DNA from: Cirrosporium novae-zelandiae
Lineage: Eukaryota
Reading direction: 5' to 3'
NCBI GenBank assembly: GCA_026023565.1
Contig: JAPETS010000026.1
Span: 1 to 64,000, forward strand
Length of the DNA stretch: 64,000 nucleotides
A program made the position numbers and the translations under genes. Numbering within the stretch: the first letter of the stretch is position 1; every line of letters begins with the position of its first letter. The notes under the pieces were generated by a model. That model made no database searches, was not told the origin of the DNA, and was given only the letters and a program-made list of their open reading frames with translations. Positions 1 through 64,000 of this stretch are shown piece by piece.

Positions 1-125
1 CCTAACCCTAACCCTAACCCTAACCCTAACCCTAACCCTAACCCTAACCCTAACCCTAACCCTAACCCTAACCCTAACCCTAACCCTAACCCTAACCCTA
101 ACCCTAACCCTAACCCTAACCCTAA
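1..125. repeat. Telomeric repeat (CCCTAA)n / (TTAGGG)n, about 21 units; left chromosome end
   Basis: Perfect CCCTAA tandem array from base 1 to 125, the canonical filamentous-fungal telomere repeat. Confidence 0.99.
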
Positions 126-338
126 AATGTCTCGCATCTATCCGCACAGTACTGTAAACTGATCTCACCAATTCATAGAACCTTCATCTCAAGGATAAAA
201 ATGGGGTAATTAGTTCCCTCGGGACTTGGAATGATAAGCTAGTGTTAGTGAGAGGGGAAGAGAGGGAGTTGAAGGTCAATGTCGTTATTAGGCTGATTTG
301 AAATGATACTTAACTATGTGGTGTTGTGTTGCACGTAG

Positions 339-604
339 CCCTGGACCACGGAAGAAGATTCTGATTCGAAACAGGCCCTGGAGTACATCACTAAACTGGT
401 CACTGCTGCACTGTCAAGGCATATATGCAAGGGTCCATGGTGATGAGCGTGCCGAGGTATACCCGAGATTTTCCTGAATTTCATGCCGAAGAGCAGGGTG
501 TCAAGCACGTCACCGGGTAATAGACGACCAAGGAAGAGGACCAACTGCGGTCTAATGTGCTTCGGCGTTGTGTTGACGAAACTCAGAAAGAGCTTCATGT
601 GTAG
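339..604 (+). pseudogene. Possible degenerate Myb/SANT-repeat gene relic
   Basis: Translates PWTTEEDSDSKQALEY at 339 and, in another frame, VTG**TTKEEDQL at ~509-547, where TAG at 521 sits at the expected Trp. These resemble two Myb W-T-x-E-E-D starts about 60 codons apart, with a frameshift and stops. Confidence 0.3.
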
Positions 605-738
605 TAGATCATAGCTCTTTGAGCCAACAGCCATAAGTAAATATGTTCTCCTTCTAGTTATACATGATGCTCTCCTTTCATCATTCACCAATTGCATCTT
701 GCCTCCCTAAAGAAGGTCTAGCCTCTTCTCTCTCCACG

Positions 739-2586
739 ATGAAGCAGTACATCCAATCCGTATCCCAAAATTTCAACAAGACATTGGCTCTTTCTTGTAG
801 TCTGATTGCCCTCTCGACATTTAACTATGGCTTCGATAACCAGGGATTCGCGACGTCACAGGCGATGGATGCCTTTGCAAAACGATTCGGGGTCTGGAAT
901 GAGGAAGACCAGGAATATGAGCTAGAGGCTTATTTCGAGAGTCTGCTGAACAGCCTGCAGTACATTGGGTTTGCCGTTGGTATGAAATAACCCTTTCTTT
1001 TCATCGTACGTTCAATTCTTGTTATTGCAGGATGTTATTCGCTAATATAACTACCATGTTATAGGATTGTTAATAGGCAGCAAGACAAGTTCGAGATTTG
1101 GGCGAAGGATGTGCATGTTCTGCATGAGCTGCTATGCCATTGTCACTGCAACTATTGTCATCACCTCGCAATCAAGATGGCAGATCCTGTGTGGGCGGAT
1201 TCTCAATTGTGCAGTTGAACTTTGATACCTTCGAGATGGTACATTCCTCGGTCGTTAACACCTTTTGTAGATGTTTATATCGGCATGGAGCTTTCTGTGG
1301 TCCTTGTCTTTCAAGCAGAAATAGTTCCTGCATCCGTACGTGGGATGATTGTGGGAACATATCAATTGAGTCTGATAGTGAGTGTGTAAGCATACCTCTT
1401 TTCGATAGATGTGTTCTAATCGCTTTGAGAACAGCTTGGAGGACTCGTTATCAATTCGGTCTGTAGAGCCACAAGCGTAATCCAAGACGATAGAGCATTT
1501 CGGATTCCTTATGGCCTCTTCTATATCGTCCCAACAACTATACTGTCTCTGATATGGTTCATCCCGGAAGTATGTGCTTTCAACCTAGTATCTGTCTTCA
1601 CAGACTAAAAGTACTCTCTGTCTCCAGTCACCACGTTGGCTACTCCTTCAAGGCAGACTCGAAGAGGCTGCTGCAAGCCTCACGCGTCTCCGTGCCGGCA
1701 CCCTCTCCGAAGTCGAAATCATGGAGGAACTAGAGGGCCTCCGTCTAGGTTTAGTGTCCGAGGAGGAAAAAGGCCAGTTTGTAGAACTCTTTCAAGGGGT
1801 GAACTTCAAGCGCACAGCCATTGTTGTGGGTACGCATTTTTTCCAGCAAGCGACGGGCCAGGCCTTTGTATCGCAGTATGGAACACTGTATACAAAGCAG
1901 CTTCATTCCATCAACGCATTCGATGTCACCATCATTACCGCCTGCATCAATGCGGTCACGAACATGTTTTGTCTCATCATGAATGATCGGATTGGGAGAC
2001 GGTAAATCTACTCTTACCTTTTTTCGTCCTGCCATAATGTGTAGCACCGCTATCAAGTCCAAGTGCAACTAACACTTCAAACAGGCCTCTCCTGTTGGCC
2101 GGATCAATTGTGCAGATTGCTGGGCTCTTTACAATGGGCGGCCTGGGAACACCCGAGACCATAACCCCAGAAATGAAATCCGGGATCGTTGCCTGCCTCA
2201 TCGTCTTTGCCTTTGGCTTTTCCTTAGGCTGGGCACCGCTCACATATGTAGTCGCTTCCGAAGTTCCTGCCTTGAGACTCAGAGACATGTCCCAACGAAC
2301 AGCCGGGATGGTCAACATTGTCACCAGTTTTGTTGTGGCATTCACCATCCCGTATCTCTTGTACACTCCATACGCTGCCCTTGGTTCGAAGGTCGGGTTT
2401 ATTTTTGGGTCTCTTGCATTCCTCAGTCTTATTTTCACCTATTTCTGTGTGCCAGATTGTAAGGGGAAGCCTCTGGAGCAGATCGACAGTTTGTTCCATC
2501 AAGGTGTGCCGGTTAGGAAATTTAAGAGCGTGCCGTGTGGGTTTGATGGATATGGAGAAAGAGGACGGAAGGGCGTGGATATTTGA
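739..2586 (+). CDS. MFS sugar porter (maltose/alpha-glucoside permease-like), about 6 exons
   Basis: Spliced reading gives MKQY...STFNYGFDNQGF...SRFGRR...CGRILN...QAEIVPASVRG...FIPE/SPRWLL...FFQQATGQAF...DRIGRR...LGWAPLTYVVASEVP...VPDCKGKPLEQID. GT-AG introns at about 980-1064, 1209-1270, 1378-1434, 1570-1627 and 2002-2084. Confidence 0.92.
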
Positions 2587-2810
2587 GTTGTTTGGATCAG
2601 GATTGGTGATGAACGAAAATAAAAGGATGATTTCTATTGACGCAATGAAGTAAATATAAGGTAGAAAAGATCATTCAAGGGCAAATACCTAATAATAAGG
2701 ATGTTGAATATTAACGCATGTTGTCAAGTTTGTGAAATGAGGGTAAACTTCAACAATAACAAGAAGCGCGGTGAAGATCGTGGCGATTGAGATGAAGAAT
2801 CAAAAAATTT

Positions 2811-2990
2811 CTCTTGACAGGTAGAAATGAAAGGGACTAAACCTAAAAGACAACCCCGGAAAGCGTCCTTAGGGCTTTGGGGAGGCCTTCGAATTTAATT
2901 ATTGAAAACTGATTTTTAAAAGGCCTCCTCAGGATCACATTTCTAGTTGCATCTTTGGATCTAGTCGCCTTCATTTCTATCCGTGGAAAG
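2811..2990. mobile_element. ~180-bp foldback element with long imperfect inverted arms (MITE-like), copy A, most complete
   Basis: Left arm ctcttgacaggtagaaatgaaagggactaaacc...ggggaggccttcgaa pairs with right arm tttaaaaggcctcctcaggatcacatttctagttgcatc...ccttcatttctatccgtggaaag, which is followed by TA. Related copies at 4732, 14655 and 19755. Confidence 0.7.
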
Positions 2991-3384
2991 TAGAGATGGT
3001 AATTGAAACAAATCGAATAAAGGAAATGGGACGAAGAAACGAAAAGGTCAACGAAACTAAGAAATAATAGCCAAACACCAACGTCCAACACCTACTTGAG
3101 CTGGTAATTTCGAGCAATGCTGTGCAAGAACTAGTACAAAGTATGCATAGAGTACTTGACGCCATGTGATCTCTCTTTTTGATGGATAAAAGCAGAGGAT
3201 GGAACCTCTAGCCATTTCATATCTTCTCGTACTCGATACATTAACGCCACTTACTAGCCGTTCTTGCTTCAGACACTGACAGAGATGATTTGACTTTAAA
3301 AAATGGAGAGCATCAACATCTCACCATCTTCATAGAATACAGCCATGATACGATCCAGTAAAGTCAACTTTCCACAAGAACTTA

Positions 3385-4009
3385 TCAGGCGCTCAAAAGT
3401 AGGGAGTCCAACCCCACCAATCCGTCATAAGCCTTCCGCCTCTCCCTCATATGATCATGTCCCCCTTTGCATGTACCATCATTTCTCCCAGAGCAGTGGC
3501 TGGCCATTGGATCTGTCGCTTCGTTTGGACAAGAAGGGAATAAATGGACGTCCATACAGTCGGAATCTTGACAAGGTTGAGATTTCTTGGAGCTCTACGG
3601 AGGAAGGGGTTGTTAGCTTTATCTCGAGTTGAAGGGAGTACTTTGAGGGAGAAAGAACCTGGCAGAGCTTCAACATCCAAGGACATCCAGATTTCCTTTC
3701 ATATGGACAATCATAGCTCATGAGCTCGTAAGGACAAACTGCATGGACAAGACGAGAGTCGTACTCAGTGATACGTCCAGATTCTGGAGAAGAGGGTGGA
3801 AGCTTCACAAGTGGACGAGAGAAATTGGGGTTGTTGGAGAAGAGCAACTCGGATTCCTTCACATCGAGAAAGGAATTATTTGAAATTCCTGAGCCAGAGA
3901 GGCCAGAAGAGGCAGTATTGTCGGTGGTGATTTGAAGGTTGATGGTAATAGTGGTGCCTGGAAGGGCAGATATGGAGATGGGTTGAGGATTGCTCATTTT
4001 AACTGACAT
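3385..4009 (-). CDS. Small (186 aa) tandem CCCH-type zinc-finger protein, 2 exons
   Basis: Intron 3658-3595 (GTTCTT...GCTAAC...TAG, 64 nt, phase 0) joins ORF 4009-3659 to an open exon 3594-3385. The product contains CQSSKKSQPCQDSDCMDVH (C-x8-C-x4-C-x3-H) and CPNEATDPMASHCSGRNDGTCKGGH, preceded by a degenerate CPYELMSYDCPYERKSGCPW unit. Confidence 0.65.
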
Positions 4010-4731
4010 GATAAATATTGAGGCGTAGTGCGGATGAGATGTTGTTAAATCGAGATGTAAGACTAATCAAGCTAAGAGAAAAATGTTGAAAATGGTAACA
4101 CGAGCTCATTGGGCATCAACAGTCATATTGGCACCGGAGTTGAGCTTAAGCAGATAGAGTGATGGGCTATAATGTGTAGTAGAATACATCCGAAGCTCTG
4201 ATAATGGACATAGGAAATTACTTGAGTTCAAAGGACGATGGAATGTTGCTCTCATCTTCCGAAAGTATGGGGTCATGGGATGCATTTACATGGGCTCCCC
4301 GCTTTGTTCAACATAACAGAGTGAGCCACACAACGTCATGATGAGAAGAGCTGTTTTCTTGGCTCATTGGGGTTGGAGAACTGGGGAACAAGTAAATTAG
4401 TTCTCTGATATTATTGGGACCATAAATACCCCTTCAAACCATGATCTTTCGGGGGCACGTGGGAGGTTAAACCTAATTGCTTGGGCACCAGCGGGATGAG
4501 ATCAAGATGTTGATGAATTGAGGGTGGCGCGGATGGGGATTACAAGATAGGTACATGGATCAATATCTACAGAAATACCAGTAAAAAGTAAACAATGGGG
4601 TCGCGCGGCTCGTCCCGCTTGCTCGGCGTTTACTTTATGTAGTCAAACTGAAAATAATTTCTAAGCTTTTCATGCTGCATTCACCCTTGCAATAATTACA
4701 TACCTAAGGTACCTGCCTCGGTATTTTATTA

Positions 4732-4840
4732 CTTTCGACGAGTAGAAATGAAAATGACCAGCCCCAAAGGTGGAACCAGAAAAGTGATCTTCAGGAGGCT
4801 TATCCAATAACAATTCAATTTAAAGGTCTCCTCAAAGTCT
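4732..4840. mobile_element. MITE-like foldback element copy B (truncated; spacer inverted relative to A and D)
   Basis: TA|ctttcgacgagtagaaatgaaaatgaccagccccaaaggtggaaccagaaaagtgatcttcaggaggc...caataacaattcaatttaaaggtctcc aligns with the arms of copies A and D. Confidence 0.65.
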
Positions 4841-5074
4841 GAAAATAAAAATTAATTGCGAAAACCTAATCTTGAAGACCCATTGCGACAATGTCCAAAC
4901 CTCTGTTTGAAGCTATCTGAGATCAACAGACTATTTCTAGCCATACATTCACTATCTGCGCGGGAGAAATTATCTACTAAAAAGTACCTGGCCCGGAAAA
5001 GTGACCTCTATCAGCTAGTTCCGCTCCGCAGATTGGAAATACACAACTTAAAAGAATGTCTTCCTCAGCACTCC

Positions 5075-7292
5075 TTAAACTGTCCTTTCAACCTCCATCT
5101 TCTCCACCCCTTTCATACCCTCAGTCTTGCCCCTCAATTCTTCCTCAATGGCTCTCATTCGAGCCTTCTCCTCAACCGCTGCAGTGTCTCCAAACACAAC
5201 ATCCATATCTTCTAAACTTCTGCCCCTGGTTTCTGGAACAAAGAAAACCGTGAATCCAAGCGCCAATAGACAAAACGCAGCGAAGAAGATGTAGGTGCCC
5301 CATTCGATGGAGGAAAGCATGTCAGGAGTCACAAGCCCAATGATAAAATTGCACATCCATGTGGCCGATGTGGTGATGGACATTGCTTTGGAACGGATAG
5401 AGAGGTTGAAGATTTCAGAGGGAAGGACCCAACCGATTGGAGCTATTATCCTCAGGAAAGGTTCGATTAGAATGAGCTCTTATATTATTGTTCTAAGCAA
5501 TAGGAAGTTATAGTTCAGGAGAACCGGTGAAAGACTTACCAAATGAGTATGAGAAGTTGATATCGTAAATGTAGACAAAGGCAATGCCAACCCAACCTGC
5601 AGTCTTGTGATCAACTAGATCTGACCCATATTTTCCGATAATGGCTCCGACAATGACGAGTGAGATACAAGTTCCTATGGAGCCGCACATTAGTAAGACA
5701 CGGCGGCCAACTTTGTCGATGAGGAAGAGAGCTGGGAGTGTGCTGAGGGTGTTGACAATGCCGTAGACACCCGTCGCTAACAAGGAACTGGTGTTGCCGC
5801 TTAGCCCTAGCTGACCGAATATGGTAGGAGCGTAATAGATGATCGCTGGGTTACATGTAAATATTAGCCACTTATTGGTGCCTCATAATTGAAGGTGATC
5901 AGTGGCGGCTCACCATTGCAACCCATAAATTGCTGAAAGAACATGATGCAACAACCAATAGCGAGGCGTCTAAAATTAGGCCAGGTATTCACAAGCGACA
6001 CGTACTGCGCGACTTCAAGCTTGACCCCACTCATGTTGCCATGAAGTTCCTTGATATGCGTCTGTTCAAACAATACTTCGGTCTTAATGTCCAGATATTC
6101 TTGCTTTAACAGCCCATTCTCTCTATCCAGTCGTCTCAGCTTCGACAAGGCGACCATAGCATCCTCATCGCGGCCTCGCATCAACATCCATCTAGGCGAT
6201 TCGGGAAACATGAACATCCCGATGCCCAAAATGAGGGCTGGGACAATCTGGAGAGCGAATGGTAGGCGCCATGATACTTCAGATTGGCCGGTGCAACCGT
6301 CAGGGCCAACATCGTGACGAGGATCGAAAGTACGGTCTGAAGCGGTGCCGCCGGAGTAGGGAATAGAAGGATCACAACGAGTACCACCAATAAAGTGCGT
6401 GCCGTACTCAATCCAATATGAGAGGAGGATCCCAAGTGTAATAGATACTGTTGATCGTTGTCAGGGATAGCCCTTTGAAGACACTCATGAAATCCGACTT
6501 ACATTGTTGAAGGACTATAAGTGTACCACGGACACGAGGTAAGGATACCTATGTAAAATTAGCCGCAAGTCATCTTTAAATGAAAAGGATCCACCAATAA
6601 GTACCTCTGCCATATACATTGGGACAATTGTCGTTAGCATTCCCACTGCTAAGCCCGCAATAGCCCTTCCTAGCAGTAATTATGATAGTATCAGTAACCT
6701 GTGTGATTTAATTGTTGGTGTTAAGAAATAACCCACCAGCGAAAAGCATGGGTATGGTCATAGCAGCCGCCTGCAATGTAGATCCGACAGTAAATATACA
6801 AACAGCAATTTCCATGGCAAATTTCCTGCCCCATCTGTCTGCCGCTGGTCCGTTTAGAAGCGATCCAAACCAGGCAGCTATATTTTATTAATTCATTGCT
6901 CTCATTAGCCAACGGCCTTTGAAATAGTTATTTCAGAAGTTGACCAGCCTTACACAGTAGAAGTGTCGAAACAAACCATCCTTCGAAGCCGCTATCAAGA
7001 TAGATCCGAGGAAACCTGGCTCCGAACGACTCCATCGTCAACACCTCGGAGATGGCACCTTGATCATAACCAAAAAGGAAACCACCAAGAGATGAGAACT
7101 GGGCCCTCGCATGTCAGTTGCATTTGTATCCAGGAGTAAGGGAGTCTCACATACCGCAGTTACACCAAAAATATAAGGATTTTCCAAGAGAAGTCGTCTA
7201 ATGCTCTTTACGGGAGCATCATCCATACCATCTTGAGCTGCAGCCTCATTAGGCGAGACAGCATTCACCTCGTTGACTTTTGTGTCGGTCAT
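5075..7292 (-). CDS. MFS sugar porter (monosaccharide/H+ symporter family), multi-exon
   Basis: Spliced reading gives MTDTK...NPYIFGVTA/FSSLGGFLFGYDQG...FPESPRW...FFQQFMGCN...IDKVGRR...SITTSATWMCNFIIG...FVPETRGRSLEDMD, which are the sugar-porter signature motifs. Confidence 0.93.
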
Positions 7293-7457
7293 ATTGTTGT
7301 CGTCGAGTTGATGTTATCCAAAGATTGGAGACGCACTGGGGGACCGAAGTGATGGAACTGGGGTAGAATGCCCCATCTTTTATAGATTGGATCTTTCATT
7401 GTGGAGCGATATGCGGGGAGAGTGGAATTTGGTTGCTTTGGTTGATGAATCCCTGCC

Positions 7458-7474
7458 CGGAGTAGACCAGTCCG
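7458..7474. promoter_or_regulatory. Gal4-type UAS CGG-N11-CCG (CGGAGTAGACCAGTCCG)
   Basis: Exact CGG-N11-CCG in the divergent porter/kinase promoter, about 75 bp upstream of the porter TATA box (CTATAAAAG on the minus strand at ~7377-7385). A repeated CGGAGTAGA half-site follows at 7487. Confidence 0.7.
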
Positions 7475-7678
7475 GAGAATCTTGTACGGAGTAGAACAAG
7501 AGTTGGTGTCAAAGTTGGTCGGTGCTAGGCGCTATTTGCATCTAGAAATATTTTCCCCACATAACAGGAGCGAAGTCAGCAGACTTGAACACTAAAGAGA
7601 ACCCTGGTAAATTTCTTGCACCCGTCACCGTCTTAGTTTTGTCTGCTGAGCTGCTCACCAGACGACTCGTCTGTTTTG

Positions 7679-7695
7679 CGGACCACTGTGCTCCG
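7679..7695. promoter_or_regulatory. Gal4-type UAS CGG-N11-CCG (CGGACCACTGTGCTCCG)
   Basis: Exact CGG-N11-CCG; 14 of 17 positions match the classical consensus CGGAGGACTGTCCTCCG. Confidence 0.75.
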
Positions 7696-7914
7696 CAGGG
7701 TATTGATCGGCAATTATTCTGAAAAGCTCCTTGACAATGAGAGAGAATGCAACTAAAATTATTTATCATGACCTGAGGAACCTTTCCTTGATCATGAGAT
7801 TGATGACAATGAGTCCGTATAGATGGTGAGCTCTCATTGTCTCTCATCCGTCCTTCTCTCGTTTTTTATCTTGTTCATTTACTTATACACGTCACATTCA
7901 ATCTCAAGCCCGTT

Positions 7915-8601
7915 ATGGATGCTATATATTCAGTCCTGACTGAAAGAGCTCGAAAGGCAGTCCGCCAGCTCTCCCAGAGCGAACAGAGACGGGCTGTGAT
8001 TGCTCTGGCTGGCCCTCCAGGATCGGGAAAGTCCACAATTGCAGCCAAAGTTGTGAAGAATCTCAATGACCAGGCTACGCGGCCATTCGCTGTTTCGGTG
8101 CCTATGGACGGATTTCATCTTTCACGAGCGACATTGGATAAATTACCAAACCGTGACGAAGCGTATGCAAGACGTGGAGCGCCATGGACCTTTGATGCAG
8201 ATGGGGTGCTGGACTTGGTACAACATCTTTGTACTTCTCGAGCTCTTAATATCGGGACCATATTAGCACCAAGCTTCGACCACGTCATGAAGGACCCTGT
8301 GAAAGACGCCATACTGATTCCTGAAGATTTTACCTTGGTTATTTTGGAGGGAAATTATCTCTTACTGGATCGAGAACCTTGGCGACAAATCAACGAACTT
8401 GTGGACGATACCTGGTTCGTAGATGTTGCCCCAGACTTGGCCAGGGAGAGAATTGCAAAACGGCATATCAAGAGTGGAATTGAGCTGGACTGGACAAGCG
8501 CTATTGCTCGAGCCGAGAGCAACGATATTTTGAATGGGGCTGAGATTCGGAAATATCTTATCAAACCTTGTATTACTGTTCAAAGTGTGAATGTAAGATG
8601 A
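7915..8601 (+). CDS. P-loop kinase, phosphoribulokinase/uridine kinase/PanK family (YFH7 / YggC / FrcK-like)
   Basis: Single exon. Walker A IALAGPPGSGKST plus family motifs VPMDGFHL, RRGAPWTFD, PSFDH..KDPV, ILEGNYLLL and AESNDILNG. The likely start is the ATG at 7915. Confidence 0.9.
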   Translation: MDAIYSVLTERARKAVRQLSQSEQRRAVIALAGPPGSGKSTIAAKVVKNLNDQATRPFAVSVPMDGFHLSRATLDKLPNRDEAYARRGAPWTFDADGVLDLVQHLCTSRALNIGTILAPSFDHVMKDPVKDAILIPEDFTLVILEGNYLLLDREPWRQINELVDDTWFVDVAPDLARERIAKRHIKSGIELDWTSAIARAESNDILNGAEIRKYLIKPCITVQSVNVR

Positions 8602-9064
8602 TATTCACGTACCTTAAATTTGATTGGCAAGTGTTAAAGGTAGTGAACTTTAGGATTCGGCTTCGATCTTGTCAGTGGAAAAGGATGGCACTCTTTACCG
8701 AGCAGCCGCCGTTAGAGTGATGGCATGACGCCTCTTCTAGGGGCAGAATACGACTAAGCTTAAGTTGGATGGGTTAGACAAAGGTACTTTATTGTGCGTG
8801 TACCTAGGTAGATGGATGACTGCTGCCATGGAACCAAGGTTGGTGGAGGAAGCTTTGTAGCATTTTACTCCCCTATAATACATAGTACACAGTGCAAGCT
8901 CCAGTACACACTTGAATTAATTTTATATTCTAGTGCATGAAGCCCTCCCCAAAAATTATAATATGAAGAATTCATTTAGATCTAGTTGTTTTCACTTCTA
9001 CCCATCGAAAGTAATATATACCTAGGTATATAGCTATACATAATCCAGATTACTTCCCGATAAA

Positions 9065-11424
9065 CTACTCTTCCCTAAATTCTGGTTGTTCTAGATCTGG
9101 CCAACTCATTAAACTTATTGGGTCACTCCCAGATGCCGACCACAGCGAATATATATCACCAAAAAGGTCTGTTTCACCAACCCCACTAAGGGTCCCGGAA
9201 TCCTCTGCTGCATTGAACGGTTGTGTTACCGAGAGCCTACTAATAATCTCCAAGCACCTACGGGCTAATCCATTCTTGGGACTTACTTGCATCAGTAGTG
9301 CCTTGACTGTTTTAATATCATCCAGCCACTCTGGGGCGGCAGGGTCTGTCGGTATTGTCAGGAGGAAGATTAACGGGATCAGTGAAGCTTGAAAGAGGAA
9401 GAAGAGCGTATACCAGCCCCCCAATCGCGACATAGTCTCATAACTACTGATATACTCTTGGATAGACGTAATTGTATTACGAGCACTCCTCAAGCAAAGC
9501 TCTCTGCATTGCTTATGTTCTGGCTGATTGTCGTCCTCATGATCCTCCAAAGAACGATGCCCAAGACCGATACGTTGCATAACCCAGGACAGGACAATTG
9601 GTCTGGTGAGGATGATACGGAGATTCCAAGCACGCCATTGAAGTCGATAGCGAGCAAGAGTAAACCATTCGTTGGCAGAAGGCGATGGAACCGAAGGTTG
9701 AAAATACCATGGTAAATTAGCATTCCAAGAGTCAATGGATTTATCAAGGGTCAGGGTCTCCGAGGCAGTGAGAGGATGAATGGCAAGAAGGCGGTTCGAG
9801 ATGGAGTTTGTCGAGAGATGAAAGGTAGACTGTGCAATGAGACTAGAATAAAGAGTTGGTTCGGAGACTTCATGGGGTACGATCTTTGTGGCTGGTGTAA
9901 GAAGCTATGGACAGTCAATATTTAATCCTGTTACTCACCATTAATGAGTATAAAGAGCAAATACCTCATCTGGAATATTCAAGACATGTTCCACATCGAC
10001 AATGTCGCTATCTGGTAGTAAGATGGGTCTCCCAAACGTGGTACTTGCTCCACTATCAAAAATAAATAACCCCCACCACACTCTTCTTCTCATTTCCTTC
10101 TGGAGAAGGCTAATATTCCAGTCTGGAAATTCCCTATGGAGTCCCAAGCTGACCGCCATTCTCACTGCAAGCCCCAAGTAGTTCCACCCCGTGTTTGGTC
10201 TATTACGTTTCTGGGCATAGTTGCTTAGCAGTAGCAGTGCCTGGACCATAGCTATGCTCCCCGACTCGAATATACTCTCATCCTCTGAATAACGGCGTGC
10301 TTCACGATAGAATGCATCGTCGAGATTGGAATTTTCGTTACCGGTGGTCCAGGCCCCAAGTGCAAGGACAGAATTAAGAAGCATGTGCCACGCATGTTTC
10401 TCAGGCCGTTTAATCAGCTCATTATACTGTGCTCGAAAGGTGGGTTCGTGTATGAAAGGGTAGGTAGTATGGTAAGAACGAAAATAAGCATCAATCAGAG
10501 AACTAGTAACTTGGCGTGAAGCTGCAGAGTCTGGCATTTGTATGATGGATAACGGAGCTAATTGTTCCGGTGGTTGAGAGGAAGTATGATCTTCCCGTGG
10601 TTGAGGGGGGATGTTGATGTCCCAGCGACAGAAGAGGAGGAATCGGAGAAGTACGACAGCAGACGATGCACCTAGATAGAGGTTTTAGATCAGCAAAAGT
10701 TTCAAAAGTTTTGAGGTGGTGCCTGACCAAGGTATCCTGTTCCCTCAGGTTTGATTGAAAGTGCGGCCATGCCATCCGCTAGGTCATCAAATGCAGCTTC
10801 CTTTTCAGCCCAGTCAAACCCATCAGCTTCTTGAGGAAGAGTCTCTAAAGGTAGATCCGAGGAGAGGTCGGAATCCCTCCTCTCGGCTGTGACCTTGACC
10901 CTCTTCGATTGCGGAGCTCCATCTTTGGACACTGGTAGTTGTATTGGAGGCGATAATTCAGACGATGAAGACAGGACAGATTCTATCTCAACGTTCGGCA
11001 GAAGGTTCGTAAATGCTGCTTCAAGCTTTGCTAGGCGGCGTTCCACATTGGTTAGATGCCTGAGACCATGGACAATCAGAAACCAATGCACCAAATATGT
11101 TATATTCCCTATGAAATTGAAGCGCAACTCACTGTCGTGTCAACGGGCTTCTTGATACGGGAAGACTATAGTGACATTTTCGCCCATGCTGAATACAGGA
11201 CGCACACGACGGTCGTTCCTTTGGACACTATTGGGCCCGTCAAAATCACTTCTTCCCAACTCACGGGATTGAAAGAGTCGGCCCACTCTGTATTTTCGAA
11301 TCCTGCATTCATCGCACTTGAATGTGGAAAGGTAGGATCAGCCATTTGCTGGTTAGAGTCCTGATAATAGCAGGACGCTTACGGCAATGTTAGACTTTGA
11401 ACTGGTGGGAGAGGCTTGAACCAT
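9065..11424 (-). CDS. Gal4/Lac9-like Zn(II)2Cys6 transcription factor (GalX-like) with fungal-specific TF domain
   Basis: Exons 11424-11383, 11316-11287 (30-nt micro-exon), 11227-11133 and 11059 onward give ACDECRIRKYRCPKERPSCASCIQHGRKCHYS...RSPLTRQHLTNVERRLAKLE, close to Gal4 [20 protein letters not shown]. Also GFDWAE..DGMAAL..GYLG and the Fungal_trans motif GLAVRMAVSLGLHRE...EMRRRVWW. Confidence 0.92.
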
Positions 11425-12923
11425 AATTCTAGGTAGAATGGAATCAGCTTCCAAGATACCCAGGTATTGGGGACTGCATTCGTGGATGGTGAGATATTCT
11501 GTTGAATTACCTTATGGGGTATGTATTCTGTTATTACCGAGATTTATCTACGTAACTTTATTTGGTTTAATTTAATTTGGATAAAGGCTCCACATACACA
11601 TTCAACCTTAAACATTTCCAAAACATGGAGATAGCAACCTTTAGCTTGTCTGATATATCGATGTTTTCCCAACAAGATGGAAGGATAGGGGATTTCTCAA
11701 TGCATATATGAGAGCTATACCGTTTTAATGATGCTATGGCCAAATGTCAATTGAAGGTTCTATGTACCCGAGACCAGTTTGCTGGCACCACTTTCTACTT
11801 CTCTATTTCCTAATCTAGGATATAGTACACAGGAGAAAGTGTTGGGACAGCAAGTTTCGATTTAGGGAATTTTATATAGAGAGATGACGTGTTGGGAAAT
11901 AGTCTAGTAAGGGATCATTGAACTCGGTTAGAATGACAAAGTAACCAACATCATACTAAGCAATGCACGAAATTATTTCCAAGTTTAGCACTCTCAAAAT
12001 AATTATTTTTATCATGAAAATGAATTGCTTAGCTAACCTTGGTATATTTGTGGACAGAATCTAACATGCCGTAGGTTAGGGATCTGACATCTTACAGAAC
12101 ATGGAACGAATTAAATGCTCTACTACTTCAATTGACGGCCATTCCCATAACTTCTTGTACGCCTTATCCACATCAAGGACCTCTACTGTCAATGCATGGG
12201 AAATATAAACTTGAAAGGGGGATAGGTTAATATAGCTTATGCCCCTAACTAAATGCTTCTCGAAAACTAAGTCGTGATGACAAATAAGTCTTGCTGAGAC
12301 TTGAGGTAAGGATGAAGTTCGTTATTACTTTAAGTACGGAGGTTTTATGCAATAGGTTCAATGTACGAGTATTCTATTTACAGGTGGCAGCGAATCTTCC
12401 TAGGCCAGGACTACAACTGTGTAAGGAGATGATCGGCACAAGAATTACTCGAGTACAATCTATTGGCGGAAACTATACCGATTTAGGTATCATATAAAAC
12501 CCTAGATGGACCTTCCAGAAGCTCCTCTTGTTCTAGGATTTCAAGAATCTCGAACCATCAAACTCTTAGACCTAACTACCTAATAATGATTTATCTCAGG
12601 TTTTTTCACTTTATACGTTTTGTTACTTCCAAATAGCATGTAATCTTTCCACCGTTTCAAGGAGGACTTTAATTTCACGCGGATCTCGGAATTATCTAAT
12701 CTAATTTGCATTGTTTGGAAAGAGAATCTCCTAACCTGCGAATTGTCCCATATTCACAACTACTCTATCATTTGCTGTCTATCATAACGCTTTAAAGCTC
12801 TGTTTAAGAACACAATCATGCTTCGTTATTGATCGAAATAATTAATTATTGTATTTTTTTTATCTATAAGAGAGAAGCTGGAGAGCAACACCACATTAAT
12901 TCTATTACATTCACAATCCAATT

Positions 12924-14357
12924 ATGGCCGATACTATACCATCCCCACAATCATACTTTGGGGACATATCAGGTGAAATAGAGGAAAGAGACATGGATGA
13001 CTCAGCATTTGATCAAGAAGCTGCAAACTTACCAAGGTCAAGAAGCCAAACACCTGATCGGCTTTCCGATCATCTACCTCCAAACTTGGTTGGAACAACT
13101 GGTGATCTCTTCCAATGTTCTGTTCGTGATACCTTGGAGCGTGAAGGTCTAGCCTCTGGTTTCACAGAGGACCCTTTCAACCATAACTGCTTACCGAATT
13201 ATTTCCAAAGTGTGCAGCTGTAAGTTTGCCACATCGTTTTCAACTGTTCTAGGCTAATATATTTTAGATCTGGTGATGGCACAACCCTGCTTACTCATAA
13301 CGCCGACTCATATCTTCGTACCTTTGTCCTTCCACCAGACCTACTCACCTCTCCACCCCCAAGGAATCTGACTCCCTATAGTGCGGTCCCTTCCACAGAG
13401 CCAGTTTACGCTTGTGCTCTATATCCTTTTTTTGATCTCTCTAATCCTTCAACTTATCTCGCTCTCTCTTCTCCCCGGGACCATCCCATTCGACTATCAT
13501 CTCTCCTTCCGTCGGAATCGTCAACTCCAACCCCGCCTGTAGCTACATATCCACTGGTTTCTCCCACCACAGAGGCTTCTTCGACTCCCAATTCGCTTCT
13601 CTTCAATGCATTTGGCAGTCAATTTATTGCAGGGGCCCGCGACCTTATAGCCTTCTTCGATATTTCACGACCTTATGAAAGCCCTGTTCGAAGACTATCA
13701 ACCTGCCCTTCACGAAATCACCATCCCCGAGCAGGCGGGATCACAGGCCTCGTGGCTGCTCTTGCATTATCGCCCGTCAGTGATGAAGGTGGCAGCGGTC
13801 TCCTCGCAGCAGGAACTTATAACCGGGGAGTTGGACTTTATGATGCAGGTGGACTAGGAGAAAGTGTAGCAACCTGGAGTTTATCATCTGAGAAAGGTGA
13901 TGAAGCTGAGCCAGAGATTGGTGGTAGAGGCGTGACACAACTTCTATGGAGCCCTTGTGGGCGATATCTGTGTGTCGCGGAGCGCGATAGCGATGGTATG
14001 CGGATTTATGATATACGTGTATCAGGAAAGCTACTAGGATGGCTAAAGGGCCGCAATGCGAAGGGCATGCAGCGGCTCGGAGTGGCCATGGGTGTGTGTG
14101 AGGAGAAGAAGCAGGAAGGAGGTGGCTGTGGGAACGATATTTGGGCCGGTGGAAAGGATGGTATGGTGAGGATGTGGGAGGGAGTTGGATTGAAAGAAGG
14201 TGGTAGAAGTGAAGATTGGAGATGGAAAGGTCATGATGACCCGGTGACTTCTGTAGCAGTACACCCACGTGGAGGTGTTGTGATGAGTTGTTCAGGGCAG
14301 AGACATGATGAGGGAGATGAAGAAAGAGATAATAGACTCAAGGTGTGGGCACTGTAA
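12924..14357 (+). CDS. WD40 protein, TCAB1/WRAP53/SWT21-like (telomerase Cajal body protein 1 family), 2 exons
   Basis: Intron 13220-13267. Spliced NYFQSVQLSGDGTTLLT...LRTFVLPPDLL...RDHPIRL...FDISRP...LLAAGTYNRGVGLY...GRGVTQLLWSPCGRYL...ERDSDG..IYDIR...QRL...SCSGQR. Confidence 0.82.
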
Positions 14358-14654
14358 AGCCATTATGATGAATGTAATCCTGTATTATTATCCCATTTCT
14401 GTTGGCCGCAAATGCAGGAAACTCTGTCACTAGCATGTGACTTTAGGATATCAGCCCCCACATTGTCGCAATTACATCCCCCCAATTATTGGTGGAGATT
14501 CCTAGAAATCCTCGGATTATATAAAAAACAATCTTTGCTAACTATTAGGGAAGTTGCAGGCCGTTTTGATGTTGTAGAGGTAAAATAGTAGAAATTTTTA
14601 TATATTATTATATGCTTATATTCAGCTCCAGCTTAACTTCTCCCAATTTTGCAG

Positions 14655-14704
14655 TTTGAATCCTCTTCAAGATCACTTTTCTGGTTTCATCTTTTAAGCC
14701 TAGT
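14655..14704. mobile_element. MITE-like element copy C (single arm fragment)
   Basis: tttgaatcctcttcaagatcacttttctggtttcatcttttaagcctagt aligns with the right arm of copies A and D. Confidence 0.5.
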
Positions 14705-15135
14705 ACTGTAAGTCGTCCTTTTCTTGAGTTACCAACGGGCTTTCAAGAATTAATGATTAGGGAATAATTGACCTGGCTAGATCTAAAACGCGAATAATTA
14801 TTATTTTGCATCAATTGTGTACACGACTAGATGGTTTCACATGCATCCAAGAAACTGTTGTCGGGGATGTGATTTTGGCACCCATGCACCGTTACCATAC
14901 TGTGGAAACACGGTAATAATTGAAAAAGTTAAAACCACATTAAGCATATAAAATCAAAAAATTAAAACAAAGTAATTACCTAGGTAGCTTTTGCAAAGCC
15001 CTAAGGGCCTAGCCTATCAGGTGATCTCGCTTCTGCTCTCAATCGAGTTATCCCACTTCGCTCGTTCCAACTAATTAATAATAATAGTTACCAGCGTTCA
15101 TGTAATTTAGCAACTGGCCATCTTCAACCGGGAAT

Positions 15136-15285
15136 ACTTAGCAAATAAATATGAAAAGTTGATATCAAAAATGTAAATGTAGACGAAAGCTATGCCAAAC
15201 CAACCGGCAGCCTTATAATTCAACTGGGCCTAGGCCATTTTCCGGTGATGGCTCCGATAATGACGAGTGAGATGCAAGTTCCTAT
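15136..15285 (-). pseudogene. Degenerate duplicate fragment of the sugar porter exon at 5534-5678
   Basis: acttagcaaataaatatgaaaagttgatatc[aaaaat]gtaaatgtagacgaaagctatgccaaaccaacc...atggctccgataatgacgagtgagatgcaagttcctat aligns with acttaccaaatgagtatgagaagttgatatcgtaaatgtagacaaaggcaatgccaacccaacc...atggctccgacaatgacgagtgagatacaagttcctat. Indels are present and the splice donor is mutated. Confidence 0.85.
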
Positions 15286-15428
15286 TGGGAGTGGCCCGGC
15301 TCTCGGGCTCAAACAAGGTTTCTTCCCCACCCCAAATTCTGATATTAGATAACATCTTGAAATATCACGTCTACTCGAGTAAAGGGTGCAATATGAACTA
15401 CAGACAAGATAATAACTAGTCGTACAAC

Positions 15429-17834
15429 ATGGAAGGGGTCAAGCTCTCCAATAGCGAAATAGAAACACCACTCCTCCCTCAAATTCTTTTTTTCTGGCAT
15501 GCAACTCGAATACCGTTCCTAATCTGCATATGTGCCCTATTCCTTGTTAGATCTTTGGTCGAAATTCGACGCAGAAGACTTCATAAGTTAGATTCATCGG
15601 TACCAAACTCCCCCAAGGTTCTCTCAATTAAAAAGGGAGTCGAGGTTCCTGCCCAGTCCGAGGATCTCAAGTCTCTGACCCCATATTCTAAAAGCGTCTT
15701 GCATCCTTCCCAAGGTTCTCCAACTCAGCAATCAGCAAGTCCAAAGAGAGTGATAGGATCAAAACCATTAAAGAAAACGGCCAAGGATATATATCATCTG
15801 GATGTTGCTAAGTCTTTTAACATCCAACCATTGATATTCTTTTCATCTCTGACTGGAAGTACTGAAAAACATGCTAGCGCATTTGCCAATAATCTCGAAG
15901 TTTCTCTAAAATCCAATAACAGAATTCTCGATCCTCAGGTCCATGACCTTTCCTATATCGATTTTGATGACTTTTTCATCACCCCCCCAAAGCTCACCCC
16001 CGACGAGTTAGGCCCTACCAAATATTTTTACCTTCTCCTTATTCCATCTTACAATATTGATACGATCCTAAACACATTTCTCGACCACCTACAAGAGACA
16101 CATCACGATTTCCGAGTAGATACTGCTCCTTTAGCTGACTTGGTTGGATATTCTGTATTTGGCTTTGGAGATAAAGAAGGCTGGCCAGGTGAGCAGGATG
16201 GCTTCTGCTCACAAGCCATTGAGGTTGATAAATGGTTGGCGAAATTGACAGGGAGAAAAAGAGCCTTTCCACTAGGACTGGGAAATGTCAAAGACGATGC
16301 TAGTGAAAGACTAGGAGAATGGGGTATTGGAATTGAGGAGGGCTTGAAAGACATTATACAAAAAGGAGGTCTTGGGGAAGGAGTGCAAGGGAGTGGAGAC
16401 CCAGTTGAGAGCGACCAAGGGTTTGAGGACGATGAGGCTGAAGATGGAAATACCACGACAACAAACTCAAAAAGACCCCAACGAGGGCAGGGAAGCCTAC
16501 AAGACCTTGAAGATTTACGGCCAGATTTGGAAGTCGATAGTGCAGTTGTTCCTCTGGCCATCGATTTCACTACATACGGTAAAACCTCTACTACAGTTTC
16601 CACCCCGAAGGAGATGGTGCCAAAAACCTCTCCAACATATACAGCATTGACGAAGCAAGGTTATACCATTGTTGGATCTCACTCTGGAGTAAAGATCTGC
16701 AGATGGACAAAATCAGCCTTGAGAGGTCGAGGGTCATGTTACAAATACTCATTCTATGGTATCAAGTCCCATCTGTGCATGGAAACGACGCCATCTCTGA
16801 GCTGCAGCAACAAATGCGTCTTCTGTTGGCGGCATGGAACCAATCCCGTGGGCACAAGCTGGCGATGGCAAGTAGACCCACCTGAGAAAATCTTCTCAGG
16901 TGTCAAAGAAGGCCACTACAAGAAAATCAAAATGATGAAAGGCGTCCCCGGCGTACGAGCAGAGCGCTTCGCCGAAGCCATGCGTATCCGACACTGCGCC
17001 CTCAGTCTCGTCGGCGAACCAATCTTCTACCCCCACATCAACGAATTCACCGCCCTCCTCCACCAAGAACACATCTCTAGCTTCCTAGTTTGCAACGCCC
17101 AACACCCCGACCAACTCGCATCCCTAAAGCCAGTAACTCAACTCTACGTCAGCATCGACGCCAGCAACCGAGACAGCCTTCGAAAGATCGACCGCCCCTT
17201 GCACCGCGACTTCTGGGAGCGGTTCCAAAAATGCCTATCCATCCTCCGCCAGAAGCGCTTCTCCCAACGCACCGTCTTTCGCCTCACCCTAGTCAAGGGC
17301 TTCAACATCGAAGACGAAGCCTCGGGTTATGCCGACCTCATCGAAAAGGGCCTCCCTTGCTTCATCGAAGTAAAAGGCGTCACATACTGTGGGACCTCCA
17401 CATCCGCCAGCGCTGGCCTAACGATGCAAAACGTCCCCTTCTACGAAGAAGTTACCACCTTTGTCACAGCTCTCACTTCTGAACTCCAAAAACGAAATCT
17501 CGGATACGGCATAGCTGCCGAACATGCCCATAGTTGTTGCATTCTGGTTGCGTCGGAGAGATTCAGGATCGAGGGGAAGTGGCATACCATTATTGATTAT
17601 GAGAAGTTTTTTGAGCTTTTGGAGCGTGGAAGGGAGTTTAGACCTGAGGATTACATAGGACCAGCAACACCGGAGTGGGCCACATGGGGGAATGGGGGGT
17701 TTAACCCTGAAGATGAGAGGGTTTACAGGAAGGGGAAGAATAAGCCAACCCAGGTTTGCCTCTACCTATCAAAAGTAGACGGCCTAAGGGAAGAGAGTAA
17801 AGGAGAGGCAAAAGGGATCAGGGCCGGTGAATAG
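15429..17834 (+). CDS. TYW1: tRNA 4-demethylwyosine synthase (flavodoxin-like plus radical SAM)
   Basis: N-terminal TM segment, flavodoxin-like FFSSLTGSTE, QGYTIVGSHSGVKICRWTKSALRGRGSCYKYSFYGI, CSNKCVFCWRH (CxxxCxxC), HCALSLVGEPI and EHAHSCC. Confidence 0.96.
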   Translation: MEGVKLSNSEIETPLLPQILFFWHATRIPFLICICALFLVRSLVEIRRRRLHKLDSSVPNSPKVLSIKKGVEVPAQSEDLKSLTPYSKSVLHPSQGSPTQQSASPKRVIGSKPLKKTAKDIYHLDVAKSFNIQPLIFFSSLTGSTEKHASAFANNLEVSLKSNNRILDPQVHDLSYIDFDDFFITPPKLTPDELGPTKYFYLLLIPSYNIDTILNTFLDHLQETHHDFRVDTAPLADLVGYSVFGFGDKEGWPGEQDGFCSQAIEVDKWLAKLTGRKRAFPLGLGNVKDDASERLGEWGIGIEEGLKDIIQKGGLGEGVQGSGDPVESDQGFEDDEAEDGNTTTTNSKRPQRGQGSLQDLEDLRPDLEVDSAVVPLAIDFTTYGKTSTTVSTPKEMVPKTSPTYTALTKQGYTIVGSHSGVKICRWTKSALRGRGSCYKYSFYGIKSHLCMETTPSLSCSNKCVFCWRHGTNPVGTSWRWQVDPPEKIFSGVKEGHYKKIKMMKGVPGVRAERFAEAMRIRHCALSLVGEPIFYPHINEFTALLHQEHISSFLVCNAQHPDQLASLKPVTQLYVSIDASNRDSLRKIDRPLHRDFWERFQKCLSILRQKRFSQRTVFRLTLVKGFNIEDEASGYADLIEKGLPCFIEVKGVTYCGTSTSASAGLTMQNVPFYEEVTTFVTALTSELQKRNLGYGIAAEHAHSCCILVASERFRIEGKWHTIIDYEKFFELLERGREFRPEDYIGPATPEWATWGNGGFNPEDERVYRKGKNKPTQVCLYLSKVDGLREESKGEAKGIRAGE

Positions 17835-17841
17835 ATGTAGA

Positions 17842-17948
17842 AGTGAATGTCGGAGTGAATGTCGGAGTGAATATCGGGGTGACTTCTGCCACTCAGCTAG
17901 GCTTCCGTACATCGCAAACAGTCACAAACAATCGCAAACAGTCGCAAA
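17842..17948. repeat. Two short tandem arrays: (GTGAATGTCGGA)x~3.5 and (RTCRCAAACA)x4
   Basis: Read directly at 17842-17882 and 17911-17948, just downstream of the TYW1 stop. Confidence 0.85.
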
Positions 17949-18038
17949 GTGAATAGTAAAAGTGAATTCAAGCTATTGGGGAAGCATATAGGCTCTGCAG
18001 ATTCCCCTTCTCATAGAATTCCCAGCCAACAGCACTTC

Positions 18039-18901
18039 GTCCGGCACTCCCTTGGTGTGTACGGTTCGTATTGACGTCATTGTCTCAACTTCTCTCGTCG
18101 GCGCCTCCCCCCAGCTTGTAGTTTGGCACTCCTTTTGGTTTGTACAGTTCGATTTGACATTTGTTGTCTACCTTGCTAGGCAGTTTGCTTAGCTGTTTGT
18201 TTTACTGAATAGTTTATTGAACCTAACCGTAACCAGTTAAGTTAAATGTTTGCTCAATTTGTTCATTATATATATTACCCTTCAGCAGGTTGTAACTTAG
18301 AAAATACATCATCATCCCCTTGCTCAAATTGATTCCTCTACTGTACGTACCATGCTCATCAAAAATTATAATAATGAAATCGGCTACTATTAGTACGATA
18401 AACAATATCTACTAAAAAAATGACTACAAGTTTCATATTTTAATATGTTTAGAGCTACTATATCAGCTCCTTACTATATAATATCTAGAGGCAATCGTAG
18501 AGGTCTAACAAACCTCTTTATATTTTATTAGTCGAGCTTGAGGTAATTCCCTCGTCTTCCACATTTCACAGCTTTCCATCGCGTCCTCCATGCTTCCGGC
18601 CTAGCATTACGATAACGGGATCTCTCTTCGCCAGGCGCGAGATGGAATCAATGTTGCAGATTAGCTTAGAGATCAGTTAAGTGCTTTTTCTACCTAGATC
18701 GTCCGGCACTCCTTCGATGGATACAGTTCGCGCTGTCGTCGTCATTCTCGTCGTCATAACCCAGCTTTTCTGCCCGGCACCCCTTTGATGGATACGGTTC
18801 GAGTTCCCCCTCTCTTCTCAGGTCATCTCTTTATCAGTAGCTTTAACTTTATTACAACTTTTCGTTGTTTTGTCCAGCACTCCCTTAGTGTATACGGTTC
18901 T
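18039..18901. repeat. Five spaced copies of a ~30-bp motif GTCCGGCACTCCYTTNRTGKRTACRGTTCG
   Basis: Copies at 18039-18068, 18121-18151, 18701-18730, 18772-18801 and 18872-18901. Confidence 0.85.
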
Positions 18902-19054
18902 CATACCTCACCCCTCGGTTCATTTTTCATCTTCCTCTCTCATCTTCTACATTCTATCTCCCTCTTTTCTTCTACATCTCGTCCCCTCCTTTTTCACATT
19001 TAATCTCCCTCTCCATTTTTTAAGAGTGGTCTCAGATGAGCATCCAAGACTCTA

Positions 19055-19635
19055 ATGATTTCTGTTATTAGGATTATTTCAACTTTACCTGATACACTCA
19101 CCACATATTATTCTGAGGTCAGACGTAAACAGGTATGTTGATGCTTTAATACCTTAGGCCAGAGAACTCGAGCTAACACCATTTCTAGCCACAATGCCTG
19201 ACTCTAAAACAATCCAGGGGTCAATGAAATTCCGATCTCTTTGGAATCCTCAGATCGACGTTCTACAATCCTCTCCGTCTCCCCGCCGTTCCAGTTACTA
19301 GGCCTTCTCCAGAGGGGCGGTGTGATGCTGCCATTAGAGAAAACCTTACGAATCTCGAAAGGGTCAATGCTGATAGAGCTATGGTGATTTCATCAATAGT
19401 TACAGTTTATCAGGTTCAGGGAAAGACTCAGACGACTTATTTTCAGGCGATAGCTTCCTTGGAATCTTATGAGGATGTTCAGGGTGCGAAGGTCGCTATG
19501 AAAAACGCTGATAATAAGGTATATTTCCTTCAGTACAGGGAACAATGTCTGCTGAGGGAGAAAATGAATTTGGGGACTATATTGCAGGCTTGGAGAAGGA
19601 AGAAATTGGAACTGCAGCTTATCAATCGGGAGTGA
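19055..19635 (+). pseudogene. Two-exon hypothetical gene interrupted by one in-frame TGA
   Basis: Canonical intron 19133-19188 (GTATGT...GCTAAC...TAG, phase 0). The spliced frame is continuous from ATG 19055 to stop 19635 except for TGA at 19225-19227. Confidence 0.45.
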
Positions 19636-19754
19636 GATGTGTTTTTTAATTAGTGTTTGCGATTTCTTTTCTTTTGAAGGTTATGTTCAATACCTCACAT
19701 GAGGATTTCGGAGAGTAGTAAATCTCCTATAGAATATGTAACAATGAATACATA

Positions 19755-19895
19755 CCTTCAAGTAGAAATGAAAGTGACAAGACTCAAAAAATGAACCCAG
19801 AAATGTGACCTTAGGGAGGCCTTCAAATTGAATTGTTATTGAAAACTGGTTTTTCAAAGGCCTCCCCAAGATCGCATTTCTAGTTCCATCCTTTT
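19755..19895. mobile_element. MITE-like foldback element copy D (right end truncated)
   Basis: TA|ccttcaagtagaaatgaaagtgacaagactc...atgaacccagaaatgtgaccttagggaggccttcaaa - spacer - tttcaaaggcctccccaagatcgcatttctagttccat. The spacer ttattgaaaactg is shared with copy A. Confidence 0.7.
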
Positions 19896-20034
19896 CTCCC
19901 TTGACATTGTTCGCTTAACCAAGGTGCTAAGCTAGATACGCTGACATCATCTTCTACTCGTCACGTCGCAAAGTGGTTGTAACTTCAGACCAAGGTACGT
20001 TATCTCAATTAGGTTAGCACCATGCAAACACTCA

Positions 20035-20064
20035 GCGCGTCTTTAGCACCACAGCAAAACGCGT
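20035..20064. promoter_or_regulatory. MCB (MluI cell-cycle box) elements upstream of MCM6
   Basis: ACGCGT at 20059-20064 and GCGCGT at 20035-20040, about 70-95 bp before the MCM6 ATG. Confidence 0.55.
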
Positions 20065-20130
20065 CTCGTTAGAAACTTTGATCTAATCTCCCTTGAAACC
20101 ACTTCCAGAACAAGCACCATAGCAACAATC

Positions 20131-23182
<3,052 letters not shown>

Positions 23183-24123
23183 GCGTCTATGATTTCCTAA
23201 CTTTGATGAGATAGATGCGGGTGTGTGCATGGTGATGGCGTTTAATACGTATGAGATGGGGTTGCCTCATCAATGATTTCTCGAAGCATGACTGAAATGT
23301 ATGTATGTATGGAATGGAATGGCCAAAGATTGAAGATTGGATATATTATATTATATCATCAAACGATAGAGCAGAACACACAAATTTGCTTTAGATAGAA
23401 ATGTGAAGTTTCATAGGAATTTTCATCTCTTTTTTGAGAGAGGCAGAGAGAAAGAAAGGGCGACAGAGAGAAAGGGCGAGAACAAAGACCAAGTCTTGTA
23501 AAAAAAATTTACTTGCTTGCCTAGTAAATGTTTAGCTAAAGTCATCTACGAGAAAAGAGATCGCAGGTACTGTACCTTGGGGGAAGAAGAAGTTGAAGGG
23601 GAAAACCGAATCCCAGTCTTTTTAAAACATACTATTGAAAGAGTTTTTTTTTTTTTTTTCACCTCATTTGGTTTAATAGAATAAATGCCCATGTGATTTT
23701 TTGTGTGTGCACATTGATTTGATTTCACTATCGTGTGTATGTGTGCGTATGTGTGGATTTGCCAGCTCAAAGGAAATCCCCCGTTTCATTTCATCATTTC
23801 ATCGCAGTTCATTCCAGTGAATTGTTCTTGCAATAGATAATACAAAAGCCCGAAATAGAAGCAGAAGTAGAAGCCAGAAGCCAGAGATTCAAAGATGGAA
23901 AGATTAAAGGCTAGGTAGGTCGTTCATGTTAATTGTGGTGGTGTCATAACCCGAAACCCATACATAATAATCTCATTATCCCAGGTCCATCCATTCATCA
24001 TTGTCGTTATCACGCGCTGCAGCTACAACTAGTTCTACCTTTACCCGTACTGTAGTAGAAAAGTGAACCTTGGCTGCAGGTGAAATAAACATGAGGAAGA
24101 AAGAAGGAGAAGGGATTTTTTAT

Positions 24124-24797
24124 TTAGGAGCTCGAGGTGACGGAGCCGCCTTTTCTGCCTGCTTCGACGGCTCGAGGGTCGCCAGGTTCAAAGGAACCGC
24201 TGCTGGCGAGACCGCCTTTGTGTGCGATTTCTTGCTAGAAAGGTAAAGAGAGCAGTGTTAGTAGTGTGTTTGACTGAGGGGGGTTAGGCTGAGGAGAAGA
24301 TGTGAGATGAGGTCAATTGGTATGGTAGAGAAAGCGCTGAGCTGAGGTAAAAGTCGTAGGCTGATTGACACATGTACGATAGAAACAGAACAAGAAGAAT
24401 GAATAAGACATACCACCTTCTCCGTAGGCATAGAAGCAAACCCCCCCGAATGACTAGCCTTCCCACCCTTACTCGCAATCTCCCTGACCTCTTCGGTCGG
24501 ACGATTAGCGAAATTCCCAGGATTTCCATTTCCAGGAAGTGTCTCTGTCTCTTGCTCTTCTCCGTGGATGGGAAGGCCGTGAGCTGCCTTGCCGCCCATG
24601 CTTGCAATCGCTCCCACTTCTTCCTTGGGACGATTGGCAAAGTTTCCTGGGTTTCCATGGCCGGGAAGGTTTTCTTTTTCTTCGTCTGTGTGGATGGGGA
24701 TGCCATGAGCTGCTTTGCCGCCCATGCTAGCGATTTCTTTGACCTCCTCGGTGGGACGGTTGGCAAAGTTTGCGGGGTTATTACTTGCAGTAGACAT
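24124..24797 (-). CDS. con-10: Conidiation-specific protein 10-like (KGG-motif stress protein), 2 exons
   Basis: Three NP(A/G)NFANRP.EEV..IAS.GGKA repeats. After an intron the last exon reads QEIAHKGGLASSGSFEPGDPRAVEAGRKGGSVTSSS*. Confidence 0.88.
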
Positions 24798-25310
24798 TGT
24801 AATTGAATGTAGGGTTTGTTCGGGAGTTAATAGTAGAGATAAGTCGAGTAATGGAGATGCTTGGTGTGAAGAAAAATAGAAAATTAGAGAAAGATGAAAG
24901 GGAAGAAAGGTTGGAAAGACAGTGAGTTATATATCCTTTAAATGGGTAGGCAGCAAGAGGCAGCAAGAGGCATGTCTCTAGATCACCTGAACTGGCGCCC
25001 ATTTCGTCAACATGACGATAATAGGAAACAAAAAAGTCCGAGGTCATCGCGTTCATGCGGGGAGAGACGCAGCAGCCTAATTTATATAATTCGCAGATAT
25101 GATCGACAATGCAAAAATACGTCAGACATTTCCAACGGTCAAGGATGTGGCTGGTAGGTACGGTAAAGTGCGAGGCGAGTAGAGGGGTAGGTCTTGGCAG
25201 GGGAATATACAGTACCGCTTGCATACACGGTACAGCACTTTCGAGGTATCCAAATTTTGAAAAATTCATCACACGTGTATAATACATCTCATCTAGTCCA
25301 TCTCTTACAT

Positions 25311-27933
25311 CTAAATATCCCAGATTCTCTTCCACTCTTCCGAACTTGATGTCATGTTTGTCTTGAGCCTTATCGCTCCAAACCGAGGAACAGGCTTCTT
25401 AGACTGTAACCCTCGTCTGATTTTAGTTGCCCCGTTAATTGCTGCCTTCAGCTTATACTCAGAGAGGTCTGATGATACCACCGCCTTGATATTCTTTTCC
25501 AACACTGCTACCGCTTTGTTAAACTTCGCGATCGCCCTCTCCTTCTCCATCTTAAACCTCTCCTCTGGGTCAAGGCGGGACAATCCCTTCCGAAGGTACC
25601 TCCGCTCATGTACAGTTAACGTCTCGAAAAACCTACCCAGTTCTGGTATCGTTTTCATTTCATTCAATTCCTCCACTTTCCCCAGACACTCCGCCTTCTT
25701 CTGCTCCAGCTCTTCCTTTTTCTTGAGACCACCTTCCCATACTTCTTTAATGTCTTCTACCTTCTTGTCCAGCTCCTTTAAATGTTTAGTCTCCCAGGCA
25801 TTCGGAGATGGTGGCTCAGGCAAACACATCCAGTCCGTCACACAGGTAGGCACCTCTTCTGGTATGTGACTCACACAAACCAAAGATTGATCCTCACTTA
25901 ACCCTTGAAAGGGGAACAGATCATTTCTCTTTCTAACCATAGTGGTTGATGAGACTATCGGTAAAACTCTTTTGAGGAGCGGTAGATTTGGATCTGCAGA
26001 TTCGTCCAGAACCTTCTTTTGTCCAATTTCCAAAAATAGCATGCACTTGTCGCGAAGGTTTTGGTCCATGCCGCTAAAGGCTTCATCGAGAATTATCAAA
26101 TCGGGTGACTTGATGATAGCTCGTAAGAAAAGGGCAACTCGTTGTGCGGAAAATGGAATGTTGCCAAACTTCACTTCATCCGCCCAATCAAGGCCCTCAT
26201 CGGATTGATCAAGAAGATTGCCTCCAGAATCCATGGATCGGGCATTCACGACTCTATCTGCTATAGATTCAGTATATGGGTTGAGACTTAGCTCACGTTC
26301 AAACCATCTCAGTGTAGTATTAACTATTGCATCTCGATTATAGTTGAGGGCAGGCTTTGCAAGAAACGTTTCGGCCCAGGCGCTTTCCAATGTCCCGCGG
26401 ATCGAAAGGGTTTTGGGAAAGAATGCATGGATCTCGGGGGATGATTGGCCGATCCTGTTTTGTATATCAAACACAGATATTCCAGGTTCACCTTTTTGAG
26501 GTAGCCGAGATCTTCCAAATAATTTGATGGGTAGCGAATAAGCCTGTGGGTGATCAGAACAAATCAGAGATAGGAGGGTTGTTTTCCCTGAGCCTGCAGA
26601 TGGGTCAGATATTGATCACAATCGGAGGTCCTCTATTAACAAACCATTTGGTCCAAAAACACCCCATCTGACCCCTCTCTTGATTACCCAATACAAGCCT
26701 TCATAGCTCTTCCCATACTGGATCCAATCTCCAAAAACTAATTTGTTCCCATACCGCACCTGTACCCCCTCCATTTCTACCAGCGGTTCCTTTGTGGTTG
26801 TCCAAGTCACTAGGCGTTCCTTGGTATTCAACTTATTCTTGGCTTTCACATTCTTGGTAGACTTGGATCCATTCTGCTCAAGCACTTTTTCGAAATTTTT
26901 TGGGTTATACACGAAACCGCTCGCGGCATCAGGTTCAGACTGTGCTGCTTGATATTTCTCCTCAACATCCTTGATTACATCTTTCCTAGGACCCTGAAAG
27001 GCAATTCTAAAATCTTGACCAAGACATATCAAATGTGTAACCCAATCTGGCAGGGGATCTTGAGGGCGTAGGGACATGACAATTCTCGGGGACCGACTTT
27101 TAGCAAGATGGCGAAGAATAGAAGATAGATATAGTGTAGTTTTAGGGTCAAGGCCCACTGGAAGAAAAACCACATCAGTGCCTTGACATTCAACAGAGCT
27201 AACTAATAAACTTACTAAAAGGTTCATCAAGCAATAAGACTTCAGGCTCCCCAAGTAAGGCTTTTGCGATCCTTGCTCTTCTTGTCTGGCCATTGCTTAG
27301 ATTTCCAGTTGGGATATCTACCAGGTCATGGAGATTCAAATCAGTCAGAACCTTCTCCAGCAAGGCTTCGTTGACAATAGGTTTCGTAGCCGGATTCAAT
27401 TCGGTGTCACCCCTGAGATAGTCCCTAAGGGACCAGTCTGTCAGCTCGCGTCGGCTTTCATATCGTTGGGCAAGATAAGCACCACGGGTTCCAGTGCTCC
27501 CAAGCCCACCTCCTTCTCCATCAAAGCCGACATATTGAATCGCTCGACCAGGAAACCGTAGACGATAATCTTTCTTCTCGATTTCTTCGGACGACAAGTA
27601 CGGGTATGTGCGGGCTTGTGGTGGAAAGCAAAGAAGTTGGCCTCGGAGTACTTCCAAGAGAGTGGTTTTGCCAGCATTTGATGGGCCTATGATTGACCAA
27701 TTCTCTGGTTTTGTAGAGAAAGATGGGAGGCTGTAGGTGAGGTTAGGGAATAGTGGAGGGTTTGGCAGCTCTTGCTGCTCGGGCGCTTGCACAGTGGAGG
27801 GATGTCGTCGATAGAAAGTACCATTTTCAATTTGTATTATTGGAGGCCGAGCAACTTTCAAAGAGCTCCTTGACCAGTAATTGGGAGTTGTACGGAAAAG
27901 AAGGGGAGGAGTTCGACGCATGTCAAAAAACAA
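25311..27933 (-). CDS. Soluble double-NBD ABC ATPase, ModF/YDR061W-like, 3 exons
   Basis: Walker A IIGPSNAGKTT, signature LSNGQTRRARIAKAL, LLLDEPF. Second NBD GPNG/SGKTTLLSLICSDHPQAYS, FSAQRVALFLRA, ILDEAFSG and VSH. Confidence 0.88.
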
Positions 27934-28218
27934 TATGCAATTGGAAAGTACCTAGGTAATTAGAGAATCCAATGTATCATATCTTTGCTCCGGACAATGA
28001 TTTTCTTCTCCGGCCTCGGCCTCGGTTCGTCCCTCTACCAAAAAATGACGTTGGCCGTTGGAGAACGTAGCTCAAAGCCAGTCCAAGACAAGAGGGCGTT
28101 GAAACTAGATAATGATAACTAAACCTCTGCTCCACTCCACTTTTACTTCTCAATATCTTTCCGAGTCAACATCTGCTTATTAAAAACCTCAATCTAAGCA
28201 AATAGAATCACCGATATC

Positions 28219-28611
28219 ATGTTTCCAGCTCTACAAAAACCCCGCCCTCAGGTTCGTCTTCTATCCCTTACATCTATACTCTATTTGCTCATCTTTCAGG
28301 CACAGTCTGGTCCTCGTAACCAGAATCCATCCTTTCAACAGCAAATCCGCCAGCCGCATCATCAGAACCTTATCATATCACGAAACGATCCCTTTCCTGG
28401 AGGTAGTCGACTGGAGCTCAACCCAAGTGCTCACAACGAGCCAAAATACAATACAGCTGTCATGCATCCCGTCTTCTTTACTTCATCCTTACGAAAAGCT
28501 CCGTTCCCCTTGCCTTCGGGCCATGGAACGCAGATGAATCCAGCTGCGCATGGTTACATTTGGGACCCGAGATCCGAGATAGCAAAGAGAAATGATGGAC
28601 CACGACTTTGA
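28219..28611 (+). CDS. Hypothetical small protein (possible in-frame 48-nt intron 28252-28299)
   Basis: ATG-initiated ORF filling the gap between the ABC ATPase (divergent) and NYV1 (convergent). No recognised domain. Confidence 0.4.
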   Translation: MFPALQKPRPQVRLLSLTSILYLLIFQAQSGPRNQNPSFQQQIRQPHHQNLIISRNDPFPGGSRLELNPSAHNEPKYNTAVMHPVFFTSSLRKAPFPLPSGHGTQMNPAAHGYIWDPRSEIAKRNDGPRL

Positions 28612-28733
28612 ATTGAGAGCCAAAGGGCAATTATGAACGCTTAATGTAATTTATGATATATGATACTGTTGTGAATGAATATCCATGACGCCTGCATTGC
28701 TTGTTTTCTTGATCTCGAGCCAATCGATATTAT

Positions 28734-29590
28734 TTAGGAGTTACTGCCAACGCATCTTCCCCATGCTGTACAAGTCAGTCTGATAATTTCTTTGGTATAA
28801 GCAAGTGACTTACCTGGGAGCCCACATCCAAACCCGACGAATAAGTATACAAGGAAAATGACGACTATAATCAATAGGACCATCAATTTTACATTCTTCC
28901 ACCACATCCTTCGGCGCAAGCCTCTACTCCGTACCCTAAATTCATGTGCATTAGTACCCAGTCGATCAGTCTTGTCAACCAATAAATCGATTCTCTCTCC
29001 CCTTTCCAATACCCTTTCAATGTTTTCTGTCATGATTCCTCGGACGTTGTCGATTTCGCCCCTTACGTTGCCTATAGCATCGTTTTGACCAGCCTCGGTT
29101 GTGCCATAATCAACCATCAATTGTTTCAACTGCGAATTAAAGGCGGCCGCTCCATACGGAGGTAGACCGGCAAAATCAGTATCCTGAGGATCATATTGAC
29201 CGAGAAAACGTCTTTTTATTTCGACCAAGAATCCAAATGGAACCCGCCGACCAAAATTACTCTTTGCAACAACCAAGAAGGTCAGGCCGCCAGCGGTTGG
29301 GTTTGCATTCTGGTATTCAGAAGGGGCGTCGGCAATGTAGTGGATGAAGTTATCGTTGTGGGTATAGGTGAGCTTTTGGGGCTTGTCATGACCGATTTTA
29401 GGGAGGATTAAGGAAGCCAGTGAAGATGTCTGGGATGACGCGGAGGTGGTATGCTCGGTGAGGATGGTGGTTCTATAGGCGATGCAGGAACTGGATGTTG
29501 GTATTACTCATTAGTAATCATCACGGGAGTTGGATCTGGTCGGATAGGAACATACTAGAGAAGTGGCGTCACTGAGCTAGAGGAAGCCAT
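28734..29590 (-). CDS. NYV1: Longin-domain R-SNARE (VAMP7/NYV1-like)
   Basis: Longin N-terminus SCIAYRTTILTEH...KLTYTH, SNARE motif VRGIMTENIERVLERGERIDLLVDKTDRL and RRRMWWKNVKL followed by a TM anchor. Confidence 0.9.
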
Positions 29591-32500
29591 GTTGAAGAGA
29601 AGGGTGTCCGTCAACTGTCAACAGAAGGAATGCAAGGTGTATGCGAATTACAAGCACAGCTTGAGATTAAAACAGAGGTTTTGAGGATGATTGGGATGGA
29701 TGGATTGAAGTTGAAGATGACTACGTCAAGACAAGTCCAGGTTAGATGAACCTTTGAAAGTTAGGGACTTTCCGATGAGAAGCTGCAGGTGCCTCGTGGA
29801 GTGGAGCATGCTCGTGCAAGTTGCTTGCCTTAGTGCCTTGAGGTTCCCCAGATTATTATGTCATCACCCGAGTAGTGGAAAACAATACAATATATGCACG
29901 TGACAATATATGCATTTATTTATTTCATACTTCATCTCTAGAATTATTACGGATATGCAATGAAGCATCAAAATCTTCTCTAGCTTGTGATAAAAATTAA
30001 GAATTTTTGCCGTTCAACAATATTTTCTTAAATTTGAAGCAACTCTAATATCACCATGTATCAGCCCTCAAAGTTACTCAAAAGTTTCATAATCTCTCAA
30101 CCATAGGAAACTCTTTCTCGTATTTGCAACAAACATTGCAATTTAAATCGGGAGAGTATATAATCACCTTGGAAACCACCCTGGGACCTTTGTATTTGTT
30201 ACTTTTTTCGTGGTCTAGCTTTTAACTGCCTGTTTCACCAGCTTTAAAGCATATATTTCGCATTTTGTTACTTGCCTTTAGGCTAACCCTAGGCCGAAGC
30301 AGCTACAGTAGCTTCTCACTAGCATTGATTTTCACTTCTCTACCGACATAATCTTCATCTTCATCTTCATGCCTTGGTATTTCTCTACCTACATTAAATT
30401 GTATTCCTTATCCCTACGCATGATCAACATGTCCATTCCTATCCCTACGGACCCATGATCGCATCTTTACGAAAGTTGTCAGATACCTTCAGCTTTGTTA
30501 ACTCGAATTTGCGGGCCGAATGTGATTCCACCTATTCCACCTATTGCATTGACCTTTCCTTACTGCACTTTGGAGTATTGTTGGTCTAGGATTCTTATCT
30601 ATACAGTGCAGACAGCTTGGTACGGACACTTTGCGAGGTGTCACCGAGTCACTGTTCTATGCTATCCTCTTTGGTCTTCTGAGCTATAACACGATATCTC
30701 AGTTGCATGTCCACGTGAACGTTTATGCTTTGTGGTCGCTTTGACACCTATCGAGCAGTATCAATAATTCATTTCCACGTATGTCTTCGGAGCAAGTCAA
30801 GAATTATTTTTCTTCATCATTTCCGTCACTATGGATTATGGGTTATTGCACTACTGGAATGCCGTTTTCCTGGGAACAGACTATTCCCTGATTTGGAATT
30901 CACTGCTTTCTCAAGTCAAGAAAACTGCCAGCTTTATCTGAATGCGACCAACAGATGGGACGCGCGGCAATAGCCCATGAATGCGACTATTATATACTAA
31001 TTATTAAGAAAAATGGTAATGGTCTCGACTGGCTGGCAAGTTGGCATTGCAGAAAATTAAGCAAATAGAAAACGATAGGTAAAATGAAGCTCATTCATCA
31101 ATCATAAAATGTCTAAATTTCTCTTCACCTTGGGACGACTGCATGGTCGCATTTGATGGATCAAGGCACAGGATGGAACCAGTGTGACATGGCACCGTGT
31201 TCTAGTTGTTTTGTACCAACCAACACTCGCTGCAATTTCCCTGGTTACGCCAGATCTCTGCAGCTGTCTGCTCCCGAAACAGTCTGTTGCCCACAATGTT
31301 TCACCATATCGGTTTATTACTTACTGCTGAAAAAAAAAAGACAGTTTCATTTTCATGGGCACCGCCAATTTCATCCATACCCAAGCACAAAAGCGAAAAG
31401 CTTGTTACGATAAATGGAGAGATAATTCGGCATAATGCATTGGTTGAGGAGCACAACAGAATTGGAATTGTTTTAAGCTTTCCTACAACATGGCAAAATG
31501 GTTGAGCAGGAAACCTATCCCACTTGAAGTCGGGATGGATTGGTGGCACTACCATGATAAATGACGGGTTAGCCGTGGGTTTTCAGATTGGCATCCAGAT
31601 CAAAAGCGTCAGGTCAAGACAATTTGAGCGGAGAAGTTTCGTCATTGGCATCATCAAAGTCGGTCTACATGGTTGAGGCACGAGGCTGACGGGATGTGGG
31701 ATATATCGAATCATGTTGACGGGATTCGATAGTTCGCCGTCTAGCCTTGGTGCATGTCGGCCTGATGTGCTGGCAGGCCATTAATCGTTGAATCTAGCCA
31801 AAGGAAAAGATTTCTCCTCATCTAGAATTGCGGGACCAGTGAGGGTGTTGAGAGGATTTAAATTATTTGAACAAATATACGAAAACGGGGAGCATTGATG
31901 CAAATGAGATGAATCATGGGCCACGGTTTAGGATGTAACAAATGGCATGATAGAAAGGAATATGCGAACACTTTGTGGAGGTGGTGCAGGTAGTACCTGT
32001 TGGTAGGAAGAGTGTTAGCAGTTACAAGGCTCGTATCGCAGTTGATTTATTTGTTGCATAAAAGACACTAAAGTTGTAGCTATCAGTGTGTATCCGACTG
32101 CAGGAGCCAAGAAAGCCAAGGGGAGCCAAGCCACCAAGACAAGGGCAAAAAGGCGTTCATGGCTTGGTATCCAATCGCGGCTCTCACCGGCCATGCTTTT
32201 TGATGCAACTAGCAAGGATTGATAGGGATTGACAGGGATAGGCAGGGATTCCATGATTCCGACGAATACGCCCCGGGCGTGATCCAAGTTGCAGAAAGTA
32301 CAAGTAGACAGTACAGTAGTTGGAGAAAGCAGAAGAAAGCAGGAGACATTCAAAAGTCATTGACCTCTCTCTTATTTGATTGGTCTTTGTCTTGACCTCT
32401 ATTTTGTTTGATCCGTCATCGGAGGGGATAGTGTGGTGGATCAATTGCGGTGAGAATTCAAGGCCTGGAAGGACATCACCAACAGTTGGGGGAGAAAGAA

Positions 32501-34408
32501 AAAAAGAAGGATGAAGATGATGAAAAAGAAGATTCAAGGGAAATTTCCCATTCGATAACTTTGTTATTTGTGCGTTGGGGGGGGGGGAGCGCGAGGGGTA
32601 GGGTAGCGTTTAACGGCGGGTGGGACGAACAAAGACACACAAGGATGTTTTGAAATTCCGTTTGTGGAGCTCATGTCTGATGTCTCGGAAGGAGAAAGAA
32701 AAAAAAAAAAAAGAAGAGGAAGAAAGCACAGACTGGTTGCATCTAGAGTAGAGTAGAGTAAAAAGTATTGAATATTGTAAGGTCTGTGTCTGTAGGTTTG
32801 TGAGTTTGTGAGTCCGTGAGTCCGTGTGTAGAATCAAATTTAACCAATCCATGCAAAAATTTTGAGGAAAAAAGACAACAGCTGAAAAACAAGGGTGTTC
32901 GTACTCATTTTGTATTTATTACTTTTTAGTAGTTCATAACAAATTATATTTGCCTCCCAAGTGATTGGTTCAAAATGAATCTCTTCGGAAACGGAAAGGG
33001 AGAAAGAGTAATAATGCTAAACGACTAGAACGATATCGATGGATGGATAGTTAGTCATAGATTCCTACCCATTTCTTTATTCAGCTTCTCTCTCTCTCTA
33101 TGACTCTGTGACTGTGGTTGTCTCAGCTTATGACTGTTTGTTTTTAATTATTTGATTTCCTGTTAGATCAGATGCTGACCAAGATAGAAGCAGAGAGAAG
33201 CACAAAGGAGGCTGAGAAAGAAGAACAGAAAGATTGAAAGGCTATCTACAGGCGAAAAGCCACAAGTCAACCAAGTGCGTACGTATTAAAAGAACATGGA
33301 GGGATTATTTGTTGCAAAGGTTCCCTGCAAGCTCCCTTAGGTGCTAAGGACTAAGTGCTAAGAGTACTAAGTACTGTACTACGAGTAGGTTAGGTCCCTA
33401 GGATACAAGGGCCCATTAGAGGGCACAGCAAAAGTCACCCAAATCCGCCAATCCGTCAATCCGTCAATCCATCAATCCATCAAATACAACAGTCCACCAA
33501 TCCACCAATACTGTACATGCACAACCGAACCACACTTGAATAGAGAGCGTTGCATCATTCCCGTCAACAAAGATGGGTTGGGTAGCCAAAGAGGCCCAAG
33601 AAGCCCTACCTTGAGAACCATAGCAATAATAATAATAAAATAATAAAAAATAATAAGAGAGTTTTCATAAGACAATATTTTATAATCACAAACATTGCCC
33701 CCTCCTTTTTTTTTTAGTTTAATGTATTTTCAATCTAAATTTTTTAAATTTTCCAAAATTTTATTCAAAGCAATTTGACCCGGGACCAGGCCAGCTTCTT
33801 GTTTTTTTTTCTACTTTATTTTTTTATTTTTCCTTTGGGACTACTTTGGTATTAGGGATTAGGGAAATTATTGTGGACCGACGGAAACCGCACTTTCTCT
33901 CTCTTAGGTCTTTTCTCCCTAACCCAAGTCCTAAAAGTCCTAAACCCAAGAGGAACCAAGAGCGTTCGCTTCTTAAACAGACACGGGGCACAATAAGCCA
34001 TAAGAAACCCCCCCCCCCCAACCTCCTCACATCCTTCTTTTCCCTTCCCCCTTCTTGTTTTCTTACCTTCAGGTTTGGAAACCTTTTATCAACACCCCAT
34101 AATCGACCAGTTCGTTCACCTTATCATTTTCCAATCATCATTAAAGGATCCTGGATTCCCTATCATAGGTCCAGAAGTATCCTGACATCATTTCGCCTCC
34201 CGCAGTCACGACGTTATAACGCCGGCCGAATGATTCAAAGGCAGACTCACTTCTCCCCCTTCTCTCACCCCACAACCCCGCGGTGACGCTCTGGTCGAGC
34301 CATCTCTTCCTCTTACCTCATCTCAGCATCGAAGGATATATAATTCCTTAACCTGGAACCTCAGGGCTTCGACTCCCCGCCCCCAATGCCCGCTACAGCT
34401 CACACATA

Positions 34409-35569
34409 ATGTACCGATATTCCCTCCCCCCTCAGGGCTATGTCCCCTACGATTTCATGGCATCTCCTCCGACTTCGCCATCGCCGCAATATGCATACAA
34501 CCCACACAACCCCCAGTGCAATACCCCTCGAGGCTACTCAAAACGGCATTCACACAAGTTTAGCAGTGATGGAACATATTCCTCCCCGAGGGGTCCAGGA
34601 TGGTACTCTCCAGCGGGATATCCTTCTCCTGGTTTCTACAGCAAAGTGCCCGACTATACGTCGCCACCACAGCACGACTATGTAAGTCCTTCCGGAGGGG
34701 GCAAAAGCCAAAGTCGCCGCTTCTCGACGACCTCTGGTTATCGACCGCGCAGCGGATCGCGATCGCAGACCCAGTACATCTATGTAGATGTGTCTGAGGA
34801 CGCGTACTATTCGCAAGCATATTCTATACCGAAGCGGCGGGAGTCCAAGTCATCATCCAAGAAGTTCGATGCTGATCGTGCTACTTGGTATTATCAGGTT
34901 CCCGCTTATGATGACCAAAAACCTCACACCCCGAAGCCTCGACGTCAATCGCACTCGACGCACTCGAAAAGCTCAACCCCAAAGCCCAAGACACAATCGT
35001 CGAAGCCTGTCCCCAAGGCAACAGAAGCAGACGCCGTCAAAGCTGGAATCCCTGCCGGTTACTCAATCAAGAACTGGGATCCAACTGAGACACCCATCTT
35101 GCTTCTCGGTAGCGTTTTCGATGCTAATTCGTTAGGCAAGTGGATCTATGATTGGACGGTTTATCATCATGGCGCCGCCACCCCGATGTCAGAAGTTGCT
35201 GGAGACATGTGGCTCCTCCTCATTAAGCTCGCTGGCAAGATGAAACGAGCTGAAGAATGTCTGCCTAAAATCCGTTCCGCTGACAACAAGGAAATGATCG
35301 ACGACTTCCTAGAAAGTGGCGACAGATTGTGGGATCGCTTCCGAAAGCTTCTCAAGGCATGTGAAGAATTCATGTGGAAGGCTGCCAAGAAAGAAGGCAA
35401 CAAGTCGATTCAAATGGGAAAAAGCGCCGGCTGTGCATTTGTCGACTCTATTTTCGGGCGTGACAGAGAATTGGAGAAGACGGAGAAGCTGATGACCAGT
35501 ATCCGACTCTGGAACATGCGGTTCGATGCTAACTGCGAAGAGATTTTGCGCCACCCCACAGCGGCTTGA
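34409..35569 (+). CDS. Conserved Pezizomycotina hypothetical protein (often auto-annotated 'vegetative cell wall protein gp1')
   Basis: 386-aa single ORF. Pro/Ser/Tyr-rich N-terminus and a conserved-looking C-terminal domain ATEADA...IPAGYSIKNWDPTETPILLLGSVFDANSLGKWIYDWTVYHHG...RLWNMRFDANCE. Confidence 0.85.
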   Translation: MYRYSLPPQGYVPYDFMASPPTSPSPQYAYNPHNPQCNTPRGYSKRHSHKFSSDGTYSSPRGPGWYSPAGYPSPGFYSKVPDYTSPPQHDYVSPSGGGKSQSRRFSTTSGYRPRSGSRSQTQYIYVDVSEDAYYSQAYSIPKRRESKSSSKKFDADRATWYYQVPAYDDQKPHTPKPRRQSHSTHSKSSTPKPKTQSSKPVPKATEADAVKAGIPAGYSIKNWDPTETPILLLGSVFDANSLGKWIYDWTVYHHGAATPMSEVAGDMWLLLIKLAGKMKRAEECLPKIRSADNKEMIDDFLESGDRLWDRFRKLLKACEEFMWKAAKKEGNKSIQMGKSAGCAFVDSIFGRDRELEKTEKLMTSIRLWNMRFDANCEEILRHPTAA

Positions 35570-38500
35570 GACATTCCGGACAGGCGAGTCAATCACAACA
35601 CACTACTGCAGACTCGTCACATCTATCAACCTCATCTTCTAATGCTCATCTACACTATTTACGCCATTTATTTGTTTTCTACCACCAGTTTGATACCAAA
35701 TGGGAACCAAAGGACTACGGTCCACGGCGGTAAAAGTTTTTTTCTACTTCGGCTTCGGCGCAACACAAAAAGAATATGATGCGATAAATTTCCCTCTTGC
35801 GAAAACCACACAACACAACATGAGATACCCCTGATGCGTTTTACTCCGTCGCCTTTTTAGCGATATTGGGGAGAGACGAAAGTCCATAGGGCGCAATAGC
35901 TTTGCTTTGGCTAACGGGATATTCATAACCTTCACAACCACTTGTATTACCAGATTCAATGAGACGAATTGCATTGAAGGAGGGAAGGATTTTTTTGAAA
36001 GCGAGAGAGTGAGCGAGCTTAAGGCTCAGGCTTGCGAGGGAGGCTATCGTATCAGTCAGGAACGTTTTGTTTGCTTTAAGCGATATACCCTTTTCATATG
36101 GTGTTGGGTTGGGATCTGATTCTACATACTTAATGACTAGCTACGGCTTTTTGATATATATTTTTCTTGGGTTTTTGATTTCTTGCTCTGGTTTAGCAGG
36201 GATAAAAAGGGCTCTTGTTTGATGAATGCCAACTAAATTGTTTTTTATTGCAGAAAAGAAAGAGTCCTCACGGAAAGCAACACATGGGTTTTTTATTTTG
36301 TTTTTGGTTTTAATCTTATTGTTATTAGATGGAAGGGAAAATGTTTTGTTTTTATTGCAATTTTTTGGCTTGCTCGCTGCTTGTGCGTTCATGCCCTGTG
36401 TGTGTGCGTGCGTTGTGAGGTTGTATGCAATTCGCTTTGCATATTTCTTCGCTTAGAGACTTTGGGCATGAATATTGAGCATGAACAGTGACTGGCAAAT
36501 AATGGGCTCACACACAATCAGGATAAGATAGGAATAGGATAGGTTTTTAGGGCTTCTTTAATTGTTAATATTTGTTGTCTTTTTTGGCATTCACATTTAA
36601 TTGTTCATGGTTCAATGTGTTCGTGTTCGAAAAATATTTAAGCCCGACTTGCTTGCTTTGTTAGATTAGATGTTTATATTATATCTTTGCCCTGAGAGAA
36701 GAGAAGACCAACAACACAACACATAATTGTCCAACTCACTCATTCAAATTCGTACATATATTCTCCAACTTCGAGTTTTCAACGTCACTATCACCGTTGT
36801 TTGCACCCAACCCACTCACCTACTCACCCATCAACCCGCACCCATCGTTGTCACTCTGTCACTCGGTCACCGTCACCTTAACCGTCACAACTTACCAAGG
36901 TACTTACTTACCTGTCGACCATGACAACCACAAGCCTTCCTTCCTACTAACTAACCTAACCACAAATCCACTAACCTCTCACGCCCAGCCTACTAAACCA
37001 TGGGACATGGGCCTAATGGGCTAGTGACTCATACATAACCATACTAAGTACATCTTTTTCCTTCCTTGACTTTCCTTGATTTTTCCTTTTCTCCACTAGG
37101 CACTAGAGTCCGATAGACAGACAGCAGGCTACAGTAGGCTACAGTATAGGCTTATGGCATGGGAGGACAGGACAAGATAGGATAGGAAGCGCCCCCATCC
37201 TTCTTCCCTTTCCGCCCCTCCCCGGGTGTGTGAGTAGTGAGTAGTGAATCTCCAACTTCCAGCTTCCAATCCGATTGATTGATCCATCTATCCATCCATC
37301 TATCTAAGCCTTTCGAAGTAAAACAGAAACGCCTGTTGTAACTACTTTGTATTTTTTACGCCCTGTTTATGGGACAAAGGACGGAAGAGATCACGAGGTT
37401 CTTTACTTGTTTTGGATATAGCGTACGATCTAACTAGGGTTATTATGTATGCATGTACTTGTATGTATGACCATATTCCTGCCTCATTTTTCTTTCTTCC
37501 ATTTCATTCCCTTCCTATGACTATTTTGAGTAAGCTAATTATATTGTATATCAATCTGTCAGTCAATCTATCAGCCATTGTTTAGCTTTACTTTACTTTA
37601 CTTTACTTTCTGTGCCTAAACACAGCCCATCCATGACAGCCATGACAGCCATGACAGACGACACTTACCCTTGACTTCACTTCAACTGCACAATGACGGT
37701 CTGTCAATGCAAATGGGACTTCTCCACTCTCAACTTCCAACTTCCAACTTCACAGTACCAAACAAACAAAACAAAGCAAACAAGGATGACAGAATAGTAC
37801 AATTACGGTCAAGGAAGGAAAGGAAAAAAACAAGGAAAAACGGACCCATTTCTTTTTTTCCCCCATGGTTTTTGATATTCGCTTTTCTCTCTTTACACTC
37901 ACCGCCAGAGCGCCAGAGCGCCAGAGGAGAGCGTTAGAAAGCGCCAGCTAAAAAGCGGAGTGAAATATTTTATTTCCTTTCTTGGGGGTTTTTTATTCTC
38001 CGTGTGTGTGTGTTTTTAAGAGTCTGTCTAGGCTTACTTACATGGCTGTAGTACCCACCGACTGCGGTACCTCTGTCCTCGGTTTTTGGTGATTCTTCAA
38101 TGTGTTGTGTTGTGTTGATTCTGTTTGTTTCTGAAAACCTTAAAACCAACCCTACAACAATAACAACAGCTTTAAAAGTATAAAAGTATTTGTGCCTGTG
38201 CGTAACTAGAGTTATGTACGTATGATGATGTTTTGTGCGTGATGGAAAAAAAAAGAAAGTAAGGGCAAGGAGGTTAGAAACCCTAATGTTGAACTTGAGA
38301 GGTGCCCTGAAAGTCTTTTGAGCACGGCCCCTCCCTCGCCCAAGGATAAACTTGTGGTAATTACTTCATTTCGTTCTTGGTTTCTTGTTTATTCTGTTAG
38401 AAACCCTAAATCCATCAGCCATCAGTCGAGTGAATCCGCGATAGACGTTAGAACTTCACACAAAATATGTAGCCAATTTACCAGGATATTATCCTTGCAT

Positions 38501-41500
38501 TTTTACACCTATCCCATGAAGAGAGGGAAAGAAAAAAAAGGGGTGCACATACCAGCCATTCTTCCCCTCTTCCCATGCTGCCTGCATGAGTACATGCGTA
38601 TGCGCACTGACCTAGCGTAGCAGAATACAGAATTGACAAGGAAAACTCTACCTTTACATTTCCCTACCAAAATCCATGTTAACAGTTACCTTGAGATAGG
38701 ATTGTACATGTACAGGTGACGGGATGGATATACGAGTAGGATTTATTGAAACTCTTTCTTTTTTGAGTTGAAAGAATGATCCTGAAGCCTGGAGAAATGG
38801 ACTCAAGAGTAGAGAGTTCAAGAGAAGAGTTGGTTAGACCGTTCAACAGTTTAAACTTGAAGTTTCTAACTGGATATAGTAGGATAGGCAGTAGGGAGAC
38901 AAGGTTGACGTCGGAAGTGAAGTTTGGGATTATCCTTGACAAACAAAATAATTTGAGTTGTGCGACGACTGGATTGGAATTTGGATTTTGGTCAAACGGA
39001 CCAGGGTTCTAGGGTATCAGCCCTGGTTGACGTTGACACTAAACAGGGATGAGTAAACGAACCATTGAAATGAAGCACAAGCCAAGTTGAACTAAAAAGG
39101 TAGAAGGCGTTCGTTGCTCGATTTTTCGCCAAGGGACCATTGGTGAAGGCTAAGGCTAAGGTTAGTTAAGACTCGGGCGTGAGCGACGTCAGCGCCCAAA
39201 GACCGGGCGGGAGCCTAAAGTACGGTAACTGGCCCCAACGTAACGTTCAGCCGTTGTTGGGCCGAAAAAAAAAATGTCGCCAGATTAAATTGAATGGGTG
39301 GTGGGTGGTGTGAATAGTCTTCTTGTTCTCCCAACCCTTCTTTCCACATAGACCTCGATATTGTACTTGACGCCCTCCTAGATTAGATAGCTATGACTCT
39401 TTCTTCATATTGATTTATTCTCTAGCCGCCTAAGATATGATACTTGAGTCATACTTGGTATGATGACCATGTATGAGACATCAGTGTAGAGTTGAAGGAT
39501 GAAAGGATTACTTCTTGAGTAGAGTACGTAGGTGGCTCTTTGGTGCCCTTCGCCCCATATTGTATGGCTGTTGTGGTTGCCTACTGAGCCGCCATCGCAC
39601 TTTATTCCATTTACAGTACCTCCAGCCCATGTGGCGATTTGCTTCATGTTGATTTTGATTTCAAAGCCTCGGATACATCTTGATCTAGACTTCCCAAACG
39701 TGTACGGGTCCAGGGAGGCACAGAGGGCAAAATTACCTTTTGCCACTGTGTTGTGTGGTGGTGGTGGTGGTGGTGGTGTGGTGGTAGGGTTGGGTTATCC
39801 AAAGGGCGATTATTTTGTCCAACTGTGATGATATTGTGATGATATGGTGATGGTAGGCTGGTGCCGTTGATACACGGTACTCCAAGCCATGAATCCATTA
39901 CATTGGTAAAAAATCAGTACAGAACAGGCAACAACAAGAAAAAAATTAAAAAAAGAAACGAAAGAATTACAAGATATCGCAACCGGGGCCATTTGTGGAT
40001 TGTGGTAGTTGCTCATCAATAAAATAATATTTATTGACAACGAATAAAAATATGTCAAAAATAAACCAGGACCCAAAGGTCAAAATTTCTTCGGCACATG
40101 GCTGACATGGTGATATGCACTGGCTAGATCCCATCACGAAAGATCAACATCGAGATCTGTGGTCGCATGTCTACTGGCCCATAGAAGTTGGAAGTTGAAA
40201 GTTGGAACAACCCCAAGAAGGTACAAAGAAGATGCAAAGAAACATTTTCAAAAGATAACGTTAAGCATGTCATCCAGTCTATCAAATGGCAGATACTTTT
40301 TTCTATCAACCAATCTTGTCAACTTTCTTAGCGCCCGCCAAGACCGCCCCCCATGATTCGCCATCCATTAAAAAGAGATGGTAGTGATACTTTTAATGTA
40401 TGGCTGGCTGCAGCTTCATTGCCGCCCGCTCTCCACAGAATCTGTATAACGTCGGAGTGTGCGTGTGTCGGATGACTTGCAGAAAACCAAGTACGGGTGT
40501 GTATGCAGGATGGGTAGGGCTAGGATTGTTTGATGTTGTGTTTCCCAATGAAATGCCTAGGTGACATTTGGGTGAGATCAGCTTTCTTCAATTGCACTTT
40601 TGATGTTATTTTTGGAGTATTTGTGCATGATGAAAATTCTGGGAAAGAAGATGGAGGGGTTTCTTCTCTTTGGGAGAATGCAAAGGATGAGCATGGTGAC
40701 ATTGGTAGGTTGAACGGTGGGACGAAATGAAAATCAGATGCAATATTCGAGGTATTATAATTAGGGTTTCCTTGCTTCACGAGATTGCTGTGTAACGTGT
40801 CTATGTTTATGTCTATGCATCCTCTTTTATGCAACTACTGATTTCCCTTATCATTGTTATACACTTACTTTCGACTATTCTCTTCTCCTCATCTCCTTTT
40901 TTCCTACACCTTCTTTTCCTACATCTACTTCTATTTCCAGCTTCCCATCTAGCATAACACTCCCTAATCTCTTTTCAATCAACTACCAATTGATAGACAC
41001 CACCATTCCAAATCCTAAAATCATCCCAATCTGTACCATCTTCCAATACATCTACGTATCCATATCTAGCCTAGAATGAGAGCGAAGGCATGGTCGAGAG
41101 GCAGGGTCAGATATCATGGTTTATCGTTGCGCTCGTACAATAAATGAGCCATTTGCCGACAAGATCACCAAAAACACAACCAGCACCATGATGGGAGACA
41201 CCAATAAGACTGTAGCCCGTATTGGGCGATCCATCATGACCACCTTCTTCATCATATGGTGATTGTGACTGCTGTTGAAATGATTATACTAAGCTGGAGT
41301 GTCATTGGAGTTGCTCTGTTTCTCTGTCACTAAAAGGTGGAAACCGCGCAAGTGTAGCGGTGATTGTATTCCTCATCCTCTAGTTTAGAGTGGTTATGAT
41401 GGTGGATCATCCCGTGGTATGTCGTATTTCTATTATTTCCTATATACCATGATAGTTTTTCTGATTCTGATTATGATGATGATGCCTACGATGCTCATCG

Positions 41501-41749
41501 TGTTGATAATACTTATATGCTTTTTCTTACTTCCACTGGGCTTCACATGCCTACCATATTTCTAGTAGATATAATGTCAAAAACTCCTAGATAATATGTA
41601 CTGATTGGCTGTACTGGTATCTTGAAATCATCATAGCTAAATCAATACATATCTATTCTGAACCTTGGTTTGTTTAGACATGAGCAACTTTATATTATTC
41701 ACATCGACTTCCATTCTCGCAAGAGTATTATATCCACACCTATAACAAC

Positions 41750-41804
41750 ATGAGTCTAATATAAATCTAATATAAATCCAACATGAATCTAACATGAATC
41801 TAAC
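41750..41804. repeat. Degenerate 11-bp tandem repeat (ATRAATCYAAY)x5
   Basis: atgagtctaat ataaatctaat ataaatccaac atgaatctaac atgaatctaac. Confidence 0.7.
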
Positions 41805-42280
41805 ACCAAGCTCCAGAAACATGATGGTGAGAGCTGAAAAAACATCATGACTGAAGATATACCGTCGGATTATCTACAGATATGGCATTAGAAATAAAGG
41901 TAGGTTAGCATGCGACATATGTACATGTACATGTACAAGTACATATCTTGAGAAGATCGATGATGTCAGATCAGATTAGATAAGATGAATATTCTGACAA
42001 GAAACCCTGAACTTGGTACGTGCTTGGCAATCCTAGTTACACAAAATTATCCCAAAATGGTAATATGATATTACTCGAGTTAAAAAGTAGAAAATACTAC
42101 CATTTTATTTCTATCCCAATTCCCGAGGTTTATACATCTTTTTGCCAAACGGCTACAAAAAAATAAGTCTCATTATGGTAGCATCAGTCATAAAAGGACC
42201 CAAATCCCCAGAAAATATCCATCTCATATCCGTACATACGTATCCTAAGTTCGCCCAGCGTTCCCAGAATTGGTATATGG

Positions 42281-44866
42281 TTAAATGACAATATATTCTC
42301 CTTCACCGGGCCGTAATACCATCGCTGTTCTCCATTTAAACCCCTGAATCGCTGAACTCTGATTCGGCCCAACACAGACGGGAGATTCCTTCCATATCTG
42401 CTCCAAAAGTCGTAAAACTGAAATGTTATTGTAGAAACCCGAATCTTTTTGAATGTCTAGACATCGTTGCCTGACTACCTGGCGATCGATAGCCGTTACG
42501 CATTCCGAGCCAGTAACGAAAAGAGGCCAGAGGAGAAAGACATCGGATTGAACTTTTTGTATATAGTCCAAGGCCTGACGTACCCATACTTGTATATCAG
42601 GATGTGAAGATGGTTTGGAAGGGTAGGCAAGACGCTCGCAGTATATCAAGGCAGAGTAACGGAATGATTCGGAAATATTTGAAACATCATCACGGTTGGG
42701 TCCGACCATTGCAGCACAGGGAGTATTTGGATTAACAGGATCCATTTGCCACTGCAATAAACTTGTTCGAACGGCATTGTACTCTGACCAGAACTGGGCA
42801 CGGTTCTCTTCAGGAACTGCCAACGGTGTGGCTCCATTTCCAGGTCCTGCCCAGTCTTGACAATCAAAGTCACTGTAATTCATAAAGTAAAAATCACCTG
42901 AAAAGGAAGGGATTTCCATCGAAGGGTGTGTTGGCCTCATGGGTCTCGGAATTGCAGAACCATTATCCATTTTTTTATTTTGGCCAAGGAGATTCAACTT
43001 GTTGAGCTGAGCTACAATCTTGAAGAGGCGACCATCGCATCCTGCCAGGTTCTCCAATGCCCACTCATCGTCACAGAGGGCAGCCATGTTAATGTGGTTC
43101 TCCTGTAGCTGTCCTTCTCTGTCGTTGACCGTAGCAGTCATGGCATCGAAAAAGGTGAACATGGTTACAAACCACTTGATGCGTTGTGATAATCTTCCGG
43201 ACCCACCCTCCCGCAAGCCAAGCAACTTCCTGACACCAGCAAATTGAGTTTTGAACTTTGCAACTCCGGAATCACAAATGTGAAATAGGCAGAGAACCAG
43301 AAGTGTTGCTAGAGTTGAGTCATCCAAGACTTTTTGTGGGTCTGACAATTCACGGTTGAGGGCTTGAATAGAGGCACCCTTGTGATACCTCTCTTCATTG
43401 GAATCATCAATTGCCTGAAACAGCTCGACATTGTTTCTTGTATATGCACAAAGTCTTTGATGAGCATCCGATGACCTCCGAGCTGGAGGGGTTTTGCCGG
43501 TTGATAATGCTTTCTGGTCTCTTCTTATCCTTAGATTGGTGGCAGACAGAGCGGCAATTGCATGTTGCAAGGTTTCACTCTGCGCCGCCAGAGGTAATAT
43601 ATGGGATCGATAAGGATTTGTTGGACCATCGAATGCAACAATAACAGGGGATATGACTTTGTCGAAGTATTCGATCAGAAATTGCATACGTGGCGTTGAG
43701 CCGAGTGCAAGCTTTGGTGTGTATCTGGATAAATCTGGCACTGCATAATACGTCCCGTCAACAAAACCAACCTGGCCAGGAAAATCATTGCGTGTGATGG
43801 TTTCAATATCATCTTGGTCCCCATCTCCATCAACTTCTGCTATTCTTGTCAAGGGTTGATATAGACTCGGCGTGACAAAATATTTGCTAGTCTCCTTTTG
43901 CCAGTCGTATCCACCATCATATTCTCCATTGTTTATTGGAATGGTTCCAGGGATATAACCAATATTTGGCTGATACCATTGAGTTGGGACTGAGGTATTG
44001 AAGTTGGTTCCAATCTCATCATCTAGATCCTCTGCAATAAGAGGTAGATGCTCTTCCGACCCAAACGAAGTATTGAGGCCAGTAGGAGCGTCATGAGGAG
44101 ATGAATTTAGGACCGGTGGGCTGTCGCTGAAGGTGGAACTGGAAGATGAAGCAGCCAATCCGTCTGGACTCAATGCCTGACCTGAATTCGTGGGATATCC
44201 ATGCTGCAGAGGGGCCGCATGTATTTGTTGCGAAGACGAGGTTGAAGAACTAATTGATTCTCGAGGATTTTGTGGAGGGTTTTGCAAAGGGTTCTGCAAG
44301 GGCGTTTGCAATGAATTTTGTAAAGGGTTTTGTAGAGTATTGTGCCATTGGCTGGTTGTTTGCGGAAAGTTTGAAGATGATGGAATAAGATCGGGAAGTG
44401 GTTGTTGGGATTGTAAACCTGAGATCTCGCTAGAGGTTGAGTCGCTATTATACACTGCGTTTGATGGATAACTTCGAGGAGGTTTCGATGAACTAGGTAC
44501 AACAACGCGATGCGAAGGAAGTGTGCTTTTCTTATGGGCATGTCCCAAAACGCCAGATCCAGATTGCTTCTTGTTAGGAATGGGAAGAGAAAGCCCTCGC
44601 AACTTTCCTCGACTCGCTACTCCTACTCCCCAGGTGAGCGTTGTCTTGTATCCCGAGCAGTCCTTTCCAATTTCTAAGCATTGGGAGCAATATGGCCTTC
44701 TTCTGTCGCATTTGATCTTTCGATTCGCGCAGGTGAAGCAGTCCTCAGCAGCGCCTGTCGCCGGTGCTCTTCTTCTCCGTTTTCGAGGTGCAGTGGCTGA
44801 TAATTTCGGGAGGGAGGATTTCCCACTGGTCTCTTGGGTTGGGTTTTCCGACATGATGGATGCCAA
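42281..44866 (-). CDS. Zn(II)2Cys6 transcription factor, ACR-2/SfgA-like (Fungal_trans_2 domain)
   Basis: CFTCANRKIKCDRRRPYCSQCLEIGKDCSGYKTTLTWGVGVASRGKLRGLSLP, SPVIVAFDGPTNPYR, FLLWPLFVTGSEC and terminal GEYIVI. Confidence 0.9.
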   Translation of the reverse strand: MASIMSENPTQETSGKSSLPKLSATAPRKRRRRAPATGAAEDCFTCANRKIKCDRRRPYCSQCLEIGKDCSGYKTTLTWGVGVASRGKLRGLSLPIPNKKQSGSGVLGHAHKKSTLPSHRVVVPSSSKPPRSYPSNAVYNSDSTSSEISGLQSQQPLPDLIPSSSNFPQTTSQWHNTLQNPLQNSLQTPLQNPLQNPPQNPRESISSSTSSSQQIHAAPLQHGYPTNSGQALSPDGLAASSSSSTFSDSPPVLNSSPHDAPTGLNTSFGSEEHLPLIAEDLDDEIGTNFNTSVPTQWYQPNIGYIPGTIPINNGEYDGGYDWQKETSKYFVTPSLYQPLTRIAEVDGDGDQDDIETITRNDFPGQVGFVDGTYYAVPDLSRYTPKLALGSTPRMQFLIEYFDKVISPVIVAFDGPTNPYRSHILPLAAQSETLQHAIAALSATNLRIRRDQKALSTGKTPPARRSSDAHQRLCAYTRNNVELFQAIDDSNEERYHKGASIQALNRELSDPQKVLDDSTLATLLVLCLFHICDSGVAKFKTQFAGVRKLLGLREGGSGRLSQRIKWFVTMFTFFDAMTATVNDREGQLQENHINMAALCDDEWALENLAGCDGRLFKIVAQLNKLNLLGQNKKMDNGSAIPRPMRPTHPSMEIPSFSGDFYFMNYSDFDCQDWAGPGNGATPLAVPEENRAQFWSEYNAVRTSLLQWQMDPVNPNTPCAAMVGPNRDDVSNISESFRYSALIYCERLAYPSKPSSHPDIQVWVRQALDYIQKVQSDVFLLWPLFVTGSECVTAIDRQVVRQRCLDIQKDSGFYNNISVLRLLEQIWKESPVCVGPNQSSAIQGFKWRTAMVLRPGEGEYIVI

Positions 44867-47220
44867 AACCGAGCGACCAACTGCTCAATTCGAGGCAATA
44901 CTCGTGGTAGGGAAATTTAGAGTGACGTTTAAATATCAATGGGTGAATGTTGATCAGTCAGTATAAAGGGAAGTGATGGAAGTATTAGTTATGTGGTAAA
45001 GCCGGAGTCGCTTAGGAACAGCCAGGAATATCTGAAGCATTATGAGGTCTTCGCATGTGCTTGAGACTTGGAGATTAATCAATGGATTGATGGATTGATG
45101 GATGAATTGAGAATGCTCAGGTAGGGGTTTGATGAACCCTTGTCGGATTGTTTCTTACCCCGGCGATGGGTTAGATTTCAGAAAAGTTGATATATTGATG
45201 TTCGGTTGAAATAGAGATTAAGGATAATGGGGGGATAGGACTGCAAGTGGTAATTGAGTGATAATATGGTCTTCTCCGCAGTGGAGATAATGATCAAGCT
45301 TCACAGAGTGTTTAAAGTGCGTCCCTTAACTTACGAATGTGCCGAGGAGAGGATCAAGAAAGCACTGGAAGACCAGCAGAAGGAGACCAGAAAACCAAAT
45401 GGTGGACAGTGCTGAGATTGTAGTTTCGAAAAAGAGAAACAAAAGAAGTCAATAGTCCAATATAATCCAATGCGACTTTAGAATGATGAGGATAACGTTC
45501 AATAGTGTCTTGGGGTGGTCTTGGAAAGTATCTGCGGCCTTTCTGCGGGACCTGGGGGTAAGAGTGGCGCTGTTAAGTTGTGGTTACAATACGCTATACT
45601 CTGAAGTCTCGTAGTCTGTCGGTAGTCTTTGGTCGTCTCCCTTGTCGTCGGTCCTAGTCTGTTGTAGTCTCTTGTAGGCTCGCCGGGGATGTTATACCCG
45701 ATCCAACCGAAGTGAGAGCAGACCACCCAACAAGTTAATTAGTCGACAATAGTATTAGATATCAGTTGGAACTTCGGAACATGTAAGATTAAATAATAAT
45801 GATGATGGATGATGATGGATTAAAATAGATGGAACGATGGGAGACGGAAGATGGAAACAGAAGAGAATAATAATAATAATAATAATGGATGATTCAAATA
45901 AATAAATAATCCTGTTGCTCAAGTGCCATGTATAATAAGATGTATATGTATTATGTATGTATTATGTATGTATCATGTATGTATATTATGTCTATACATA
46001 TTACTGTATGCTACAGTAATTTATCCCCCCCCTCCTCCTCTTCAAACAAATGATGAGGGAGCAGTGTACATGTACCGAGGTATGGTATGGGCCGAAGGGG
46101 TAGCCGACAGATAAACAGCCACACACAGCCCCTACCAATGTCAAGGTCCATGGGTACTCGAGTAGTATTAAAACAATCCCGAGATTAATTAATACTTTCT
46201 TGCAATCCAATGGTGGAATCGCCGGTTTTTACACCAATCCTTGTCCCTGAATGATGAGGAGAAGAATAACGAATTCACCATTTTGTCCACACCACTGGCT
46301 CAATATAGTACTGCTATCTAATCGGACTTGCCGTCAGCGGCTGACTGCCTATAGGTGAATTGCAAACTTTTTTTCCGACGGGTATCATTGAAGCAATGAG
46401 CAATGATTCCGAAGATGAAGATGAAAACGAGGATAAATCCACGCGTACATGAAAAAAGATACAAGGAATAAGATAAATATCCTGGACGGACATGATAGGT
46501 TGCCGACAGTGGGGGTCTTGATTGATAGGGATGTTCTTGATCTTCAATCTCACATTTTGCAGCATTCCCGTCGTGCCCGTCCCGTGTGAACCTTCTTCGG
46601 CTTGTGGAGATGATGAGAAGGATGCAATGCATCATTCCCCTCTAGAAAGGCCGTAGAAGATTAGAATTTTAATTATTACTCTAAGGAGAGGTCAATGCAT
46701 GACATGACCACCTAGTAAAGGTACTTTAAGGAAATACTTAACTTGATCAAACTCTTAGCCTTGACGTCAAATCATTTTTTTCTGCTGTTAATTATCCAAC
46801 TTATCGCCCTTCCCCATACTTTAGGATTCGCAAGGCTGAGTGCTCACGTCTGTAACACGCCTAATGATTCCTTCTACCCTTTAAAGCTTTGTGGCTGTAC
46901 TTGGTAGGCTGTGTGCATGTACAATAGAAATTGCCTAGAGTGCCTTAAAATCAAGTAAGGCAGACAAGACAGTTAATTCCTTTCTGTATAGAAAATATAG
47001 GAAGTGTAAATATCTATTTCTTTCATACCTATTCCATCAAATCCCACATGTTTTTTGTTGTGGAAACTTTTCCAACCAATCCCATATCAACTAGACCTCT
47101 CATAAATTTGTCTTTGTCTCTTCGTCGCTGATAGTTACTAAGATCCGTATCATTATTCCTTTGCCCAATAACTATCCATCCATCCTTGATCCACTCTTCT
47201 CAAACCCTCTTAGCACCACC

Positions 47221-48519
47221 ATGTCCCGTGATCTACATATAGAACTCAACTCCTCCCCCACCATCGCTTCTTCCAGCACCGTAAGCGGCCGCGTCATCTT
47301 TTCTTCCCAGAAAGATGAAGCAGTAGGTCGTATCACGGTCGCGTTTTTGGGTCGCTGCAAAACCAAAATCTACCGTTCCAATGGACAAAACCGCACCACC
47401 TATCGCGGGCGCGCTCAACTCTTCTCTTTTTCTCAGATATTGTATGAGGGTCATTATACCCTTCGAACGGGCCAATATGAATGGCCCTTTGAGTTTATTG
47501 TTCCCGAGTACACTCAAGGTCCTGGGGAACCTTGGAGTGAAAGGCCTGGATTTAATACCAATGCAGTTCAGCTATTGCCGCCGAGCATGACGTTCAAGTA
47601 TCGTGGGTTTGCAACCAACACGACGGGATTCATCTCGTACGAACTCCATGCACGCATGGATCGGCCTGCAGACGCCTCCATCTTCAGTACAGGAAAGAAC
47701 AGCTCGATGCTTCTACAATATCTACCAAGCCGAGGTTCCCAGCACCCCGAGCCTGAAATAAGACAGATCGGAACCCCTAGCTCCACCACTTTCCGCTGCC
47801 ATAGCCTATACCTGCTGCCCGAGAAGCAAGGCCAGCCCCTCAGCTTCAAAGAAAAAACCAAGTCCATCTTTATGAAATCGGACCTCCCTTGCTCAGTCTT
47901 CCAGATGAGCCTCGTAGCTCCTCACGTCGTCTACGGCAACGGTCCCTTACCAATCCTCGCCGAAATCATACATCAACCTGGCGAATCGACGGCCCCAGAA
48001 ATCCCCGCCGTGTATATTGAAAGCTGCACGGTCACTCTCAAATCCAGAACCCATTCACGTGCACGGGCATATTTCAGCGACAACATGCAAGATGACTTCA
48101 CGGATAAATTCACCCTAGCTTCAAAGGCCGACATGCACCTCCTTCTCCCCGCCCCCACCGGCCAAGTAAGCCTATCCGAAAGCCTACCACTTCTCCGCCT
48201 CGACCAAAATTTCATCCCAACATTCCAAACCTATAACATATCACGAGAGTACATGCTGGACATCTCCCTCCATCTCACATGCGCGGGCAAGACTTTCAAA
48301 ATGGAATGCATGTCGGCCCTCCTGATCCTCCCAACACTATACAAAGGCGACATTGAAGCACTAAACGGCGGAAATTTAACACAAGTAATGGAGGAGGCAT
48401 TGCCTGCATATTCCCCAGCAGAACATTTCCAAGATAGCGATACCGAGGACGAGAAGCTGCCTGCCTACAAGGACGATCGGCATTCAGGCGAGAGGGTAAG
48501 GAAGAAGGAAAAAGCATAA
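47221..48519 (+). CDS. Alpha-arrestin (arrestin N-domain) family protein
   Basis: VSGRV...ITVAFLGRCKTKI...GQYEWPFEFIVP...LPPSM...ISYEL...PTFQTYNISREY. Two C-terminal LPAY (PY) motifs. Confidence 0.85.
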   Translation: MSRDLHIELNSSPTIASSSTVSGRVIFSSQKDEAVGRITVAFLGRCKTKIYRSNGQNRTTYRGRAQLFSFSQILYEGHYTLRTGQYEWPFEFIVPEYTQGPGEPWSERPGFNTNAVQLLPPSMTFKYRGFATNTTGFISYELHARMDRPADASIFSTGKNSSMLLQYLPSRGSQHPEPEIRQIGTPSSTTFRCHSLYLLPEKQGQPLSFKEKTKSIFMKSDLPCSVFQMSLVAPHVVYGNGPLPILAEIIHQPGESTAPEIPAVYIESCTVTLKSRTHSRARAYFSDNMQDDFTDKFTLASKADMHLLLPAPTGQVSLSESLPLLRLDQNFIPTFQTYNISREYMLDISLHLTCAGKTFKMECMSALLILPTLYKGDIEALNGGNLTQVMEEALPAYSPAEHFQDSDTEDEKLPAYKDDRHSGERVRKKEKA

Positions 48520-49622
48520 GGTCCAGAGCGTGGGTAAATAATTGATTAATTAACGCATGTCATATTCCACGCCGGCATCTGCACTGCACTTACGGTGTAT
48601 CACCGTGGTCCGGAAAAAAAAAGAAATGTTTCAATTCTTCTGCTACAGTTACCTAATAACCTAACCTAACTCTATCGCTGTTCAAAGCCCGAGAAACCTA
48701 GACCGGGAAATCCTCGACTAATATCAACATCAACATTAACATCCATCCATCCATCCATTTACGCTCAAAACTCTCCACCCGGCCATCCACACATACTTCC
48801 CACCTAGAAACCTACCCAGATACAGAAACCTAAAAGTAAAATGACCCGTAACTCATGAATATGGGTGTATTTCCCTTCCTACAATGGTCAATATCATCTA
48901 GCTTAATTGATTGAATCAAGATGTTGTATTTTGAACATGGGTGCACTAGGGCTGGGCTGGGCTGGCTAATGGAGCGTACGCCGTGGGTGTGGGTGTAGGT
49001 ATAGAGGTGATAGTTACCAAGGTGGCATGTTGGTGGTTATGAGAACAAGAATAAGAACGAGCACGATAATCCCTTCGATGCTAGATGGGATGTCTTTCAC
49101 CTTATATATACTCATATATCTTACTCACATCTACTCACTCATATCTGTAACCAATATCTCTCTCCATGCATAGCGATAATATTAATTATATCCAAGCAAG
49201 ACTTCTACTCTATATGGTATTTTGATCGGAGGTCATGTTTGCATTGGATTTGGATTGGATGAGTCGGCTAAGATGATATTTTGTGGTTGGTTGTTTAATT
49301 TAGGTTGATGGGAGAAATCAGATGAAAGATTTTGACGGGGATTAAGGGAATAATACAAGGATATGAAAAAGAAAAAAAACCGAGGAAATGATATGAAGCT
49401 TACGAGGGATATATTCTTTTTCTTTTGTATATTCAGCTACATAGTTTAGCAATATTCATGGTAGCTAAATACTAATAAAGGAACCAACTCTACGCAAGTA
49501 TAACAAATATCAAATAAACCCCGATGCATCCCGTGACCAGCAGTTGCTTCAGCGAAAACCCATACGTATACTATAACAATTCTTCAACAGATATTGGTTG
49601 TATGGTTATGCAAGTGAGTTGC

Positions 49623-50766
49623 TTAAAAGCGTCCGACTCCAAAGGATTGGCCCCCAGGGTTGTTGTCTATACTGCCAAGTGGCTGTCTAGAAGCGTACAT
49701 GTTTCGAGGTTGCTGATGTTGAGGGGTAAAGGCTCCAACTCGCTGAGTCGCAATTGGTAATCTTGTACGTTGTCGAATTCCCGTCGGTGGTGGCCCCATA
49801 GTTCCATGGGCATCTCCATTTCCAGCACTTCCACTTTTTTGATGTCGATGTAACTGTTCCACGCCATTGTGGTCAACTGGAAATGAACGCGAGGTTGGTC
49901 GGGAATCCCTGGCAGATGAACTGCCCATTCCACCAAGATGGGCTTGATGAACACCTGGGAATTGGTCGGCATATCTGTTGGCTGCTGCAGAATTAAGGAT
50001 ATGAGGCACAGATTCGTTGGCTGCAGTTTGGACGTGGGATAGCATAGCTCTCTGCTTGAGCTTGTCGTACAGATGCTGTGTTTCCTGCTGCTTGCGAACC
50101 TTTTCGTTGATGGTTTGCATTAGCTCGTGGTTCTTGCGCTGTAGGGTATTGGCTTCTAGCGTCATAGCTAGGGAAGCGAGTCAGGATGATGAATCAATAG
50201 GGGCCAGGGCACAAACAGTCCAGCTTGTTTTGGAGAGATTCGATTTGAGTATTGGCATTATTGATTATTCGATCGACTTGGTTGCTTAAAGTACCGTATT
50301 TATCGACAAAAGTCTTGCCTTGGGATTCTTGGATCATGCTATTCCAATCAGCCTAGTGTTACCCATACTCGAACCGGCCGAGGGTGTAATGCATTTCTTG
50401 TGTGGCTTGATATGTCCAGAACCCTAGGCCCCTACCTACACAATCCATGATAGTCTGGGGACTCAGTCCACTCAAGACACTTGTCTTGTAATCATCTGAA
50501 GGGTTCAAATCGGCAAGGACAGCATCATCTGGGTTAGGAAGGCTTGTATCACAAGCAGGGCAGATGCGATGACCACTAGATGGATTTGATAACCCAAGAG
50601 AGTCAGAACAGGCTGTGCAGAATATGTGCCTATACACAAGGTGAATGTTAGAAATGGGAAACCCGTATAGCTCAAAGAGGAGGCCCTACGAGCAAGTAGT
50701 GACAACAGCACGACTATTTAATTGAACTCGGCACTTGAGGTTATTGCATCGTAAAGTGAATTCCAT
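49623..50766 (-). CDS. HEI10: RING E3 ligase HEI10/CCNB1IP1 (meiotic crossover protein), multi-exon
   Basis: MEFTLRCNNLKCR...AVVTTCS/HIFCTACS...ICPACDTSL.NPDDAV...LNPSDDYKTSVLSGLSPQTIMDC..R.L.FW.YQ..QE, followed by a coiled coil. The exact 3' end is uncertain. Confidence 0.9.
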
Positions 50767-51504
50767 CCTTTGATGCCTTGACTTGAGTGGTGAAGGAGTG
50801 TCACGAATAGCTGTGTTGGTGGTAGCAGGCGTAGGATAGCCAAGTTGCTTCTGTTGTAGGTTGTTAAGGGATTCGAGCAGCTCAGAGACAAATGGAGAAG
50901 GTGCGGTATACATTAGAATATGCAAGGAATGATGACCTTACAAAGAGGTCAATCATATAGAATTCGGGTGAAATGAGATAAGATGAGTAGTAAAGTGATG
51001 GCAGTAGTTGGAGATGGGGAAAATAAGGAAAGGAGAGAATTATTAAAGGTTTCATATAGTTAGAAGAGAGGAACTATTCTGAAAAAATATATGGTGCACC
51101 TAGGGGTCCATCGAGGCCACCATCTTGCAAGTATAAAATGTATTTAGAAAAGGTATTCTCTGATGCTCCCTAATACACTCTAATACTTTCTTTTCGTCAA
51201 TATTTACGAAATGAAAATACATTGAAATAATAGTTCAACATACCATCCCCCTTTAACTATAGCAAACCATTAGAGTAGATTCATAAGATATTCATTAGTG
51301 CCATTAATAATGTCTCTTGGTTCATTAGAAGAGAATCTTCACGTTTAAAAAAATTATAGAAGTTCGAAAACTCCGGCGTTTATCCCCGGCGTTTATCAAT
51401 TCAGGCGGTGAGTTATGGCAGAACAATGTCAAGACCTGGACCTTGGAAACTTCATGTTTCTTGTCGCAAACATCATCCTAGCATCAGAATACAGGCAAAC
51501 AAAT

Positions 51505-52767
51505 ATGACGACTCCTAATACCCCTTCGGATCTTCCATCCCGAGTTTCCACTCCTAGTGCTCAGACTAATTCACGGTTCACCTCCCAAGTCTCTACCGCT
51601 GAAGATATCCTCAAAACTCAGACAATTGGTCTTGTCAAGCATGCAGACTTTCGCAAACGGCGAGCCGAGGCTCTTGAACAGAAGGAGCTGGAGGCAGAGG
51701 CTAAAAGCAGAGGAACTTATACCCCTCGAGGCTCTGGAGCATCGACACCTAATGGGTAAGATTTGTCCCTTTTGACGAGTACATAGAGCTAACTGTCAAA
51801 GTACAGAGCGTCATCATCTCGCCCGCACAAGAAGAAGCGAAAAGCAGTTGCCAAGGGAAAATTATCTTTTGGTTTAGATGATGAAGAGGAGGATTCAAGT
51901 GCATCTGCTTCAGCGGCCTCACGGTCAGGTACACCAGTTGACAAACCATCAAATAACGCTTCTCCTGAACCTCATGATGCCGCCATAGCTAAGAAGAGAT
52001 TGGGACCAAATGCAACTCTAGGAGCTGTAGCACCGAAAGTCATGACTAAATCTGCTCTTTTAAGAGAAGCCCAGACTAGGGAGCAACTGCGCAAGGAGTT
52101 TATTACAATGCAGGAGAATGTAAAGTCAACAGAAATTCTCCTACCCTTTGTTTTTTACGATGGAACGAACATTCCTGGTGGTGTTTGCAAAGTCAAGAAG
52201 GGTGACTATATTTGGGTATTCCTGGACAAGAGCAGAAAAGTTGGAGCTGAGCTTGGGGTGGGAAGTGAGAAAGCTAGCAACAGAAGAGAATGGGCCAGGG
52301 TTGGCGTAGACGATTTGATGCTTGTTAGAGGGGAAATTATAATACCACATGTAAGCTGGTACAACCTCTGCTAACAACACAAGACTAACTTGTTTCAATA
52401 GCATTATGATTTCTATTACTTTATCGTCAATAAAACAAAAGGCCATCAAGGCAAGGTACTTTTCGACTTTTCTTCCCAACCCGCGACAGACTCCCAGACC
52501 TCGCGTGAATCATCCATCGACCTCGCAAACTATGATCCCCTCTCACGTCCATCCAAAAAGGCCAAGAGTGGTGCAGTAACACCTTCCGATTCCAAACTCG
52601 AGGGATATTCCGACGACCCAAACCTGACCAAAGTTGTCGATCGACGATGGTATGAACGTAACAAGCATATATTTCCGGCAAGTGTCTGGGAAGAGTTTGA
52701 TCCCAGCAAGGATTACACCAATAGTATCCGGAAAGATGCCGAGGGGAATTCTTTCTTTTTTTCGTGA
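51505..52767 (+). CDS. XAP5: XAP5/FAM50 family protein, 3 exons
   Basis: [19 protein letters not shown]...[47 protein letters not shown] and [26 protein letters not shown]. Confidence 0.92.
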
Positions 52768-52970
52768 ACAAGGCGCGATAGTTGGAGATTTGGATTTCCG
52801 GGGCCGTCTGCTTCTACATTATGGAGAAATATTCGTCAAGTCGTTTATACTACCCAACTCCATGGGATAGCGGGCTCCTCGCAACAACTATTCCGTCAGT
52901 GTAAATATATCGGGCAAAAGAATAGCGAATACCCATGACTTACTTTATCGATTCCTCAAAATCAACATGC

Positions 52971-53264
52971 TCAATAATAATTCATCCAATACCAAGCTCC
53001 AAGAACTCCCCACACTATAATCCACCCAGGCCAAAACACCAACAGGACCAAGGCATTGGGGTTCAACAACCAGATCATGAAATCGAAAAACAGGGCATCC
53101 TGGAATTTTTCGATTGCTTCTCTGGTTGCCGATTTCTTCCTCTCGCCAACAGGTTCAAGCCTAGTCGAGAACCTTTGTTTCAGCTTATACCGATGACCCT
53201 CATCACGTCGTGGTTGCTTGGGATCCGCATGCTTGTAGGGCGAGGAGGTGCACATATAAGCCAT
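52971..53264 (-). CDS. Small hypothetical membrane protein (97 aa)
   Basis: ATG ORF with a basic N-half and a hydrophobic C-terminal segment LVLLVFWPGWIIVWGVLGAWYW; convergent with XAP5. Confidence 0.55.
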   Translation of the reverse strand: MAYMCTSSPYKHADPKQPRRDEGHRYKLKQRFSTRLEPVGERKKSATREAIEKFQDALFFDFMIWLLNPNALVLLVFWPGWIIVWGVLGAWYWMNYY

Positions 53265-55252
53265 ATTTAAAAGACCAGGACTACCAAAAATCGGGATTTT
53301 GATTTTTGTTGTTGTTGGCAGTAGCAAAAGCTAATCAAATCCGAATTCGAGTAGTAGTAGCTGTACAGTAGAGACAGTAGAGAAATGTATATAAAAAAAA
53401 TGTATAAATGTAAATAGGCCGAACCAACTATCTATCTGCCCGACAGTACAGTAAAGTAATTTATTAAATAGAGTAAGTAACTAACTAAACAGACCCCAAG
53501 AAAAAACCAAAAAAAGAGGTCCTTCATGCTAACTAAGTACTTTATTATCCCCCCCCCTGTTTTTTTTTTTGACCCCGGAGAGATCTCTCTCTGTGGGGCA
53601 GGCAGATCAAGTAGCACAGGAGCAGGAGAAAGAGAGAGTTGAGAGTTGGTCCAAGAGTAAGTAAGTAGCATCGATGGCTCGCTCCATTTCCAACCCCCCA
53701 CCCCATTGGCCGAATCAGGATATAAACTCCATCACGTTGTAGAAAACTACGTGCGTGCAGCTAAGTTGATCGAAAGAGCTAGAAAAAGGTCTCGTACGAT
53801 ACGATCGATTCCATATCTTCACTTCAGTTCTTTAGTTCTTTAGTCTTTGGGATCCACTCATTCATTCATAGAGTCCTTCCAGAACTTTTTTTTTTCGATA
53901 CATACATTTCCACTCCTACCTAGGCGTACTGTAATTTTTTACTTTTTACTTTTAGTAACCGATCCCATAAAATGCGGACCGAAGCGAATTGCGAGTCTCG
54001 ACTGAAACTTTAATTATTTTTTTTTTGGAGGAAAATTTTAAAAGGAGGTTTCTGGATGGAGTGCTAACTAGGGATGGATGATTTACTTGTAAGCGAACTG
54101 GGGGGGGGAAGGGGTTGTGGAGCAAGTTATAGTGGGCATGAATGAGATATTGAACATGGCATGCACTCATCGAATACATACACACATACATACATAAATT
54201 ATACATCTGATCAGAAGAAAAGAAAAAAAAATCTCACCCATTCTTTCTTTCACATGTGAATTTATTTTTCTCTCATTTCCTTAGCTAATTTGTTGGATAT
54301 GTATGTATGCATCATGATTCATTTCTCCTCATGGCGTGATTTTATTTATTTGGGGAAGAAAAACTAATGAGGGGCGTGGTTTTTTTTTTCTCGAAGGAGA
54401 AGAATTTCTCAAATTGCATTTTACTTAAAGTAGATCTTTGGAGCTTGGACTATGCGGGCGTGGGAGGGAGCTGAGATAGGATGGTTGGATGAATGGTTTG
54501 ATGGCTTGCTGGTTGATGGTTAATACTCGGGAAGTTCGCCGTGAGTGCGGTGTGCGGTGTGTCGTGTTCGTATTAACCTATAGATAAGGGAAAAGGAGAG
54601 AGAAAGAGTGAGGGGGGAGAGAAGAAAAAAGGAGAACAGTTAAAAGAAGGAAGTACGTGTGCTTTCATTTTGTTTTTCTTTGAAAGCTAGGCGAGGCGGT
54701 CTAGGTTAACTATTTATATATTTTTTGCGTATGCTATTTTATTTAGGCAACCCACGTAATGTATTTTTTCCCACGTTACGGTGACGCCCGATGGAAGAAA
54801 GGAAATTCTAGAGGAGAGAGAGAGATAGCTATTGAATTAAATTTTTAAAAGGAAAAAGGAAAAGGAAAAGGAGGTTGGATAGAGTAAATTACGCAGCCAG
54901 TACAGTACTATCCTGAATTGGCTTTATAGATAGTAAAGCGCCGTTGGAGATGCGAGACTAGGGAGAGATTGCATTGCGCTACTAAAGGCTTGGTTTGGAG
55001 ATTTGGAGATATGTATGAGTCATGGTTTAGAGGGAAAGGAGAACGATTGGGGGTTTCTGGATCTTAGTGAATGTGTGGAAGGGTTTTTGGTATCTGAAAC
55101 TTGGAGTATAAAGATAGATGTTTGGAAGGGTGGTAGAAGTAGCTCTAACTACCTAGGTAACTAGGTAGGCACGCGACTTTACTATTCCATTAAATGCAAT
55201 ATAATTTGCCCTGCATAGGATTCTGCATAGGACTCTGGAATGGGCTGGTCTT

Positions 55253-56215
55253 TTACCTTTTAAAGTTCATAGAATAACCTCCCGACTTCTCATCTTTGGC
55301 CATCTGAAAATTATCTGTAGATAACCCAAAGGGTTTAAGAATTCCATTCCCAAGCTTCAATCATGTTAGCATAAAACGTCAAAGTCAAAGATGTGACATC
55401 ACACCTCTTTCAACTTTCCCATCATCTCTCCCATTTCCTTATCCTTGGCCGCATTTATTCTTAAAGGTAGTGTTGCCAGTGCTCTTTGTACAATCTTCTT
55501 ATCTTGTGGCGGGAGATTAGGCATTTGGGACAACTGCTTGTAATCTAAAGCCCATCAGTAACTGTCAACCACCTGCTGGAGACGACTTTCATACCTTCTT
55601 CGGCACCTTGTAAATTTGACCATCCTCCCTGTTCACTCCTGGCCCTAGCTCGCCTTATCAAAGCCTTTGAACGTATTCGCCGGATATCTTCTTTCCTCTT
55701 ATCCTGCTCCTTTAACTTTTCCACTTCTAATTCTGCCTCTTCACCTTCCCCTTCAATCTCTACCACACCTCCTTCATCTTTCTGCTCCTTGATAGACCCT
55801 TCTGGTGGTGGTGGCTCCAACCGATTCAAAGCCTCCAATGACGCTGTAGCAGCATCAACCGCAGCCTTCCAGTCTTCGAGCTTCAAATGGCATGCCGAGA
55901 TATTACTTCGTAGGACGGCGATTTCATATTCCAGATAATTTGGACATGACGCCAGGGCCTTATCATATTCACCGATGGCTTCCTCGTACCGTTGTGATCC
56001 AAATAACCTATTAGCACACAATTTCTGGTCGTTAGATTCCTTGAGAAGCGCCTATGACGAAGGTAAGATTAGATGAGTGTGCTAGTGGGGAGGTGGGGCA
56101 AGGGACTTACAGCTTCTTCTGCAGGAGAGAACCGTTCGTTCTCAGGAGCGGTTTGAAAACTTGATATTGATTCAGCACTGGGCTTGCGAGAGGGGGTTTT
56201 GGACGTTGATGCCAT
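55253..56215 (-). CDS. Tetratricopeptide repeat protein 1 (TTC1-like), 4 exons
   Basis: [21 protein letters not shown]...[19 protein letters not shown]...KALIRRARA...[27 protein letters not shown]...GGYSMNF. Confidence 0.88.
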
Positions 56216-56678
56216 GGTTGTGAGAGTTCTTGGAGTCTGTTAGGGTTGGAAATCGCTTGGCAGTGCGGGTACAGGTAGCGGAGGAAGGTCACCTCCGGCC
56301 GATTCTAATATCCAATCCTTATGAATGACTATTGAAAATCCGAAATACTATAAAAACTGCACATTTCTTATTGTGTTTGTCTTAATAGTCCATTTATGCT
56401 CTTGAGTTATCCATCACCAAAAGGCACGTCACGGATTAAAATCTATCTTGGGGAAATATTACGTTATAATTATCCTCATATCAATCGTCCAAAGCTGAGG
56501 AGGTCTTGAATTTCAAAATCCAGCTATAGAAGCATCATTCAAACACCAATATATTTCCTAGCTCAGTTCAGCTCCCAAGGTATATATCCGATCGTTAACA
56601 TAACGCTTTCGTCCAAGACACCATTATGACAGTAGTCATAAGCGCAGAAACCCGAAACCAAACGCAATTCCTAAACAT

Positions 56679-59076
56679 TCATTTCTTGATGACTCGTTTT
56701 AACAAAGGTTCGATTCTTGCTCTCCGACTTAATCCTACCCTATACGTTACTCTACTACTGCTTAGTGGACTATGCTTATCTGGTCCCTTTTTCGATAATC
56801 CCCTATCAGGAGTTTGCACAGATCTCTCTGGCTTTTGTGGGAATGGCAAAGGCTCTCCCTTTGCTTTTTTCGGGGATATGGGAATAGGTTCGATACCTGA
56901 CTCTTTGCTGGAATCCGCACCGTGAGTTGGAGGTCCTGACATAAACTTGTTTGGAGATCTCTCAGTTAGAGGAGTCGCGCGTGTTGACTCATGTTCTATG
57001 TAAACGATGGGATGAGATGGTTCATCATTTAAAAAGGCAGGAGGGTCGATGGGATCAGTGGTGGAGGCAGATGGTTTTGTATCTATTTCTATAGCGACAT
57101 GTTCTACTGTCTGCTTCCTCTTTCGGCCACGTCGACCCTTTTCAGGTTTCGGCTCCACGGCCAGGACATCATGCTGTGGAGTTGTTTCAGGTGGAGGATT
57201 ATCTACTGTTATTTTTCTCTTCCGGCCACGCTTTTTAGGTTGTCGCACTTCCTCGGGGGATTTCGCAGAAGGAGCTACTTGGACTGTCTCGGAGTCATGA
57301 CTGTGTTGTTTTAACTCATCTGAAACAGCCTCCTTAGAAATGCGCACTTCAAAACCAGCCCCTAAGGGTTCCTGAGGAACCTCTGATTTTTTATCGGCCT
57401 CTTTCGCTGGTTCGGTGATCGGCATATCTTCTTTCCACCTTGTCTTTGGAGACATTGAAAACTCATCAACAATTATAACCTCGTCATCATTATCTCTAGG
57501 AGGTGGTTTCAAACTCCCGGTGGTTTTGGCTCTCTTGATTTTCTTCTTCCTCGCCTGCAATTCGGGTCTTTTTGATAAATCAATGTTTGCTATGAGCTCG
57601 TCAACATCGTTGTTAGCTCTGGATTGACTAGGCCGAGGCTTATATTCTTCTTTAGGCAAACCAATGGCGAGTTCGTCTGAGAATGTCAGATCATTACCTG
57701 TGAGTGCTTCAGAGCTTAGCTCTGCTTTTTTTTTGCGCTTGGTATGGGATTTCACCCCATGATCCTCTTTCTGTCTTATTGATTCTAAATCTGAAGGTAT
57801 AGGTTGAGGAGGTGATTGCTTGTTAGCACGACCTTCCTTGGCAGGGGTGAAATCATCGTCATCCACGCTGATATGAGATTCTCTATCCCGATTCTTCTTT
57901 TTGGACGGGTGATGTCCGTGATTGCTCTGGGGTTCCGTAAAGCGTCCCGAGTCTATGTTAGGCGGCCCATCAGTTTCTCCAATTCTCTCGAGGCTGGATG
58001 GGAATAAGCCTAGACCCAATTGTTCAGGCGGTTCCATTGGTATCCGGATTTCTCTAGAGTATTCTTCCGAATTGGCAGAAGGGAATTCAGTTTGTTGCGG
58101 ATCTGATGGTGTATCAGGAAGAGTGCTCGATTCACCAGGGAAACGTACAAAAGGATCTGCTAGTATAATCTCATTGGACGGAGGTAGAGGTAGGATTGAG
58201 TTGGCAGATGATGCCATAGAGCTGTATTGCATATATTGTCGTTTTTGCTCTTCAGGTAATGTAGTCTGAATAGAAAAGCCAACATGAACTTGATCCAAAG
58301 ACTGAAAAGCCGTTCCGGAGATTCCTTGGGGATTGGAACGGGCTACCCGATCCAGAGCCCGAGCAACACCTCCACTAGAGTCGTAGCTGTTGAGCTGTTG
58401 TTCCTCGGTAGAAAGCCATCTGTATGAACTTTCTGCCTCTTCTTGTCTTGTTTGATTTCCTTTTTTCGAACCGGCCTTCGTAGAAGAACGAGACTCTTGC
58501 GGTGGACTACTTTTTGGAATATCCCAATCGAAATCGGTATTCGCATTGTTTGATTTCTTAGGACTTCTACCATATAGCTTTCTTCTCTTTACCGATGAAC
58601 CATCATGAACATGATGAGTTGATCTTCGGATTGGACTACCAAATGCAAGATCATCCTGACTTGATCCATTCGGAAGGTTATTACCAAGAGCTGTTTTATC
58701 GCTTTCATGAACACCCAAGGTGGTTTGACGTCGGGCTAATTTCGAAGACTTGGAGGGTTCCATGGTTATAGGATGATCATTCGACGGCGCATGAAGGAGG
58801 TTCCACTGGGAATTTTCGATATCTCTTGCTAGTCGTTCTATGCCATTTTTTAGTAAGGTCCAATCCCTCTGAAAATATAAAATGAATACAATAGAAAATA
58901 CCTGGAGAACTTGTATTCGGATTTCTAGGCTGGTGGGTAGGCTCATTTGAACCGTTGGGTTGTTCAACATTAGAGATATCGATTGGAGGTTTGTGTGTCT
59001 GGAGTGGCCTTTCTGGACTGTCAAAGATGTCATCATCATCGTCATCGGAGTCTTCGATGACTCTTTTGCTGACCAT
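56679..59076 (-). CDS. Low-complexity nuclear protein with AT-hook-like motifs, 2 exons
   Basis: MVSKRVIEDSDDDD start spliced (intron about 58902-58839) into the 788-aa ORF. Contains IGLPKEEYKPRPS, KKRGRKRK, RRGRKRK and terminal YRVGLSRRARIEPLLK. Confidence 0.78.
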
Positions 59077-59655
59077 TGTTATATTGTAATAAGGTTTCGC
59101 GTTCCCAGGCCAGGCTCCGAGAAGAACTTGATCAGTTTCCCTTGACGTGAGAATGTCGTGGGGTACGAGATACGGTGGACGCGCTCAAAGTGAACGCGAA
59201 GTAAGCGCGTGAACAATTGCCAAGAAACGCAATAATTCTAAGAATTCTTAAAAGAAAAAAATAAAGAAAAGAAAAAACGAAACTTATTATATTACTGATA
59301 TACTAACTAGCTGTCAGGGGACCCTAGGTCATGCAATGCCTAAGGTTCTGATTTGGGTGATATCTAGGTTGGTTCGTTGTCTAGGCTAGGGAGGAGGCTC
59401 ACCTTATAAGGTGAGCCTAGGGTCTATACCCTAATAGTCTAACCTAAAAGGGAACCGTAACACTAGCTATTGCATATCTAAAGTCGGCGCCTTTTAATTC
59501 TCGAACGGTAACTCATAAATTCATACACCTTTCAATATGGAATTGTTGCATTGTAGAGAACAAACTATCAAACATCCCCGTTGGTCTGGAGAAGCTGGCC
59601 GCAAACTTTGGTATTATTTTATTAATTAAATGTTGTTAAGAGAGCAGACGTCCCT

Positions 59656-62600
59656 TCATTCTAGACTCGGTGCCTTCATTACACCCCGCCCAAAGAACTC
59701 TCCTATGGTTTGGAATTTATCATGGCTTGTATGTAGAGCTTCCTGGAACATATCATGCCTATCTGCGGATTCTTCTTGTGCCTTCCTGATTGCCCGGATC
59801 GTCGCATTCTGTCCTGCACATTGTGGACACTCCGCATTGTCGTCGAGGGAGTTAAGACATCGCTGGTGAAAGGAATGTTTGCAGAGAAAATGCACTATCG
59901 GTAGATCGAGATTACCCCCACATGCATTACATCTTCTTGCTTGGAAAACAACTGGTTTGGTGCCTATTTCATCAATCTCTTTTCGTTTGGTCTCGGTTTC
60001 GGCCCGGTAAGTCTCAATCAAACGCCGATTGGCCGATATCTCCTTTCTCTCTCTCTCGATGGTTCCCCCAAGATATCGTTTAACCATTCCCATTGTGACT
60101 ACTGCGTTGTGGCTTAGAGCCTGGATAATCTGCAATGGCGCCATTAAACCATCTTGGTCTATCTTCTTTAATACGGCCTCAAGCTCATCACCGGCTTCTT
60201 CTAATGCCTTCGGACTGGATGTGAAATATGATAATGCAAGTGGGTAAAGTTGAGGTTCCTCGGGTCCGTATTTTCTCAACGCTCTGATCGCGCCAGCGGT
60301 GTCCTTGGCAGATGTATACGATCGGAATATATCAAGACGTAGACCTTGCCTTTCACGGACTAGGATTGCGCCATCTTGAAAGTTAGATAGATGAGAGAGA
60401 AGAAGCACATTGGATGCATCAATGGGTATCTGCATTTCTGGTCAGCAATTCCTTTTTGGAAAGACAAAGTTCGAATTGGGATATCTTTACATCCTTGGTG
60501 TTAATCAATTTCTTAGCTTTTGCCTCCCACTCATCTTTCTCCGGGCTCCTTTTTCTGTTCGCAATCTCAAGATACATTTCAAACAGAGTCGTGTAAAGAT
60601 CGACTTTGTCTTCTTCCATAAGGCCATCGTCTTCCAAGCATGCTTCAAGAAACCGAATAAACTCGTAAGGATGATCAACAAACGAGGAAAAGGCAGTCCG
60701 TGGCTTGGGAACATCGTATTCCACAGGAAGATCACTCACTCCACTTTGGCTTCCATCTAACGGTTTCACGCCGGTACTTGGTGCAGATACAGGTTCGCTT
60801 CGGGTTCCCATATAGGGCAGAGGGAGGAAGCTTGCTAGGCTCTGGACAGCACTCATAGCGCCAGATTGAGCGGCTGGAGCAATAGGAATCACGAAATCTT
60901 TTTTGGGTCGGTATTTCCCAGTATAGTAGTTTATAAATATCTGCGTAGCATCATCTTGACAATGTTCTAGGAGAACCCGAGCATATTTCATGAGGTTGGG
61001 ATAGGCCTTGATATTTGTTAGAGATAAGATAACAAATAAAGTTTCGTTCACTGCTCACCAGCTCAGGATTCAGCCTCCAAATATACGCCAAGGCCTCAGC
61101 ATACTTTTTCGAATCCTCAATCAAGATATCAACAACTAAGCTGTGCTCTCCATGCTTTGTGGCAAGATATGCAGCTTGTTCATAATATCCACCCTGGCGA
61201 CACATACTAATAGCCGTATCAAGGTCGAACTTCAACTCACCAGGTGTCTTTATAAAGGACTCTAGTTTGTCTACATCCTTCAATTTGGCATAACAATTCA
61301 ATAGGAGGGTAGTATGATCCGGAGTTGCTTTTCCATGATCGTGCAACTCTTCTAAATATTCAATGAGATTATGCATGCGTTGTGTGTCCAAGTACTAAGT
61401 AATTGTTATCAGCTAAAATCAAATATTATCTAGATATAGGCTAAATTCCATAAAAGGAGAGGTTTTACTCACCTTGCGGATAACTTGAGAGGGCTCTGTA
61501 TTATCAATAGCCCTGAGATACTGTTGCATGGCTGTGTCAAAATCACCCTTTTGATAAAGGTAATCGCCATATTTCCGGTATATGACATTTTGTTGCAGTG
61601 CATCAATGCCCGCCTTTTGCGCAAGATTTATCGCGAGAACGTAAAGGTTACGTTGATATAGGATATCTAGTTTCTGGTCAAGGGGTTTCTCATGATATTG
61701 AAAGAGCTTGAAACGTTAGTGGGGGTCAATAAGATCAACTTAGGGAGCGAATAGCGTACTTTACCATCCACAGTTAAAAGAAAGAGGTCTTCTGAGAGCT
61801 CGAAAAGGGCCTTGACTTGCGAGACTAGCGTGTCAGAATGGGCCATGAACTTGAGATCAGTATCAAGAAGAACAAATCGTGAGGTAGTAAATAAATTATC
61901 AGTGCCAATACGACCAAATCCACGCATAGCACTAGATTTTGATACCCCGTTCACCTGGGGTGGTAGTACCACGCCCAAATAGTCCTTATGGCTCGCAACA
62001 AGTTTCTTGGGTCCATCAAAAGCATAGCATGGACCACGACCATTGGGTGCATAATAGTAGATTGCATCTTCCCTAGCAACAACAAGATCTCCGCTACTTT
62101 TGTCAATGGTCATACAGCCAACACCACATCCAGAACTGTCTAATGTTTTGGCTGGCTGACCTTGGCCTCTTCCAGATATTATAAAAGTGAGGATACGTGA
62201 TGTCGTGGCGATGTAAAGAGTCGTAATTACTCCCTGTCGAACCTCCAGCGCTGTGATAGGATCTTCGGATTCAAAAACCGTCCTTTGTTTTGTTCCTCTA
62301 TCATGAATGAGGTCACCTCTGATGACTGTAACCGCACCGTTGGCAAAGCCCACTGCTACTTGGGAAAGATCTTGAAGCGCAACAAAGGAAGAAACCTAAC
62401 CAAGTTACATTAGATGCCATTAAACAAGCATCGAATTTAATAGGCTTGACTGCTTACAGGAAATGGCTTCCGCCCATTTTGAACCAATAACCTTGAAAGG
62501 CACTTTGGAGCCCCAGTCTTCTTCTCTGCCTTGTCTAAAGCCCAGACCTGTAGTACTGGTTCACTCGTGGATGACGATGTTATGGCAAGTTGTGCTTCAG

Positions 62601-62917
62601 AAATAGTTATAAGAAAGGACGTGTCTTCAATCTGTTTCAGGTGTGTGATTGGTGCTTGCTCGCCGGTCTTAAAGGACCGTAACGCCTGGAAGGCCGGCGA
62701 TAAGATGTGTACAATGCCATCAGAACCACCCAGAAATAAATTCTCGGGCCCAGCGCATATATTTGTCAATTCATTGTTCTCAAAGAGGGATTGGCTTTCC
62801 TCCGCTGGCTTGATGGGCGAGAGGTCGAAGAAGTTGAAGCTTTTCCACTGGGACATTATTAGCTCTCAAGTTTCTTCTGGATGCACTTGAATGGTCTCAC
62901 ACCGAAGTTAAAGCCAT
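59656..62917 (-). CDS. VPS11: Vacuolar protein sorting protein VPS11/PEP5 (HOPS/CORVET core), multi-exon
   Basis: MALTS/WKSFNFFD, GFANGAVTVIRGDLIHDRG, DHTTLLLNCYAKLKD and a C-terminal RING-H2 CNACGGNLDLPIVHFLCKHSFHQRC...ECPQC...FFGRG. Confidence 0.96.
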
Positions 62918-63541
62918 GAGCAACTTTCTCTCTGATCCTCACTAGAGCCAGCTGTTTATGATGTCGTAGGTAAGCTTGAACCGAAAGCTCCAAGTTGGGT
63001 TTAGTTGAGGCCTCGGGCCTACAGCTCATATCCGGAAGTTGTTCTCTCCGAGATGCCGATTATCGTCACGTTGCGATAGTTGCCCTAAACTATCCAACTC
63101 CATTTCCTTCTACAAAGTATTTCAATCTTCTACATAATCAAATTCCCCTGTGAATTATTTTTAGGCAATGGATACTTTGCTGGGAAGTCGATCTACTTTT
63201 TATGTGCCAAAGCGCTAATACCTAGGTATCTACTTTTGTGTGAATTCTGTAAGCGCGCGGCGCACAGACTAAATCCGCGGCACTAGGCGCAAGGCAGCCA
63301 ATTCAACACAACAGAGAGCTCAAAGTTAAGAACCTAGCTTCTGCATTTTGGGACTGTAATACTACAGCCAAATGTAATCTGGTTGAGGTATTTCAAATTC
63401 ATGGAAATTCAGTTCTAGTTGGATTGCTTCCCAATTTCTGCGTGTTTTTTCTTTAGGGATTTCATCTCACATACATCCAAATAGCAATGTCTTGCCCTTG
63501 ATAAGATTAAGAAGAATGAAGTTATAAACGAAAACTTCAAC

Positions 63542-64000
63542 ATGGAGATTTCGCTACCACATAATGACATGTTTGACTTGGACATGCTACGATCTCTCGA
63601 AATTAATAACAAGACTTCCAAAAGAGCTCAGCCTGGGAAATCACTAATATCCCAGAATAATCGGAAACTCAAGCGGCCTCAAAGGCCTTCCCCATTTCAT
63701 GTTGCTCTGTCTTCTGCTCTCTCAACCTTACCGCCGAATATATTTTCAGTACCTGAAATTACTGACTCGGCTTTTATATCTGACCCAACAACCCCTAAAT
63801 CCTATACTATATATTCTCCACTTCTTCTATTTCCTACCGGATCATTCTCCTCACCCCAATGGCAGCGTCTACTGAACTTCCTCAAAAGCGACAGGATAAG
63901 GAATAATGAGTTCTGGGAAGCTGTTGCAAAAGGAATGCGTGTAAGCCATCTGGCTATCAATGCCCCTATCCCTGTTGCAGACGCAGAAAGTCACATGGAC
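63542..64000 (+). CDS. TYW2: 5' part of tRNA wybutosine-synthesizing protein 2 (TYW2/TRM12-like); runs off the window end
   Basis: Open frame from ATG 63542 to the window end, not in the ORF track. PKSYTIYSPLLLFPTGSFSSPQW...EFWEAVAKGMRVSHLAINAPIP resembles the fungal Tyw2 N-terminal region from memory; the catalytic domain lies outside the window. Confidence 0.65.
   Translation, partial: MEISLPHNDMFDLDMLRSLEINNKTSKRAQPGKSLISQNNRKLKRPQRPSPFHVALSSALSTLPPNIFSVPEITDSAFISDPTTPKSYTIYSPLLLFPTGSFSSPQWQRLLNFLKSDRIRNNEFWEAVAKGMRVSHLAINAPIPVADAESHMD

Follow-up and report, generated by a model that had tools for sequence, protein, structure and literature searches.

Three genes occupy positions 5,075 to 11,424 of the window, the 64-kb stretch of the Cirrosporium genome analysed here, at the places where a preliminary description of the sequence had put them: a sugar porter on the minus strand, a P-loop kinase of the YFH7/FrcK family on the plus strand and a Gal4/Lac9-type Zn2Cys6 transcription factor on the minus strand. 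The MFS porter gene (PF00083; 5075..7292, read from an ATG at 7292 to a stop codon at 5075) encodes 580 aa in a spliced model of eight exons with GT-AG introns (7292-7155, 7098-6954, 6877-6737, 6669-6605, 6548-6503, 6447-5914, 5845-5540 and 5442-5075). The kinase is a single exon of 228 aa (7915..8601), and the regulator (9065..11424) is spliced from six exons (11424-11383, 11316-11287, 11227-11133, 11059-10728, 10671-9965 and 9904-9065) into a protein of 681 aa. Sequence and gene starts delimit a divergent promoter of 622 bp (7293..7914) that is common to porter and kinase and holds two perfect CGG-N11-CCG sites, which agrees with the ~620 bp and the two sites described before. The reported absence of Leloir genes also holds, as no Leloir-type domain was found in 69 scanned stop-to-stop open reading frames (ORFs), each 110 aa or longer, out of the 83 listed for the window, although short exons could escape such a scan; the 14 omitted ORFs are overlapping shadow frames of scanned ones. 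The same 69 of 83 ORFs contain no Gal80-like oxidoreductase fold, and the regulation of galactose or lactose genes under a Gal80-type inhibitor, a trait of Gal4 and Lac9, accordingly has no counterpart among them. The domain scan found no dehydrogenase, isomerase or aldolase close to the three genes either, and because of this the window names no substrate and does not bear out the non-Leloir pathway that had been suggested as a possibility.

The Pfam profile Sugar_tr matches three porter exons with E values of 6e-20 to 2e-26, covering profile positions 145-452, and the 580-aa model is 69–73% identical, end to end, to the orthologues P0124, P0125 and P0127. Profile match and collinearity with fungal sugar porters together place the protein in the sugar porter family; its database model, P0121, keeps an intron. 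Among the porter look-alikes an automatic cluster name reads ‘STL1’, which is a lead only, and a search for the substrate in an A. niger transportome paper and through one candidate gene identifier yielded no link. A relic porter fragment lies at about 15137-15330 in the window and indicates local rearrangement.

For the kinase, Pfam PRK matches at 3e-8 and NCBIfam models of the PRK09270 type at up to 1e-49, the latter value being reached by PRK09270.1-2 against 8e-10 for uridine kinase and 1e-8 for pantothenate kinase. With the P-loop, the further motifs and the best scores for the family models, the protein belongs to the YFH7/FrcK/YggC family (PRK09270 models, COG1072), as had been proposed. 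It scores 168 bits against an equivalog cut-off of 227, which shows distance and not exclusion, since the models were built on bacterial sequences. The best solved relative is yeast YFH7 (PDB 2ga8, 1e-33), and 3c8u, a chain of bacterial origin that was deposited under the name ‘fructokinase’, matches at 3e-22. YFH7 (2ga8/2gaa; PRK/uridine-kinase/pantothenate-kinase group) shares MDGFH, RRG.P.TFD and P.F.H..KDP with the window kinase beyond the P-loop, but has 359 residues against 228, and its long insertions, seen as non-aligning stretches, are missing here. All 64 invariant columns of an 18-sequence fungal alignment are kept. A sugar-kinase role, put forward in the preliminary description as something new for the family, was already predicted in 2011 as a sugar or polyol kinase in one table row (PMC3223725), and in the sections available to us the YFH7 and yggC literature holds nothing else on substrate. 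In Sinorhizobium, the available text of a 2023 study reports that growth of a frcK mutant is poorer on fructose, mannitol and sorbitol and its fructose uptake roughly halved, that FrcK is not the fructokinase and failed to complement its own mutant, and that its substrate was still called unclear (PMC10433430).

The six-exon regulator model recovers a complete Zn2Cys6 cluster that is otherwise split by introns, with six cysteines in the pattern CX2CX6CX5-12CX2CX6-8C, and carries the linker/dimerisation segment quoted in the preliminary description, RSPLTRQHLTNVERRLAKLE. It is collinear with, and 50–52% identical to, P0247, P0276 and P0255 (A. niger), whereas the database model of the regulator, P0241, is without the zinc finger. 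Fungal_trans (PF04082) matches at 3e-37. Pfam Zn_clus matches the orthologue P0247, the individual exons in the window being too short for a Pfam match, and Gal4_dimer (PF03902) scores 21.3 bits on the window exon against a cut-off of 22, with 29.5 bits in the orthologues. PDB matches of the dimerisation exon are Gal4 chains only, all weak (E 0.08–0.28, above 0.001). P0247 aligns without gaps to residues 6-85 of Gal4 (E 1e-19), over the zinc cluster, linker and coiled coil, and also aligns to Lac9; through this orthologue, linker and coiled coil are of Gal4 length. A linker and coiled-coil element of this length sets the 11-bp CGG spacing. By sequence, the regulator is classed as a true Gal4/Lac9-type protein, in line with the near-Gal4 linker noted before, and its family spans several fungal classes. 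The comparison with GalX made in the preliminary description is a poor one: in the available part of a review, GalX is only 20% identical to Gal4 and orthologues outside Aspergillus are absent, on which grounds we rejected GalX as the identity of the regulator (PMC5468973). We found no description of the function of a close Pezizomycotina relative of Gal4/Lac9 in the literature, the part of that review available to us covering only GalX and GalR.

The two CGG-N11-CCG sites in the spacer are CGGAGTAGACCAGTCCG (7458..7474), with the porter ATG 166 bp and the kinase ATG 441 bp away, and CGGACCACTGTGCTCCG (7679..7695), 387 and 220 bp from the respective start codons. In a first-order Markov simulation of 200,000 spacers of 622 bp, at least two sites occurred in 208 (~0.1%). 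Across the 64 kb the motif occurs nine times against 4.97 expected, mostly within coding sequence, and apart from the spacer pair no two sites lie less than 622 bp from each other or form an intergenic pair. Upstream of the regulator itself there are no CGG pairs. We infer that the neighbouring Gal4-like factor probably binds both spacer sites.

Only part of this arrangement is conserved in relatives. Regulator and porter form a pair that is widespread in Pezizomycotina, with consecutive locus tags, and hence no annotated gene in between, in seven species (Emergomyces africanus, Aspergillus tanneri, Penicillium soppii, Rasamsonia emersonii, Chaetomium olivicolor, Thermocarpiscus australiensis and Conoideocrella luteorostrata), one intervening tag in two (P. 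capsulatum and Fusarium solani) and contigs of equal size in 19. An Achaetomium gene model, P0348, even fuses the two, regulator then porter on one strand. The kinase, by contrast, lies on a contig other than the regulator's or the porter's, judged by differing contig sizes, in all six species in which both can be compared (Dactylonectria estremocensis, Cadophora sp. M221, Xylogone sp. PMI_703, Pseudomassariella vexata, Thelonectria olida and Phialocephala subalpina). Synteny had been named as the check on a ‘self-contained module’, and unlinked genes in relatives as its refutation; the regulator–porter linkage stands, but the kinase is unlinked in the six comparable species and the refutation is thus partly borne out. 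The locus is not a demonstrated three-gene module, but a variant of a Gal4-type sugar-utilisation locus.

A metagenome scan gave a wider view of the kinase, with 148 of 596 matching stretches encoding a relative; 80 loci were kept, six of which fall in the eukaryote-type clade according to a quick version of the tree. Two of these six combine the kinase with a Gal4-like factor, a sugar porter and polyol dehydrogenases. In one (L001), a sorbitol-dehydrogenase-like MDR, the kinase, an SDR, a sugar porter, a second SDR and the Gal4-like factor lie together, and in the other (L005) a porter is accompanied by a Gal4-like factor divergent from the kinase and by a mannitol-dehydrogenase-type SDR. Over the best segments their porters are 25–36% and their factors 30–43% identical to those of the window, and the two are related clusters, different from the window cluster. 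The other four (L002, L003, L004 and L007) have no sugar genes nearby; in L003 and L007 the kinase relatives lie amid housekeeping genes (mitochondrial porin, DnaJ and M24 peptidase; Sec61, Utp12 and WDR3). Among 64 other, apparently bacterial, kinase loci, 23 have a carbohydrate-related neighbour, including a sugar ABC transporter directly upstream in six, mannitol dehydrogenase alongside in four and an MFS sugar porter directly downstream in three. That kinase relatives occur in sugar or polyol loci, as stated in the preliminary description, therefore holds for two of six eukaryote-type and 23 of 64 other loci. L001 has no intergenic CGG-N11-CCG; the two CGG-N10-CCG in its dehydrogenase–kinase spacer were chosen post hoc among 84 spacing and orientation classes and were given no weight, and the single N11 site in the regulator–kinase spacer of L005 is expected by chance at 68% G+C.

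Gal4 and Lac9 act on CGG-N11-CCG in the divergent GAL1-GAL10 promoter of Saccharomyces and LAC12-LAC4 promoter of Kluyveromyces. The window resembles these systems in the length of its regulator's DNA-binding part, which equals theirs over zinc cluster, linker and coiled coil as judged through the orthologue P0247, and in having two 17-bp sites in a divergent promoter of a few hundred bp, and a permease on one side of it with an enzyme on the other. It differs in that the regulator adjoins its presumed targets, that Leloir, beta-galactosidase and Gal80-like genes are missing among the scanned ORFs, and that the enzyme is an orphan P-loop kinase. The fructose-uptake operon frcBCAK of Sinorhizobium meliloti likewise has a kinase of the same family (PRK09270 models) beside a sugar uptake system, an order of ABC transporter then kinase that recurs in six metagenome loci; however, its transporter is an ABC system and not a proton symporter, the host is bacterial and, in the portion of the paper available, FrcK is not the fructokinase (PMC10433430). 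The oxido-reductive D-galactose pathway of Aspergillus, as outlined in the accessible sections of two papers, runs under GalX through ladB, an L-xylo-3-hexulose or L-sorbose reductase and sdhA, and ends in hexokinase and not in a YFH7-like kinase (PMC9151342, PMC5468973). Its enzyme classes are mirrored in L001, with a sorbitol-dehydrogenase-type MDR, two mannitol-dehydrogenase/sorbose-reductase-type SDRs, a porter and a zinc-cluster factor, whereas the window has no such dehydrogenases.

The position of the kinase between regulator and porter, with a promoter in common with the latter, hints at a role in sugar or polyol use. In the reading that we tentatively prefer, at a probability of roughly 0.4, the core is the conserved two-gene unit in which the gene of a Gal4/Lac9-type activator precedes, on the same strand, that of a proton-coupled porter for a sugar or polyol, and a dimer of the activator on the two sites would turn the porter on when the transported compound or its metabolite is present. 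In the Cirrosporium genome the kinase gene sits within the regulator–porter spacer on the opposite strand, so that the two sites upstream of the porter are also 220-457 bp from the kinase start codon. As in GAL1-GAL10 and LAC12-LAC4, the sites may then drive the kinase along with the porter, in which case the kinase would be co-induced as part of the regulon and would phosphorylate the imported compound, or a ketose derived from it, to a trapped phosphate ester. Counting against this reading are the unlinked kinase of the six comparable species, the four eukaryote-type loci that lack sugar genes, the low identity of the L001 and L005 porters and factors to those of the window, the missing intergenic CGG-N11-CCG in L001, the missing CGG pairs upstream of the regulator, the lack of a dehydrogenase, isomerase or aldolase close by, and the findings on FrcK as neither the fructokinase nor able to complement its mutant.

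Alternatively, only regulator and porter work together, and the kinase is a passenger whose gene, serving some general role in the cell, came into their spacer by chance in this lineage; it would be independent of sugar, possibly with its own core promoter, and the locus would be an ordinary regulator–transporter pair. This explanation is quite credible, if short of even odds: it accommodates the separate contigs of the kinase in six of six species, the consecutive regulator–porter tags in seven, the housekeeping surroundings in L003 and L007 and the local rearrangement to which the relic porter fragment points, and the conservation of the family between bacteria and yeast, including motifs beyond the P-loop, suggests one common substrate. 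It sits less easily with the window, L001 and L005, which are independent fungal loci that each bring together, inside 10 kb, the kinase family, a sugar porter and a Gal4-like factor, a combination whose chance we put at well below 1% per locus (a rough, uncomputed estimate from gene-family sizes), with the recurrence of operon-like links to sugar or polyol genes in the other kinase loci, or with the typical activating distance of both sites from the kinase start codon. A different objection concerns the sites, which might be chance occurrences or targets of another zinc-cluster protein while the Gal4-like factor controls genes elsewhere. In Candida albicans, Gal4 is reported to act on glycolytic genes and not on galactose genes. 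Rewiring of Gal4 among yeasts is mentioned in the part of the review available to us (PMC5468973), nine occurrences in the window, mostly in coding sequence, do not make the motif rare, and L001 has a related factor without intergenic N11 sites. Yet two sites in one 622-bp spacer are a ~0.1% event, that spacer adjoins a factor that, by way of P0247, matches Gal4 without gaps over linker and coiled coil, and regulation in cis is the simplest explanation for the deeply conserved adjacency of regulator and porter, so that we consider unused sites unlikely.

Beyond the preferred reading of a co-driven porter and kinase, a bolder proposal, which we regard as a long shot, is that YFH7/FrcK/YggC proteins could be the missing dedicated kinases of polyol-to-ketose routes, acting on a ketose that is not among the usual substrates of hexokinase (for example L-sorbose, L-xylo-3-hexulose, D-tagatose or a ketopentose), with the fungal routes under true Gal4 orthologues. 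Gal4's ancestral job would then have been a porter plus polyol/ketose module and not the Leloir pathway, with the window as a minimal form and L001 and L005 as fuller ones. A Gal4/Lac9 relative with a constant porter partner offers a handle on the role of Gal4 before the yeast GAL regulon. Structures of YFH7/FrcK/YggC kinases have been solved for years with no substrate assigned, and candidate substrates narrow to ketoses and polyols in view of the genes that recur around them: MFS porters and ABC systems for sugars, dehydrogenases of the mannitol and sorbitol types and, on the fungal side, Gal4-like factors.

The three genes encode what the preliminary description took them to encode, as Pfam and NCBIfam matches, PDB comparisons and comparisons of spliced models agree. 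The sugar porter runs on the minus strand from an ATG at 7292 to a stop at 5075, and its spliced model of eight exons and seven GT-AG introns encodes 580 residues that share 69–73% identity over the full length with sugar porters of Exophiala, Rhizodiscina and Aspergillus. Pfam Sugar_tr matches three of these exons (E 6e-20 to 2e-26). A cluster of look-alike porters bears the automatic label 'STL1', which is no more than a lead for the substrate. The Gal4-like regulator occupies 11424–9065 on the minus strand, with six exons and 681 residues in the spliced model; in this model the Zn2Cys6 cluster, cut in three by introns, is complete, and the peptide quoted in the preliminary description comes after it. 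Both public models look wrong: that of the regulator (P0241) begins out of frame at an ATG inside the gene and lacks the zinc cluster, and that of the porter (P0121) retains one intron.

Judged by its sequence, the regulator is Gal4-like. A full-length orthologue (P0247) matches both Lac9 (E 4e-15) and Gal4 (E 1e-19); the Gal4 alignment runs gap-free along residues 6–85 and takes in the cluster, the linker and the coiled coil. In the PDB, the window's own dimerisation exon matched no chains other than those of Gal4, and these weakly (E 0.08–0.28); against the Gal4_dimer profile it reaches 21.3 bits, slightly below the cut-off. Gal4-type linkers and coiled coils set the spacing between half-sites. 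Identity with GalX was considered and rejected: according to a review, GalX has 20% identity to Gal4 and no orthologues outside Aspergillus (PMC5468973), whereas relatives of the window factor span several classes. A description of a Pezizomycotina Gal4 orthologue together with a porter was not found in the literature searched, outside which most subscription journals lie. Another Zn2Cys6 factor, of the Fungal_trans_2 type, is encoded at 42284–44884 on the minus strand, and a lone CGG-N11-CCG lies at 45684–45700, about 800 bp upstream of its start.

Porter and kinase diverge from a 622-bp spacer with perfect CGG-N11-CCG sites at 7458–7474 and 7679–7695, 166–403 bp from the porter ATG and 220–457 bp from the kinase ATG. 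Single copies of the motif are common in the window, given that the nine observed (4.97 expected) are reached in 9 of 100 shuffles. Two or more sites per spacer are uncommon: when the spacer was simulated 200,000 times with a Markov model, 208 of the simulated sequences had them, so the pair, accurately reported at the outset, is better than chance; it is also the sole pair within 622 bp in the window. Upstream of the regulator itself, CGG pairs are absent at every spacing. More likely than not, the two sites in the spacer are where the regulator acts to control the porter next to it. That they go unused would fit the frequency of the motif and sits poorly with the rarity of the pair, and we regard it as unlikely.

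Conservation of the locus was surveyed through source names in homologue lists, which held 120 of 391 porter and 120 of 355 regulator matches; the comparisons use 'longest contig' values and names, not coordinates, and the porter matches may include paralogues. Among the matches listed, regulator and porter have consecutive locus tags in at least seven species, are separated by a single tag in at least two (a gene between N7492_007558 and N7492_007560 in one, between FSOLCH5_013725 and FSOLCH5_013727 in the other) and lie on contigs of identical size in at least 19. Aspergillus niger, whose regulator orthologue is P0255, also has the pair. In one species the two are fused into a single gene model, whose domains run regulator then porter on the same strand. 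The window keeps regulator then porter in order on the minus strand, with the kinase in between on the opposite strand. For the kinase, 120 of 1,732 matches were listed, with six species also in the regulator or porter lists, and in none of these six, among the matches listed and judged by 'longest contig' values, is the kinase on the contig of either gene. On this survey the regulator–porter pair appears to be old and widespread, and only in the window genome, among the species compared, is the kinase placed inside it. The proposed self-contained conserved trio is therefore overstated in its third member and holds for the other two. Cirrosporium novae-zelandiae is an isolated lineage of the class Xylobotryomycetes without a close sequenced relative, and its assembly is metagenome-assembled. 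In Fusarium nematophilum, a fused public model (P0351) has the Gal4-like factor and an FAD-binding monooxygenase-type domain in one protein, which suggests that a different gene lies upstream of the regulator there.

The kinase is a single plus-strand exon at 7915–8601 (228 aa) that matches Pfam PRK at 3e-8. Among NCBIfam models, PRK09270 (1e-49) is far ahead of uridine kinase (8e-10) and pantothenate kinase (1e-8), at a score of 168 bits that is below the curated equivalog cut-off of 227 bits. Among solved structures it is closest to yeast YFH7 (2ga8, 1e-33) and to a bacterial chain that was deposited under the name 'fructokinase' (3c8u, 3e-22), and the shared motifs extend well past the P-loop. 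A 2023 Sinorhizobium study shows Frk, not FrcK, to be the fructokinase; the frcK mutant grew more poorly on fructose, mannitol and sorbitol, its fructose uptake was about halved, and the authors state that the FrcK substrate is not apparent (PMC10433430). Comparative genomics in 2011 had already predicted the yggC, At1g03030 family to be a 'sugar/polyol kinase', marked in progress (PMC3223725), and the novelty first claimed for a sugar-kinase role was too great.

The family's sugar and polyol context, also anticipated, was recovered in metagenomes. A scan gave 80 loci, of which a quick tree kept 78 and dropped two for short matches; six group with 12 fungal proteins (SH-aLRT 99). Sugar and polyol genes occur at two of the six (L001 and L005), and neighbours at the remaining four are housekeeping or uninformative. 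In L001 (46% G+C) the kinase stands second, divergent from a sorbitol-dehydrogenase/ketose-reductase-type enzyme that comes first; after the kinase follow, in this order, an SDR, a sugar porter, another SDR (of the fungal mannitol-dehydrogenase/carbonyl-reductase type), a Gal4-like factor with 43% identity to the window regulator in the best segment, and a housekeeping gene. In L005 (68% G+C) the kinase diverges, over a gap of about 400 bp, from a Gal4-like factor whose linker signature is the same; a sugar porter and an SDR, again of the mannitol-dehydrogenase/carbonyl-reductase type, are also present. The stretch that separates the kinase from the sorbitol-dehydrogenase-like gene (L001:1040–1525) has no CGG-N11-CCG and two CGG-N10-CCG, at 1249 and 1375, a spacing chosen after the fact among many and of uncertain meaning.

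Elsewhere, 23 of the 64 remaining loci with at least one neighbour ORF scanned have a carbohydrate-related neighbour. A sugar ABC transporter is directly upstream of the kinase relative at six, a long-chain mannitol dehydrogenase is beside it at four (one also with a PfkB sugar kinase, one with an SDR), and an MFS sugar porter is directly downstream at three, in one case with an SDR before it. Neighbours at the other loci of the 23 include lyxose isomerase, xylose-isomerase-like barrels, transaldolase with two dehydrogenases, PfkB, phosphofructokinase, ROK, LacI-type regulators and glycoside hydrolases. The layouts of L067:3–2647 (mannitol dehydrogenase, PfkB kinase, FrcK-like kinase) and L064:115–3063 (SDR, mannitol dehydrogenase, FrcK-like kinase) resemble the Sinorhizobium sorbitol/mannitol oxidation locus, and the neighbours in L067 suggest that FrcK-like and standard fructokinase-type genes are not redundant. 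The family thus keeps company with sugar genes repeatedly, not always.

Whether the kinase belongs to the porter's regulon is close to an even call. The upstream sites common to both genes and the family's recurrent sugar-gene company support membership; the lack of linkage in all six comparable species listed, and at four of six eukaryote-type loci, opposes it and would suit a kinase that is a passenger beside the regulator–porter pair, which we hold to be a serious possibility. Our tentative reading, at a probability of roughly 0.4, is a regulator–porter pair with a co-regulated kinase that would act on the imported compound or its ketose. The window has no dehydrogenase, isomerase or aldolase and therefore does not define a pathway. 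The locus is a new variant of the Gal4-type sugar-utilisation locus, and is most useful as a pointer to what the pair of Gal4 orthologue and porter does and to ketoses and polyols as candidate substrates of YFH7-like kinases.

Two short in-frame pieces at 15137–15330 on the minus strand, upstream of a TYW1-like gene, are similar to the C-terminal half of the porter family, with 77% over 26 aa and 50% over 30 aa against the porter orthologue P0125. Such pieces look like what is left of a second porter copy and hint that this region was once duplicated or rearranged locally. Another sugar porter, unrelated to the first, lies at about 1589–2583 on the plus strand, roughly 2.5 kb past the 3' end of the first; it has Sugar_tr matches on two exons (1e-19 and 6e-26) and 23–28% identity to relatives of the first porter. 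Its start is probably further left, and its promoter is at the window edge or outside. At 24261–24926 on the minus strand, an ORF carries three KGG stress-repeat motifs (PF10685, E 5e-35), a profile described for bacterial acid-stress proteins.
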